Positions 1 to 64,000 of a DNA stretch of 64,000 nt are shown here, one piece after another. Position 1 is the first letter of the stretch; every line of letters begins with the position of its first letter. The position numbers were made by a program, and so were the translations under genes. Under the pieces are notes generated by a model. That model did not search any database. It worked only from the letters and a program-made list of their open reading frames with translations, and was not told the DNA's origin. Source of the stretch: an uncultured Solirubrobacteraceae bacterium (GTDB lineage Bacteria > Actinomycetota > Thermoleophilia > Solirubrobacterales > Solirubrobacteraceae); contig CAVROM010000008.1 of assembly GCA_963722815.1 (NCBI GenBank), positions 21,235 to 85,234 of the forward strand, given 5' to 3'.

Positions 1-686
1 TCACCCGCCTGGCCGAGGAGCTGCGCGACGCGCCGCACGCCGTACAGGACTCGCGGCTCAACGACATCATCCTCGGGCGCTTCATGTCGGCCAAGGGCGA
101 CGACTCGTTCCCGATGCAGCCGCCGCGCGCGCTGTGGGAGATCCGCGACGCGATGCGCCGCGAGGACCTGCTGATCTCCGACGTCGGCCTGCACAAGCTG
201 TGGATCGCGCGCATGTTCCCCGCCCACGAGCCGAACACGGTGTTCATCGCCAACGGGCTGGCCGGGATGGGGATCGCGCTGCCGACCGCGATCGCGGCCA
301 AGCTCGTCCACCCGGAGCGCAACGTGATCACGGTCAACGGCGACGGTGGCTTCCTCATGAACTGCCAGGAGCTGGAGACCGCCGTGCGGCTCAAGACCCC
401 GATCGTCAACGTGATCTGGGAGAACTCGCAGTACGGCTCGATCGTCTGGAAGCAGGACAAGAAGTTCGGCCGCCACTTCGGCGTCGACTTCACCAACCCC
501 GACTTCGTCAAGCTCGCCGACGCGTTCGGCATGCCGGCGTGGCGGTGCGAGAAGACCGAGGACTTCGGCCGCCACCTGCGCCACGCGCTGACCCTCGACC
601 TGCCGTCACTGATCGTGCTGCCGATCGACTACTCGATCGACGTGGCGATCTCGGAAGAACTCGGAACGGAGACAGTTGCCGCATGA
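1..686 (+). CDS. acetolactate synthase-like thiamine-diphosphate enzyme, C-terminal fragment (5' end outside window)
   Basis: Frame is open from the window edge into ORF 84..686. It carries a C-terminal TPP-binding module (GDGGFLMNCQELET, NVIWENSQYGSIVWKQ, FGVDFTNPDFVKLADAFG) typical of catabolic AlsS-type enzymes. Stop is TGA 684-686. Confidence 0.8.
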   Translation, partial: TRLAEELRDAPHAVQDSRLNDIILGRFMSAKGDDSFPMQPPRALWEIRDAMRREDLLISDVGLHKLWIARMFPAHEPNTVFIANGLAGMGIALPTAIAAKLVHPERNVITVNGDGGFLMNCQELETAVRLKTPIVNVIWENSQYGSIVWKQDKKFGRHFGVDFTNPDFVKLADAFGMPAWRCEKTEDFGRHLRHALTLDLPSLIVLPIDYSIDVAISEELGTETVAA

Positions 687-2152
687 GCATCACCGCTGAG
701 CAAGAGAAGAGCGCCCTCACCAACGTCAACACGCAGCTGTTCATCGGCGGCGAGTGGCGCGAGGCGTCGGGCGGCGCCACGCTCGACATCGAGGACCCGT
801 CGACCGGCGAGGCGATCGCCAGCGTCGCCGACGCCACGCCCGACGACGCCTCCGCGGCGCTCGACGCCGCCTGCGCCGTGCAGGGCGAGTGGGCCGCGCA
901 CCCGCCGCGCGAGCGCGGGGAGATCCTCCGCCGCGCCTACGAGGCGCTCACCGCCAAGGCCGACGAGCTCGCGCTCGTGATGACGCTCGAGATGGGCAAG
1001 CCGATCGCGGAGTCGAAGGCCGAGATCGCCTACGCCTCGGAGTTCTTCCGCTGGTTCGCCGAGGAGGCGGTGCGGATCGAGGGCCGCTTCGCGACCGCGC
1101 CGAACGGCGCCGGGCGGCTGCTGACCATGCGCCAGCCGGTCGGCCCGTGTTACTTCATCACGCCCTGGAACTTCCCCATGGCGATGGGGACGCGCAAGAT
1201 CGGGCCGGCGATCGCGGCGGGCTGCACGATGGTGGTCAAGCCCGCGCAGCAGACCCCACTCTCGATGCTCGCGCTGGGCGAGATCCTCGAGGAGGCCGGG
1301 CTGCCGGCCGGCGTGCTCAACATCGTCACCTCGAGCAAGTCGAGCGACGTCTCGAAGCCGATCATCGGCGACGCGCGGCTGCGCAAGCTCTCCTTCACCG
1401 GCTCGACCGAGGTCGGGCGCAAGCTGATCGAGCAGTCGGCGCACAACATCCTGCGCGTGTCGATGGAGCTGGGCGGGAACGCGCCCTTCCTCGTCTTCGA
1501 CGACGCCGACGTCGACGCCGCCGTCGAGGGCGCCGTGATCGCCAAGATGCGCAACATCGGCGAGGCGTGCACGGCGGCCAACCGCTTCCACGTCGGCGAG
1601 AAGGTGGCCGACGAGTTCACCGAGAAGCTCGCCGCCCAGCTCGCCGACATGCCGGTCGGGCGCGGCACCGAGGACGAGGTCAAGGTCGGCCCGCTGATCG
1701 ACGCCACCCAGCGCGAGAAGGTCAAGGAGCTCGTCGACGACGCGACCTCGAAGGGCGCCGAGGTCGTGCTCGGCGGCACCGAGCGCGACGGCGCCGGCTA
1801 CTTCTACGACCCGACCGTGCTCTCCGGCGTGCCGGTGGAGGCGCGGCTGCTCAAGGAGGAGATCTTCGGCCCGGTCGCGCCGGTGGCGACGTTCGACGAC
1901 GAGGAGGCCGCGGTGGCGGCCGCCAACGACACCGAGTACGGGCTCGTCGCCTACGTCTACACGCGCGACATCAAGCGTGCGTTCCGCGTCTGCGAGGCGC
2001 TGGAGACCGGCATGATCGGGCTCAACCAGGGACTCGTCTCGAACCCGGCGGCGCCGTTCGGCGGCGTCAAGCAGTCCGGCTTCGGGCGCGAAGGCGGCGC
2101 CGAGGGCATCCAGGAGTACCTCGAGGTCAAGTACGTCGCGATGAACCTGTGA
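683..2152 (+). CDS. gabD: succinate-semialdehyde dehydrogenase (NAD(P)+), aldehyde dehydrogenase family
   Basis: ATG 683 overlaps the upstream stop (ATGA). ALDH motifs FITPWNFP, MELGGNAP, EEIFGPV and GGVKQSGFGREG are present. Overall similarity, recalled from memory, is to GabD/SSADH. Confidence 0.9.
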   Translation: MSITAEQEKSALTNVNTQLFIGGEWREASGGATLDIEDPSTGEAIASVADATPDDASAALDAACAVQGEWAAHPPRERGEILRRAYEALTAKADELALVMTLEMGKPIAESKAEIAYASEFFRWFAEEAVRIEGRFATAPNGAGRLLTMRQPVGPCYFITPWNFPMAMGTRKIGPAIAAGCTMVVKPAQQTPLSMLALGEILEEAGLPAGVLNIVTSSKSSDVSKPIIGDARLRKLSFTGSTEVGRKLIEQSAHNILRVSMELGGNAPFLVFDDADVDAAVEGAVIAKMRNIGEACTAANRFHVGEKVADEFTEKLAAQLADMPVGRGTEDEVKVGPLIDATQREKVKELVDDATSKGAEVVLGGTERDGAGYFYDPTVLSGVPVEARLLKEEIFGPVAPVATFDDEEAAVAAANDTEYGLVAYVYTRDIKRAFRVCEALETGMIGLNQGLVSNPAAPFGGVKQSGFGREGGAEGIQEYLEVKYVAMNL

Positions 2153-2721
2153 CAGACCCGCTCCCCCGCGTCCGCGACTGGATCGCCGAAGCGACCTCCG
2201 CCGGCGTGCCGGAGCCCGACGCCGCCGCGCTCTCCACCGCCTCGCCCGACGGGCGCCCGTCCGTGCGCTTCGTGCTCGTGCGCGGGGTCGACGAGCGCGG
2301 GCTGCGCTTCTTCACCAACTACGGCAGCCGCAAGGGACGCGAGCTCGACGCCAACCCGTTCGCCGCGCTCGCGATGTGGTGGCCCGGCCTGCAGCGCCAG
2401 CTGCGCGCCGAGGGCCCGGTGGAGCGGCTCGGCGCCGAGGAGTCCGACGCCTACTTCGCCTCGCGCCCGCGCGGCTCCCGGCTCGGCGCCTGGGCGTCGC
2501 AGCAGGGCACGGTGATTCCCGGCCGGGAGGTGCTCGACGACAAGCTCGAGGCGCTCGGGGAGCAGTACGGCGACGAGGTCCCGCGCCCCGACTACTGGGG
2601 CGGCTTCCTCCTGCGCCCGCGGGCGATCGAGTTCTGGGAGGGCCGCGCCAACCGCCTGCACGACCGCACGCACTTCCTGCGCGACGGCGACGGCTGGCGC
2701 AGCGAGCGGCTCAGCCCGTAG
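2149..2721 (+). CDS. pdxH: pyridoxamine 5'-phosphate oxidase
   Basis: GTG 2149 overlaps the gabD stop (GTGA). PNPOx motifs are present: RFVLVRG..GLRFFTNYGSRKG, YFASRPRGSRLGAWAS, IEFWEGRANRLHDR. Confidence 0.9.
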   Translation: MTDPLPRVRDWIAEATSAGVPEPDAAALSTASPDGRPSVRFVLVRGVDERGLRFFTNYGSRKGRELDANPFAALAMWWPGLQRQLRAEGPVERLGAEESDAYFASRPRGSRLGAWASQQGTVIPGREVLDDKLEALGEQYGDEVPRPDYWGGFLLRPRAIEFWEGRANRLHDRTHFLRDGDGWRSERLSP

Positions 2722-2926
2722 TGCGGCGGAACAGGATCGCGCAGATGACCGCCACCACGGCGGCCAGCACGGCGAGCCCCCACCCGAGCACGCCGACGAT
2801 CGCCAGGATCGCGCCGACCACGGCGACGAGCCCGGCGGCGCCGCCGAGCTGCACCAGCCGGTAGGCGCGCTGCTCGCGCGCCCGGCGCGACGGCGTCGAG
2901 CCGCCGCGCTTCTCGAGGCCGCTCAC
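2711..2926 (-). CDS. small hypothetical membrane protein (two predicted TM helices)
   Basis: 71-aa ORF whose start overlaps the fumC stop. It has a hydrophobic core (LVAVVGAILAIVGVLGWGLAVLAAVVAVICAILF). No family recognised. Confidence 0.45.
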   Translation of the reverse strand: MSGLEKRGGSTPSRRAREQRAYRLVQLGGAAGLVAVVGAILAIVGVLGWGLAVLAAVVAVICAILFRRTTG

Positions 2927-4260
2927 GCGTCGGCCTTCGAGCCGGCGGCGATCTTGCGCAGGTCGAGCGCCTTGTCGAGCGTCTCCTCGTCGACGCCGTG
3001 CTCACGCGCGACCTCGCGCAGCGTGCCGCCGCTCTCCGACGCCGCCTTGACGATCTCGGCCGCCTTGTCGTAGCCGATGAAGGGATTGAGCGCGGTGGCG
3101 ACGGCGAGCGTGCCCTCGGCCGAGTTCCGCAGCCCCTCCTCGTTGGGCTGGATGCCGTCGACGCACTTCTCGGCGAGCAGCCTCGAGGCGTTCGACAGCA
3201 GCTCGATCGACTGCAGCAGGTTGCGCGCGATCAGCGGGATGCGCACGTTGAGCTCGAACTGGCCCTGCATGCCGCCGATCGTGATCGCGGTGTCGTTGCC
3301 GATCACCTGCGCGGCGACCTGGAGCGCGACCTCGGGCATCACCGGGTTGACCTTGCCGGGCATGATCGACGAGCCCTTCTGCAGCTCGGGCAGGTAGATC
3401 TCGCCGATGCCGACGCGCGGGCCGGAGCCCAGCAGCGCGAGGTCGTTGGCGATCTTGCTGAGCGAGACCGCGATCACCTTCAGCGCGCCGGAGAGCTCGA
3501 CGAGCGCGTCGCGGTTGGCCTGGGCCTCGAACGGGTCCTCGGGCGGCGAGATCTCGAGGCCGGAGCCGGCGCTCAGCTTCTCGCGCACCTTGCCCGCGAA
3601 GTCGGCGTGGGTGTTGAGCCCCGTGCCGGTCGCGGTGCCGCCGAGCGGGATCTGCGCGACCTGCGGGAGCGCGTTGCGGACGCGCTTGGCGCCGAGGCGG
3701 ATCTGCGCGGCGTAGCCGCCGAACTCCTGCCCGAGCGTGACCGGCACCGCGTCCATCAGGTGCGTGCGGCCGGACTTCACGAGGTCCTTGAACGCCTCGG
3801 CCTTCGCGCTCAGCGAGCCCTCGAGCTGCTCCAGCGCCGGCAGCAGCGCGTTGGTCGCCTGGTCGAGCGCGGCGAGGTGGACGGCGCTCGGGAAGACGTC
3901 GTTGGACGACTGCCCCATGTTCACGTGGTCGTTGGGGTGGGCGCCCTCGCCGGCGAGGTTGGCGATCACCTCGTTGGCGTTCATGTTCGACGAGGTGCCC
4001 GAGCCGGTCTGGAAGACGTCGATCGGGAACTGGTCGTCGTGCTTGCCCTCGGCGATCTCGTCGCCGGCCTCGGCGATCCGCTGGGCGACGTCCTCGTCGA
4101 GCAGGCCGAGCTCGGCGTTCGCACGGGCGGCGGCGCCCTTGATGCGGCCGAGCCAGCGCACGACGTGCACGGGCACGCGCTCGCCGGAGACGGGGAAGTT
4201 GTCGACGGCCTTGCGGGTCTCGCCGCCCCAAAGCTCAGTGGTGGTGTCTTGCGCGCTCAT
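2923..4260 (-). CDS. fumC: class II fumarate hydratase
   Basis: ATG 4260 (MSAQDTTTELWGG). Lyase_1 signatures are present: DDQFPIDVFQTGSGTSSNMNANEV, GRTHLMDAVPVTLGQEF, GSSIMPGKVNP. The match resembles actinobacterial Fum, but the N-terminus is about 25 aa shorter than the mycobacterial enzyme. Confidence 0.92.
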   Translation of the reverse strand: MSAQDTTTELWGGETRKAVDNFPVSGERVPVHVVRWLGRIKGAAARANAELGLLDEDVAQRIAEAGDEIAEGKHDDQFPIDVFQTGSGTSSNMNANEVIANLAGEGAHPNDHVNMGQSSNDVFPSAVHLAALDQATNALLPALEQLEGSLSAKAEAFKDLVKSGRTHLMDAVPVTLGQEFGGYAAQIRLGAKRVRNALPQVAQIPLGGTATGTGLNTHADFAGKVREKLSAGSGLEISPPEDPFEAQANRDALVELSGALKVIAVSLSKIANDLALLGSGPRVGIGEIYLPELQKGSSIMPGKVNPVMPEVALQVAAQVIGNDTAITIGGMQGQFELNVRIPLIARNLLQSIELLSNASRLLAEKCVDGIQPNEEGLRNSAEGTLAVATALNPFIGYDKAAEIVKAASESGGTLREVAREHGVDEETLDKALDLRKIAAGSKADA

Positions 4261-4718
4261 AGGGCCGAAACGGTATCGACGCGCGCGCCGGGCCCCGGCT
4301 CGGGGGTCACCTTGCGCGGGTCGAGCGGCTCGCCGCAGTGGCTGCAGACCATCGTCGGCGAGGCGTGGTGCCCGCACTCCTGGTGGTAGAGCAGCAGCGG
4401 CGGGCCCTCGTCGCCGGCGAGGTACTCGTCGCCCCAGCGGAGGATCGCGACGACCGCCGGATAGAGGTCGCGGCCCATCGCGGTCAGCTTGTACTCGAAG
4501 CGCTCGGGGTCCTGCTGGTAGCGGATCTTCTCGAGGATCCCGGAGCGGGTGAGCGTCTGCAGGCGCGCCGAGAGGATGTTGCGGGCGATCCCCAGGTTGC
4601 GCTGCAGCTCGGTGAAGCGGCGGACGCCGAAGAACGCCTCGCGCACGATCAGGAACGTCCAGCGCTCGCCGAGGACCTCCATCGCGCGGCCGATCGAACA
4701 GGGCTCGTGCTGCACCAT
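4257..4718 (-). CDS. HxlR-family winged-helix transcriptional regulator with Cys/His-rich C-terminal tail
   Basis: CSIGRAMEVLGERWTFLIVREAFFGVRRFTELQRNLGIARNILSARL is a typical HxlR core. The tail HQECGHHASPTMVCSHCGEP may bind metal. Confidence 0.85.
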   Translation of the reverse strand: MVQHEPCSIGRAMEVLGERWTFLIVREAFFGVRRFTELQRNLGIARNILSARLQTLTRSGILEKIRYQQDPERFEYKLTAMGRDLYPAVVAILRWGDEYLAGDEGPPLLLYHQECGHHASPTMVCSHCGEPLDPRKVTPEPGPGARVDTVSAL

Positions 4719-4732
4719 GTCACCGTATCGCG

Positions 4733-5695
4733 ATGGCGATCCCGGTCTTTGACGGACACAACGACGTGCTGATCCGCGACCATTCGTTCGCCGGCACCTC
4801 GGACGAGGGTCACCTCGACCTCGCGCGCGCCCGCGCCGGCGGGTTCGCGGGCGGCTTCTTCGCGATCTTCACGCCGCACCCCGACGGCTATGCGCCCGAC
4901 GGCGAGCCGGAGCCGCCCGTCGAGCACGACCTCGCCATCGGCCATACCTTCGCGGGCATCCGCAAGCTGCTCGCGCTCGAGCGGGCGGGAGCGCTGCGCG
5001 TGGCGCGCTCGCCCGGCGACCTCGAGCTGGGCGGGGACATCGTCGCCGTCATGCACATCGAGGGCGCCGAGGCGATCGACCCCGGCCTCGAGCTGCTGCC
5101 CGCGCTGCACGCGCTCGGGCTGCGCTCGATCGGCCCGACGTGGAGCCGGCCGAACGCGTTCGCCCACGGCGTGACCTCCGAGGGCGGCCTGACCGACGCC
5201 GGGCGCGCGCTCGTGCGCGCGTGCGAGGAGCTGGGCGTCCTCGTCGACCTCTCGCATCTGAACGAGCGCAGCTTCTGGGACGTGACGGCGATCGCCGAGC
5301 GCCCGCTGGTCGTGACGCACGCGTGCGCCGCGGCGCTCACGCCGCACGAGCGCAACCTCACCGACCGGCAGCTCGACGCGGTCGGCGAATCCGGCGGCGT
5401 GGTCGGCATCTGCTTCCACGACGAGTTCGCCGGCCCGCGGCGCGAGGACATCGCGCGCCACGCGCACTACGTCGCCGAGCGGATCGGGCCGGAGCACGTC
5501 GCGCTCGGCTCCGACTTCGACGGCTGCGAGCTGCCCGCCGGCCTCCGCGGCGCGCAGGACCTTCCGCTGATCCTCGACGATCTCGGGTGGGAGGAGCCGG
5601 AGCTGCGGCTCGTCGCGCACGAGAACTTTCTGCGCGTGCTGCGTCAGGTGCAGAACGCCGCGAGCTCGCGCGCCATCCCGACCGGGTCGTCGTAG
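4733..5695 (+). CDS. membrane dipeptidase (peptidase M19 family)
   Basis: PVFDGHNDVL, VDLSHLNERSFWDV, THACAAAL and GSDFDG motifs of renal-dipeptidase-type metallopeptidases. Confidence 0.85.
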   Translation: MAIPVFDGHNDVLIRDHSFAGTSDEGHLDLARARAGGFAGGFFAIFTPHPDGYAPDGEPEPPVEHDLAIGHTFAGIRKLLALERAGALRVARSPGDLELGGDIVAVMHIEGAEAIDPGLELLPALHALGLRSIGPTWSRPNAFAHGVTSEGGLTDAGRALVRACEELGVLVDLSHLNERSFWDVTAIAERPLVVTHACAAALTPHERNLTDRQLDAVGESGGVVGICFHDEFAGPRREDIARHAHYVAERIGPEHVALGSDFDGCELPAGLRGAQDLPLILDDLGWEEPELRLVAHENFLRVLRQVQNAASSRAIPTGSS

Positions 5696-6483
5696 GCCAT
5701 CAGGAAGCCGGTGCCGGGCAGCACGCGCAGCTGCGCGTCGGGCAGCAGGCCGAGCGCCTCCTCGGCGATCTCCACCGGGTGCAGGCGGTCCTCGTCGGCC
5801 CACAGCAGCAGCGTCGGGACGTCGATCAGCTCGTAGGCGTCGAGCAGGTCGGACTGCGCGCCGGTCGGCCAGCGCCGGGCCGCGCGGGCCCAGGCGCGGG
5901 CGCGGGTGGCGTCGCCGCCGACGTCGGCGAACGCGTGGCGCACGAGGTCGCGCGCCGCCGGGTTGCCGCGCGCGGTCAGCGCCTCGCCGGCCTGGGGGCG
6001 GAACGCGAGCCGCGCGGCGTGGGAGAGCGCCCGGTCGAGCCCGGGCACGGCGCCGGCGCGCGCCGCGCCGAGCACGATCCGCTCGAGCCGCTGGCGAGTC
6101 GGGCGGCGGTGCAGCGCGCTCGGCATCAGGACCAGCCGGCCGGGGTGCAGCTGCCGCGTCTGCACGGCGCGCAGCAGGATCAGCGCGCCGACGTCGTGGC
6201 CGCCGACCAGCGGGCGCGGCCCGCACACCTCGCGGCAGAAGCCGGCGATCACCTCGGCCATCCAGTCCGGCGAATACGGGTGCCGCGGGCGGTCCTCGGA
6301 GTCGCCGTGGAGCGGCAGGTCGGGCAGCACGAGGCGGAAGCGATCGGACAGCTCCTCGACCAGCGGCTCGAACTCGCGGTGGGTCAGCAGCGCCGAGTGC
6401 AGGAGCGCGAGCGGGGGCCCGGTGCCCGCCTCGCGGTAGGCGACGCGCGCGCCGTCATGGTGGTGGTAGAGGCGGAGCTTCAT
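5644..6483 (-). CDS. alpha/beta-fold hydrolase (Asp-nucleophile type, GGHDVG elbow)
   Basis: 279-aa ORF with an HG-type oxyanion region (LALLHSAL) and the nucleophile elbow VGGHDVGA, as in epoxide hydrolase/haloalkane dehalogenase-like enzymes. It overlaps the 3' end of the dipeptidase gene convergently by 52 nt. Confidence 0.8.
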   Translation of the reverse strand: MKLRLYHHHDGARVAYREAGTGPPLALLHSALLTHREFEPLVEELSDRFRLVLPDLPLHGDSEDRPRHPYSPDWMAEVIAGFCREVCGPRPLVGGHDVGALILLRAVQTRQLHPGRLVLMPSALHRRPTRQRLERIVLGAARAGAVPGLDRALSHAARLAFRPQAGEALTARGNPAARDLVRHAFADVGGDATRARAWARAARRWPTGAQSDLLDAYELIDVPTLLLWADEDRLHPVEIAEEALGLLPDAQLRVLPGTGFLMAYDDPVGMARELAAFCT

Positions 6484-6496
6484 AGGGTGACTGGCC

Positions 6497-7794
6497 GTGC
6501 TGCGCTCACCCTACGACCGCGAGATCCTCCGGCTCGCCGCGCCCGCGCTCGGCGCGCTGGCCGCCGAGCCGCTGTACGTGCTGGTCGACACCGCGATCGT
6601 GGGCCACCTCGGGACGACCCAGCTCGCCGCGCTGGCAATCGCGGCGACGGTGCTGAGCTCGGCCTTCACGATCTTCAACTTCCTCACCTACGGCACCACG
6701 GCGCGCGTCGCGCGCCTGCACGGCGCCGGCCGCGACGAGGAGGCGGCCGCGCTCGGCGCGCAGGCGCTGTGGCTGGCGGTGGCGATCGGGCTGGTGCTGG
6801 CGCTGTTCGCGGCGGCGCTCGCCGAGCCGGTGGCGCGCATCATGGGCGCCGACGGGCGGATCCTCGACCAGGCGGTGCTGTACCTGCGGATCGCGGCGCT
6901 CGGCTCGCCGTTCTTCATGCTCGCCGCGGCGGGCCAGGGCTTCCTGCGCGGGGTCGGCGACCTGCGCACCCCGCTGTTGATCCTGATCGCCGCGCACAGC
7001 GTCAACGTCGTGCTCGAGCTGCTGTTCGTCTACGGCTTCGACTGGGGGATCGCGGGCTCGGCGTGGGGCACGGTGATCGCCCAGGTCGGCATGGGCGCCG
7101 CGTTCGTGTGGGTGCAGGCGCGGGCGTCGGGCTGGGAGCCGCCGAACCTCGAGCGGATCCGCTCGCTGCTGCAGATCGGCGGCGAGATCGCGGTGCGCAC
7201 GACCGCGCTGCTCGGCTCGTTCCTGGTCGCCTCGGCGGTGCTGGCGCGGGTCGGCGCGTCGTCGCTGGCCGCGCACCAGATCGCGTTCCAGCTCTTCGTC
7301 TTCCTCGCGCTCGTGCTCGACGCGATCGCGATCGCCGGGCAGGTGATGGTGGGGCGGATGCTCGGCGCCGGCGACCCGGGCGGCGCGCGCGCCGCGGCGG
7401 TGCGGATGATCGGCTGGTCGGTGCTCGTCGGCGCGTTCTTCGCGCTCGCCTGCTCGCGCTCGAGGGCGTGATCCCGCGCGCGTTCACCTCCGACGACGCG
7501 GTCATCGATCGCGCGCACGCGGTCTGGCCGCTGTTCGCCGCGATCATCCCGCCGGGCGCGGCGGTCTTCGCGCTCGACGGGATCCTCATCGGCGCCTCCG
7601 ACACCCGCTACCTGATGTGGAGCATGCTCGCCGCGGCCGCGGTCTACATCCCGCTCGCGCTGCTCGCGCTGCACCAGGGCTGGGGGATCGTGGGCGTGTG
7701 GGCGGGGCTCGCCGCGCTCTTCGCGGTGCGGCTGCTGACGCTCGGCGTGCGCTTCGCTGGGCAGCGATGGGCGCTCACCGGCGCCCCGGCGTAG
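6497..7794 (+). pseudogene. MATE family efflux transporter (DinF-like), one frame change as written
   Basis: ORF 6497..7471 (REILRLAAPALGALAAEPLYVLVDTAIVGHLG, multi-TM) stops after GAFFALA. The homologous C-terminus (LLALEGVIPRAFTSDDAVIDRA...) continues in the frame ending at 7794. The shift is at about 7450, consistent with one base missing in a gcc/ctg context. Confidence 0.85.
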
Positions 7795-8971
7795 TACCTT
7801 CGCCCCCGCGCATGCGCCGGATCGCCGCCCTCCTGTTCTGCTTCGTCCTGCTCGCGCCGGCCGCGCCCGCGCTTGCGCAGCAGAGCCCGTTCGGCCCGCT
7901 GCCGCAGCCGGCGGAGCCGACGCCGACCCCGACGCCCGAACACACACCAACGTGCTCGGGCAGGACGTGGGGCGGACGACGCTCTACATCATCGGCGCCG
8001 CGCTGCTCGTCTTCTTCGTCTTCATCGGCTGGTGGATCTCGCGCGACGCGCGCAGCACGCTGCACGAGGGCCCGCGCAGCGCCGAGGAGGAGCGCCGCCG
8101 CCACGACCCGCACGAGCGCCACCGCCGCCAGCGCGAGAAGGAGCGTGCGCGCAAGAAGACGCGCGCCCAGAAGCAGGCGCGCAAGGCGCACCGCAAGCGC
8201 TAGATCGCGTAGCGGGTCTGCGGCGGGTCGATGCCCCTGCGCGCGCATGCCGGCCTCGATCACGTCGATCGTCGTCTCGATGATCTTGATCCGCGCCCAC
8301 TTCTTCGAGTCGCCCTCGACGAGGTACCAGGGCGCGCCCGGCTGGTCGGTGAACTCGAGCATGTCCTCGATCGCCGCCTTGTACTGCTTGCGCTTCTCGC
8401 GGTTGCGCCAGTCCTCGTCGGTGAGCTTCCACGACTTCAGCGGGTCGATCTCGCGCGCCTTGAACCGCTTGAGCTGCTCCTTGCTGGAGAGGTGGATGAA
8501 GAACTTGACCAGGATCGTCCCCTCGGACACCAGCATGCGCTCGAAGTCGTTGATCTCGCCGTACGCGCGCTGCCACTGCTCCTTGGTCGCGAACTTCTCG
8601 ACCCGCTCCACGAGCACGCGCCCGTACCACGAGCGGTCGTAGACCGCCATGCCGCCCCGGCCCGGCAGCGGGTCCCAGAAGCGCAGCAGCCAGTGGTGGC
8701 GCTTCTCGTCAAAGCTCGGCGCCGCGAACTGCTGGACCCGCACGTGACGCGGGTCGAGGCCCGCGACGAGCCGCTTGATCGCGCCGCCCTTCCCGCTCGC
8801 GTCCCAGCCCTCGAAGATCACCAGCACCGGCGGCCCGATCTCGTGGTCGCCGACCTGGCCGCCGAGCGCGAGCCGCAGCGCGAGAAGGCGCTTCTGGCCG
8901 GCGTCGAGGCGCGCCTGCTCCTGCTCGGCGGACAGCCGGAGCGTCAGGTCGAGATCGTCGAGGCGGCCCAC
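7775..8971 (-). CDS. ppk2: polyphosphate kinase 2 (PPK2); 3' end doubtful
   Basis: GTG 8971. Motifs FEGWDASGKGG, RFWDPLPGRG, YDRSWYGRVLVERV and KLTDEDWRNREK are present. Homology ends near 8200. The as-written frame runs on to 7775, antisense to the 7812..8203 gene. A 1-nt shift at about 8230 would give ...IDPPQTRYAI followed by a stop at about 8200. Confidence 0.85.
   Translation of the reverse strand: MGRLDDLDLTLRLSAEQEQARLDAGQKRLLALRLALGGQVGDHEIGPPVLVIFEGWDASGKGGAIKRLVAGLDPRHVRVQQFAAPSFDEKRHHWLLRFWDPLPGRGGMAVYDRSWYGRVLVERVEKFATKEQWQRAYGEINDFERMLVSEGTILVKFFIHLSSKEQLKRFKAREIDPLKSWKLTDEDWRNREKRKQYKAAIEDMLEFTDQPGAPWYLVEGDSKKWARIKIIETTIDVIEAGMRAQGHRPAADPLRDLALAVRLARLLLGARLLARTLLLALAAVALVRVVAAALLLGAARALVQRAARVARDPPADEDEEDEQRGADDVERRPPHVLPEHVGVCSGVGVGVGSAGCGSGPNGLCCASAGAAGASRTKQNRRAAIRRMRGGEGTTPGRR
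7812..8203 (+). pseudogene. small signal-peptide/TM protein with Arg/Lys-rich tail, apparent frame change
   Basis: From ATG 7812: MRRIAALLFCFVLLAPAAPALA plus a Pro/Thr linker. The frame switches near 7945 into ORF 7952..8203, which has a TM helix (LYIIGAALLVFFVFIGWWI) and a basic tail. The second ORF could also stand alone from GTG 7952. Confidence 0.4.
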
Positions 8972-9043
8972 TTAGTGCCGATTCGTATCAAGTCGCGTCG
9001 GGTACGCCTCGATAAGCCACTTTCTACTGGGAGGAGAAAGACG

Positions 9044-10438
9044 ATGGCATCGGTAGGTCGGCTGGATGCTGCGCGGCCGGAGGCCGAGGACCGCCGGAAC
9101 CTGCGCAAGGTCGTCACCGCGAGCTTCATCGGGACGACGATCGAGTGGTACGACTTCTTCCTCTACGGCACGGCTGCCGCGCTGGTGTTCGACAAGCTGT
9201 TCTTCCCGAACGCCGAGCCGGTCATCGGCACGCTGGCGGCGCTGGGCACCTACGCCGTGGGCTTCGCCGCCCGCCCGCTGGGCGGCATCGTCTTCGGTCA
9301 CTTCGGTGACCGTGTCGGGCGCAAGTCGATGCTCGTCATCTCGCTGCTGATGATGGGCATCTCGACGTTCCTGATCGGCTGCCTGCCGACGCACGCCACG
9401 ATCGGCGTGCTCGCGCCGATGCTGCTGGTCGTGTTCCGCTTCACGCAGGGCATCGGCGTCGGCGGCGAGTGGGGCGGCGCGGTGCTGATGTCGGTCGAGC
9501 ACGCGCCGAAGGGCAAGCGCGGGCTGTTCGGCTCGTTCCCGCAGATGGGCGTGCCGGCCGGCCTCGCGATCTCGACGCTCGTGTTCACGCTGATGCAGAA
9601 CGTGACCACCGAGGACCAGTTCCTCGCCTGGGGCTGGCGGATCCCGTTCCTGCTGTCGGCCGTCATGGTCGCCGTCGGCCTGTTCATCCGTCTGAAGGTC
9701 CTGGAATCTCCGGCCTTCCAGGCGCTGAAGGAAACCAACACGACGTCCGAGAAGCCGATCGTCGAGGTGGTCAAGACGCACCGCCGCGACCTCCTGACCG
9801 CGATGGGCATGCGGATCGCCGAGAACGGCACGTTCTACGTGCTGACCGTGTTCGTTCTCACCTACGGCGAGGACGCGCTGAAGCTCGAGAAGAACACGAT
9901 GCTGACCGGTGTGATCATCGCCGCACTGATCGGGCTCTTCACGATCCCGTTCTATGGCAGGCTGTCCGACCGTGTCGGTCGCAAGCCGCTGTATCTCTCG
10001 GGCGCGGTGTTCTCGCTGCTGTTCGCGTTCCCGTTCTTCTGGCTGGTCGACACCAAGGAGCCCGTGCTCATCTGCCTCGCGATCGTGCTCGGCCTCAACG
10101 TCGGCCACGACCTGATGTACGGGCCGCAGGCGGCGTTCTTCGCCGAGCTGTTCGGCACCCGCGTGCGCTACACCGGCGCGTCGGTCGGCTACCAGCTGGC
10201 GTCGGCCATCGCCGGCGGCTTCTCGCCGCTGATCGCGGTGGCGCTGCTGGCGGCGAACGACAACGACCCGACGCTCGTGGCCGCCTACATGGCGCTGATG
10301 GCCGCGATCACGGTCGTCTCGACGCTGTTCGCGCGCGAGACCTACCGCGACGACATCGGCGATGAAGCGCCGCGCGAGCCGTCCCAGCGCTTCGTGCGCA
10401 AGCCGGCCGCCGAGCGGGAGCCCGCGGGAGCGGCGTGA
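9044..10438 (+). CDS. MFS transporter, metabolite:H+ symporter (MHS) type
   Basis: RBS GGGAGGAG lies upstream of ATG 9044. The protein has 12 predicted TM helices and the motifs GTTIEWYDFFLYG, GHFGDRVGRK and GRLSDRVGRKP. Confidence 0.9.
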   Translation: MASVGRLDAARPEAEDRRNLRKVVTASFIGTTIEWYDFFLYGTAAALVFDKLFFPNAEPVIGTLAALGTYAVGFAARPLGGIVFGHFGDRVGRKSMLVISLLMMGISTFLIGCLPTHATIGVLAPMLLVVFRFTQGIGVGGEWGGAVLMSVEHAPKGKRGLFGSFPQMGVPAGLAISTLVFTLMQNVTTEDQFLAWGWRIPFLLSAVMVAVGLFIRLKVLESPAFQALKETNTTSEKPIVEVVKTHRRDLLTAMGMRIAENGTFYVLTVFVLTYGEDALKLEKNTMLTGVIIAALIGLFTIPFYGRLSDRVGRKPLYLSGAVFSLLFAFPFFWLVDTKEPVLICLAIVLGLNVGHDLMYGPQAAFFAELFGTRVRYTGASVGYQLASAIAGGFSPLIAVALLAANDNDPTLVAAYMALMAAITVVSTLFARETYRDDIGDEAPREPSQRFVRKPAAEREPAGAA

Positions 10439-11745
10439 CGAACGAGACCGTCTTCACCCTCGAGGCGACGCCGATCAAGTTCGGCGCGGGCTCCTCCGCC
10501 GACGCCGGCTGGGAGCTCAAGCGTCTCGGCGCCTCGAGGGTGATGGTCATCAGCGATCCCGGCATCGTCGAGGCCGGGATCACCGGCCGCGTGGTCGAGG
10601 CGATCGAGGCGGCCGGCATCGAGGCCGTCGTCTTCGACCGCGCGCGGGTCGAGCCGTCCGCGGAGTCGCTGCAGGAGGCGGCCGACTTCGCGGTCGCCGG
10701 CGACTTCGACGGCTTCGTCGGGGTCGGCGGCGGCTCGAGCCTCGACACCGCGAAGGTCGCCGACCTCGTCGCGACCCACCCGGCGGCGATCATGGACTAC
10801 GTCAACGCGCCGGTCGGCGGGGGCAAGAAGCCGCCGGGGCCGCTGAAGCCGCTGCTCGCGATCCCGACGACCGCGGGCACGGGTTCGGAGGCGACCACGG
10901 TCGCGGTGCTCGACCTGCCGGACCTCAAGACCAAGAGCGGGATCTCGCACCGCTACCTGCGCCCGCACCAGGGCATCGTCGACCCCGAGCTCCTGCGCGG
11001 CGTGCCCGCCGAGGTCACCTCCTCGTGCGGGCTCGACGTCGTCTGCCACGCGGTCGAGTCGTTCGTCTCCAAGCCCTACGACGCGCGCGAGCGGCCCGAG
11101 ACGCCCGACGACCGGCCGCCCTACCAGGGCGCCAACCCGGTCTCCGACGTGTGGTCGGCCAAGGCGCTCGAGTACGGCGGGCAGTACCTGCGCCGCGCGG
11201 TCTCCGACGCCGACGACCTCGAGGCGCGCGGCCACATGATGCTCGCCGCCAGCCTCGCCGGGATCGGCTTCGGCTCCGCGGGCGTCCACATCCCGCACGC
11301 CTGCGCGTACCCGATCGCCTCGCTGAAGCACGAGTGGTCGCCGCCCGGCTATCCCGACGACCACCCGTTCGTGCCCCACGGCTGGTCGGTGATCGTCACC
11401 GCGCCGGCCGCGTTCCGCTACACGTACGAGGCGGATCCGGAGAAGCACCGGCGGGCCGCCGAGCTGATCGCGGGCGAGCCGATCCCCGACGCGGACGAGA
11501 ACACGCTGCCGCAGGTGCTGACCGACCTGATGCGCGACGTCGGCGCGCCCAGCGGCGTGCGCGAGCTCGGCTACGACGACGGCGACATCGAGGCGCTGGT
11601 GGAGGGCGCGATGAAGCAGCAGCGGCTGCTCGTCGTCTCCCCGCGCGAGCCCTCGGAGGAGGACGTCGCCGCGATCCTGCGCGACTCTATGGAGAACTGG
11701 TCGCCGGCGGCCGCTTCGGCCGGATCACCAGGTCGCGAACGCTGA
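10435..11745 (+). CDS. iron-containing alcohol dehydrogenase (hydroxyacid-oxoacid transhydrogenase-like)
   Basis: GTG 10435 overlaps the MFS stop (GTGA). Fe-ADH motifs GVGGGSSLDTAK, PTTAGTGSE, CHAVES and GVHIPHACAYP are present. Confidence 0.88.
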   Translation: MTNETVFTLEATPIKFGAGSSADAGWELKRLGASRVMVISDPGIVEAGITGRVVEAIEAAGIEAVVFDRARVEPSAESLQEAADFAVAGDFDGFVGVGGGSSLDTAKVADLVATHPAAIMDYVNAPVGGGKKPPGPLKPLLAIPTTAGTGSEATTVAVLDLPDLKTKSGISHRYLRPHQGIVDPELLRGVPAEVTSSCGLDVVCHAVESFVSKPYDARERPETPDDRPPYQGANPVSDVWSAKALEYGGQYLRRAVSDADDLEARGHMMLAASLAGIGFGSAGVHIPHACAYPIASLKHEWSPPGYPDDHPFVPHGWSVIVTAPAAFRYTYEADPEKHRRAAELIAGEPIPDADENTLPQVLTDLMRDVGAPSGVRELGYDDGDIEALVEGAMKQQRLLVVSPREPSEEDVAAILRDSMENWSPAAASAGSPGRER

Positions 11746-12157
11746 ACACCGCGTCGTCGTGCGCGAAGCGCGCGACCGGGCGGGGCACGCCGGCGAACCG
11801 CCCCTCGCCGCGGTAGTCGGCGTAGCGGGCGACGTGCTTGCCGCGGACGAAGATCAGGAGGTCGCCGGTGCCGAACGCGACCTCGCCCTTCCACGGCGCG
11901 CCGAGCGCCTTCGAGATCGCGGCGCGGCCGGCGCTGCGCTCGGCGAGCAGCACGTGGTCCCACTTGAAGTCCGTCACGTCCGCGAGGTCGACGTCGGCGC
12001 CGCGCTGCTCGGCCGTCCCGATCTCGCGCGAGATGTTCTCAGCCAGCAGGTTGTCGACCGCGATCGCGTCCTCGTCGCGGTTGAGGTAGACGACCACGCC
12101 CAGCACCAGCAGGAGGAACACCAAGGCCGCCCCGACGGCCGCGAGCGCACGGGCCAT
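11687..12157 (-). CDS. hypothetical membrane-anchored protein
   Basis: 156-aa ORF with an N-terminal TM anchor (ALAAVGAALVFLLLVLGVVVYL) followed by a soluble domain. No family recognised. Its 3' end overlaps the ADH gene convergently. Confidence 0.5.
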   Translation of the reverse strand: MARALAAVGAALVFLLLVLGVVVYLNRDEDAIAVDNLLAENISREIGTAEQRGADVDLADVTDFKWDHVLLAERSAGRAAISKALGAPWKGEVAFGTGDLLIFVRGKHVARYADYRGEGRFAGVPRPVARFAHDDAVFSVRDLVIRPKRPPATSSP

Positions 12158-12188
12158 GGCGGCACCCTAGACCTACACTCTTCGCTCC

Positions 12189-15100
12189 GTGCCGCCTCAC
12201 CGCCCGCTCCCCAAGACGCCGAGCTTCCCCGCCCTCGAGGAGGAGGTGCTCGAGCGCTGGCGCGAGCGCGACGTCTTCCGCGAGTCGGTCCGCCGCCGCC
12301 AGGGCGCCGAGGAGTTCGTCTTCTACGAGGGGCCGCCGACCGCCAACGGGCGCCCGGGCTCCCACCACGTGCTCGCGCGCGTGTTCAAGGACATCTTCCC
12401 GCGCTACCAGACGATGCTCGGCAAGTACGTGGAGCGCAAGGGCGGCTGGGACTGCCACGGGCTGCCGGTCGAGATCGCGGTCGAGCAGAAGCTCGGCTTC
12501 CACAACAAGCACGACATCGAGCGCTACGGCATCGCCGAGTTCAACGCGCAGTGCCGCGAGTCGGTCTTCGAGTTCCTCGAGGACTGGACGGCGCTGACCG
12601 AGCGCATCGGCTACTGGGTCGACCTCGAGCACCCGTACCGCACGCTCGACCCCAGCTACATCGAGTCGGTGTGGTGGGCGCTGAAGACGATGTGGGACCG
12701 CGACCTGCTGTTCGAGGGCCACCGCGTCGTGCCGTACTGCGTGCGCTGCGGGACGGCGCTGAGCTCGCACGAGGTCGCGCAGGGCTACGAGGACGTCGAG
12801 GACCCGTCGATCTACGTGACCTTCCCGGTCACCGAGCCGGTCGGCCCACTGCGCGCCGGCGACCAGCTGCTGGCGTGGACGACGACGCCGTGGACCGTGC
12901 TCTCGCACGCCGCGCTCGCCGTCTCGCCCGACCTGACCTACGTGCGTACGGAGGACGGCTACGTCCTCGCGGAGGCGCGCGTGGCGGCGGTGCTGGGCGA
13001 GGACGCGCAGGTCGCCGAGCGGTTCCACGGGCGCCGAGATGATCGGCACCCGCTACGACCCGCCGTTCGACTTCATCAAGACCGAGGAGTACGGGCCCAA
13101 GGGCCACACCGTGCTGCCCGGGGACTTCGTCAGCGCCGAGGACGGCACCGGCATCGTCCACACCTCGATCGCGTTCGGCGAGGACGACTACCGGCTCGGG
13201 CAAGAGCAGGGCATCAACGTGATCAACCCGGTGCGGCTCGACGGGACCTACGTCGATCGGATGGGGCCGTACGCGGGCCGCTGGGTCAAGGAGGCCGACG
13301 CCGACATCGTCGAGGACCTGCGCTCGCGCGGGCGGCTGCTGCGCGCCGAGACCTACCTGCACGCCTACCCGCACTGCTGGCGCTGCGGCACGCCGCTGCT
13401 CTACTACGCCAAGCCGTCGTGGTTCGTCGGCACCTCGAAGGTGCGCGACCGCCTGCTGGCCGCCAACGAGACCGTCGAGTGGCACCCGGAGCACATCAAG
13501 CACGGGCGCTTCGGGCGTTGGCTCGAGAACAACGTCGACTGGGCGATCTCGCGCGAGCGCTACTGGGGCACGCCGCTGCCGGTGTGGCGCTGCACGAACG
13601 GCCACGCGGAGTGCGTCGGCTCGTTCGCCGAGCTGGAGGAGAAGTCGGGCGTGACGCTGGAGGACCCGCACCGGCCCTACGTCGACGCGCCGACGTGGGC
13701 CTGCTCGGAGTGCGGCGAGCCGATGCAGCGCGAGCCGGTCGTGATCGACGTCTGGTTCGACTCGGGCTGCATGCCGTTCGCCCAGCACCACGCGCCGTTC
13801 GAGAACGAGGACGTCTTCGAGCAGCGCTTCCCCGCGAACTACATCTGCGAGGCGATCGACCAGACGCGCGGCTGGTTCTACTCGCTGATCGCGGTCTCGA
13901 CGCTGCTGTTCGACCAGGCGCCCTACAGGACCGTGCTCTGCCTCGGGCACATCGCCGACCCCGAGGGCAAGAAGATGTCGAAGTCGCTCGGCAACATCGT
14001 CGTGCCGTGGGAGGTCATCGACCAGCACGGCGCCGACGCGTTCCGCTGGTACTTCCTCACCTCCAAGCAGCCGTGGGACGGCTACCTGTTCTCGACCAAG
14101 ACGGTCGGCGAGTCGGTGCGCCAGTTCCTGCTGCAGCTCTGGAACACGTACTCGTTCTACGTGATGTACGCGAACGTCAACGACGTCACCGCGAGCGCCG
14201 GGGCCGGCGACGGACCTCGACCGCTGGGCGCTCTCGCGGCTGAACGCCACCGTGGCGACCGTCCGCGATCGGCTCGACAACTACGACGCCACGCGCGCCG
14301 GCCACGCGATCGCCGCGTTCGTCGACGAGCTCTCGAACTGGTACGTGCGCCGCTCGCGCCGCCGCTTCTGGGACGGCGACCCGGCCGCGTTCGGCACGCT
14401 GCACACCTGCCTCGTCACGGTCGCCAAGCTGCTCGCCCCGTTCACGCCGTTCATCGCCGACGAGATCTACGACAACCTCGACGGCTCCGAGCACAGCGTG
14501 CACCTCGAGGACTTTCCCGTGGCCGGCGAGCGCGACGAGGCGCTGGAGTTCGACATGGGCGTGGCGCGCGAGACCGTCGGCCTCGGGCTGAGCGCGCGCT
14601 GCCCAGTCGAAGCTCAAGGTGCGCCAGCCGCTGCGCGCCGCGGTGGTCGTCGCGGCCGACCGCGAGCGCGGCGGCGCTCGATCGCCTCGCCGACGTCGTG
14701 CGCGACGAGCTCAACGTCAAGGAGATCCGCTACGTCGCCCAGGCCGACGAGCTCGGCTCCTACGAGATCAAGCCCAACTACCGCTCGCTCGGCCCGCGCT
14801 TCGGCAAGGCGATGCCGCAGGTGGCGGCGGCGGTGGCCGCGCTCGACCCCGCGCACGTCGCCGCGGCGCTGCGCAACGGCGCGCACATCGGGATCAGCAT
14901 CGACGGCCACGACCATGAGCTCGGGCCCGACGACCTGTCGCTGGTCATGAAGCCGCTCGAGGGCTACCAGCTCGAGCGCGAGGGCTCACACGCGGTGGCG
15001 CTCGAGCTCGAGCTCGACGACGAGCTGCGCCGCGAGGGGCTCGCGCGCGAGGTCGTCCACGCGGTCCAGAACGCGCGCAAGGCCGCCGGGCTCGAGGTCG

Positions 15101-15280
15101 AGGACCGGATCGAGCTGCGGCTGGGCGGCGACGATGAGCTGCTGGCCGCCGCCCGCGAGTACGAGGACTACCTCAAGGGCGAGGTGCTCGCCGCGCACGC
15201 TGCGCTTCGACGCCGATGGCGACGGCACCGCCGCCACCATCGAGGGTCGAGAGCTGCGGATCCTGCTGGCCCGCGCCTAG
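12189..15280 (+). pseudogene. ileS: isoleucine--tRNA ligase, at least 5 frame changes as written (probably sequence indels)
   Basis: GTG 12189. Class I aaRS motifs PPTANGRPGSHH (HIGH region) and KMSKS are present. Contiguous IleRS homology hops frames at about 13030 (ggg run), about 14200, about 14597, about 14668 and about 15195. It ends ...TLRFDADGDGTAATIEGRELRILLARA with TAG 15278-15280. Confidence 0.95.
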
Positions 15281-15610
15281 CTAGGCGCCCGCGAGCGCCG
15301 GCTCGAGCTCGGCCTCGAGGCGCTTCTTGGGCATCGCGCCCTGGATGCGCTTGGCCTCCTGGCCGTCGCGGAACAGGACCATCGTCGGGATCGCGAGGAT
15401 CTGGTAGTTCATCGCGGTCTGCTGGTTCTCGTCGATGTTGACCTTGACGATGCGGAGGTTGTCGCGCTCGTCGGCGATCTCCTCGAGGACAGGAGCGACG
15501 ACCCGGCACGGCCCGCACCAGGGCGCCCAGAAGTCCACCAGCACGGGATGCTCGTTCTCGAGCACCTCGGCCTGGAAGTCGCCGTCGGTGACGTGCTTGA
15601 TGTCGGCCAT
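15281..15610 (-). CDS. trxA: thioredoxin
   Basis: ATG 15610 (MADIKHVTDGDFQAEV). The active site WCGPC and the thioredoxin fold length are present. Confidence 0.92.
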   Translation of the reverse strand: MADIKHVTDGDFQAEVLENEHPVLVDFWAPWCGPCRVVAPVLEEIADERDNLRIVKVNIDENQQTAMNYQILAIPTMVLFRDGQEAKRIQGAMPKKRLEAELEPALAGA

Positions 15611-15661
15611 TCGCGTTCGTCGTCCTTTCTCGTGGCTTGCTTCAGAAAGTATAGCCACGGC

Positions 15662-16360
15662 CTACCCGGCAAGCCAGCGCAACAAGCCCGGAGTCACCCA
15701 GGTCTCCACCGCGGCGGCGCAGACGACGATCGGGATCGCGATCGCGACGGTGACGAACGTCGCCGCGAGCAGCTCGTTCCAGCGCTTGCCGCGGCTGGCG
15801 ATCGTCCACGCGGCGAGCGGGAGGAAGAGCGCGAAGAGCTCCGGCACGGCGTGCACCGAGAGCGCGATGAGCAGCAGGCCCGGGGAGATGTCGAGCTGCG
15901 CCGAGAGGTCGGAGGCGGCGCTGCCGAGCGCCCACGCCTGCGTGGTGAGCGAGAACAGCGTGGCGCAGACGACGAAGCCGATCGCCAGCGGGCCGGCCTT
16001 GTCGTGGATCCAGCGCCAGACGCCGGAGTAGCCCTCGGCCACCTGGGGGAGCGACGAGCCGGCCATGAAGCCGGCGACGCACGCGAAGCCGTGCAGCGCC
16101 AGCACGAGCCCGTTGCGGTAGAGGATGAAGCCGAAGTCGCCGAGCTCGGCGGGGGAGTAGAGGCCGGGGAAGTAGACCCGCGTGAGGTCGGGGGTCGAGG
16201 CCTTGGCGATCACCCACGTCAGCGTCAGCAGCAGCAACGCGATCGCGAGGCTGCCGAGCGCCCACGGCCGCAGCGACCGCCCGGGGCGGACGGACCAGCG
16301 ACGGAGCGCGTCGCGCGTGTCGGCCCAGCCCTGGACGAGGGCCATGTTCTCGGTGTTCAT
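15662..16360 (-). CDS. integral membrane protein, SpoIIM/DUF95-like
   Basis: ATG 16360 (MNTENMALVQGW). It has about 6 TM helices and a YRNGLVLALHGFACVAGFM segment reminiscent of the SpoIIM family. It lies directly downstream of the GT2 gene. Confidence 0.65.
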   Translation of the reverse strand: MNTENMALVQGWADTRDALRRWSVRPGRSLRPWALGSLAIALLLLTLTWVIAKASTPDLTRVYFPGLYSPAELGDFGFILYRNGLVLALHGFACVAGFMAGSSLPQVAEGYSGVWRWIHDKAGPLAIGFVVCATLFSLTTQAWALGSAASDLSAQLDISPGLLLIALSVHAVPELFALFLPLAAWTIASRGKRWNELLAATFVTVAIAIPIVVCAAAVETWVTPGLLRWLAG

Positions 16361-16377
16361 GGTTGTTGTGTCGGCAG

Positions 16378-17094
16378 CTACCCGCCCGAGGATGAGCGCA
16401 GCGCCGGCACCAGCCACGCCGCCTCGAGGGCGATCCTTGGCGTCATCTTCGAGCGGCCGGCGCCGCGCTCGCGGAACACGATCGGGGCCTCGACGACCCG
16501 CAGGCCGCGGCGCAGCGCGCGATGGGTCAGCTCGACCTGGAAGGCGTAGCCCTGCGAGCGCACGCTCGGCAGGGTCGATCGCCCGCAGCGCGCCGGCGCG
16601 CCAGGTCTTGAGCCCGCCGGTCAGGTCGCGCACCGGGACGCGCAGGACGGTGCGCGCGTAGAGGCAGCCGGCGCGGCTGATCGCGCGGCGCGCCGGGTGC
16701 CAGCCGGCGACGCCGCCGCCGGGCACGTAGCGCGAGCCGAGCGCGAGGTCGGCGCCGTCGCGGGCGAGCGCGATCAGGCGCGGGAGGTCGGCGGGGTCGT
16801 GGGAGCCGTCGGCGTCCATCTGGCAGACGAGCTCGGGGTCATGCGCGAGCGCGCGCGTGAAGCCGGCCACGTAGGCGGAGCCGAGGCCGAGCTTGCGCGG
16901 GCGGTGCAGGACCTCGGCGCCGAGCTTCTCGGCGAGCGCGCCGGTGCCGTCCGGCGAGGCGTCGTCCACGACGAGGATGTGGAGGTCCTCGTGGGCGAGC
17001 GCCTCGCGGGCGCCGGCGATCACGCCGGGCAGACCCGCCGCCTCGGCGTAGGTGGGGAGGATGAGCCAGATCAGAGCCCGTACGCTAGGGCCAT
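16378..17094 (-). pseudogene. GT2 polyprenol-phosphate mannosyl/glucosyltransferase (Ppm1/DPM1-like), frame change and unclear start
   Basis: GT-A motifs LILPTYAEAAGLP, VVDDASPDGTG, QMDADGSHDP and GSRYVPGG are present. The C-terminal 61 aa (YAFQVELTHRALRRGLRVVEAPIVFRERGAGRSKM) sit in another frame (ORF 16378..16563), with the shift at about 16565. No canonical in-frame start exists near 17080. The ATG at 17094 is out of frame. Confidence 0.8.
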
Positions 17095-18853
17095 GGCCGA
17101 CCTGACCAACGCCCAGATCGCCGCCGCGTTCGACGAGCTCGGCGACCTCTACGAGCTCGACGGCGCCGTCGCCTACCGCGTGATCGCCTATCGCACGGCG
17201 GCCAAGACCGTGCGCGAGACGACGGTCTCCGTGGTGCAGATGGCGCGCGACGGCCGCGTCACCGAGCTCAACGGAGTCGGCAAGATCCTCGAGGAGAAGA
17301 TCCTCGCGCTCGACGAGACCGGCGACATCCCGACCGCCAAGAAGCTGCGCGACAAGTTCCCGAGCGGGCTGCTGTCGGTCATGCACCTGCCGGGCTTCGG
17401 GCCGAAGCGCGCACGGCGCCTCTACGACGAGCTCGGCGTCGACTCGCTCGATGCCCTGCGGGCGGCCGCCGAGGCGCAGAAGATCCGCGAGCTGCGCGGG
17501 TTCGGGGCGAAGGCCGAGGAGCAGCTGCTCAAGACGCTCGCCGAGTCGCCCGAGGGCGGGCCGGCGCCGCGGATCCTGCTGTCGCGGGCGGAGAACATCG
17601 CCGAGCAGATCGTCGGCGCGCTGCGCTCGCACCCGAGCTCGGAGCAGGTCGAGGTCGCCGGCTCGCTGCGGCGCCAGGCCGACTCGGTCAAGGACCTCGA
17701 CATCATCGCCACCGCCAAGGACCCGGCGGCGCTGGCGGCCGCATTGGGCGAACTGTCGCTGGTCGAGGCGGTGCTGCACGCGGCGGGCGACGCCGGCGCG
17801 CGCGTCATGACCCACGCGGGCATCAAGGTCGATCTGAAGGTCGTCGAGCCGGACCAGTTCGGCAACGTCCTCCAGCACTTCACGGGCTCGAAGACGCACA
17901 ACGTGGCGTTGCGCGAGAGCGCGGTGCGGCGCGGGCTGCACGTCTCCGAGTACGGGATCCTCGACGACGCGACCGGCGAGACCGTGCGCTGCGCGACCGA
18001 GGAGGAGGTCTACGAGACGCTCGGGCTGGCGTGGATCCCGCCGGAGCTGCGCGAGGGGCGCGGCGAGCTCGAGGCCGCCTTGCCGGGCGGGCCGGGGCTG
18101 CCTGCGCTGATCACGGCGGACGACATGCGCGGCGACCTGCACTGCCACACGACGCTGAGCGACGGCCGCCAGACGCTCGAGCAGATGGTCGAGGCCGCGC
18201 GCGGCCGCGGGCTCGAGTACCTCGCGGTCACCGACCACTCGGCCTCGCACGGGTTCGGCGACCACGTGACGCCGGAGGCGCTGGCGGAGCGGATCGAGGC
18301 GATCCGCGCGCTGAACGCGTCGCTGGACGATTTCGAGGTGCTCGCGGGCACCGAGGTCAACATCCTCCCCGACGGCGGGCTCGACTACGACGACGAGCTG
18401 CTGGCCGAGCTCGACTGGGTGATCGCCTCGGTCCACACCTCGTTCTCGATGAGCGAGAAGGAGATGACCGACCGCATGATCCGCGCGATCGAGCACCCGT
18501 GGGTCGACGCCGTCGGCCACCCGACGGGCCGCAAGATCGAGACCCGCCCGCCCTACGCGCTCGACGTCGAGCGGATCATCGAGGCGGCCGCGCGCACGGG
18601 GACGATGCTCGAGATCAATTCGGCGCCCGACCGGCGCGACCTCAACGAGCTCCACGCGCGGTCGGCGGCGGAGGCCGGCGTCGGCGTGCTGATCAACACC
18701 GACGCCCACTCGGCGAAGAACTTCGCGCTGCTGCGGTACGGGATCGCGACGGCCCGGCGGGCGTGGCTGACGCCGGAGCAGGTGCCGAACACGCGCCCGT
18801 GGGCGGAGTTCGCGCCGCTCAGGAAGCGCGCAAAGTCAACTGCGGCTGGGTAG
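17093..18853 (+). CDS. polX: DNA polymerase X family protein with C-terminal PHP phosphoesterase domain
   Basis: ATG 17093. The Pol-beta-like N-terminus has HhH elements (GVGKILEEK, GFGPKRA, GSLRRQADSVKDLDI). The PHP domain has the metal motifs DLHCHTTLSDG, TDHS and NTDAHS. Confidence 0.9.
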   Translation: MADLTNAQIAAAFDELGDLYELDGAVAYRVIAYRTAAKTVRETTVSVVQMARDGRVTELNGVGKILEEKILALDETGDIPTAKKLRDKFPSGLLSVMHLPGFGPKRARRLYDELGVDSLDALRAAAEAQKIRELRGFGAKAEEQLLKTLAESPEGGPAPRILLSRAENIAEQIVGALRSHPSSEQVEVAGSLRRQADSVKDLDIIATAKDPAALAAALGELSLVEAVLHAAGDAGARVMTHAGIKVDLKVVEPDQFGNVLQHFTGSKTHNVALRESAVRRGLHVSEYGILDDATGETVRCATEEEVYETLGLAWIPPELREGRGELEAALPGGPGLPALITADDMRGDLHCHTTLSDGRQTLEQMVEAARGRGLEYLAVTDHSASHGFGDHVTPEALAERIEAIRALNASLDDFEVLAGTEVNILPDGGLDYDDELLAELDWVIASVHTSFSMSEKEMTDRMIRAIEHPWVDAVGHPTGRKIETRPPYALDVERIIEAAARTGTMLEINSAPDRRDLNELHARSAAEAGVGVLINTDAHSAKNFALLRYGIATARRAWLTPEQVPNTRPWAEFAPLRKRAKSTAAG

Positions 18854-18955
18854 GGAAGCCGTCCGAGCCGCCGCTCGGCCACGAGTGTCAGCTCAGGGTC
18901 GCTATGCGACCTTGAGACGACACTCGTGCCCGCCGCGGCACCCCGGACCTTCCCC

Positions 18956-19841
18956 TCAATGCGCAGTCGGTGTTCTCCGCGCGGCCCGCTCGGCCTCGCC
19001 GCCGGCGCCCACGGGCTCGTTCCCGCGCTCCCGGGCCTCGCGCTCGGCCAGCGCGTCGAAGCGGGCGATGTCCTTGCGGAGCTCCCGCTCGGTCAGGCGC
19101 GGGAGGATCGGCTTCAGCCACATCGAGGCCGATCAGCCAGCGCGGGACGGCGACGATGCGCTGCCGGCGCTCGATCCCGCGCACGACCGCCTCGGCCGCC
19201 GCGCTCACGGGATAATGCTTGGCCAGCGGGCCGGTGAGCATGGCCCGCATGCTCGCGCCGAGCTCGGTGCGGTCGGCGCCGCGGACCATCTCGGTGTCGA
19301 TCCACGAGAAGTAGGCGACGCCGACGTCGACGCCGTAGTGCTGCGTCTCCACGCGCAGCGCGTGGCCGAGGTTCTCGACGCCCGACTTCGCCGCCCCGTA
19401 GGCGCCGAGCCCGACCGGCGGCAGGATCGCGGCCATTGACGCGACGGGAAGGATGTAGCCGCGGCGCTCGATCACGTGCGGCAGGCAGGCGCGGATCGTC
19501 CGCCACACGCCGAGCAGGTTGACCTCGATGACGCGCTCGAACATCTCCGGGTCCATGCTGCGGACGAAGCCCGGGGCGCCGATGCCGGCGTTGGCGAACA
19601 GCGTGTCGATCCCGCCGAACGCCTCGACGGTGCCGTTGACGGCGGCATCGAGCGCGTCGCGGTCGGTGACGTCGGCCTCGAACGTGATCGAGCCGGGGCA
19701 GTCGGCGGCGACGGCCTCGAGGTCGCCGAGGCCGACGAGCGAGACGCGCGCGCCCCGCGCCGCGAGCCGGCGCGCGGTCTCGGCGCCGATGCCGTGCGCG
19801 GCGCCGGTGATGAGGACGGACTGGCCGGAGATCGGGGTCAT
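18956..19841 (-). pseudogene. short-chain dehydrogenase/reductase (SDR), one frame change
   Basis: ATG 19841. Motifs TGAAHGIG, NAGIG and YGAAK are present. The last 55 aa (MWLKPILPRLTERELRKDIARFDALAEREA...) read in a different frame from about 19125 and end at TGA 18956-18958. Confidence 0.85.
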
Positions 19842-19920
19842 GCCCGCGAGACTAGTTGGTCGATTCCCCGACCGCCGCACCCGTCTGCACGCGTCCCGCG
19901 GCGCAGGTCGGCACCCGCCG

Positions 19921-19954
19921 GAAGGGGGAGGTGGCGCTGCCACGATCCCCCTTC
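19921..19954 (-). terminator. GC-rich stem-loop between the GT1 operon and the SDR gene (possible terminator, no U-tract)
   Basis: GAAGGGGGA..TCCCCCTTC forms a 9-bp stem. It encloses an inner GTGGC-GCT-GCCAC hairpin. Confidence 0.3.
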
Positions 19955-20010
19955 GGCGTGCGTCGCCCTGCATCCACGGGTCACGCACATCCGGGCACGG
20001 CGGCCGCGGA

Positions 20011-21025
20011 TCAACCAACCAGCCGCGGCAGCAGCTGCTCGCGCACCACCGCGTCGACCGCCTCGCGCCGCCACGGCGCCAGCAGCGCTTGGGCCCGCTC
20101 GGCGTAGCCGGGCGCGGGGTGGTCGAGCGCGGTCCGGATCCCCTCGGAGATCCCGCCGACGAGCCGCGCGTCGAGCCCCCGCGCCAGCGGCAGCGCGGCG
20201 TACGGCCCGGGCGAGGGGGCGGTGACGAGCAGGCACCCGTCGGCGAGCGCCTCCAGCTGAGCGATCCCATAGTCCTCGCGCCGCGGAGCGCACACGAACA
20301 CCCGTGCCCGCCGCAGCAGCGCCCGGTAGTCGGCCCGCGAGAGCATCCCCGCGAACCGGACCCCCGCGGGGGCGAGCCCGGAGGGATCCGCTCCGGGGGA
20401 GCCCATCATCACGCCTCGCCAGCCCGCTTCATCAAGGCCGGCGACCACGAGCTCCTCCCCTTCGTGCCGGGCTGCCTCCCACGCGGCGAGCACACGATCC
20501 AGCCCCTTCTTCACCGGATTTGCCCCGTACGTGACCGCCGCGACATCTCGCTCCCCGGCAGGCGCCGGAGGACTCGACCGGCACGGGAACCACGACCGCG
20601 TCCGCGTGCGGGCGCGGCGCTTCGGAAGCCCGCCCTCGCTCCACGGCACGAGCAGCGGCGCATCGCGGAAGCGGCGGCGCTCGACCGGCCGCTGCCAGAC
20701 ACCGTGGCGGCCCGGGCGGTTGCCGGCGGCCGGGGCGTCGAAGCGGATCGCGCCCGGCCGGGGGGCGAGCAGGGCCGCGGTGGTCGAGGAGTAGACGATC
20801 GCCCGCGGGCGGTGCTCGTCGATCGCAGCGCGGGCGGCGGAGCGCGACGGAGAGCGCCCAGGCGAACTCGATCGGCGGCGTACGTCCGCCACTCCCGCGG
20901 CCGCTCGGCGGCGGCCACGACGACCGAAGCGCCGGCTCGCTCCAAGCGACGCCGCGAGCTCCTCGTCCGCTTCGCGCAGCCCCGCCGTGCCGCCCAGCGA
21001 GACGAGCAGGACGTCCGGGTCTCAC
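20011..21025 (-). pseudogene. GT-B (GT1/GT4 family) glycosyltransferase, at least 6 frame changes
   Basis: GTG 21025 overlaps the upstream stop (GTGA). The C-terminal signature RADYRALLRRARVFVCAPRREDYGIAQLEALADGCLLV is present. Homologous pieces (DVLLVSLGGTAGLREADEELAASL / ERAGASVVVAAAERPREW / IEFAWALSVA / AIDEHRPRAIVYSSTT.. / HADAVVVPVPVESSGA / PAGERDVAAVTYG..) alternate among all three frames. Confidence 0.8.
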
Positions 21026-21537
21026 GGCTTCGCCAGGTACGTGCCGCCGAAGCCCGGCGTCCGCACGAGCTGGATCGGGCTCAGCGGCGACGTCTTGTCG
21101 ACGTAGAAGCGCACCGCGTCGCGCTCCTCGATCGCCGCCACCGCCGACTCCTGCCGCCGCCACGCCAGCGCCCAGATGATCGCGAAGCCCGCCGCCACCG
21201 CCGCCACCTGCGGCAGGAAGAAGCCGATCACTCCCGCCACGAACGTCGAGCCCAGCAGCGGCCACAGGCGGTTCGCCACTGTCATCCCCGGCCGCAGCTC
21301 CGGCAGCGTGGTCTGCGCCTTCGCCGTCGCCAGCAGCCGCGCGATCGGCGGGTTCGCCTCGGCCCGCCGCCCGAGCCACACGCCGATCAGCGCCGCCGCC
21401 AGCCACCAGCCCGCAGCCACGTAGACCGCGAGCGGCTCGACGTCGCGCGCGAGCGAGATCACCGTCAGCGCGGCCAAGAGCGTCGCCGCTCCCGCGCTGA
21501 GCAGGACCGTCGCCTTCAGGAAGTCGACGAACCTCAC
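21022..21537 (-). CDS. hypothetical integral membrane protein (4 predicted TM helices)
   Basis: 171-aa ORF, first gene of a coupled pair with the GT1 gene. No family recognised. Confidence 0.6.
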   Translation of the reverse strand: MRFVDFLKATVLLSAGAATLLAALTVISLARDVEPLAVYVAAGWWLAAALIGVWLGRRAEANPPIARLLATAKAQTTLPELRPGMTVANRLWPLLGSTFVAGVIGFFLPQVAAVAAGFAIIWALAWRRQESAVAAIEERDAVRFYVDKTSPLSPIQLVRTPGFGGTYLAKP

Positions 21538-21547
21538 GCTGGAAGGG

Positions 21548-22345
21548 CTAGCGGATCAGCTCTCGCAGGAGGTCGCGCACGCCGTCCGTGCCGTCGACCA
21601 TCACGTCGGCCTCTGCCTCGAGCTCCGACGGCGTCTCGTCACCCGAGCTGACGCCCACGCGGATCGCGCGTTTCAGCGAGCCCAGCTCGACCAGCTCGCT
21701 CAGGCCGCGGAACGCGTCGATGTCCGTGGTGTCGTCGCCCACGTACAAGGCGGCCTCCAGCTCGCGATCGCGCAGCAGCGAGACGATCCCCGCGCCCTTG
21801 TCGATCCGCACCGGCGGCCGGATCTCGAGCACCTTGCGGCCCCAGTGGGCGTTGAAGCCCGCCTTCTCCGCCGCCTCGGCGACCTCGCGCACGCCGCGCT
21901 CGGCCTCCTCCTCGTCGGGCACGTCGCGCCAGTGCAGCGCTGCGATCGCCTCCTTGTCCTCCAGCCGCACCCGCAGCTTGCGCAGCGACTCCGAGTACGC
22001 CTCGCGGGCGAAGTTCTGCACCCGCCGCGTCCACGCCTGCAGCTCGCGGTCCATCTCCGGCGCGATCGAGCCCGGGTGCAGGATCTCGGACCCGTGCGAG
22101 CCGAGGTAGGCGATCGAGCCGAGCGACACGACGCGCCGCGCGTCCGACGCCCGCCGCCCCGACACGCACGCCACGACGCCGTAGCGCTTGGCCACCTCGA
22201 TCAGCGGCCGGCGCGTCGTCTCCGGCATGTGCGCGTCGTCTGGGTGCTGGACGATCGGGGCCAGCACGCCGTCGACGTCGAGCAGCACGGCTGAGCGCTC
22301 CGGGTCGTCCTTGAGCGGCTGGATGAGCTCTTCGAGGGCGGCCAC
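21548..22345 (-). CDS. otsB: trehalose-phosphate phosphatase (HAD superfamily)
   Basis: GTG 22345. HAD motifs LLDVDGVLAP, VSGR, and IDKG..YVGDDTTDIDAF are present, as is typical of OtsB. Confidence 0.85.
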   Translation of the reverse strand: MAALEELIQPLKDDPERSAVLLDVDGVLAPIVQHPDDAHMPETTRRPLIEVAKRYGVVACVSGRRASDARRVVSLGSIAYLGSHGSEILHPGSIAPEMDRELQAWTRRVQNFAREAYSESLRKLRVRLEDKEAIAALHWRDVPDEEEAERGVREVAEAAEKAGFNAHWGRKVLEIRPPVRIDKGAGIVSLLRDRELEAALYVGDDTTDIDAFRGLSELVELGSLKRAIRVGVSSGDETPSELEAEADVMVDGTDGVRDLLRELIR

Positions 22346-22363
22346 CGCCCTTAGTATGCAGAC

Positions 22364-22756
22364 ATGACGGAGACCACCACGGGCGACGGCTGGGCCGTCG
22401 GCAGCATCGACGCGATGGGCGACGGCCCGGGCTTCCGCAAGGTCCGCCGCGAGCTCGACGTCAAGGCCTTCGGCGTCAACGCCGTCGTCATGCCGCCGGG
22501 CTACGCCAGCGGCCCGCATTATCACGAGCGCCAGGAAGAGCTCTACCTCGTCCACCGCGGCGAGATCGAGTTCAGCTTCGGCGACGAGGACGCCGTCGTC
22601 CTCGGCCCCGGCGGGCTCGCCCGCGTCGACGCCGCCACCGTCCGCCGCTTCCGCAACACGTCGGACAGCGAGGAGGCCGTCTACCTCTGCGTCGGCGGCG
22701 CCGGCGGCTACGTCGGCCGCGACGGCCGCACGGTCGGCGACGAAGCGCCGCGCTAG
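22364..22756 (+). CDS. cupin domain protein
   Basis: 130 aa with the cupin motifs GPHYHERQEELYLVHRGE and P..VRRFRN. Confidence 0.8.
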   Translation: MTETTTGDGWAVGSIDAMGDGPGFRKVRRELDVKAFGVNAVVMPPGYASGPHYHERQEELYLVHRGEIEFSFGDEDAVVLGPGGLARVDAATVRRFRNTSDSEEAVYLCVGGAGGYVGRDGRTVGDEAPR

Positions 22757-22789
22757 GCGCCAAGCCAGGCAGCTCGCTGCCTAGCGGGG
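22752..22789 (+). repeat. 38-nt intergenic repeat, copy A (GCTAGGCGCCAAGCCAGGCAGCTCGCTGCCTAGCGGGG)
   Basis: Matches the reverse complement of 42131..42168 at 37 of 38 positions. Positions 3-5 are the TAG stop of the cupin gene. It contains the AGGCAG-CTCG-CTGCCT hairpin. Confidence 0.75.
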
Positions 22790-22800
22790 GGCTAGGGGGG

Positions 22801-23437
22801 CTAGAGCTCGATGTAGATGTCGTGCCCGGGCAGCTCGGTGAAGCCGAGCCGCTCGTAGATGCCGCGCCGCCCCGTCCGTGTCCGGGTTCAGGTGCGCGAT
22901 CTCGGCGCCGCGCTCGAACGCCTGCTCCAGCAGCCACGAGGAGACGCCCGCGGCGACGCCGCGCCGCCGCGCCTCCGGCAGCACCGCCACGCCGGCCACG
23001 TAGGCGCTCGGCCCCGCGCGGCCGTCCGACCGCAACACGTAGGCGGTCGCCACCGCCACGCCGTCGAGCGATCCGAGCGCGAACTCCACCCGCTCGGCCG
23101 ACAGGAGCGGCTCCAGCCAGCGCCGGTTCTCCTCCCGGTCGAGCCCGAACGCCGTCGAGTCGATGTGGAGCGCCGCCGCCAGGTCGTCCGGACCCGCCGC
23201 CCGCACCTCGAGCGCCGGCACCGCGTCGGCGGCCCGGAAGGCTGCCCGGTCGAGGGCCATCAGCCGCCGCCGGAACAGCAGCCGCCCGTGCTCCCACGGC
23301 ATCTCCTCCGGCACCCGCAACCCCCACGACACGCCGTGTGACGCGTAGAACGCCCGCGCGGCGTCGAGGTCCGGCTCCGGGCCCATCACGTCGCCGCTGT
23401 TGACCCCGTCGGCCTCGAAGCCGGCGGTCATCACCAC
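22801..23437 (-). pseudogene. GNAT family N-acetyltransferase, one frame change near the 3' end
   Basis: An acetyl-CoA binding segment (VAGVAVLPEARRRGVAAGV) is present. The C-terminal IYERLGFTELPGHDIYIEL plus stop (22801-22803) is in another frame, shifted at about 22865. The start may be 23437, 23431 or 23386. Confidence 0.75.
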
Positions 23438-23534
23438 CAGGTCGCGCGGCTCCGCGACCGCGCCGCCGCCGGCCGCCCGCAGCCGCCCCTGCTCCAGGAG
23501 CGCGTCGGCCTGCGCGACGCGGACGCGCGCCAGC

Positions 23535-23942
23535 TCAGGCAGTGCGGACCTCGGCGGTGCAGAACGCGCAGCGGTGGGCGGCCTCGGGGATGTCCGAGAG
23601 GCACTCCGGGCACGGCCGCGTCACCTGGTCGAGGGGCGGCTCGGGCTTCATCCGCGCCATCAGCGCGTTGAGCGGCCGCACGACGAAGAAGAAGATCACC
23701 GCGGCGATGATCAGGAACGACAGCAGCGCGTTGAAGAACGAGCCGTAGGTGAAGCGCGAGCCGTTGATGGTGAACGCGAGGGAGGAGAAGTCGGGCTTCC
23801 CGCCGATCGCCGCGATCAGCGGCGTGATGAACGATGCGACGAACGAGGTGACGAGGGCGCCGAACGCCGCGCCGATGACGACGGCGACCGCGAGTTCGAC
23901 GACGTTCCCGCGCAGCACGAAATCCCGGAACTCTTTGAGCAT
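23535..23942 (-). CDS. mscL: large-conductance mechanosensitive channel MscL with C-terminal CxxC..CxxC zinc-ribbon-like tail
   Basis: ATG 23942. MLKEFRDFVLRGNVVELAVAVVIGAAFGALVTSFV is the canonical MscL TM1 region. The tail is RPCPECLSDIPEAAHRCAFCTAEV. Confidence 0.9.
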   Translation of the reverse strand: MLKEFRDFVLRGNVVELAVAVVIGAAFGALVTSFVASFITPLIAAIGGKPDFSSLAFTINGSRFTYGSFFNALLSFLIIAAVIFFFVVRPLNALMARMKPEPPLDQVTRPCPECLSDIPEAAHRCAFCTAEVRTA

Positions 23943-23963
23943 GGGAGAATGCTCCCACCCACC

Positions 23964-24461
23964 ATGGACGACTCCCAGCGCCTCCACTGCATGATCGAGA
24001 TCCCCAAGGGGTCGCGCAACAAGTACGAGTGGGACCCGGACCTGCAGGCGATCAAGCTCAACCGCTTCCTGTTCTCGAGCGTCGTCTATCCCACCGACTA
24101 CGGGTTCATCACCGACACGCTCGGCGAGAGCGGCGAGGCGCTCGACGCGCTCGTGCTCACCGGAGCGCCCACCTTCCCCGGCTGCCTGATCGAGGTCCGC
24201 GCCGTCGGCGTACTGCGGATGGACGACGAGGAGGGCAAGGCCGACAAGGTCGTGTGCGTGCCCGCCGACGACCCGGCGTGGGACGAGGTCGAGGGCGTCG
24301 ACGGCCTCCCCGGTCAGCTGCGCACCGAGATCGAGCACTTCTACTCGATGTACAAGCAGCCGGAGGGCAAGGAGGTCGACGTCCACGGCTGGGAGGACCG
24401 CGATGTCGCGCTCGAGGCGGTCGACGCCGGCCTGAAGCGCTACGACGAGGACAGCTCGTAG
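23964..24461 (+). CDS. ppa: inorganic pyrophosphatase (family I)
   Basis: MIEIPKGSRNKYEWD, YPTDYGFI and DALDALVL motifs are present. An alternative start is ATG 23949. Confidence 0.92.
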   Translation: MDDSQRLHCMIEIPKGSRNKYEWDPDLQAIKLNRFLFSSVVYPTDYGFITDTLGESGEALDALVLTGAPTFPGCLIEVRAVGVLRMDDEEGKADKVVCVPADDPAWDEVEGVDGLPGQLRTEIEHFYSMYKQPEGKEVDVHGWEDRDVALEAVDAGLKRYDEDSS

Positions 24462-24472
24462 CGTCGGTCCCG

Positions 24473-26096
24473 CTGCTGTCGGCGCGCGGCGTCACGAAGT
24501 CCTTCGGCGGCCGCGAGATCCTCTCCGGCCTCGACCTGGAGCTCGCCGCCGGTGCCCGCATCGGCGTGCTCGGCCCCAACGGCGGCGGCAAGTCGACGCT
24601 GCTGCGCATCCTCGCCGGCGAGGAGCACCCGGACGCCGGGACGGTCACCAGCCGCCGCGGGCTGGTCATGGCCTCGCTCCCGCAGATCGTCGAGGGCGAC
24701 GGGCGGCCCGCGCTCGCCACCGTGCTCGACGCCCGCCCGGAGCTGACCGCGCTGGAGCGCGAGCTCGCCCAGGCCGAGAGCCGCATCGCCGACCCCGTCC
24801 TCGCCGGCGACATGCGCAAGCTCGAGCGCGCGCTCGCCAACCAGGAGCGGCTGCTCGGGCAGTGGTCGGAGCTCGGCGGCGAGCGCGCGGAGAGCGAGGC
24901 GCGCGCGCACCTGACCGCGCTCGGCCTCGACGACGATGCGCTCTCTCGCACCACGCGTGAGCTGAGCGGGGGCCAGCGCAAGCTCGTCGCGCTCGCTGCC
25001 TGCCTCGCGCGCCGCCCTGGGCTGCTGCTGCTCGACGAGCCCGAGGCGCACCTCGACATGAGCCGCCGCGATGCGCTCGAGCACCTGATCGACGACTTCG
25101 ACGGCGCCGTCCTCATGGTCTCCCACGACCGCCACCTGCTCGACGAGTGCGTCGACACCATCGCCGAACTCGACCGCGGGAAGGTCCGCATCTGGCCCGG
25201 CGCCTACTCCGCCTACACGGTCGCGCGCCGGCTCGAGCTCGAGCGCCAGCAGCAGCAGTGGGCTACCCAGCGCAAGGAGATCGCGCGGCTGGAGGAGGCG
25301 GTGCGGCGCTTCCGCCACTGGGCTCACATCACCGTCAACGAGCGCGCGGCCAAGCAGGCGCGCGTCAAGCAGATGCAGATCGACAAGATGGAGAAGATCG
25401 AGCGGCCGGTGCTCGAGCGGCGCAAGATGGCGCTCGAGCTGCGCAGCGCCGCGCGCGGCGGCCAGCGCGTGATCGCGCTCGAGCGGGCCGACTTCGCGTT
25501 CGGCGAGGACCCGGTGCTGCTCGACGTCGAGCTGGTCATCACGCGTGGCGAGCGCGTCGGCGTGGTCGGCCCGAACGGCGCCGGCAAGACCGTGCTGGCG
25601 CGCGTGCTGGCCGGCAGCCTCGAGCCGCGCAACGGCAGCCGCTGGGTCGGGCCGAGCATCGAGGTCGGCTACCTCTCCCAGGCGGCCGGCGACATGCCGG
25701 GCGAGCAGTCGGTGATCGACGCGCTGCGCGGCGGCCGCTCGCTGACCGAGGAGGCTGCGGTGCGGCTGTTGATGCGCTTCCTGTTCGACTACGAGCAGAT
25801 CCGGCGGCCGGTCGCGACGCTGAGCGGCGGCGAGCGCACTCGGCTCGCGTTCCTCGGGCTGATGGAGGACCGGCCCGAACTGCCTCGTGCTCGACGAGCC
25901 GACCAACCACCTCGACATCGACTCGATCGAGGTGCTCGAGGACGCGCTCGAGCGCTTCGACGGCACGGTGATCGCGGTCTCCCACGACCGCTACTTCCTC
26001 GACCGCATCGCCGACCGGATCGTGCTCGTCGCCGACGGCGAGGTCCGCTCGTTCGAGGGCGGCTGGTCGGCGAACGCCGACGTCCTGGCGGACTAG
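24473..26096 (+). pseudogene. ABC-F family ATPase (two ABC domains), one frame change; start codon unclear
   Basis: Walker A motifs GPNGGGKST and GPNGAGKT, and signatures LSGGQRK and LSGGERT, are present. The frame shifts at about 25877 (..LMEDRP | NCLVLDEPTNHLDIDS.. in ORF 25887..26096). The only in-frame starts near the N-terminus are CTG 24473 and 24476. Confidence 0.88.
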
Positions 26097-26737
26097 CCGG
26101 GAGGCTTCTGGCTCAGCGTCCGCTGCGCGTACTTGAGCGTGACGGTCGCCAGCGGATGCGCGCCGCCGCCGGTGCTCGCGAAGCCGGCGATCGCGACGGC
26201 GGTGAGGATGAGGCGCAGGCCCCCGCCGCCGGCGGTCGGGACGACGATCTCGACGTGCTTGTAGGGCTCGCCGCGCCGGAAGGCCCGTTCGAGGTCGTTG
26301 AGCCATCCGCCGTCCGGGAGCACGACGCTGATCTCGCCCGGCCCGCCGAACTCGTCGGGCTTCGGCGTCCGCGAGCCGCCGCCGGGATGCGGCGCGCCGA
26401 CGACGCCGAGGTTGACCGACTCGAGCGGCATGCCGGTCCCGTCGAAGAGGATCTGCTTCTCCCTCGGCCAGCCGCCGCCGCCCGCGGGCGCGGCGTGGGC
26501 GGCCTCGTGCGCGAGGCGGTCGAGCACCGCGCCGACGGCGCGATTGCCCGCGGTCTTCTGCAGTTCGAGCAGCCGCTCGTGCGGGCCGCCCGCGCCCGCG
26601 TGCTCGGCGCCGGCATGCCCGTCCTGCGTCTTCTCGTCCTCGGCCTGCGCCTTCTCCGCCTGCGGGTCCGGCCGCTCCAGCAGCCCTTCGAGATCGCCGT
26701 CGAACTCGAACCGGCTGCGCTTGCGCCGCCGGGCCAT
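26093..26737 (-). CDS. hypothetical protein: charged N-terminus with LLELQKTAGNRAV motif plus C-terminal Hcp-like beta-barrel candidate
   Basis: ATG 26737 overlaps the stop of the upstream small ORF (ATGA). There is no signal peptide. The C-terminal roughly 125 aa (GEISVVLPDGGWLNDLERAFRRGEPYKHVEIVV..LRLILTAVAIAGFASTGGGAHPLATVTLKYAQ) follow the residue pattern of T6SS Hcp. This is inference only. Confidence 0.6.
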   Translation of the reverse strand: MARRRKRSRFEFDGDLEGLLERPDPQAEKAQAEDEKTQDGHAGAEHAGAGGPHERLLELQKTAGNRAVGAVLDRLAHEAAHAAPAGGGGWPREKQILFDGTGMPLESVNLGVVGAPHPGGGSRTPKPDEFGGPGEISVVLPDGGWLNDLERAFRRGEPYKHVEIVVPTAGGGGLRLILTAVAIAGFASTGGGAHPLATVTLKYAQRTLSQKPPG

Positions 26738-27032
26738 CAGTCGCTGAACTCGAAGCGATAGGCGTTGCGCTGCTTCACGCACCGCCACTGGCCCGCGAGC
26801 GCGTTGCCGGACACGCGCTTGCAGCGGAAGCCGCCGGGCGTGCGGAAGCGGAAGCTGATCGAGTCGTGGTGACGGCGCAGGTCGCGCCGCGCGGTCTGCA
26901 GCGCATGTTGCGCGCCGAGGAGATCAGCAGGTTGAAGTCGGCCCGGGTGTGGCAGCTGCGCACCTTCGCGGGCGCCTCGGCCGGGACGAGGAGCAGGACC
27001 ACCGCCGTCACGAGGGCCACCGTCGTGCGCAT
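26737..27032 (-). pseudogene. small Sec-signal protein, one frame change
   Basis: ATG 27032: MRTTVALVTAVVLLLVPAEAPA is signal-like. The frame switches at about 26895 to ..LQTARRDLRRHHDSISFRFRTPGGFRCKRVSGNALAGQWRCVKQRNAYRFEFSD followed by the stop. Confidence 0.5.
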
Positions 27033-27084
27033 CGGCCGACCGTACCGCTTGACGGGGTGCCCGTGGAGGAGGTTGACTCGGCGG

Positions 27085-27860
27085 ATGCAATTCGCCGCTC
27101 CCGCCGAGCACTACGACCGCTTCATGGGCCGCTACGTCCCGCAGCTGGCGGTCGAGCTCGCCGACGCCGCCGGGGTCGTCGCCGGCATGCGCGCGCTCGA
27201 CGTCGGCTGCGGCCCGGGCGGGCTGACGCGCGAGCTGGCGTCCCGCGTCGGCGCCGACCACGTCGCCGCGATCGACCCCGCCGAGCAGTTCGCCGACGCC
27301 TGCCGCGAGCGCAACCCGGGCGCCGACGTGCGCGTCGGCGTCGCCGAGGAGCTGCCGTTCGAGGACGGCGCGTTCGACGTCGCGCTGTGCTCGCTCGTGT
27401 TCGCGTTCATGCGCGACGCCGCGGCGGGCGCGCGCGAGATGGCGCGCGTCACGCGGCCGGGCGGCGTCGTCGCCGGCTGCATGTGGGATGTCCCGGGCGG
27501 CGGCATGACGATGCTCAGCACGTTCTGGCGCGCGGCGCGCACGGTCGACCCGGAGACCGAGGGCGAGCAGGCGCGTGTCGGCGTGCGCGACGGCGAGATC
27601 GCGGAGCTGCTGCGCGGCGCCGGGCTCGAGGACGTGCAGTCGGGGACGCTGGCGACCTCGGCCAAGTACGCGGACTTCGACGACTTCTGGGAGCCGTTCA
27701 CGTTCGCCGTCGGCCCGGCAGGCTCGTACCTGCGCCAGCAGGACGCCGACCGCCAGCAGGCGATCCGCGACCACTGCTTCGCACTGCTCGGCGAGCCGTC
27801 CGGCCCGTTCGAGCTCAAGGCGCGCGCCTGGTACGCGCGCGGCACCGTCCGGCTAGCTAG
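27085..27860 (+). CDS. class I SAM-dependent methyltransferase; 3' end uncertain
   Basis: ATG 27085. The SAM motif LDVGCGPGGLT is present, along with a Methyltransf_11-like core. Homology ends at ..ARAWYARGTV (about 27850). As written there is no in-frame stop until 29190, and stops in the other two frames lie at 27854-27860, so an indel is suspected. Confidence 0.78.
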
Positions 27861-29193
27861 TCAGCTCGCGGGCCGCCTCGTCGAACACCTCGGTGTGGCG
27901 GTCGACGTCCGCCTCCGTGGTGGCGGGCGACATCAGCGCCATGTTGTGGAACGGCGTCAGCAGGATCCCGCGGTTGAGCGCGTACAGATGGATGAGGCGG
28001 TCGAGCCCCTCGTCGCCCGCCGCGGCGGCCTGCGCGCCGGTGCGCGCGCGCTCGGCGTGGAACAGGTACTCGACGCGGCAGCCGAGCCGCGTGACGTGCC
28101 ACGGCAGCCCGTGGCGGTCGATCGTCTGCTGCACGCCGGCCTCGAAGCGCTCGCCGAGCGCGATCATGCGCTCGAACGCCTCGTCGGTCAGCACCTCGGA
28201 GAGCGTCGCGCGCATCGCGGCGAACTGGAGCACGTTGGCGGCGAGCGTGCCGCCGATGCCGCCGGTGTCGGCGACCTCGTCGGTGATCTCGCGCTTCACG
28301 CGCTCCGCCACCTCGGCGGAGAAGCCGTAGGCGCCGGCCGGCACGCCGCCGGCGAGCGGCTTGCCGATCGTCAGCAGGTCGGGCTCGAGGCCGTGGGCCC
28401 GCGTGTAGCCGCCGGGGCCGGCCGACAGCGTGTGCGTCTCGTCGATGATCAGCAGCGTCCCGGTCTCGCGCGTCGCCGCCCGCAGCGCGTCGTGGTAGCC
28501 CGGCTCCGGCAGCACGATCCCGATGTTGGTGAGCGCCGGCTCGGCGAGCACGCACGCGACGTCGCCGTGGGCGAGCTCGCGCCGCAGCGCCTCGACGTCG
28601 TTGAACTCGACGACGCGCGTGGTCTCGGCGAGCGGCACCGGCGGGCCGATGTTGCCCTCGCGCGCGACGACGTTGCCGTCGCCGTCGAGCGTCGCGAACG
28701 TCTCGTCGACGGTGCCGTGGTAGCACCAGTTGAACACGAGGATCTTCGGCCGCCCGGTGATCGCGCGGGCGATCCGGATCGCGAAGCGGTTGGCGTCGGT
28801 GGCCGTGAGCGCGAACTGCCACGACGGCAGCCCGAAGCGCCGCTGCATCTCCTGCCCGACCCACAGCGCGTCCTCGCTCGGGAGCATCAGCGTGATCCCG
28901 CGCGGCGCCTGCTCGGCGATGGCGCGCAGCGTCGGCTCGGGCGCGTGGCCGGTCATCGCGCCGGTGTCGCCGAGACAGAGGTCGACGTACTCGTGGCCGT
29001 CGACGTCGGTGAAGCGCGCGCCCTTTGCGTGCGCCGCGAAGACCGGGAAGCCGCCGGGCCAGCGCACCATCCAGTGCATCGGCACGCCGCCGAGCAGCGT
29101 GCGCCCCGCCTCCTCGGCCAGCTCGAGCGAGCGCGGGTGCTCCGCGCGGAAGCGCTCCAGCTCGCGGGCCATCAGCTCCTCGACGCGTGACAT
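27853..29193 (-). CDS. class III pyridoxal-phosphate aminotransferase (glutamate-1-semialdehyde aminomutase-like)
   Basis: ATG 29193. 446 aa with LIIDETHT and GKPLAGG (PLP-Lys region), typical of the GSA-AT/aminotransferase III fold. Confidence 0.88.
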   Translation of the reverse strand: MSRVEELMARELERFRAEHPRSLELAEEAGRTLLGGVPMHWMVRWPGGFPVFAAHAKGARFTDVDGHEYVDLCLGDTGAMTGHAPEPTLRAIAEQAPRGITLMLPSEDALWVGQEMQRRFGLPSWQFALTATDANRFAIRIARAITGRPKILVFNWCYHGTVDETFATLDGDGNVVAREGNIGPPVPLAETTRVVEFNDVEALRRELAHGDVACVLAEPALTNIGIVLPEPGYHDALRAATRETGTLLIIDETHTLSAGPGGYTRAHGLEPDLLTIGKPLAGGVPAGAYGFSAEVAERVKREITDEVADTGGIGGTLAANVLQFAAMRATLSEVLTDEAFERMIALGERFEAGVQQTIDRHGLPWHVTRLGCRVEYLFHAERARTGAQAAAAGDEGLDRLIHLYALNRGILLTPFHNMALMSPATTEADVDRHTEVFDEAARELTS

Positions 29194-40321: not shown

Positions 40322-41389
40322 ATGACGGAGCTGCTGGTCGGCACGAGGAAAGGCCTGTTCGTGCTCGAGGGGGAGCCGGGCTCGGCGTTCGCGGTGACAG
40401 GCCGGGCGTTCGCGGGCGACCCTGTCGAGTACGCATGCCGCGACCCGCGCTCGGGGCGTGTGCTCGCGTCGGTCACCTCGCCCTTCTACGGGCCCAAGAT
40501 CTTCTACACCGACGACCTCGCGGGGGAGTGGCAGGAGGCGTCCGGCGTCAAGCTGCCCGCTCGCGACGACGCGCTCGTGCGGATCTGGGTGATCGTGACC
40601 GCCGAGGCCGACGGCGTCGTGTACGCCGGCGGCGATCCGGGCGTGCTGTTCGAGAGCCGCGACGGCGGCGCGAGCTGGGAGCTCAACCGCGCGCTCTGGA
40701 AGCACCCCACCCGGCCGAAGTGGCAGCCCGGCGCCGGCGGGCTCTGCCTGCACTCGATCGTGACGTGGCCCGGCGAGCCCGACCGGCTCGCCGTGGGCAT
40801 CTCGGCCGCGGGCGTGTGGCTGACCGACGACGCCGGCGCCACGTGGCGCAAGGGCAACACGGGCCTCGTCCCGCGCTATCTCCCCGAAGGCGTGCCGGAG
40901 GACGAGATCGGTCTGTGCGTGCACCGGCTGCAGCGCGCGCCGACGCGGCCGGAACGGATCTTCATGCAGTTCCACGGCGGCGTCTATCGCTCCGACGACG
41001 CGGGCGAGTCGTGGCAGGACATCGCGGCCGGCCTGCCGTCGGACTTCGGCTTCCCGCTCGCGATCGACCCCGCCGACGCGGACAGCGCATACGTGATCCC
41101 GCTCAATGCGGACACCGATCGCGTCACGCCCGAGGGGCGTGTGCGCGTGTACGAGACGCGCGACGCGGGCGCGAGCTGGACCCCGCGCGGCGATGGCCTC
41201 CCGGCGGGCGACGCCTACCTCACGATCCTTCGCGAGGCGTTCGACTGGGTCGGTGAGGGGGCCGGGCTCGAGCTCTACTTCGGCGCGACGTCGGGGAGGG
41301 TCTTCGGGTCGGGCGACGCGGGGGCGAGCTGGTTCGACGTGGCGGCGAACCTCCCGCCCGTCCACTCGATCGCCGTCTCGCGGACCTAA
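40322..41389 (+). CDS. BNR/Asp-box repeat beta-propeller protein (sialidase-fold, no signal peptide)
   Basis: Five SxDxGxxW Asp-boxes are present: SRDGGASW, TDDAGATW, SDDAGESW, TRDAGASW and SGDAGASW. Confidence 0.8.
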   Translation: MTELLVGTRKGLFVLEGEPGSAFAVTGRAFAGDPVEYACRDPRSGRVLASVTSPFYGPKIFYTDDLAGEWQEASGVKLPARDDALVRIWVIVTAEADGVVYAGGDPGVLFESRDGGASWELNRALWKHPTRPKWQPGAGGLCLHSIVTWPGEPDRLAVGISAAGVWLTDDAGATWRKGNTGLVPRYLPEGVPEDEIGLCVHRLQRAPTRPERIFMQFHGGVYRSDDAGESWQDIAAGLPSDFGFPLAIDPADADSAYVIPLNADTDRVTPEGRVRVYETRDAGASWTPRGDGLPAGDAYLTILREAFDWVGEGAGLELYFGATSGRVFGSGDAGASWFDVAANLPPVHSIAVSRT

Positions 41390-42081
41390 GGCTGGTCGAC
41401 CGGGATCTCGACGATGAGGGTGGTTCCGCCGCCCAGGGGTGAGTCGAGCTCGAGGTGACCGTCGAGCGCGTCGACGCGGTCGCGAAGACCGCGGAGGCCG
41501 CTGCCCATCGAGAGGTCCGCGCCGCCGATGCCGTTGTCGCGGATCTCCAGGCGGAGCTGGTCGTCGTCGACCGAGAGGCACACGGACGCCTCGGTGGCGT
41601 GGGCGTACTTCGCCACGTTCGTCAGCGCCTCGGCGGTGACGAAGTACGCGCACGCCTCGACCGGGCGGCACAGCCGGTCGTCGGGCACGCCGCTGACCTC
41701 GACCGGCACGGGAGCGCGTGTGGCGAGCGCCTCGAGCGCCGCGCCCAGGCCACGGTCGTTGAGCAGCGCCGGGTGGATGCCGCGGGCCAGCTCGCGCAGC
41801 TCGTCGATGGCGAACTGCGCCTCCTCGCGCGCCTGCGCCACCAGCTTGGCCGCGCCGGTGGGATCGCTCTCGATCCGCGATTCGGCGAGGCGGAGGGTCA
41901 GGGTGACGGCGACCAGCCGCTGCTGGGCGCCGTCGTGGAGGTCACGCTCGATGCGGCGGCGCTCCTCATCGGCGGCGGCGAGGATGCGCTGCCGAGCGTC
42001 GCGCAGGTCGTCGACCCGCGTGCGCAGCTCACGCGCGCGCCGCGCCTCGGGGGGCTCGCCGGGGAAGCGGATCTGGGCCAT
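41386..42081 (-). CDS. minimal soluble histidine kinase (HisKA_3 DHp plus HATPase_c only)
   Basis: The H-box ERRRIERDLHDGAQQRL is present, as are the N, G1 and G2 boxes (EALTNVAKYA, DNGIGG, GLRGLRDRV). There is no sensor or TM region and no adjacent response regulator. Confidence 0.8.
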   Translation of the reverse strand: MAQIRFPGEPPEARRARELRTRVDDLRDARQRILAAADEERRRIERDLHDGAQQRLVAVTLTLRLAESRIESDPTGAAKLVAQAREEAQFAIDELRELARGIHPALLNDRGLGAALEALATRAPVPVEVSGVPDDRLCRPVEACAYFVTAEALTNVAKYAHATEASVCLSVDDDQLRLEIRDNGIGGADLSMGSGLRGLRDRVDALDGHLELDSPLGGGTTLIVEIPVDQP

Positions 42082-42130
42082 CGAGTGGAGGCTACCGGCG
42101 CGTCCTGATCCACCGGAGAGCTGCCTACCA

Positions 42131-42163
42131 CCCCGCTAGGCAGCAAGCTGCCTGGCTTGGCGC

Positions 42164-42168
<5 letters not shown>
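42131..42168 (-). repeat. 38-nt intergenic repeat, copy B (minus strand GCTAGGCGCCAAGCCAGGCAGCTTGCTGCCTAGCGGGG)
   Basis: Identical to copy A (22752..22789) at 37 of 38 positions. Positions 3-5 are the TAG stop of the collagen-like gene. Confidence 0.75.
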
Positions 42169-43384
<1,216 letters not shown>

Positions 43385-43424
43385 GCGCCGACGCTCCCAG
43401 ATCCGGGTGGGTGAAGTCAAGCCG

Positions 43425-44060
43425 CTACGGGCCGAGCCGGAACGGCGGGTACTTGTCGGTGGCCATGACCACCGCGTAGCCGAAGACCCGGTTCTGCCAC
43501 CGCGTCACGCCCTCGACGAAACCGAACAGCCCACGCGGGTAGCGGCCGGTGAAGAGGATCGCGAACCACGCCGCGACCACCGCGAAGAACGCCCCGATGT
43601 AGAGGAAGCCCAGCAGGATCCAGTGCGGGATGGCGAGCAGCCACTTCACCAGCGGCAGCCAGCGGTTGAGGTCGCGCTCCGCGTCGGGATAGGCGATGTC
43701 GAGGCTCACCCACTGGTGCTCGTCGGTCGACGGATAGCGGTCGCTCATCAGCGCGACGTACGTGCCGACGCGGTTGCTGAACCGCATGAGCTCGAGGTTC
43801 CACTCGAACCACCAGCGCGGGTACTTCTGGCGGAACAGGATCATCAGCAGCGGCGGCAGGAAGAGCAGGCCGGTGCCGCCGATCACGATTGTGGCGCTGG
43901 TTTGCGCGTCGCCGTGGTAGCCGCTGCTCTGGTAGCCGCCGATGCTGCTCAGCACGATCGCGATCGGGATGACCGTGAAGATGCGGAAGAACGTCGTCAG
44001 ACGGTTGAGGTCGCGGTCCGGATACTCCACGTCGAACCGCACGGGATACTCGTCGTGCAC
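43425..44060 (-). CDS. DUF4389-like integral membrane protein
   Basis: GTG 44060 lies 8 nt after AAAGGGG. An alternative GTG is at 44129. Segments [33 protein letters not shown] and ..[27 protein letters not shown] are present. The family assignment is from memory. Confidence 0.68.
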
Positions 44061-44118
44061 GCGTTCAGCCCCTTTTACTAGTGGGTGGTTCGTGACGTCG
44101 AGCCGACCGTACCTCAGC

Positions 44119-45048
44119 TCACGGCGCACAGGGGTTCGGGTAGCCGAGGCTCTTCTCCGTCAGCTCGTGCGCGCCGTCGGAGCACTTCGCGCCCGGATGC
44201 CGGTCGAGCGCGAGCCGCCGCTCGGTCTTCTGGTTGAGGCCGACCCGCTCATAGACGCTGTAGCGAGTCAGGGCCACGACCTTCGGCCCGGCGGCCATCG
44301 TGAGCGTGAGGCGCTGCGTGAGCGGGAGGTAGGTCTTCGCGTCCACGGCGATCTCGACCTCGGCCTGGTCCTTGTCCACCGGGACCTTGCCCGAGACGAG
44401 CCGGTAGGCGCGCTTGCCGTCGACCGTGGTCGTGCCGGCCGCGCGCAGCTTGCCCTGCTTCTCGAGCGCCTGCAGGCGCGCGCCGGGATCCGTGAGGGGA
44501 TCCAGGAACGGCACGCCGCCGCCGTTGACGAATCCGCTCTCCTCGATCGTGTTCGAGGAGGGGTCCCAGCGGAGCGCGACGCCGCTCGAGCCGCCGGGGC
44601 GTCGGCGGCCGGCGAACTCCTCGGCCAGCCGGCGCTTTCCGCCGCGCGTCGTGAACGCCTTGCGGTGCAGGCGGCCGTCGTGCGTGTACCAGGACTCCGA
44701 GTCGATCTCGGCGGGCTGGCCCGGGCCGCGGACGGTCATGCGCTCGACGACGTGGAACACGCCGCCGCGGGTCACCGCCGCCACCGCCCGGTCGACCACG
44801 GACGGTCCCGGTGCCTCGGAGCCGAGCAGGTTGATCGCGATGAACACCGCCAGCGCGACGCAGGCAGCGCCGGCCAGCGCCAGCGCGCGGGGTCGCACCC
44901 GCGAGCGCCGCGGCTCGGTCACGGGGGTTGCGAGCAGCCGCGCGAGCATCGCGTCGGCCTCACGCTGGGCCTCGGGGGTCAGCGGCTCGCGGTCACGCAC
45001 GGGATCGGCGGCGGCGAGGCGCTCCATCAGTTCGTCGTGCCCGCGCAT
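44119..45048 (-). CDS. putative anti-sigma factor: short cytoplasmic N-terminus, one TM helix, LolA/MucB-like extracytoplasmic domain
   Basis: ATG 45048 overlaps the sigma stop (ATGA). The TM helix is ALALAGAACVALAVFIAINLL. The position directly downstream of an ECF sigma supports the call. Confidence 0.65.
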   Translation of the reverse strand: MRGHDELMERLAAADPVRDREPLTPEAQREADAMLARLLATPVTEPRRSRVRPRALALAGAACVALAVFIAINLLGSEAPGPSVVDRAVAAVTRGGVFHVVERMTVRGPGQPAEIDSESWYTHDGRLHRKAFTTRGGKRRLAEEFAGRRRPGGSSGVALRWDPSSNTIEESGFVNGGGVPFLDPLTDPGARLQALEKQGKLRAAGTTTVDGKRAYRLVSGKVPVDKDQAEVEIAVDAKTYLPLTQRLTLTMAAGPKVVALTRYSVYERVGLNQKTERRLALDRHPGAKCSDGAHELTEKSLGYPNPCAP

Positions 45049-45599
45049 CAGCACACCTCCAGCGACTTCGAGTTGACCGCCGGGACAACCGGCGACTCCA
45101 AAAGGTCCAATTGCGCGGCGAGCCGGCCGCGCGCCCGGTGCAGCCGGACGGCGAAGGCGGCGCTCGTGCACCCGGCGGCCCGAGCCGCCCGTGCGCCCGA
45201 CAGCTCGTGCCAGGCGACGAGCATCAGCGCCTCGCGATCACGCTCCGAGAGCCGGGCGAGCGCCGTGCACAGGACCTCGCCCTCGCCCGCGCGCTCGCCG
45301 GGATCGCCCGCGACCGCGTTCGTCGCCGTGCCGGCGAGCTTCCGCTCCAGGGCGGAGCCGCGATCGGCCGAGCGGCGCTGGTTGGCCAGCACCCGGCGCG
45401 CGACACCGTAGAGCCACGGGAGGGGGTCGTCGGGCACGTCGTCGAGCCGGCGCCAGGCCACCAGAAACGTCTCGGACACCACGTCTTGCGCGAGATCGCC
45501 GGGGGCGCGACGGAGCGCGTAGCCGCGAACGGCGCGGTAGTGCTCACGAAACAGCTCCTCGAACCGGTCCTCGGGGGTGCGTTCCACGATCTCGCTCAT
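45048..45599 (-). CDS. ECF-type RNA polymerase sigma factor
   Basis: ATG 45599. Sigma-2 (FEELFREHYRAVRGYALRR..DVVSETFLVAWRR) and sigma-4 (LSERDREALMLVAWHELSGARAARAAGCTSAAFAVRLHRAR) regions are present. Confidence 0.88.
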   Translation of the reverse strand: MSEIVERTPEDRFEELFREHYRAVRGYALRRAPGDLAQDVVSETFLVAWRRLDDVPDDPLPWLYGVARRVLANQRRSADRGSALERKLAGTATNAVAGDPGERAGEGEVLCTALARLSERDREALMLVAWHELSGARAARAAGCTSAAFAVRLHRARGRLAAQLDLLESPVVPAVNSKSLEVC

Positions 45600-45670
45600 G
45601 CCGGCTACATGTCCGGCAGCCGGCGAGGGATTACAGGTCGATCCGACTGTACGCCTGAAGCGGCGCGCGA

Positions 45671-46617
45671 CTACGCGTCGAACCCCTGCGTCCTCCCAGT
45701 CGCAGGCCTGCCGGCCAGCTCGAGCGCGACCGCGCCGATCACCAACGCCCCTCCGGCGAACGCGCCGCCCCAGAGCGGCTCGTCGAGCACGGTCGCGCCC
45801 ATCACGGCGCCGACGAGCGGCGTGACGTAGGCGTAGGTGCTGACCAGCGGCGCCGGCGCACGGGCCAGCAGGCGCGTGTAGAGCATGAAGCCGACGAGCG
45901 AGTCGAAGAGGAGCAGAAACGCCGCCGCGCCGGCGGATGTCACGCTGACGTCCGACCACCGAGCCGGATTCAGCTCGCCGAGCGACACTGCGAGCAGCAC
46001 CAACACCGTGCCGCCGGCGAGCAACTGGACCGCGTTGGCGACGCCGCGATCGGCCGATGGGTCGGCGTGCGCGGTCAGCAGGCTCCCGGCGGCCCACAGG
46101 ATCGGCGCGAGGCAGAACGCCGCGACGGCCCACGGCGCGCCGCCGATCGCGTTGTGCGGCGCCGTCAGCACCACGATCGCGATCCCCCGAACCCTGCCGC
46201 GAGACGTCCTCGCGACGCGACCGACACAGGGGCGCCGGTCAATCCGCTCAGGAGCACGACCCACAGGGGGATCGTCGCCGCAAGGATCGCCCCCAGGCTG
46301 GCGGTCACCTTGGTCAGCGCCACCATCGCGAGCCCTTGCCCACCCACCAGCAGCAACACGCCGGCGACCGCCAGGTGGCGCAGCTGCGCATGCGTGGGCG
46401 CGGGCCGCCGTCGCGCTGCCACAGCGAGCACGAGCCCGGCAGCCAGGAAGACCAGCGCCGCCCCGCCGAGCGGCGGCACCGTCTCGACCATCAGCTTCAT
46501 GGCCGGAATCGCCGAGCCCCAGCACGCATAGAGCGCGAGCAGCAGGAGCGGCGTGCGGTCGGCTCGCCGGGTGCGGCCACGGAAGGCGGTGGGGGTCGTC
46601 GCGCTGATGAGACCCAT
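45671..46617 (-). pseudogene. EamA/DMT family transporter, one frame change
   Basis: ORF 46165..46617 (LLLALYACWGSAIPAMK..) and the tail of ORF 45671..46642 (..IAIVVLTAPHNAIGGAPWAVAAFCLAPILWAAGSL..) together form a 10-TM DMT protein. The shift is at about 46185, in a ggggg run. Confidence 0.8.
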
Positions 46618-46708
46618 GGTGGGCCTGAGAGGGCGGCGTCACATCGGGCAGATTGCGCCTGCCCAGGCGCCGCCGGCCTTAGTTGCGCGCGGGCAGCGCT
46701 CACGGCGA

Positions 46709-46801
46709 CGGAGCGGCGAAGGAATCGAACCTTCCAACCGCCGGGCTACGACGGCCTGCCGGTTTTGAAGACCGGATGGGCCACCAGGCCCGTGCCGCTC
46801 C
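46709..46801 (-). tRNA. selC: tRNA-Sec (anticodon UCA)
   Basis: The minus strand reads GGAGCGGC-AC-GGGCC-TGGT-GGCCC-AT-CCGGT-CTTCAAA-ACCGG-(24-nt variable arm)-GAAGG-TTCGATT-CCTTC-GCCGCTCC-G. It has an 8-bp acceptor stem, a 5-bp T stem, a long variable arm, the anticodon loop CUUCAAA as in E. coli selC, and discriminator G. No CCA is encoded. Confidence 0.85.
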
Positions 46802-46824
46802 GCCGCGCAGGCTAGAGGCCCGCT

Positions 46825-47241
46825 CTACGAGCGCCAGCGCAGGAACGCCACGGCGAGGACGTACACGAGCCCGCCGATTGCGCCGAGTTGCGTGTACGGG
46901 CTGCCGTCCTTGCCCTGCGCGATCTCGACCAGCCAGGCGCCGATGATCACGAGGATGAGGAAGCCGCCGGTCAGCGCGGTGGCGTGGATGTCGATCCGCT
47001 CCCAGCGCTCGTCGCGGCCGGGGCCCGCGAGGCCGGCCAGCGTCTCCGAGCGGCGGCCGCCGAAGTAGAAGACGGCACCGATGAGCAGGAGCATGCCGGC
47101 GGACACGGCGCCGCTGCCGGTGTCGCCGCCGATCGCGAACGCGGCGAACATCACCGCCGCGAGGAGGACGCAGAAGGCGGGCATGAACCAGCGGGTCCGG
47201 TAGAGGCGGTTCATGGCGCTATCGGGGTTGTTCGTCGACAT
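46825..47241 (-). CDS. hypothetical 4-TM membrane protein, co-transcribed with the XRE regulator
   Basis: 138-aa ORF that overlaps the upstream HTH gene by 23 nt. It is hydrophobic throughout. Confidence 0.6.
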   Translation of the reverse strand: MSTNNPDSAMNRLYRTRWFMPAFCVLLAAVMFAAFAIGGDTGSGAVSAGMLLLIGAVFYFGGRRSETLAGLAGPGRDERWERIDIHATALTGGFLILVIIGAWLVEIAQGKDGSPYTQLGAIGGLVYVLAVAFLRWRS

Positions 47242-47422
47242 GGAAGATCTCCTCTACGTACGTGCCGAAGTAGCGGGCGAGCGCGATGGCGAGCGGCAGC
47301 GAGGGCGTGTAGCGCTCCTTCTCGATCGAGTTGATCGTCTGACGGGAGACGGCCATCGCCTCGCCGAGCTGCTGCTGGGAGAGGCCGCGCTCGGTCCGCA
47401 GCTGCTTGACGCGGTTGTTCAT
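47219..47422 (-). CDS. XRE/Cro-C1 family helix-turn-helix transcriptional regulator (67 aa)
   Basis: NRVKQLRTERGLSQQQLGEAMAVSRQTINSIEKERYTPSLPLAIALARYF is a canonical HTH_3 sequence. Confidence 0.88.
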   Translation of the reverse strand: MNNRVKQLRTERGLSQQQLGEAMAVSRQTINSIEKERYTPSLPLAIALARYFGTYVEEIFHVDEQPR

Positions 47423-47429
47423 CGGGGCT

Positions 47430-47451
47430 GATGTAAAGGTAGCTTTACATC
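47430..47451. promoter_or_regulatory. perfect inverted repeat GATGTAAAG-GTAG-CTTTACATC, candidate operator of the XRE regulator
   Basis: 9-bp arms in an AT-rich patch, 8 nt upstream of the XRE start codon. Confidence 0.5.
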
Positions 47452-47512
47452 ACCGAGATGTCAAGCGAGCTTTCCATTGCACCCGCTCCGGGGTTGGGGT
47501 TAGCGTCGCCGC

Positions 47513-48322
47513 ATGGCTACTTCCGATGAGTTGCGCGGCCGGGCTCGCGCCACCTGGGCGGCAGGGGACTGGGACCGCTTCGCGCGGCTGATCGCCCCCG
47601 TCGGCGAGCGCGTGCTCGAGCGCGCCGAGCTGGAGCCGGGCATGGACCTCCTCGACGTCGGCACGGGCAGCGGGGGCAACATCGCGATCCCGGCCGCGCT
47701 CGGCGGCGCGAAGGTCGTCGGGCTGGACGTGACGCCGGAGCTGTTCGAGCACGCGCGCCGGCACGCCGCCGACGCGGGCGTCGAGGTCGAGTGGGTGGAG
47801 GGCGACGCGCAGCAGCTCCAGCTCCCCGACGCGAGCTTCGACCGCGTGATCTCCACCTTCGGCGCGATGTTCGCGCCCGACCACGCGGGCGCCGCCGCCG
47901 AGCTCGTGCGGGTCTGCCGACCCGGCGGGCGCGTGCTGATGACCACCTGGATCAACGACGGCTTCGTCGCCGAGATGTTCAAGCTCACCGGCGCGTTCCT
48001 GCCGCCCCCGCCGTCCGGCGTGGAGCCGCCGCCGCTGTGGGGGGTCGAGGCGCACGCGCGCGAGATGTTCACCGCGGCGGGCGTGTCGCCGGAGATCAGT
48101 CGCGAGCGCGTCGTGTTCCGCTTCGACTCGGTCGCGGACGCGGTCAGCGAGTACGCGGAGCACTTCGGGCCGTTCGTGATGGCCCGGAGCGTGCTCGAGC
48201 CTCAGGGGCGGTGGGAGGAGTTCGTCACCGCGTTCCGGGATCTGGTGGCGCGCCTCAACCCCGCCGAGGACGGCGGCGCCGAGATCGAGTCCGAGTACTT
48301 CCTGATCATGGCCGACTGCTAG
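47513..48322 (+). CDS. class I SAM-dependent methyltransferase
   Basis: The SAM motif LLDVGTGSGGN is present, along with a Methyltransf_11-like core (FDRVISTFGAMF, PGGRVLM). Confidence 0.85.
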   Translation: MATSDELRGRARATWAAGDWDRFARLIAPVGERVLERAELEPGMDLLDVGTGSGGNIAIPAALGGAKVVGLDVTPELFEHARRHAADAGVEVEWVEGDAQQLQLPDASFDRVISTFGAMFAPDHAGAAAELVRVCRPGGRVLMTTWINDGFVAEMFKLTGAFLPPPPSGVEPPPLWGVEAHAREMFTAAGVSPEISRERVVFRFDSVADAVSEYAEHFGPFVMARSVLEPQGRWEEFVTAFRDLVARLNPAEDGGAEIESEYFLIMADC

Positions 48323-49173
48323 GAAAGGCCGTGCTCGAGCGCGCCCTTGACGGTCGCGTCGAGCGCGTTCAACCGGTACAGCGCGAGCGCCTCGGGTGAG
48401 CCGAAGCGGCCGCCCGGGGCGGCGGCCGCCCCGTGGTGGGTCAGCACGCAGTGGGCGAGCGCGAGCCGTCGCGGCTCGTCCATCCCCGCGGAGCGCTCGT
48501 CGACCATACGCTGGCCCAGCACGACGTGGCCGAGGAGGCGGCCCTCCTCCGACAGCCCGATCTCGGCGCCGTAGGTGAACTCGCGCGTCTTGCCGAGGTC
48601 GTGCACGAGCGCCGCCGTCAGTAGCAGGTCGGAGTTCAGCCGCGGGTGCAGCACGCAGGTCTCGACCACGAGCGTCCCCACCGCCACCGTGTGCTCGAGC
48701 AGGCCGCCGAGGTAGGCGTGGTGGCCGCCGCGCGTGCACGGGGCGCGGCGCCACTCGGCCCGCAGGGCGTCGTCGGCGAGCAGCCGCTCCAGCAGCCCCG
48801 CGTACGCCGGATCGTGAACCTCGCGCGCCAGGTGCTCGAGGAAGCCGTCCAGCTCGTCGACGTTGCGGTAAGCGACGGGCAGGAACTCGGCGGGGTCGGC
48901 CTCCTCGGCGCGGGCGATCTCGAGCACCTCGACCTGCAGCTCGTCGCGGAAGCGTTCCACGCGCCCGCGCACGCGCACGAGCTCGCCGCGGTCGAAGCGG
49001 CCGGCCAGCACGTCGGCGTCCTTGAACGCGCGGCCGGGCAGCGCGCCGGTGCGATCGCGCAGCTCGAGCGCGAGGTAGGGCGTGCCGGTCCGGGCGAGCA
49101 GCCGGTCCTTGCGCGTGCACGCGTAGACGCCGGCGACCTCGTCACCCGGTCGCAGTGAGGTGATCGCGGCCAC
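48319..49173 (-). CDS. OB-fold plus HD-domain 3'-5' exoribonuclease (YhaM-like)
   Basis: GTG 49173. The N-terminal OB region is DEVAGVYACTRKDRLLARTGTPYLALELRDRTG. The HD motifs are HHAYLGGLLEHT and LVHDLGK. Confidence 0.8.
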   Translation of the reverse strand: MAAITSLRPGDEVAGVYACTRKDRLLARTGTPYLALELRDRTGALPGRAFKDADVLAGRFDRGELVRVRGRVERFRDELQVEVLEIARAEEADPAEFLPVAYRNVDELDGFLEHLAREVHDPAYAGLLERLLADDALRAEWRRAPCTRGGHHAYLGGLLEHTVAVGTLVVETCVLHPRLNSDLLLTAALVHDLGKTREFTYGAEIGLSEEGRLLGHVVLGQRMVDERSAGMDEPRRLALAHCVLTHHGAAAAPGGRFGSPEALALYRLNALDATVKGALEHGLS

Positions 49174-49222
49174 GGCCAGATACTGGCCGGACCGCCGGAC
49201 GCGACGCGCTACCGTGAATGCG

Positions 49223-50098
49223 ATGCAGCCCCTTCGCTGGGAGCGCCGCCCAGACGGCCTCAGGGCACCGGCTCTCGTGTGCGCGTTCAAGGGCTGGAAC
49301 GACGCCGGGGAGTCCGCCACCGCCGCCCTCTCCTTCCTCGGCACCGCGCTCGACGCAACCCGCTTCGCGACGATCGACCCCGAGGACTTCGTCGACTTCC
49401 AGTCGACGCGCCCGACGGTCCGCCTGCGCGGCGGGCTGACGCGCCACATCGACTGGCCCGAGTTCGAGATCTACGAGGCCCGCATCCCGCGCGCGCCGCG
49501 CGACCTGATCCTGCTCTCCGGCCCGGAGCCCGCGATCCGCTGGCGCACGTTCTGCGAGCAGGTCATCGACCTCTCCGAGGCGCTCGGCGTGCAGATGGTC
49601 ACCTCGCTCGGCGCGCTGCTGGCCGACGTGCCGCACTCGCGGCCGGTATCGGTGACCGGGATCGCCAGCGACGAGTCGCTCGTCGATCGGCTCGGCCTCA
49701 ACGCGTCGCAGTACGAGGGCCCGACCGGCATCGTCGGCGTCCTGCAGGCCGCCGCCACCGACGCGGGGATTCCGGCCGCGTCGCTGTGGGCCGCCGTCCC
49801 GCACTATGTCGCGGTCGTGCCGAACCCGAAGGGCGCGCTGGCGCTGCTGCGCAAGCTCGAGACGCTGGTGGGCGTCACCGTCGACGCCACCGAGCTCGAG
49901 TCCAGCGCGGTCGACTACGAGCGCCAGGTCTCCCGCGCCGTCGAGATGGATCCGGACGTGCAGGCCTTTGTCGAGCGGCTCGAGCGCGCCGCCGACGAGG
50001 AGGAGGCGACGCCGGACCCCGGCGAGCTCCCCTCCGGCGACCTGCTCGCCCGCGAGTTCCAGCGCTTCCTGCGCCAGCGCGGCGCCGACCAGCCTTAA
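49223..50098 (+). CDS. PAC2 (proteasome assembly chaperone 2-like) family protein
   Basis: ALVCAFKGWNDAGESA and EGPTGIVGVLQ are typical segments of actinobacterial PAC2 proteins. Confidence 0.85.
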   Translation: MQPLRWERRPDGLRAPALVCAFKGWNDAGESATAALSFLGTALDATRFATIDPEDFVDFQSTRPTVRLRGGLTRHIDWPEFEIYEARIPRAPRDLILLSGPEPAIRWRTFCEQVIDLSEALGVQMVTSLGALLADVPHSRPVSVTGIASDESLVDRLGLNASQYEGPTGIVGVLQAAATDAGIPAASLWAAVPHYVAVVPNPKGALALLRKLETLVGVTVDATELESSAVDYERQVSRAVEMDPDVQAFVERLERAADEEEATPDPGELPSGDLLAREFQRFLRQRGADQP

Positions 50099-50150
50099 CT
50101 GGGGCTACCCCCCGTTCGCCGCGCGCTGAGGCGCGCTTGAATGCCGCGCG

Positions 50151-52034
50151 GTGCCCACCCGACACCGGACCCGAGGCCGCGTCGCGGCGATCGCAGCGCT
50201 GGGCGCAGTCGTCCTGCTGCTGGCCGGTGGCTGGGCGCTCTACACGCGCAACGACGACGCGGCGAAGGCGCAGGCGGCGGCCGAGCGGTACCTCGGCGCG
50301 TGGTCGGGCGGCTCCGACCGCGCCGCGGCCAAGCTCACGGATCAGCCGGGCGCTGCCGCGGCCGCGCTGACCGCCTCGCGCCGCGGCCTCGACGGCGCGC
50401 GCGTCCGCGCCGTGCTGAAGGGCGACGTCGACGAGCACGACGGGCGGGCGAGCGCGCCCGTCGCGGTCGCGTGGCGCGTGCCCGGGATCGGATCGTTCGC
50501 GTACCTGACGACGCTGCGGCTCACCCAGCGGGGCGAACGCTGGGTGGTGCGCTGGAGCCCGCGCGCGATCCACCCGCGCCTGACCGCGGAGACGCGGCTC
50601 GGGACCTCCACGGACACGCCGGCGCGCGGCCGGATCCTCGCGCGCGACGGCCGGGCGATGGTGAAGCCGCGCGCCGTGGTCGACGTGGCGGTCGAGGTGG
50701 CGAAGGTGCGCGATCCGGCCGAGACCGCGCGCGGGCTGGCCGCGATCGACGGCATCGACGCCGACGCCGCCACGCTCGCCAAGCAAATACGGTCAGTGCC
50801 GCAGCGCAGCTTCGTCCCGGTCATCACCCTGCGCCAGGCCGACTACGACCGGGTGGCCGCGAGCCTCGACGCGGTCCGCGGCGTGTCGCTGAACGCGCGT
50901 AAGTCGCCGCTGCCGCCGACCAAGACGTTCGCCCGTGCGCTGCTCGGCACCGTCGGGCCGGTGACGGCCGAGCAGCTCGAGAAGACGCCGTCGCTCGGCC
51001 CCGGCGACGAGATCGGCCAGTCGGGGCTGCAGTCGGCCTACCAGGAGCGGCTCGGCGGCGCGGCGACCCGCAAGGTCGTGATCCGCGATCGCGAGACCGG
51101 CGCCGCGGGCAAGGCGCTGCTGGCGCGGCCCGGTCGCCGCGCGCGGCCGCTGCGCACGACGCTCGATCTGCGCGTGCAGGCGGCCGCCGAGGCGGCGCTC
51201 GCGCCCGTCAAGGGCAACGCGGCGCTCGTCGCCGTCCAGCCCTCGACGGGCGACATCCTCGCGGTCGCCAACCGCCCTGCGGACTCGACCTACGACCGCG
51301 CGCTGACCGGCCTCTACGCGCCCGGCTCGACGTTCAAGGTGGTCTCGACGACCGCGCTGCTGCGCGCCGGGCTCGACGTCGACCGCACGGTCGACTGCCC
51401 GCGCACGCTGACCGTCGACGGCAAGCCGTTCCGCAACTTCGAGGGCGATGCCGCGGGCGCGGTGCCGTTCCGCCGCGACATGGCGCAGTCGTGCAACACC
51501 GCCTTCGTCTCGCTCGCCGGCGAGCTGGAGCCGAACGCGCTCACCGACGCCGCCGCGGACTTCGGGCTCGGCCGCAAGCTCTCGCTCGGTCTGCCGGCGG
51601 CGGACGCCAAGGTCCCCCCGCCGACGAGCAAGGTCGGGCAAGCCGCGATGATGATCGGGCAGGACCGGATCGTCGCCTCGCCGCTGGCCATGGCCGGGGT
51701 CGCCGCCACGGTCGCGGCCGGGCGCTGGAACGCGCCGCGGCTGCTCCGCTCCGACCCGCGCGCCCACGGCCCGTCGCTGCGCGAGCGCGACGCGCTGCGC
51801 CCGCTGATGCGCGATGTCGTCACCTCCGGCACCGGGACGGCCCTGCGCGACGTGCCCGGCAACGTGATCGGCAAGAGCGGCACCGCCGAGTACGGCGGCG
51901 GCGACCCGCCGCCGACGCACGCGTGGTTCATCGCCGCGCGCGACGACCTCGCGGTGGCCGTGCTGGTCGAGGACGGGCGCTCCGGCGGCACCGTCGCCGC
52001 GCCGATCGCGGCGCGCTTCCTCAGCGCGCTCTAG
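50151..52034 (+). CDS. penicillin-binding protein (class B transpeptidase with NTF2-like MecA_N-type N-terminal domain)
   Basis: GTG 50151. A TM anchor is present, together with the motifs STFK (SxxK), SCN (SxN) and KSGT. Confidence 0.9.
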   Translation: MPTRHRTRGRVAAIAALGAVVLLLAGGWALYTRNDDAAKAQAAAERYLGAWSGGSDRAAAKLTDQPGAAAAALTASRRGLDGARVRAVLKGDVDEHDGRASAPVAVAWRVPGIGSFAYLTTLRLTQRGERWVVRWSPRAIHPRLTAETRLGTSTDTPARGRILARDGRAMVKPRAVVDVAVEVAKVRDPAETARGLAAIDGIDADAATLAKQIRSVPQRSFVPVITLRQADYDRVAASLDAVRGVSLNARKSPLPPTKTFARALLGTVGPVTAEQLEKTPSLGPGDEIGQSGLQSAYQERLGGAATRKVVIRDRETGAAGKALLARPGRRARPLRTTLDLRVQAAAEAALAPVKGNAALVAVQPSTGDILAVANRPADSTYDRALTGLYAPGSTFKVVSTTALLRAGLDVDRTVDCPRTLTVDGKPFRNFEGDAAGAVPFRRDMAQSCNTAFVSLAGELEPNALTDAAADFGLGRKLSLGLPAADAKVPPPTSKVGQAAMMIGQDRIVASPLAMAGVAATVAAGRWNAPRLLRSDPRAHGPSLRERDALRPLMRDVVTSGTGTALRDVPGNVIGKSGTAEYGGGDPPPTHAWFIAARDDLAVAVLVEDGRSGGTVAAPIAARFLSAL

Positions 52035-55000
52035 CGCTCGGCGGCCGGGCAGGCGATCCGGTAGTCGCACATCGAGCACGCCGCGTAGGACGGCGTCGGC
52101 TCGAAGCCCTGACCCTGGATGCCGTCGGCGACCTCGAGCACGGTGTCGGTGATCCAGTCGCGGTCGGCCTCGTCGCGCTCGACCGGGACCTTCTCGTCGT
52201 CGAGCACGTAGTAGTAGGCCTGGTGGGCGGCCTCGAGCTGCCACGACTCGCGCGCGCCGACCGCGTAGAGAGACAGCTGGACGTCCTCGCGCAGCTGCGC
52301 CGCCGTCTTCGGGCGGCCGGTCTTGTAGTCGATCAGCTCGTAGCCGCCGTCGGGCAGGCGGTCGACGCGGTCCACGCGCCCGCGCAGCAGGTGCGGCCCG
52401 AGCTTGAACTGGAAGGCCTTCTCGAACCAGACCGGCTCGCCCTCCTCGCCCTGGAAGCGCTCGTGGTAGCGGATCAGCGAGTTGGTGGCCTTCGTGCGCA
52501 GCTGGCGCTCCTCCTCGGAGTCGCCGAAGCCGCCTCGGCGCCAGCCGGCCTCGAGCAGCCCGAGCAGCTCGGGCAGCGAGCGCGACACCGCGCCGCCGGC
52601 GTGGAAGCGCTCGAGCACCTGGTGGACGAGGATCCCGAAGCGCTGGTTCAGCGTCGGCTCGCTCGGGATCCGGAAGACGCGCGCGAACTTGTACTTCAGC
52701 GGGCACGTCCGGTACGTCTCGATGTCGGACGCCGACAGCATCAGCCCGTCGCCGCGACGGGGGAGGAACGACTCCAGCGACGGCTCGGTCCTCGCCGCCA
52801 CCGCCCGCGCGCGCAGCCGCTCGTCGCGCTCGGCGTCGAGCAGGTACTCGTCGAGCGCGCTCGTCTCGAAGATCTCGCGCTGCTCGGCGGTCGCGGCCTG
52901 CAGCAGCCGCGCGTTGACCTCGGGCAGCGCGTCGGACACCGACATCCCCTCGGCGCTCGTGCGCTCGAGCAGGGCGGAGAGCTTGATCAGCTCGAGGTAG
53001 CGGACGACCGCGTGGGAGACGTCGAGGTCGGTGTCGAAGCGCAGCTCGCCGAGCCGGCCGCCGACCTGGGAGACCGTGGTGAGCAGCTCGTCGCGCAGGA
53101 TCCGGAACGTGGACTGCAGCGTCTCGGCGGGCCCGAACAGCTCCTCGCGCTTGAGCTCCCACTCGCCACCGGCCGCCGCGCGCGCCTCCTCCACGAACGG
53201 CGACGGCTCCTGCGCCGCGCCGCGCTCCGTCGTCTCGGGGTAGGCGAGCACGAGCCGGCGCCGCGCGCGGGTCATCGCGGTGTGCAGCAGCCGTCGCATC
53301 TCGGCGACGTGCCCCGCCTTCGAGTCGGGCGGGAGCGACTCCTTGAGCAGCGCGTCGGGGATCGGCTCGAGCGTGCGCCGCCGCGGGCCGGGCATGCGCG
53401 CGCCCATCAGCCCCAGCACGTAGACGTGGTCGAACTCGAGCCCCTTGGCCGCGTGCATCGCCATCACCTGCACGCCGACCGGGCGGTCGCCGGCCACGGC
53501 CTCCTCCTCGCGCAGGCCGGCCTCGGCCACAGCGGCGATCGAGCGGGCGAACTCGCGCGCGGTCGCCTGCGGGGCGCGGGCGACGTACGCGCTCGCGAGC
53601 TCGGCGAACTTGGCGAGGTTGACGAGCCGCTCGACGACCTCCACCGAGGCGGCGAACAGCAGCTGGCGCCGCAGCCCGAGCCGCTCGATCAGGCGGTGGA
53701 CGTAGAGGTCCGGTCGTGCCGAGTCGAGCGCGTTGGACGCCGCGCGGTAGAGCTTGAAGAACGTGCGGATGCGCTCGCGCGCCTCGGGTGGGATCTGCGG
53801 CGACTCGAGCGCGGCGCCCAGGGCGCCGACCATGTCGAGCTTGCGGCGGCGGGCGATCTGCGTGCAGCGGGCGATGTCGATCGCGCGCAGCTCCACCGGC
53901 GGCCGGGCGAGCGCGCGCACGACCGCGCCGGCGTCGCTCGGGTCGACCAGCAGCCGCAGCCACGCGAGCAGGTCGCGCACCTCGGCGCGCTGGAAGAACG
54001 CCGCCGCGCCCGCGAGCCGGTGCGGCACCGCGCGCTCCTCGAGCGCGACCGCGACCGCCTGGCCCTCGTTTCGGACGGAGCGCACGAGCACGCAGATGTC
54101 CTCCGGCGCGACGTCCTCGCGCGCGACCAGTCGCTCGATCTCGGCCGCCACCGACTGCGCCTGCGCGCGCTCGTTGTCGCACTGCCAGAACGCGACCTCG
54201 CCGGGTGGGTGGGATGGATTTCCGTGCAGCTCCTTCGCGATCCGGTCCGGCGCCGGCTGGGCCACCGCGCGCGCGGCGGCGAGGATCCGCTCCGGGCAGC
54301 GGTGGCTCTCCTCGAGCCGCACGACCGTCGTGGCCGGCCACTCGGCCTCGAAGTCGCGCAGGTTCTTGGCCGCCGCGCCGCGCAGGCGGTGGATCGCCTG
54401 GTCGTCGTCGCCCGCCGCGCTGATCTGGCCGTGCTCGCCAGCGAGCAGCCGCAGCAGTAGGCACTGGGCGAAGTTCGCGTCCTGCAGCTCGTCGACGAGG
54501 ACGTGGCGGAAACGAGTGATCACCCGCGCGCGCACGCGGGGGTTGTGTCTGAGCAGGCGGAACGCGTCGAGCACGAGGTCGCCGAAGTCGCGCGTGCCGG
54601 ACTCCTGCAGCCAGCGGTCGTGGGCGGCGTAGATGGCGGCGAACTCCCGCTCGCGGTCGGCCTCGGGGCCGAGCGTCTCCGCCCACGCGCCGTAGTCCTC
54701 GTGCGAGACGAGCTCGTCCTTGAGCCGGTCGATGCGGGCGACGATCGAGCCGATCAGCTGGCTCGGGTTGCCGCGGATGTCGTGCGAGGCGAGCGGCAGC
54801 TCGTCGATCCGCTCGAGCAGCATCGCCAGGCGGTCGGCGGGCGGCGACCGGCGTGGCGAACGGGTCGAGCCCGGCCTCCAGCGCCTCGTCGTGCAGCACG
54901 TGCGCGCAGAAGCCGTGGACGGTCGTGACCGTGACCTCCTCGAAGCCGCCGTCGAGGCTGCTCTCCAGTCGCTCGCGCAGCGCGTCGGCGCCGGCCTGCG

Positions 55001-55169
55001 AGACCGTCAGGGTGAGGATCGACTCCGGCGCCAGGCCTTGCTCGCTCACCAGCCAGGCGAAGCGGTCGCACAGGACCGTCGTCTTGCCCGTGCCGGCGCC
55101 GCCCAGGACCAGCAGCGGGCCGCCCGGATGCGTGACGGCCTCGAGCTGGGCGGGGGTCGGCGACACCAC
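52031..55169 (-). pseudogene. UvrD/AddA-type ATP-dependent helicase fused to a C-terminal PD-(D/E)XK nuclease with Cys cluster, one frame change
   Basis: GTG 55169. Walker A GGAGTGKT, the motif VDELQD, and helicase motifs up to MHAAKGLEFDHVYV are present. The nuclease region has YRTCPLKYKF ... DRVD..ELIDYKTG ... CSMCDYRIACP. The frame shifts at about 54835 (..DPFATPV | ADRLAMLLERIDEL..). Confidence 0.88.
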
Positions 55170-55184
55170 CGTAGGATAGGCCCG

Positions 55185-56045
55185 GTGGGGGTCTCCGATC
55201 GTGCGCAGGACACGGACTGGCTGGAGCTGTGCCGCCGCGCGACCGACGCGCTGCGCCGCATCCTCGCCGAGGCGCCGAGCACCGCCGAGCGGGTGCGCGA
55301 GGTCGGCACGCGCGGCCAGGGCGGCGACCGCACGCTGATCATCGACGCCGAGGCGGAGGAGGCGGTGTTCCGCGAGCTCGAGGCGCTGCACGACGAGGGC
55401 CTGCGTTTCACCGCGGTCAGCGAGGAGCGCGGGACGATCGACTTCGGCGATCCCGACACGCTGGTCGTGATCGACCCGATCGACGGCTCCGTCAACGCCA
55501 AGCGCGGGCTGCCGCACCACTCGATCTCGGTCGCGGTGGCCAACGGGCCGACGATGGCCGACGTCTTCTTCGGCTACGTCTACGACTTCGGGCCGGAAGA
55601 GGAGTGGATCGCGCGCCGCGACAAGGGCGCATGGCTGGACAAGCGGCGGCTGCCGGTCGACGCCGGCGAGCGCCGCGGCAGCGACGGGCGGCTCGAGCTG
55701 CTGGGCATCGAGTCCGCCGACCCGCGCTGGATCCGCGAGGCGGCCGACCGGCTGGCCGAGCAGGCGTACCGGCTGCGCGCGCTCGGGACGATGGCCTCGA
55801 CGCTCTGCCAGGTCGCCGCGGCGCGGCTCGACGGGATGGTGACGCTGCGGCGCTGCCGCGCGGTCGACGTCGCCGCCGCGCAGCTGATCGTGCGCGAGGC
55901 GGGCGGTCTCGTGGCGTTCCCGTGGTACGAGGACGTGCTCAGCGCGCCGCTCGACCTCGTGCCCCACTCGCCGTGCGTGGCCGCGCGGACGGAGCGCGCG
56001 CTGGTGGAGCTGTCACGAATCCCACCTGCCGAGGGAAGCCTTTAG
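55185..56045 (+). CDS. inositol monophosphatase family protein
   Basis: GTG 55185. The motifs SEE, VVIDPIDGSVN and a WD-like region are typical of the IMPase/SuhB fold. Confidence 0.85.
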   Translation: MGVSDRAQDTDWLELCRRATDALRRILAEAPSTAERVREVGTRGQGGDRTLIIDAEAEEAVFRELEALHDEGLRFTAVSEERGTIDFGDPDTLVVIDPIDGSVNAKRGLPHHSISVAVANGPTMADVFFGYVYDFGPEEEWIARRDKGAWLDKRRLPVDAGERRGSDGRLELLGIESADPRWIREAADRLAEQAYRLRALGTMASTLCQVAAARLDGMVTLRRCRAVDVAAAQLIVREAGGLVAFPWYEDVLSAPLDLVPHSPCVAARTERALVELSRIPPAEGSL

Positions 56046-56068
56046 ACACGGCTGCCACCCTGGTTGGC

Positions 56069-57103
56069 GTGATCGATTGGAAGCTCGCAAACACCGTCGC
56101 GGAAGGCATCGCGAACCTCAAGCCCGCCCCCGAGGCGTCCGCCTTCGAGCACGTCGCCGGGCCGACTGAGGAGTCCGCCCGGCTCGTCTCCGCCTACACC
56201 GGCCTGATGGCCGACTCCCTGCCGCACGCCGAGCCGGTGGACCGGCCGCTGTGGATCCAGGGCAACCTGAGCTCGCTCAAGACGGTGCTCGACCCGGTGG
56301 CCGACAAGCTCGGCCAGGGCATGGGCCCGCTCTCCGGCGCGGTCAGCGCGGCCGCGGGCGCGCTGCTGGCCGTCGAGGTCGGCGCGGTGTCGGGGATGCT
56401 CGCCCAGCGCGTGCTCGGCCAGTACGAGTTCCCGATCCTCGAGCCCGAGGCGCCCGCGCGGCTGCTGTTCGTGTCGCCCAATCTCGCCGTGGCGGCGTCG
56501 GCGCTCGACGCCGAGCCCGACGAGCTGCTGCGCTGGGTCGCGCTCCACGAGGTCACGCACGCGCTGCAGTTCGGCGGCGTGCCGTGGCTGCGGCCGCACA
56601 TCGCCACGATGGTGCGGGAGCTGCTGGGCGGCCTCCAGGTCGACCCGGTGCGGCTCATGAAGCTGCCCGACACCTCCGACTTCCGCTCGATCGTCGACAA
56701 GATCCGCGAGGGCGACCTCGCCACGCTGATCGTCGGCCCCGAGCGCCGCGCCGCGCTCGACGCCATGCAGGCGTTCATGGCGGTGCTGGAGGGCTACGCC
56801 GAGCACGTGATGGACGAGGTCGGCGCCGAGATTCTCCCGAACCTGCCGGAGCTGCGCGGCGCCATGGACCGCCGCCGCCGCGACCGCTCGGGCCTGCTGC
56901 GGATCTTCGAGAAGCTGATCGGGATGGACATGAAGCTCCGCCAGTACGAGCTCGGCAAGAAGTTCTGCGACGCGGTCGCGAAGGCCGGCGGGATCGCCGC
57001 GCTCAACCGCGTGTGGGAGGGGCCGGCCCAGATGCCGACCCTCGCCGAGCTCGAGGACCCGGACGCGTGGATGGCGCGCACGGGGCCCGCGCGCGCCGCC
57101 TGA
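56069..57103 (+). CDS. zinc-dependent metalloprotease, DUF2342 family (F420-biosynthesis-associated type)
   Basis: GTG 56069. IDWKLA.., WVALHEVTHALQF (HExxH) and EGYAEHVMD are present. Confidence 0.85.
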   Translation: MIDWKLANTVAEGIANLKPAPEASAFEHVAGPTEESARLVSAYTGLMADSLPHAEPVDRPLWIQGNLSSLKTVLDPVADKLGQGMGPLSGAVSAAAGALLAVEVGAVSGMLAQRVLGQYEFPILEPEAPARLLFVSPNLAVAASALDAEPDELLRWVALHEVTHALQFGGVPWLRPHIATMVRELLGGLQVDPVRLMKLPDTSDFRSIVDKIREGDLATLIVGPERRAALDAMQAFMAVLEGYAEHVMDEVGAEILPNLPELRGAMDRRRRDRSGLLRIFEKLIGMDMKLRQYELGKKFCDAVAKAGGIAALNRVWEGPAQMPTLAELEDPDAWMARTGPARAA

Positions 57104-57211
57104 GCTCGGTCCCGAACCCGCCCCCTCAACGCCCGCCGTTTACAAGCGCCGGCGCCGCCACGACCCCTTGAAAGCGGCGCTGCGCCCGCTACCGTGGGCG
57201 TTGCAGCGCCA

Positions 57212-57223
57212 GAACACGCGTTC
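57212..57223. promoter_or_regulatory. GAAC-N4-GTTC palindrome (LexA/SOS-box-like)
   Basis: GAACACGCGTTC sits within cAGAACACGCGTTCGc and fits the core of the actinobacterial TCGAAC-N4-GTTCGA consensus. Confidence 0.35.
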
Positions 57224-57303
57224 GCTTTGTTACAAGGTCACGACCGGATTTCCGCGCTGTGCAGCCACATCGTGACCAGGCTGTAACAAAGTCCCTAGCG
57301 AGG

Positions 57304-57331
57304 TTTACAAACGTGTGTTCGCTGGTACACT
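57304..57331 (+). promoter_or_regulatory. sigma-70-like promoter TTTACA-N16-TACACT with an imperfect SOS-like box (AAACGTGTGTTC, 57309-57320) in the spacer
   Basis: Near-consensus hexamers lie in an AT-rich region about 60 nt upstream of ATG 57392. The RBS GGAAGAGGGG is at 57373-57382. Confidence 0.5.
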
Positions 57332-57391
57332 GGTTCTAACGGACTTAGAAGTAATATCCTTATTCAGCAACCGGAAGAGGGGCTGACACGA

Positions 57392-58003
57392 ATGGCCACC
57401 ACCACCACTGGCACAAACAACACTTCTGCTGCGAAGCGCAGCGCCGCCGCCAAGAAGGCTGCCGCCACGCGTAAGCGCAACTCGCGCACCACCACCCGCA
57501 GCACCACTCGCTCGACGGCCGCCAAGTCGCCGTCGAAGACGACCGGTCGTCGCACGCGTACGACCGCCCAGAACAAGACGCGCGAGGCCGCCAAGGCCAA
57601 CGCGACCGCCGCCAAGACGACGGCCAAGCAGGGCCGCAACGTCGCCGAGCGCGCCGGGCTCATCTACGTCGGCGCCGTGCTGGAGGCGCGTGACCGCGTC
57701 ACCACCGTCGCCACCGACGTCGCCGAGACGCTCACGTCGCGTCGCGGTGTGACCCTGCGTCGCCTCGAGCGCCGTGGCCAGACGGAGACCCGCAAGGCGC
57801 GCACCCGTGCCGAGCGCCTGATCCGTCGCGGCGAGCGCCGCGTGCAGCGCGAGACCAACGCCGTCGAGCGTCAGGTCGACCGCCGCAACAAGGTCGTGAC
57901 GCAGCAGGTCGCGACGGTCTCCGGCCGCGTCGAGGAGGCCGTGCAGACCGGCATCGCCGCCGGCGAGCGCGTCATCACCAACGTCCAGAAGCAGCTGGCG
58001 TAA
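57392..58003 (+). CDS. highly basic protein: histone-H1/HbhA-like low-complexity N-terminus plus coiled-coil C-terminus
   Basis: 203 aa. The N-terminal roughly 90 aa are Thr/Ala/Lys/Arg-rich (AAKRSAAAKKAAATRKRNSRTTTRSTTRSTAAKSPSKTTGRRTR..). These are followed by heptad-like helices. Codon choice (CGT/CGC, ACC) differs from neighbours and suggests high expression. Confidence 0.75.
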   Translation: MATTTTGTNNTSAAKRSAAAKKAAATRKRNSRTTTRSTTRSTAAKSPSKTTGRRTRTTAQNKTREAAKANATAAKTTAKQGRNVAERAGLIYVGAVLEARDRVTTVATDVAETLTSRRGVTLRRLERRGQTETRKARTRAERLIRRGERRVQRETNAVERQVDRRNKVVTQQVATVSGRVEEAVQTGIAAGERVITNVQKQLA

Positions 58004-58065
58004 GTAGTAGTCGGGAAACGGACTTCCCCCGGCCGGCTGTTGGAGAGAGCTGGACACGGGAAAGG

Positions 58066-58093
58066 CTGCCAGGCCTCATATCTCGCCTGGCAG
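58066..58093 (+). terminator. perfect 9-bp stem-loop CTGCCAGGC-N10-GCCTGGCAG
   Basis: Lies in the 180-nt spacer downstream of the basic-protein gene. There is no U-tract. Confidence 0.35.
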
Positions 58094-58115
58094 AGAAGCA
58101 CCCTCTCCTCCCTCA

Positions 58116-58152
58116 ACCGTCGGGGCGCCAGCAGTCAGGGCGCCCCGTCGGT
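58116..58152 (+). terminator. 14-bp (one mismatch) GC-rich stem-loop followed by CTTTAAA; likely intrinsic terminator
   Basis: ACCGTCGGGGCGCC-agcagtcag-GGCGCCCCGTCGGT is followed by cttt. Confidence 0.5.
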
Positions 58153-58182
58153 CTTTAAACACCACCGCCTATCCTTGGAGTC

Positions 58183-59322
58183 ATGCCCACCGAGTCTCAG
58201 ATCCTCGAAGCGCTCAAGGCCGTCATCGACCCCGAGCTGCGGCGCGACATCGTCGAGCTCGAGATGGTCCGCTCGATCGCCATCAAGCCCGACGGCGTCG
58301 TCGACGTCACGGTCTCCCTGACCACGCCCGGCTGCCCGATCAAGGGCCACTTCCAGACCGACGTGACGAAGGCCGTCACCGGCGTCGAGGGCGTCAGCCG
58401 CTGCAACGTCGGCTTCGACGTCCTGAGCGACACCGAGAAGGGCGTGCTCCAGCGCAAGCTCGGCCGCCCCGGTGGCCTGCCCGAGGGCTCGCTCGCGGCC
58501 GTCCAGAACGTCATCTGCGTCGGCTCCGGCAAGGGCGGCGTCGGCAAGTCCTCGCTGACCGTCAACCTCGGCGCCGCGCTGGTGGCCGAGGGCAAGCGCG
58601 TCGGCGTGCTCGACGCCGACGTCTGGGGCTACTCGATCCCGCGCATGCTCGGCCTCGGCGCCGACAAGCCGCGCGTCAACGCCGAGCGCAAGATCATCCC
58701 GATGGACGCCCACGGCCTGAAGGTCATGTCGATCGGCTTCTTCGTCAAGGAGGACGAGGCCGTCGTCTGGCGCGGCCCGATGCTCCACAAGGCGCTCACG
58801 CAGTTCCTCGAGGACGTCGCGTGGGGCGAGCTCGACTACCTGCTGATCGACCTCCCGCCCGGCACCGGCGACGTCTCGATGACGCTCGCCCAGCTGCTGC
58901 CGCAGGCCAAGTTCGTGATCGTCACCACCCCGCAGGACGCCGCGCAGAAGGTCGCGCGCCGCTCCGCCGAGATGGCCGACAAGGTCAAGCTCGAGATCGC
59001 GGGCGTGATCGAGAACATGTCCGGCTTCACCACCCCGTCCGGCGAGCGCTTCGCGATCTTCGGCGAGGGCGGCGGCGGCCGGCTGGCCGACGAGCTCGAC
59101 GTGCCGCTGCTCGGCACCGTGCCGCTCACCATGGCGCTGCGCGAGCAGGCCGACGCGGGCACGCCGCTGGTGTTCACCGACCCCGACGACCCCGCCGCCC
59201 AGGGTGTCCGTCAGGCGGCGCGGGGCCTCGTGGCGCTGTCGCCGATCGAGCTGCCGGTGATGCAGGACCCGGTGCCTTCGGCTGCGCCCCAGCCGGTCGG
59301 CATGTCGCTCCCGATGGCCTGA
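58183..59322 (+). CDS. mrp: Mrp/ApbC/NBP35-family Fe-S cluster carrier ATPase with N-terminal DUF59 domain
   Basis: DUF59 region: ILEALKAVIDPELRRDIVELEMV. The deviant Walker A GSGKGGVGKSS is present, along with DLPPGTGD and a CPIK-type Cys. Confidence 0.92.
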   Translation: MPTESQILEALKAVIDPELRRDIVELEMVRSIAIKPDGVVDVTVSLTTPGCPIKGHFQTDVTKAVTGVEGVSRCNVGFDVLSDTEKGVLQRKLGRPGGLPEGSLAAVQNVICVGSGKGGVGKSSLTVNLGAALVAEGKRVGVLDADVWGYSIPRMLGLGADKPRVNAERKIIPMDAHGLKVMSIGFFVKEDEAVVWRGPMLHKALTQFLEDVAWGELDYLLIDLPPGTGDVSMTLAQLLPQAKFVIVTTPQDAAQKVARRSAEMADKVKLEIAGVIENMSGFTTPSGERFAIFGEGGGGRLADELDVPLLGTVPLTMALREQADAGTPLVFTDPDDPAAQGVRQAARGLVALSPIELPVMQDPVPSAAPQPVGMSLPMA

Positions 59323-59651
59323 GCCCGGGCCATCGCCGCCGCGAGGCGGCGCCGCGCCTCCGCGTAGGCGCGGGCGCAGTGGAAGAAGACGATCGTCAGC
59401 AGCGCCGACGTCAGCGCCGGCACGACGAGCACGCCGACCGCCTCGGCGGTGGTGTGCACGAGCGCGTGCGACCGCCGGATGCCGGGCTCGAACGGCTGCA
59501 GGTCGATCTGGTGCAGCGCGAAGGTCTGGACCGACAGCAGCGCGATCGCGACGAGCGCCCAGCACCGGGGCACGGGCGTGCTCAGCAGCGCGACGCTCAG
59601 CGCCACGACGATGAGGAGGAGCAGGTCGATCGAGGCCAGGGTCGAGGCCAC
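59211..59651 (-). CDS. hypothetical membrane protein; 3' portion doubtful
   Basis: GTG 59651. Three hydrophobic helices are predicted. The last roughly 35 codons run antisense into the mrp 3' end, so the true stop may be earlier. Confidence 0.4.
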   Translation of the reverse strand: MASTLASIDLLLLIVVALSVALLSTPVPRCWALVAIALLSVQTFALHQIDLQPFEPGIRRSHALVHTTAEAVGVLVVPALTSALLTIVFFHCARAYAEARRRLAAAMARAQAIGSDMPTGWGAAEGTGSCITGSSIGDSATRPRAA

Positions 59652-59703
59652 ACGCCGAGATTACCCAGGCCGCCTGCTCGGCAGCCTAGAGTGAGGGCCC
59701 TAG

Positions 59704-59967
59704 CTACTTGCCGGCGTAGTACTGCGCGTTGATGCCCGCGAAGTTGGACCACTCCTCGGGCAGCTGATCCTCGGCGAAGCACGCGTCGACCGGGCAGGCC
59801 TCCACGCAGGCATCGCAGTCGATGCACTCCTCGGGGTCGATGTAGAGCATCTCAACCTTGTCGTAGTCGGGCTCGTCGGGCGTCGGGTGGATGCAGTCGA
59901 CCGGGCAGACCTCCACGCAGGAGTTGTCCTTGGTCCCTATGCAGGGCTCGGCGATGACGTAGGCCAT
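59704..59967 (-). CDS. fdxA: ferredoxin (7Fe, 3Fe-4S plus 4Fe-4S type)
   Basis: MAYVIAEPCIGTKDNSCVEVCPVDCIHP...CIDCDACVEACPV is the classic actinobacterial FdxA Cys pattern. Confidence 0.92.
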   Translation of the reverse strand: MAYVIAEPCIGTKDNSCVEVCPVDCIHPTPDEPDYDKVEMLYIDPEECIDCDACVEACPVDACFAEDQLPEEWSNFAGINAQYYAGK

Positions 59968-59987
59968 TGCGCGGCATCATAACCATC

Positions 59988-64000: not shown

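Follow-up and report, generated by a model that had tools for sequence, protein, structure and literature searches.

A gene on the minus strand of the 64,000-nucleotide stretch of DNA analysed here (the window) encodes a 214-aa protein in which a conserved leader precedes a divergent Hcp beta-barrel domain. We propose, with a probability of about one half, that this protein forms a leader-tagged Hcp ring, itself the cargo or the carrier of a contractile injection system (CIS) whose genes lie elsewhere. No description of an architecture combining this leader with an Hcp fold was found in the literature searched. The host, a soil bacterium, belongs to the Solirubrobacteraceae, phylum Actinomycetota, which agrees with the Gram-positive-type genome deduced earlier from the sequence alone.

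An Hcp barrel in an actinobacterial protein

The gene (gene 2, 26093..26737, minus strand) was delimited by its open reading frame and by the third-position GC (GC3) frame signal, and it ends in a TAG stop at 26095-26093. Its ATG (26737-26735) shares the letters ATGA with the TGA stop (26739-26737) of gene 1 (26737..27032, minus strand). In the gene-2 frame third-position GC is 0.93-1.0 over 26093-26700, after which the signal shifts to two gene-1 frames. Coordinates and GC3 frames agree with the sequence-only reading of the region as a two-gene minus-strand unit with an ATGA overlap at 26737.

The protein begins with a polybasic and then acidic N-terminus, continues through the motif LLELQKTAGNRAV (residues 56-68) and ends in a C-terminal domain of ~125 aa, so that the charged N-terminus, motif and C-terminal region of the earlier description are all present. 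The AF2 model has pLDDT below 50 at residues 9-51 and 63-87, with the same polybasic then acidic composition. The N-terminus is thus predicted to be disordered, which is consistent with a cargo-loading region and is not proof of one. A Tat signal in the RRRKR stretch was considered and rejected, as no hydrophobic segment follows it. The protein has no signal peptide, and we propose that it is a cytoplasmic product of ~23 kDa built from three modules.

Residues ~90-214 (26096..26470, minus strand) fold as an Hcp/tail-tube barrel of the T6SS_HCP superfamily and are homologous to Hcp, an assignment made with AF2, Foldseek and profile searches. The pLDDT is 87-93 per 10-residue block of the domain, except for the 114-125 loop. 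Foldseek against the PDB matched Hcp1 (1y12) with an E-value of 1.4e-5. Every one of the 50 PDB fold matches listed is an Hcp or a CIS tube, the highest target-normalised TM-score being 0.76. Tail tube proteins lead the viral fold matches. A profile of the C-terminal domain searched against PDB sequences had as its three best hits Hcp1 PA0085, EvpC and an Hcp fusion, and an exhaustive profile search connects the domain to canonical T6SS_HCP proteins. The Hcp-like fold proposed by the sequence-only reading is therefore borne out by both structure and profile searches.

The window protein itself lies below every Pfam threshold and has no Pfam match even at E<=10, an observation that weighs against our preferred reading of its function; scanned directly against Pfam and NCBIfam, the window proteins gave no match. 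Of 17 close family members, 5 match Pfam T6SS_HCP (best E 1e-4), and two proteins of the same architecture (P0024 and P0063) pass its gathering cut-off of 23.5 bits with 37.9 and 33.1 bits. Because the window protein has no match of its own and these relatives pass the cut-off, its T6SS_HCP membership rests on transitive homology.

T6SS Hcp (PF05638; P. aeruginosa Hcp1, PDB 1y12) has the same fold and detectable sequence homology. Conserved parts of the two can be aligned: the ...PLES.. segment with the IEv.SfswG strand, the helix that follows the hS..L motif, and the strands of ..L.L..V.I.S...SGGG...E.vtL.F. Unlike T6SS Hcp, gene 2 has an N-terminal extension of ~85 residues with the conserved leader and a shortened first hairpin, falls below the Pfam threshold, belongs to a monoderm actinobacterium and has no TssB/C, TssK, TssM or VgrG gene nearby. 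CIS and phage tail tubes (Phage_T4_gp19; Pvc1, Afp1, Streptomyces CIS tube) share the superfamily fold and provide lower-ranking Foldseek matches (6j0n, 6rao, 9gts, 9qgl and viral tail tubes). In sequence gene 2 is nearer to T6SS_HCP than to gp19-type tubes, and Phage_T4_gp19 matched none of the family members scanned.

Metagenomes yielded full-length homologues of gene 2 at identities from 94 % to 36 %, which shows the ORF to be conserved. The broad family with this architecture comprises proteins of 170-216 aa. For the Hcp-domain family as a whole, 80 representatives were found (50 %-identity clusters), at least 33 of which carry the N-terminal leader; a search of IMG/VR contigs for leader-Hcp relatives found none, which also speaks against our preferred reading. 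One relative, P0068, has in a single chain the leader, six tandem Hcp-like domains (counted by eye) and PG_binding_1, while P0032 and P0038 have six T6SS_HCP stretches each. Judging from its domain layout, P0068 may be a single-chain pseudo-hexamer, and like the six-fold repeats of P0032 and P0038 it lends ring formation indirect support.

The upstream gene and its neighbourhood

Gene 1 starts at 27032 with the signal peptide MRTTVALVTAVVLLLVPAEAPA and encodes a small Sec-signal protein of 98 aa once repaired. As written in the window, the gene requires one frame change, caused by a 1-nt deletion at ~26897 (TGCAAGACC -> TGCAGACC) that is specific to the window. An intact protein of 98-102 aa is encoded in seven related loci (L001, L002, L004, L006, L007, L008, L011), the gene being frame-shifted also in the error-rich contig L003. 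A second window-unique 1-nt indel lies in the ABC-F gene at ~25873, about 1 kb away. Since gene 1 is intact in every good-quality relative and this second indel is so close, the deletion is most likely an assembly error. A programmed frameshift was rejected on the same grounds, the orthologues being single-frame and the ABC-F gene having its own unique indel. The protein of ~98 aa with a signal peptide and one frame change described from the sequence was accordingly recovered, with the change now assigned to a 1-nt deletion.

The gene-1 family has 229 homologues and a strongly conserved alignment; 4 Cys are invariant, and the C-terminus reads AYRFEFSD. The AF2 model of gene 1 is confident (pLDDT 87); the fold search against the PDB gave no match (best E 1.2), and no family was found in Pfam, PADLOC or PHROGs. 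A lipoprotein signal was rejected, as there is no lipobox ahead of Cys27. We propose that gene 1 encodes a separate small disulfide-bonded secreted protein whose translation is, in this lineage, coupled to that of gene 2. A Sec-exported partner is unexpected for a cytoplasmic loading pathway, and this too sits uneasily with our preferred reading of gene 2.

The 9-mer TTCGAGTTC occurs on both sides of the gene junction, as had been noticed, with the first copy at 26702-26710 rather than 26704-26712 and the second at 26746-26754; in all, the window holds 3 copies, where 0.26 would be expected. The motif RFEF is invariant at the C-terminus across the gene-1 family; gene 2 does not conserve it, and most relatives there have KFHFEE or a wholly different sequence. 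With conservation only in the gene-1 copy, the idea that the RFEF/TTCGAGTTC repeat signals recoding or recombination was rejected, and the repeat is incidental, without detectable meaning.

Gene 2 is surrounded by a housekeeping block (aminotransferase, methyltransferase, ABC-F, pyrophosphatase, MscL) without CIS genes detected nearby, a setting that also counts against our preferred reading. The ATGA overlap and gene order are kept in L001, L002, L004, L006, L008 and L139, and the pair persists in L139 even though gene 2 there shares just 39 % identity with the window protein. Gene 1 also adjoins a leader-Hcp gene in L007 and L011, and two leader-Hcp paralogues lie side by side in L007, L003 and L011. 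Gene-1 homologues with unrelated neighbours and no Hcp partner were found in L134, L135 and L136, and leader-Hcp genes without gene 1 in L005, L009 and L010. The pair is thus conserved within the Solirubrobacteraceae, but the small secreted protein is not always tied to gene 2, since homologues of it exist without an Hcp partner. Evolution is also much slower in gene 1 than in gene 2 (65-95 % versus 35-94 % identity).

The leader and its link to injection systems

No other segment of the family is as strongly conserved as the leader core of gene 2 (LLELQKTAGNRAVGAVLDRL, residues 56-75, 26513..26572, minus strand). The consensus of the leader is LxLQ(K/R)xAGNxAV, extended to phi-L-x-LQ(R/K)-x-AGN-x-AV-x-x-LL. 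Across 27 diverse members the leader is more conserved than the Hcp domain, and the only invariant columns besides the start Met are L59, Q60, G64, N65 and A67.

We sampled the leader in metagenomes by DNA pattern alone and obtained 122 proteins with the motif context, 40-885 aa long, in which the median distance of the leader from the N-terminus is 38 aa. Pfam scans of 104 motif-selected metagenomic proteins found eCIS_core (DUF4157) as the commonest domain (14/104), followed by others such as PG_binding, OmpA, M35, T6SS_HCP and EndoU, most proteins being without a family. The leader stands at the front of hundreds of polymorphic-toxin-like proteins that have nothing else in common and whose commonest recognisable domain is eCIS_core, a marker of eCIS toxins (PMC8213781). 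Recurrent families among the 134 neighbour proteins of 17 long leader loci include Phage_sheath_1 (2), Phage_T4_gp19 (2), AAA (3) and eCIS_core (2). Leader proteins adjoin sheath-tube pairs in L100 and L129 and lie just downstream of a Phage_tail_X gene in L013; these are the only 3 sampled leader loci that visibly adjoin CIS genes, a small number that weighs against our preferred reading. A 43-residue leader profile searched against a 5.8-billion-protein set retrieved short fragments only. The leader is associated with eCIS_core and CIS loci.

The window holds a second leader protein (29222..30637, plus strand), 2.5 kb from gene 2, with IQRLQRAIGNRAVARLL ~33 aa from its start and a C-terminal region of ~430 aa containing HEFAHVLH. 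It occupies the same syntenic place in L001, L002 and L007 and has no Pfam, NCBIfam or PDB sequence match. From its HExxH signature it is a candidate zinc-metallopeptidase-type effector. A 95-aa ORF (30634..30921, plus strand) is coupled to it by a GTGA overlap; it has no family match, and a 100-aa gene is called at the equivalent position in L001. This small ORF sits where the immunity or partner gene of a toxin might be expected. PADLOC and PHROGs matched neither gene 2, gene 1, the second leader protein nor its coupled ORF, leaving a known defence-system or phage-protein identity unsupported.

No sheath, tube, baseplate or eCIS_core gene was found in the 64-kb window, among the 25 of 86 Pfam families listed and with two examples per CIS protein; eCIS_core likewise has no match in gene 1, gene 2 or the second leader protein, nor among the listed window families. 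Within ~10 kb of the leader-Hcp gene in L001, L002, L005 and L010 no CIS genes were detected, and no T6SS core genes (TssB/C sheath, baseplate, TssM, VgrG) were found in these neighbourhoods or in the window. A CIS operon within about ten genes is absent at every leader-Hcp locus examined and present for the other leader proteins of L100, L129 and L013. The contexts of the distant members P0098, P0068, P0066 and P0024 are short contigs or loci without CIS genes. Since no injection-system genes were detected in the window or in the related loci, the partner machine is one that we infer rather than observe. Geller et al. list an eCIS operon in Solirubrobacter soli DSM 22325, of the same family as the host. 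The putative cargo signal of the sequence-only reading is supported statistically, through eCIS_core proteins and CIS loci, while nothing in the window itself supports it.

Cargo, carrier or an unrelated ring

We hypothesize that the leader module, an invariant amphipathic helix phi-L-x-LQ(K/R)-x-AGN-x-AV, would act as an address tag bringing proteins to a phage-tail-like CIS whose genes lie in another part of the genome. The Hcp domain would assemble into a hexameric ring. This ring could be delivered as cargo or, more attractively, could carry or chaperone leader-bearing effectors in the way that T6SS Hcp handles its small effectors, with the HExxH protein as a candidate client. An assembled Hcp ring is wider than the CIS tube lumen, so a cargo form would have to load unfolded or as a monomer. 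Ring formation, dependence on a CIS in this host and the carrier role are each put forward as hypothetical parts of the same scheme.

Two further known classes of protein resemble gene 2 in part. Specialised Hcp proteins (Hcp-ET) carry a C-terminal toxin extension and are encoded at Gram-negative T6SS loci. As in gene 2, an Hcp module is covalently joined to another part; unlike them, gene 2 has its extension as an N-terminal leader, with no toxin attached. The relative P0068, with PG_binding_1 after its tandem Hcp domains, resembles an Hcp with a C-terminal effector-type domain. The eCIS-associated toxins (EATs; AlgoCIS Cgo1/Cgo2, Streptomyces davawensis Tme) have, like gene 2, a disordered N-terminus followed by a structured payload, and the gene-2 leader is common to eCIS_core proteins and proteins adjoining CIS sheath and tube genes. 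The N-terminal peptide of Tme (PMC11126660) is polybasic, like the extreme N-terminus of gene 2, and cargo loading in AlgoCIS requires N-terminal disordered regions (preprint 10.64898/2026.05.27.728243). Unlike EATs, gene 2 has no eCIS_core and no recognisable toxin domain, its payload is a tube-protein fold, and it is not near a CIS operon at the loci examined.

Alternatively, gene 2 may form a stand-alone Hcp-like ring unrelated to injection (a chaperone, or a nucleic-acid- or protein-binding ring), with the leader as an oligomerisation or partner-binding helix that toxins happen to share. This explanation, the strongest of the alternatives and one we hold to be possible at roughly the level of a minority view, would account for the stable housekeeping synteny in relatives diverged to 35 % identity and for the absence of CIS genes nearby, and the leader-CIS link is statistical, with eCIS_core in 14/104 proteins and CIS genes adjoining at 3 examined loci. 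It is at odds with the commonest recognisable partners of the leader, which are eCIS_core and effector-type domains, and with CIS hallmark neighbours that, by our own estimate, are far above the expectation of a ~20-kb locus per genome. The clustering of two leader proteins in the window, of which one has a toxin-like HExxH region and a small ORF coupled to it, also argues against it.

It is improbable that gene 2 is a structural tube subunit of an unrecognised T6SS- or CIS-like apparatus in Solirubrobacteraceae, with the extension as an assembly or regulatory element. The domain does belong to the Hcp/tail-tube superfamily, and paired paralogues as in L007, L003 and L011 are often seen for tube and tube-initiator genes, but no sheath, baseplate or spike gene lies near it in ~10 loci. 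The leader is also found on non-tube proteins (metallopeptidase-like, PG-binding, OmpA, EndoU), which fits a common address tag and not a tube-specific element. Moreover, a stacked tube would need room for six N-terminal tails of ~85 residues per ring.

Still less probable is a dedicated two-component secreted module in which the gene-1 protein is the receptor, immunity factor or partner of gene 2: the overlap and order kept in six relatives and the adjacency in two more would suit it, but each gene also occurs without the other at three loci, gene 2 has no signal peptide, which places the two products in different compartments, and their unequal identity ranges show that they are not co-evolving in step.

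Hcp is an accepted hallmark of Gram-negative type VI secretion, and here a conserved Hcp-domain family is found in Solirubrobacteraceae and other Actinomycetota. We consider it unlikely, though conceivable, that leader-tagged Hcp rings are an unrecognised adaptor or carrier class for CIS in monoderm Actinomycetota and that the helix is a widespread sequence-defined loading signal. If true, one loading signal would be common to Hcp rings, both single-domain and single-chain hexamers, and to polymorphic toxins, in contrast to the current view that CIS loading sequences are not conserved between systems (preprint 10.64898/2026.05.27.728243). Present cargo predictors lean heavily on operon proximity; a leader acting as a loading tag would give a simple sequence handle for CIS cargo encoded far from the operon. 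It would also suggest that phage-tail-like systems outside the T6SS have recruited Hcp-type rings as cargo or carriers.

A coupled gene pair and its reading frames

Within this window of 73% G+C, third-position G+C reaches 0.93-1.0 in one minus-strand frame from 26093 to ~26700. This is the frame of gene 2, a 214-aa ORF (26737-26093, minus strand) starting with an ATG at 26737-26735. Upstream on the same strand, third-position G+C is high in the second frame to ~26850 and in the third to 27032, where gene 1 (minus strand) begins. Gene 1 encodes a small protein with a clear signal peptide and ends in a TGA at 26739-26737 that overlaps the ATG of gene 2, so that the ATGA junction proposed by the sequence-only reading holds.

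The frame change noted in gene 1 as written is also present, and an alignment with three related contigs traces it to one base missing from the window at ~26897, TGCAAGACC in relatives versus TGCAGACC in the window. A unique extra C lies at ~25873, inside the convergent ABC-F gene, whose plus-strand frame is split in the window (24029-26761 and 25887-26096). These are the two window-only single-base indels relative to the related contigs L004, L001 and L002, and each disrupts a conserved gene. Because the gene 1 product is intact (98-102 aa) in L001, L002, L004, L006, L007, L008 and L011, the relatives come from soil MAGs built from long reads and indels occur in other contigs of the set (L001, L003), an assembly error is the simplest explanation of the gene 1 frame change. 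Judged from the alignment, both indels look like such errors. A pseudogene or a programmed frameshift is disfavoured by the intact product in these seven relatives and by the indels elsewhere in the set. At the other end of gene 2, its TAG stop and that of ABC-F (plus strand) overlap in a CTAG palindrome at 26093-26096, leaving no intergenic space and no terminator between these genes.

Gene 1 belongs to a strongly conserved family of ~100 aa in which four Cys and the C-terminus AYRFEFxD are invariant. Its 229 homologues exceed the close family of gene 2 and are widespread in Actinomycetota metagenomes, where an Hcp-like neighbour is not constant. The AlphaFold2 model is confident (pLDDT 87), with no fold match in the PDB and no Pfam, PADLOC or PHROGs family. 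The ATGA-coupled pair is kept in contig L139 though gene 2 is only 39% identical there. A rival reading takes genes 1 and 2 as a dedicated module. Coupling is the usual state in this lineage without being obligatory, since gene 1 homologues lie beside unrelated genes in L134, L135 and L136, and leader-Hcp genes, which join the leader described below to an Hcp-fold domain, occur without gene 1 in L005, L009 and L010. A second leader-Hcp paralogue lies directly upstream of gene 1 at L007:8916-9545, L003:about 118 and L011:399-1011, giving the order leader-Hcp, small secreted gene, leader-Hcp. The occurrence of RFEF and a 9-mer to either side of the junction is real (three copies of the 9-mer in the window against 0.26 expected), but only the gene 1 copy is conserved and we treat the repeat as incidental.

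The Hcp-like domain of gene 2

Four kinds of evidence concur that the gene 2 C-terminal region is Hcp-like. With residues 86-214, the best three matches of a PDB-sequence profile search were Hcp1 PA0085 (1y12), EvpC (3eaa) and an Hcp fusion (4ksr), at marginal E-values (0.05-0.4) with consistent alignments. The gene 2 protein alone reaches no Pfam threshold; T6SS_HCP is matched in 5 of 17 close relatives (best E 1e-4). Searched exhaustively with HMMER, 1.84 billion representatives gave 80 matches to the domain, many of them 170-216-aa proteins built as gene 2 is. Two with this architecture, P0024 (37.9 bits) and P0063 (33.1), exceed the curated T6SS_HCP cut-off of 23.5 bits, and canonical Hcp proteins come further down the score ranking (P0075, T6SS_HCP E 8e-33; P0097, E 1e-37). 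The AlphaFold2 model of the domain (pLDDT 87-93) has the Hcp-type strand-strand-helix-strand order. All 50 Foldseek matches listed against the PDB are T6SS Hcp or tube-containing PVC, AFP and Streptomyces CIS (contractile injection system) entries, 1y12 leading at E 1.4e-5, and the best named matches in a viral structure library are tail tube proteins. Since the protein itself falls below Pfam thresholds, it is by transitive homology and predicted fold that we call the domain a putative divergent member of the Hcp superfamily.

Conservation of gene 2 in relatives is likewise borne out: a word-indexed search found 21 full-length homologues at 94% to 36% identity, all metagenomic and none with a family annotation. 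A genome scan maps the family to Solirubrobacteraceae MAGs, among them L004 (95% DNA identity to the window region), and a few other Actinomycetota.

A shared N-terminal leader

Across 27 aligned, diverse members of the family, just five positions are invariant in addition to the initiator Met: L59, Q60, G64, N65 and A67. All fall in the leader, the N-terminal helix motif, which is thus conserved more than the Hcp domain. Scanning metagenome contigs with a DNA pattern encoding LQRxxGN(R/Q/H)AV yielded 122 leader proteins of 40 to 885 aa, in which the median distance of the motif from the predicted N-terminus is 38 residues (25-70 residues in 85%). Positions left free by the pattern show conservation too (hydrophobic -3, Leu -2, Leu/hydrophobic +12 and +13) and agree with the window's LLELQKTAGNRAVGAVL. 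The commonest Pfam family among 104 leader proteins is eCIS_core, formerly DUF4157 (14), followed by PG_binding_1 (4), OmpA (4), Aspzincin_M35, T6SS_HCP, Peptidase_M15_4 and DUF6782 (2 each) and EndoU (1); the majority have no Pfam family. A local HMM finds an Hcp-like domain in 6 of the 122. Motif position, the extra conserved residues and the varied domains argue that the leader is a shared N-terminal module heading polymorphic, effector-like C-termini, with Hcp as one recurrent payload. Tandem arrays of leader proteins are frequent (L104:543-6919, also L013, L052, L076); the four consecutive paralogues in L104 each carry HExxH ~165-169 residues past the motif.

A second leader protein (29222-30637, plus strand) lies 2.5 kb from the gene 2 locus and is syntenic in L001, L002 and L007. 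It carries IQRLQRAIGNRAVARLL and a zinc-binding-type motif, HEFAHVLH, which makes it a candidate metallopeptidase-type effector. A 95-aa ORF (within 29222-30921, plus strand) follows through a GTGA overlap; neither has a family or PDB sequence match. These neighbours would fit an effector island.

Contractile injection systems and a possible role

Among 134 proteins adjoining leader genes in 17 longer leader loci, families that recur include AAA (3), Phage_T4_gp19 (2), Phage_sheath_1 (2) with its C-terminal domain (2), and eCIS_core (2). L100 and L129 carry a sheath-tube pair a few hundred bases to 3 kb from a leader protein, which in L100 has a typical eCIS_core region. In L013, the sole IMG/VR match, two tandem leader proteins directly follow a Phage_tail_X gene, one with eCIS_core at E 3e-29. 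Reports in the literature agree: DUF4157 is described as a core marker with high specificity for eCIS loci and toxins (PMC8213781; PMC11297309), and AlgoCIS cargo requires a disordered N-terminal region for tube-lumen loading, DUF4157 being dispensable (preprint 10.64898/2026.05.27.728243). Solirubrobacter soli DSM 22325 is listed with an eCIS operon in a supplementary table (PMC8213781), so the family Solirubrobacteraceae does contain such machines.

Because no CIS genes lie near the leader-Hcp gene in the window or in relatives, a partner machine in this organism is one that we infer. Two sheath and three tube queries gave no match in the window or L001-L012 in a local search. Recognisable window genes are housekeeping, among them aldehyde dehydrogenase, amylase, amidase, citrate synthase, transporters and a UvrD-type helicase, and the conserved order is aminotransferase, methyltransferase, gene 1, gene 2, then convergent ABC-F, pyrophosphatase and MscL.

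We hypothesize that the leader would direct the gene 2 protein to a CIS whose genes lie elsewhere in the genome, and that its Hcp domain would assemble as a hexameric ring, either the cargo itself or, on the model of T6SS Hcp, a carrier of leader-bearing effectors. We give this model as a whole about an even chance. Alternatively, the protein may be the structural tube of an unknown apparatus or a CIS-independent cellular ring. Ring formation finds indirect support in P0068 (L137:308-3334), which joins the same leader to six tandem Hcp-like domains by eye (three stretches scored by profile search) and a C-terminal PG_binding_1, the layout expected of a putative single-chain Hcp pseudo-hexamer. 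The exhaustive search also returned large multi-T6SS_HCP proteins, P0032, P0038 and P0045 with six stretches each and P0047 (6351 aa) with ten.

The Hcp fold and eCIS_core-associated toxins are each already known. We found no description of a leader joined to an Hcp-family domain in Actinomycetota in the literature searched. The sequence-only reading had considered that an Hcp-type fold fused to a putative cargo signal would be unusual in a Gram-positive-type genome, here of the Solirubrobacteraceae. What is new is this combination of a conserved N-terminal leader and an Hcp-family domain, in Actinomycetota and away from any injection-system locus.
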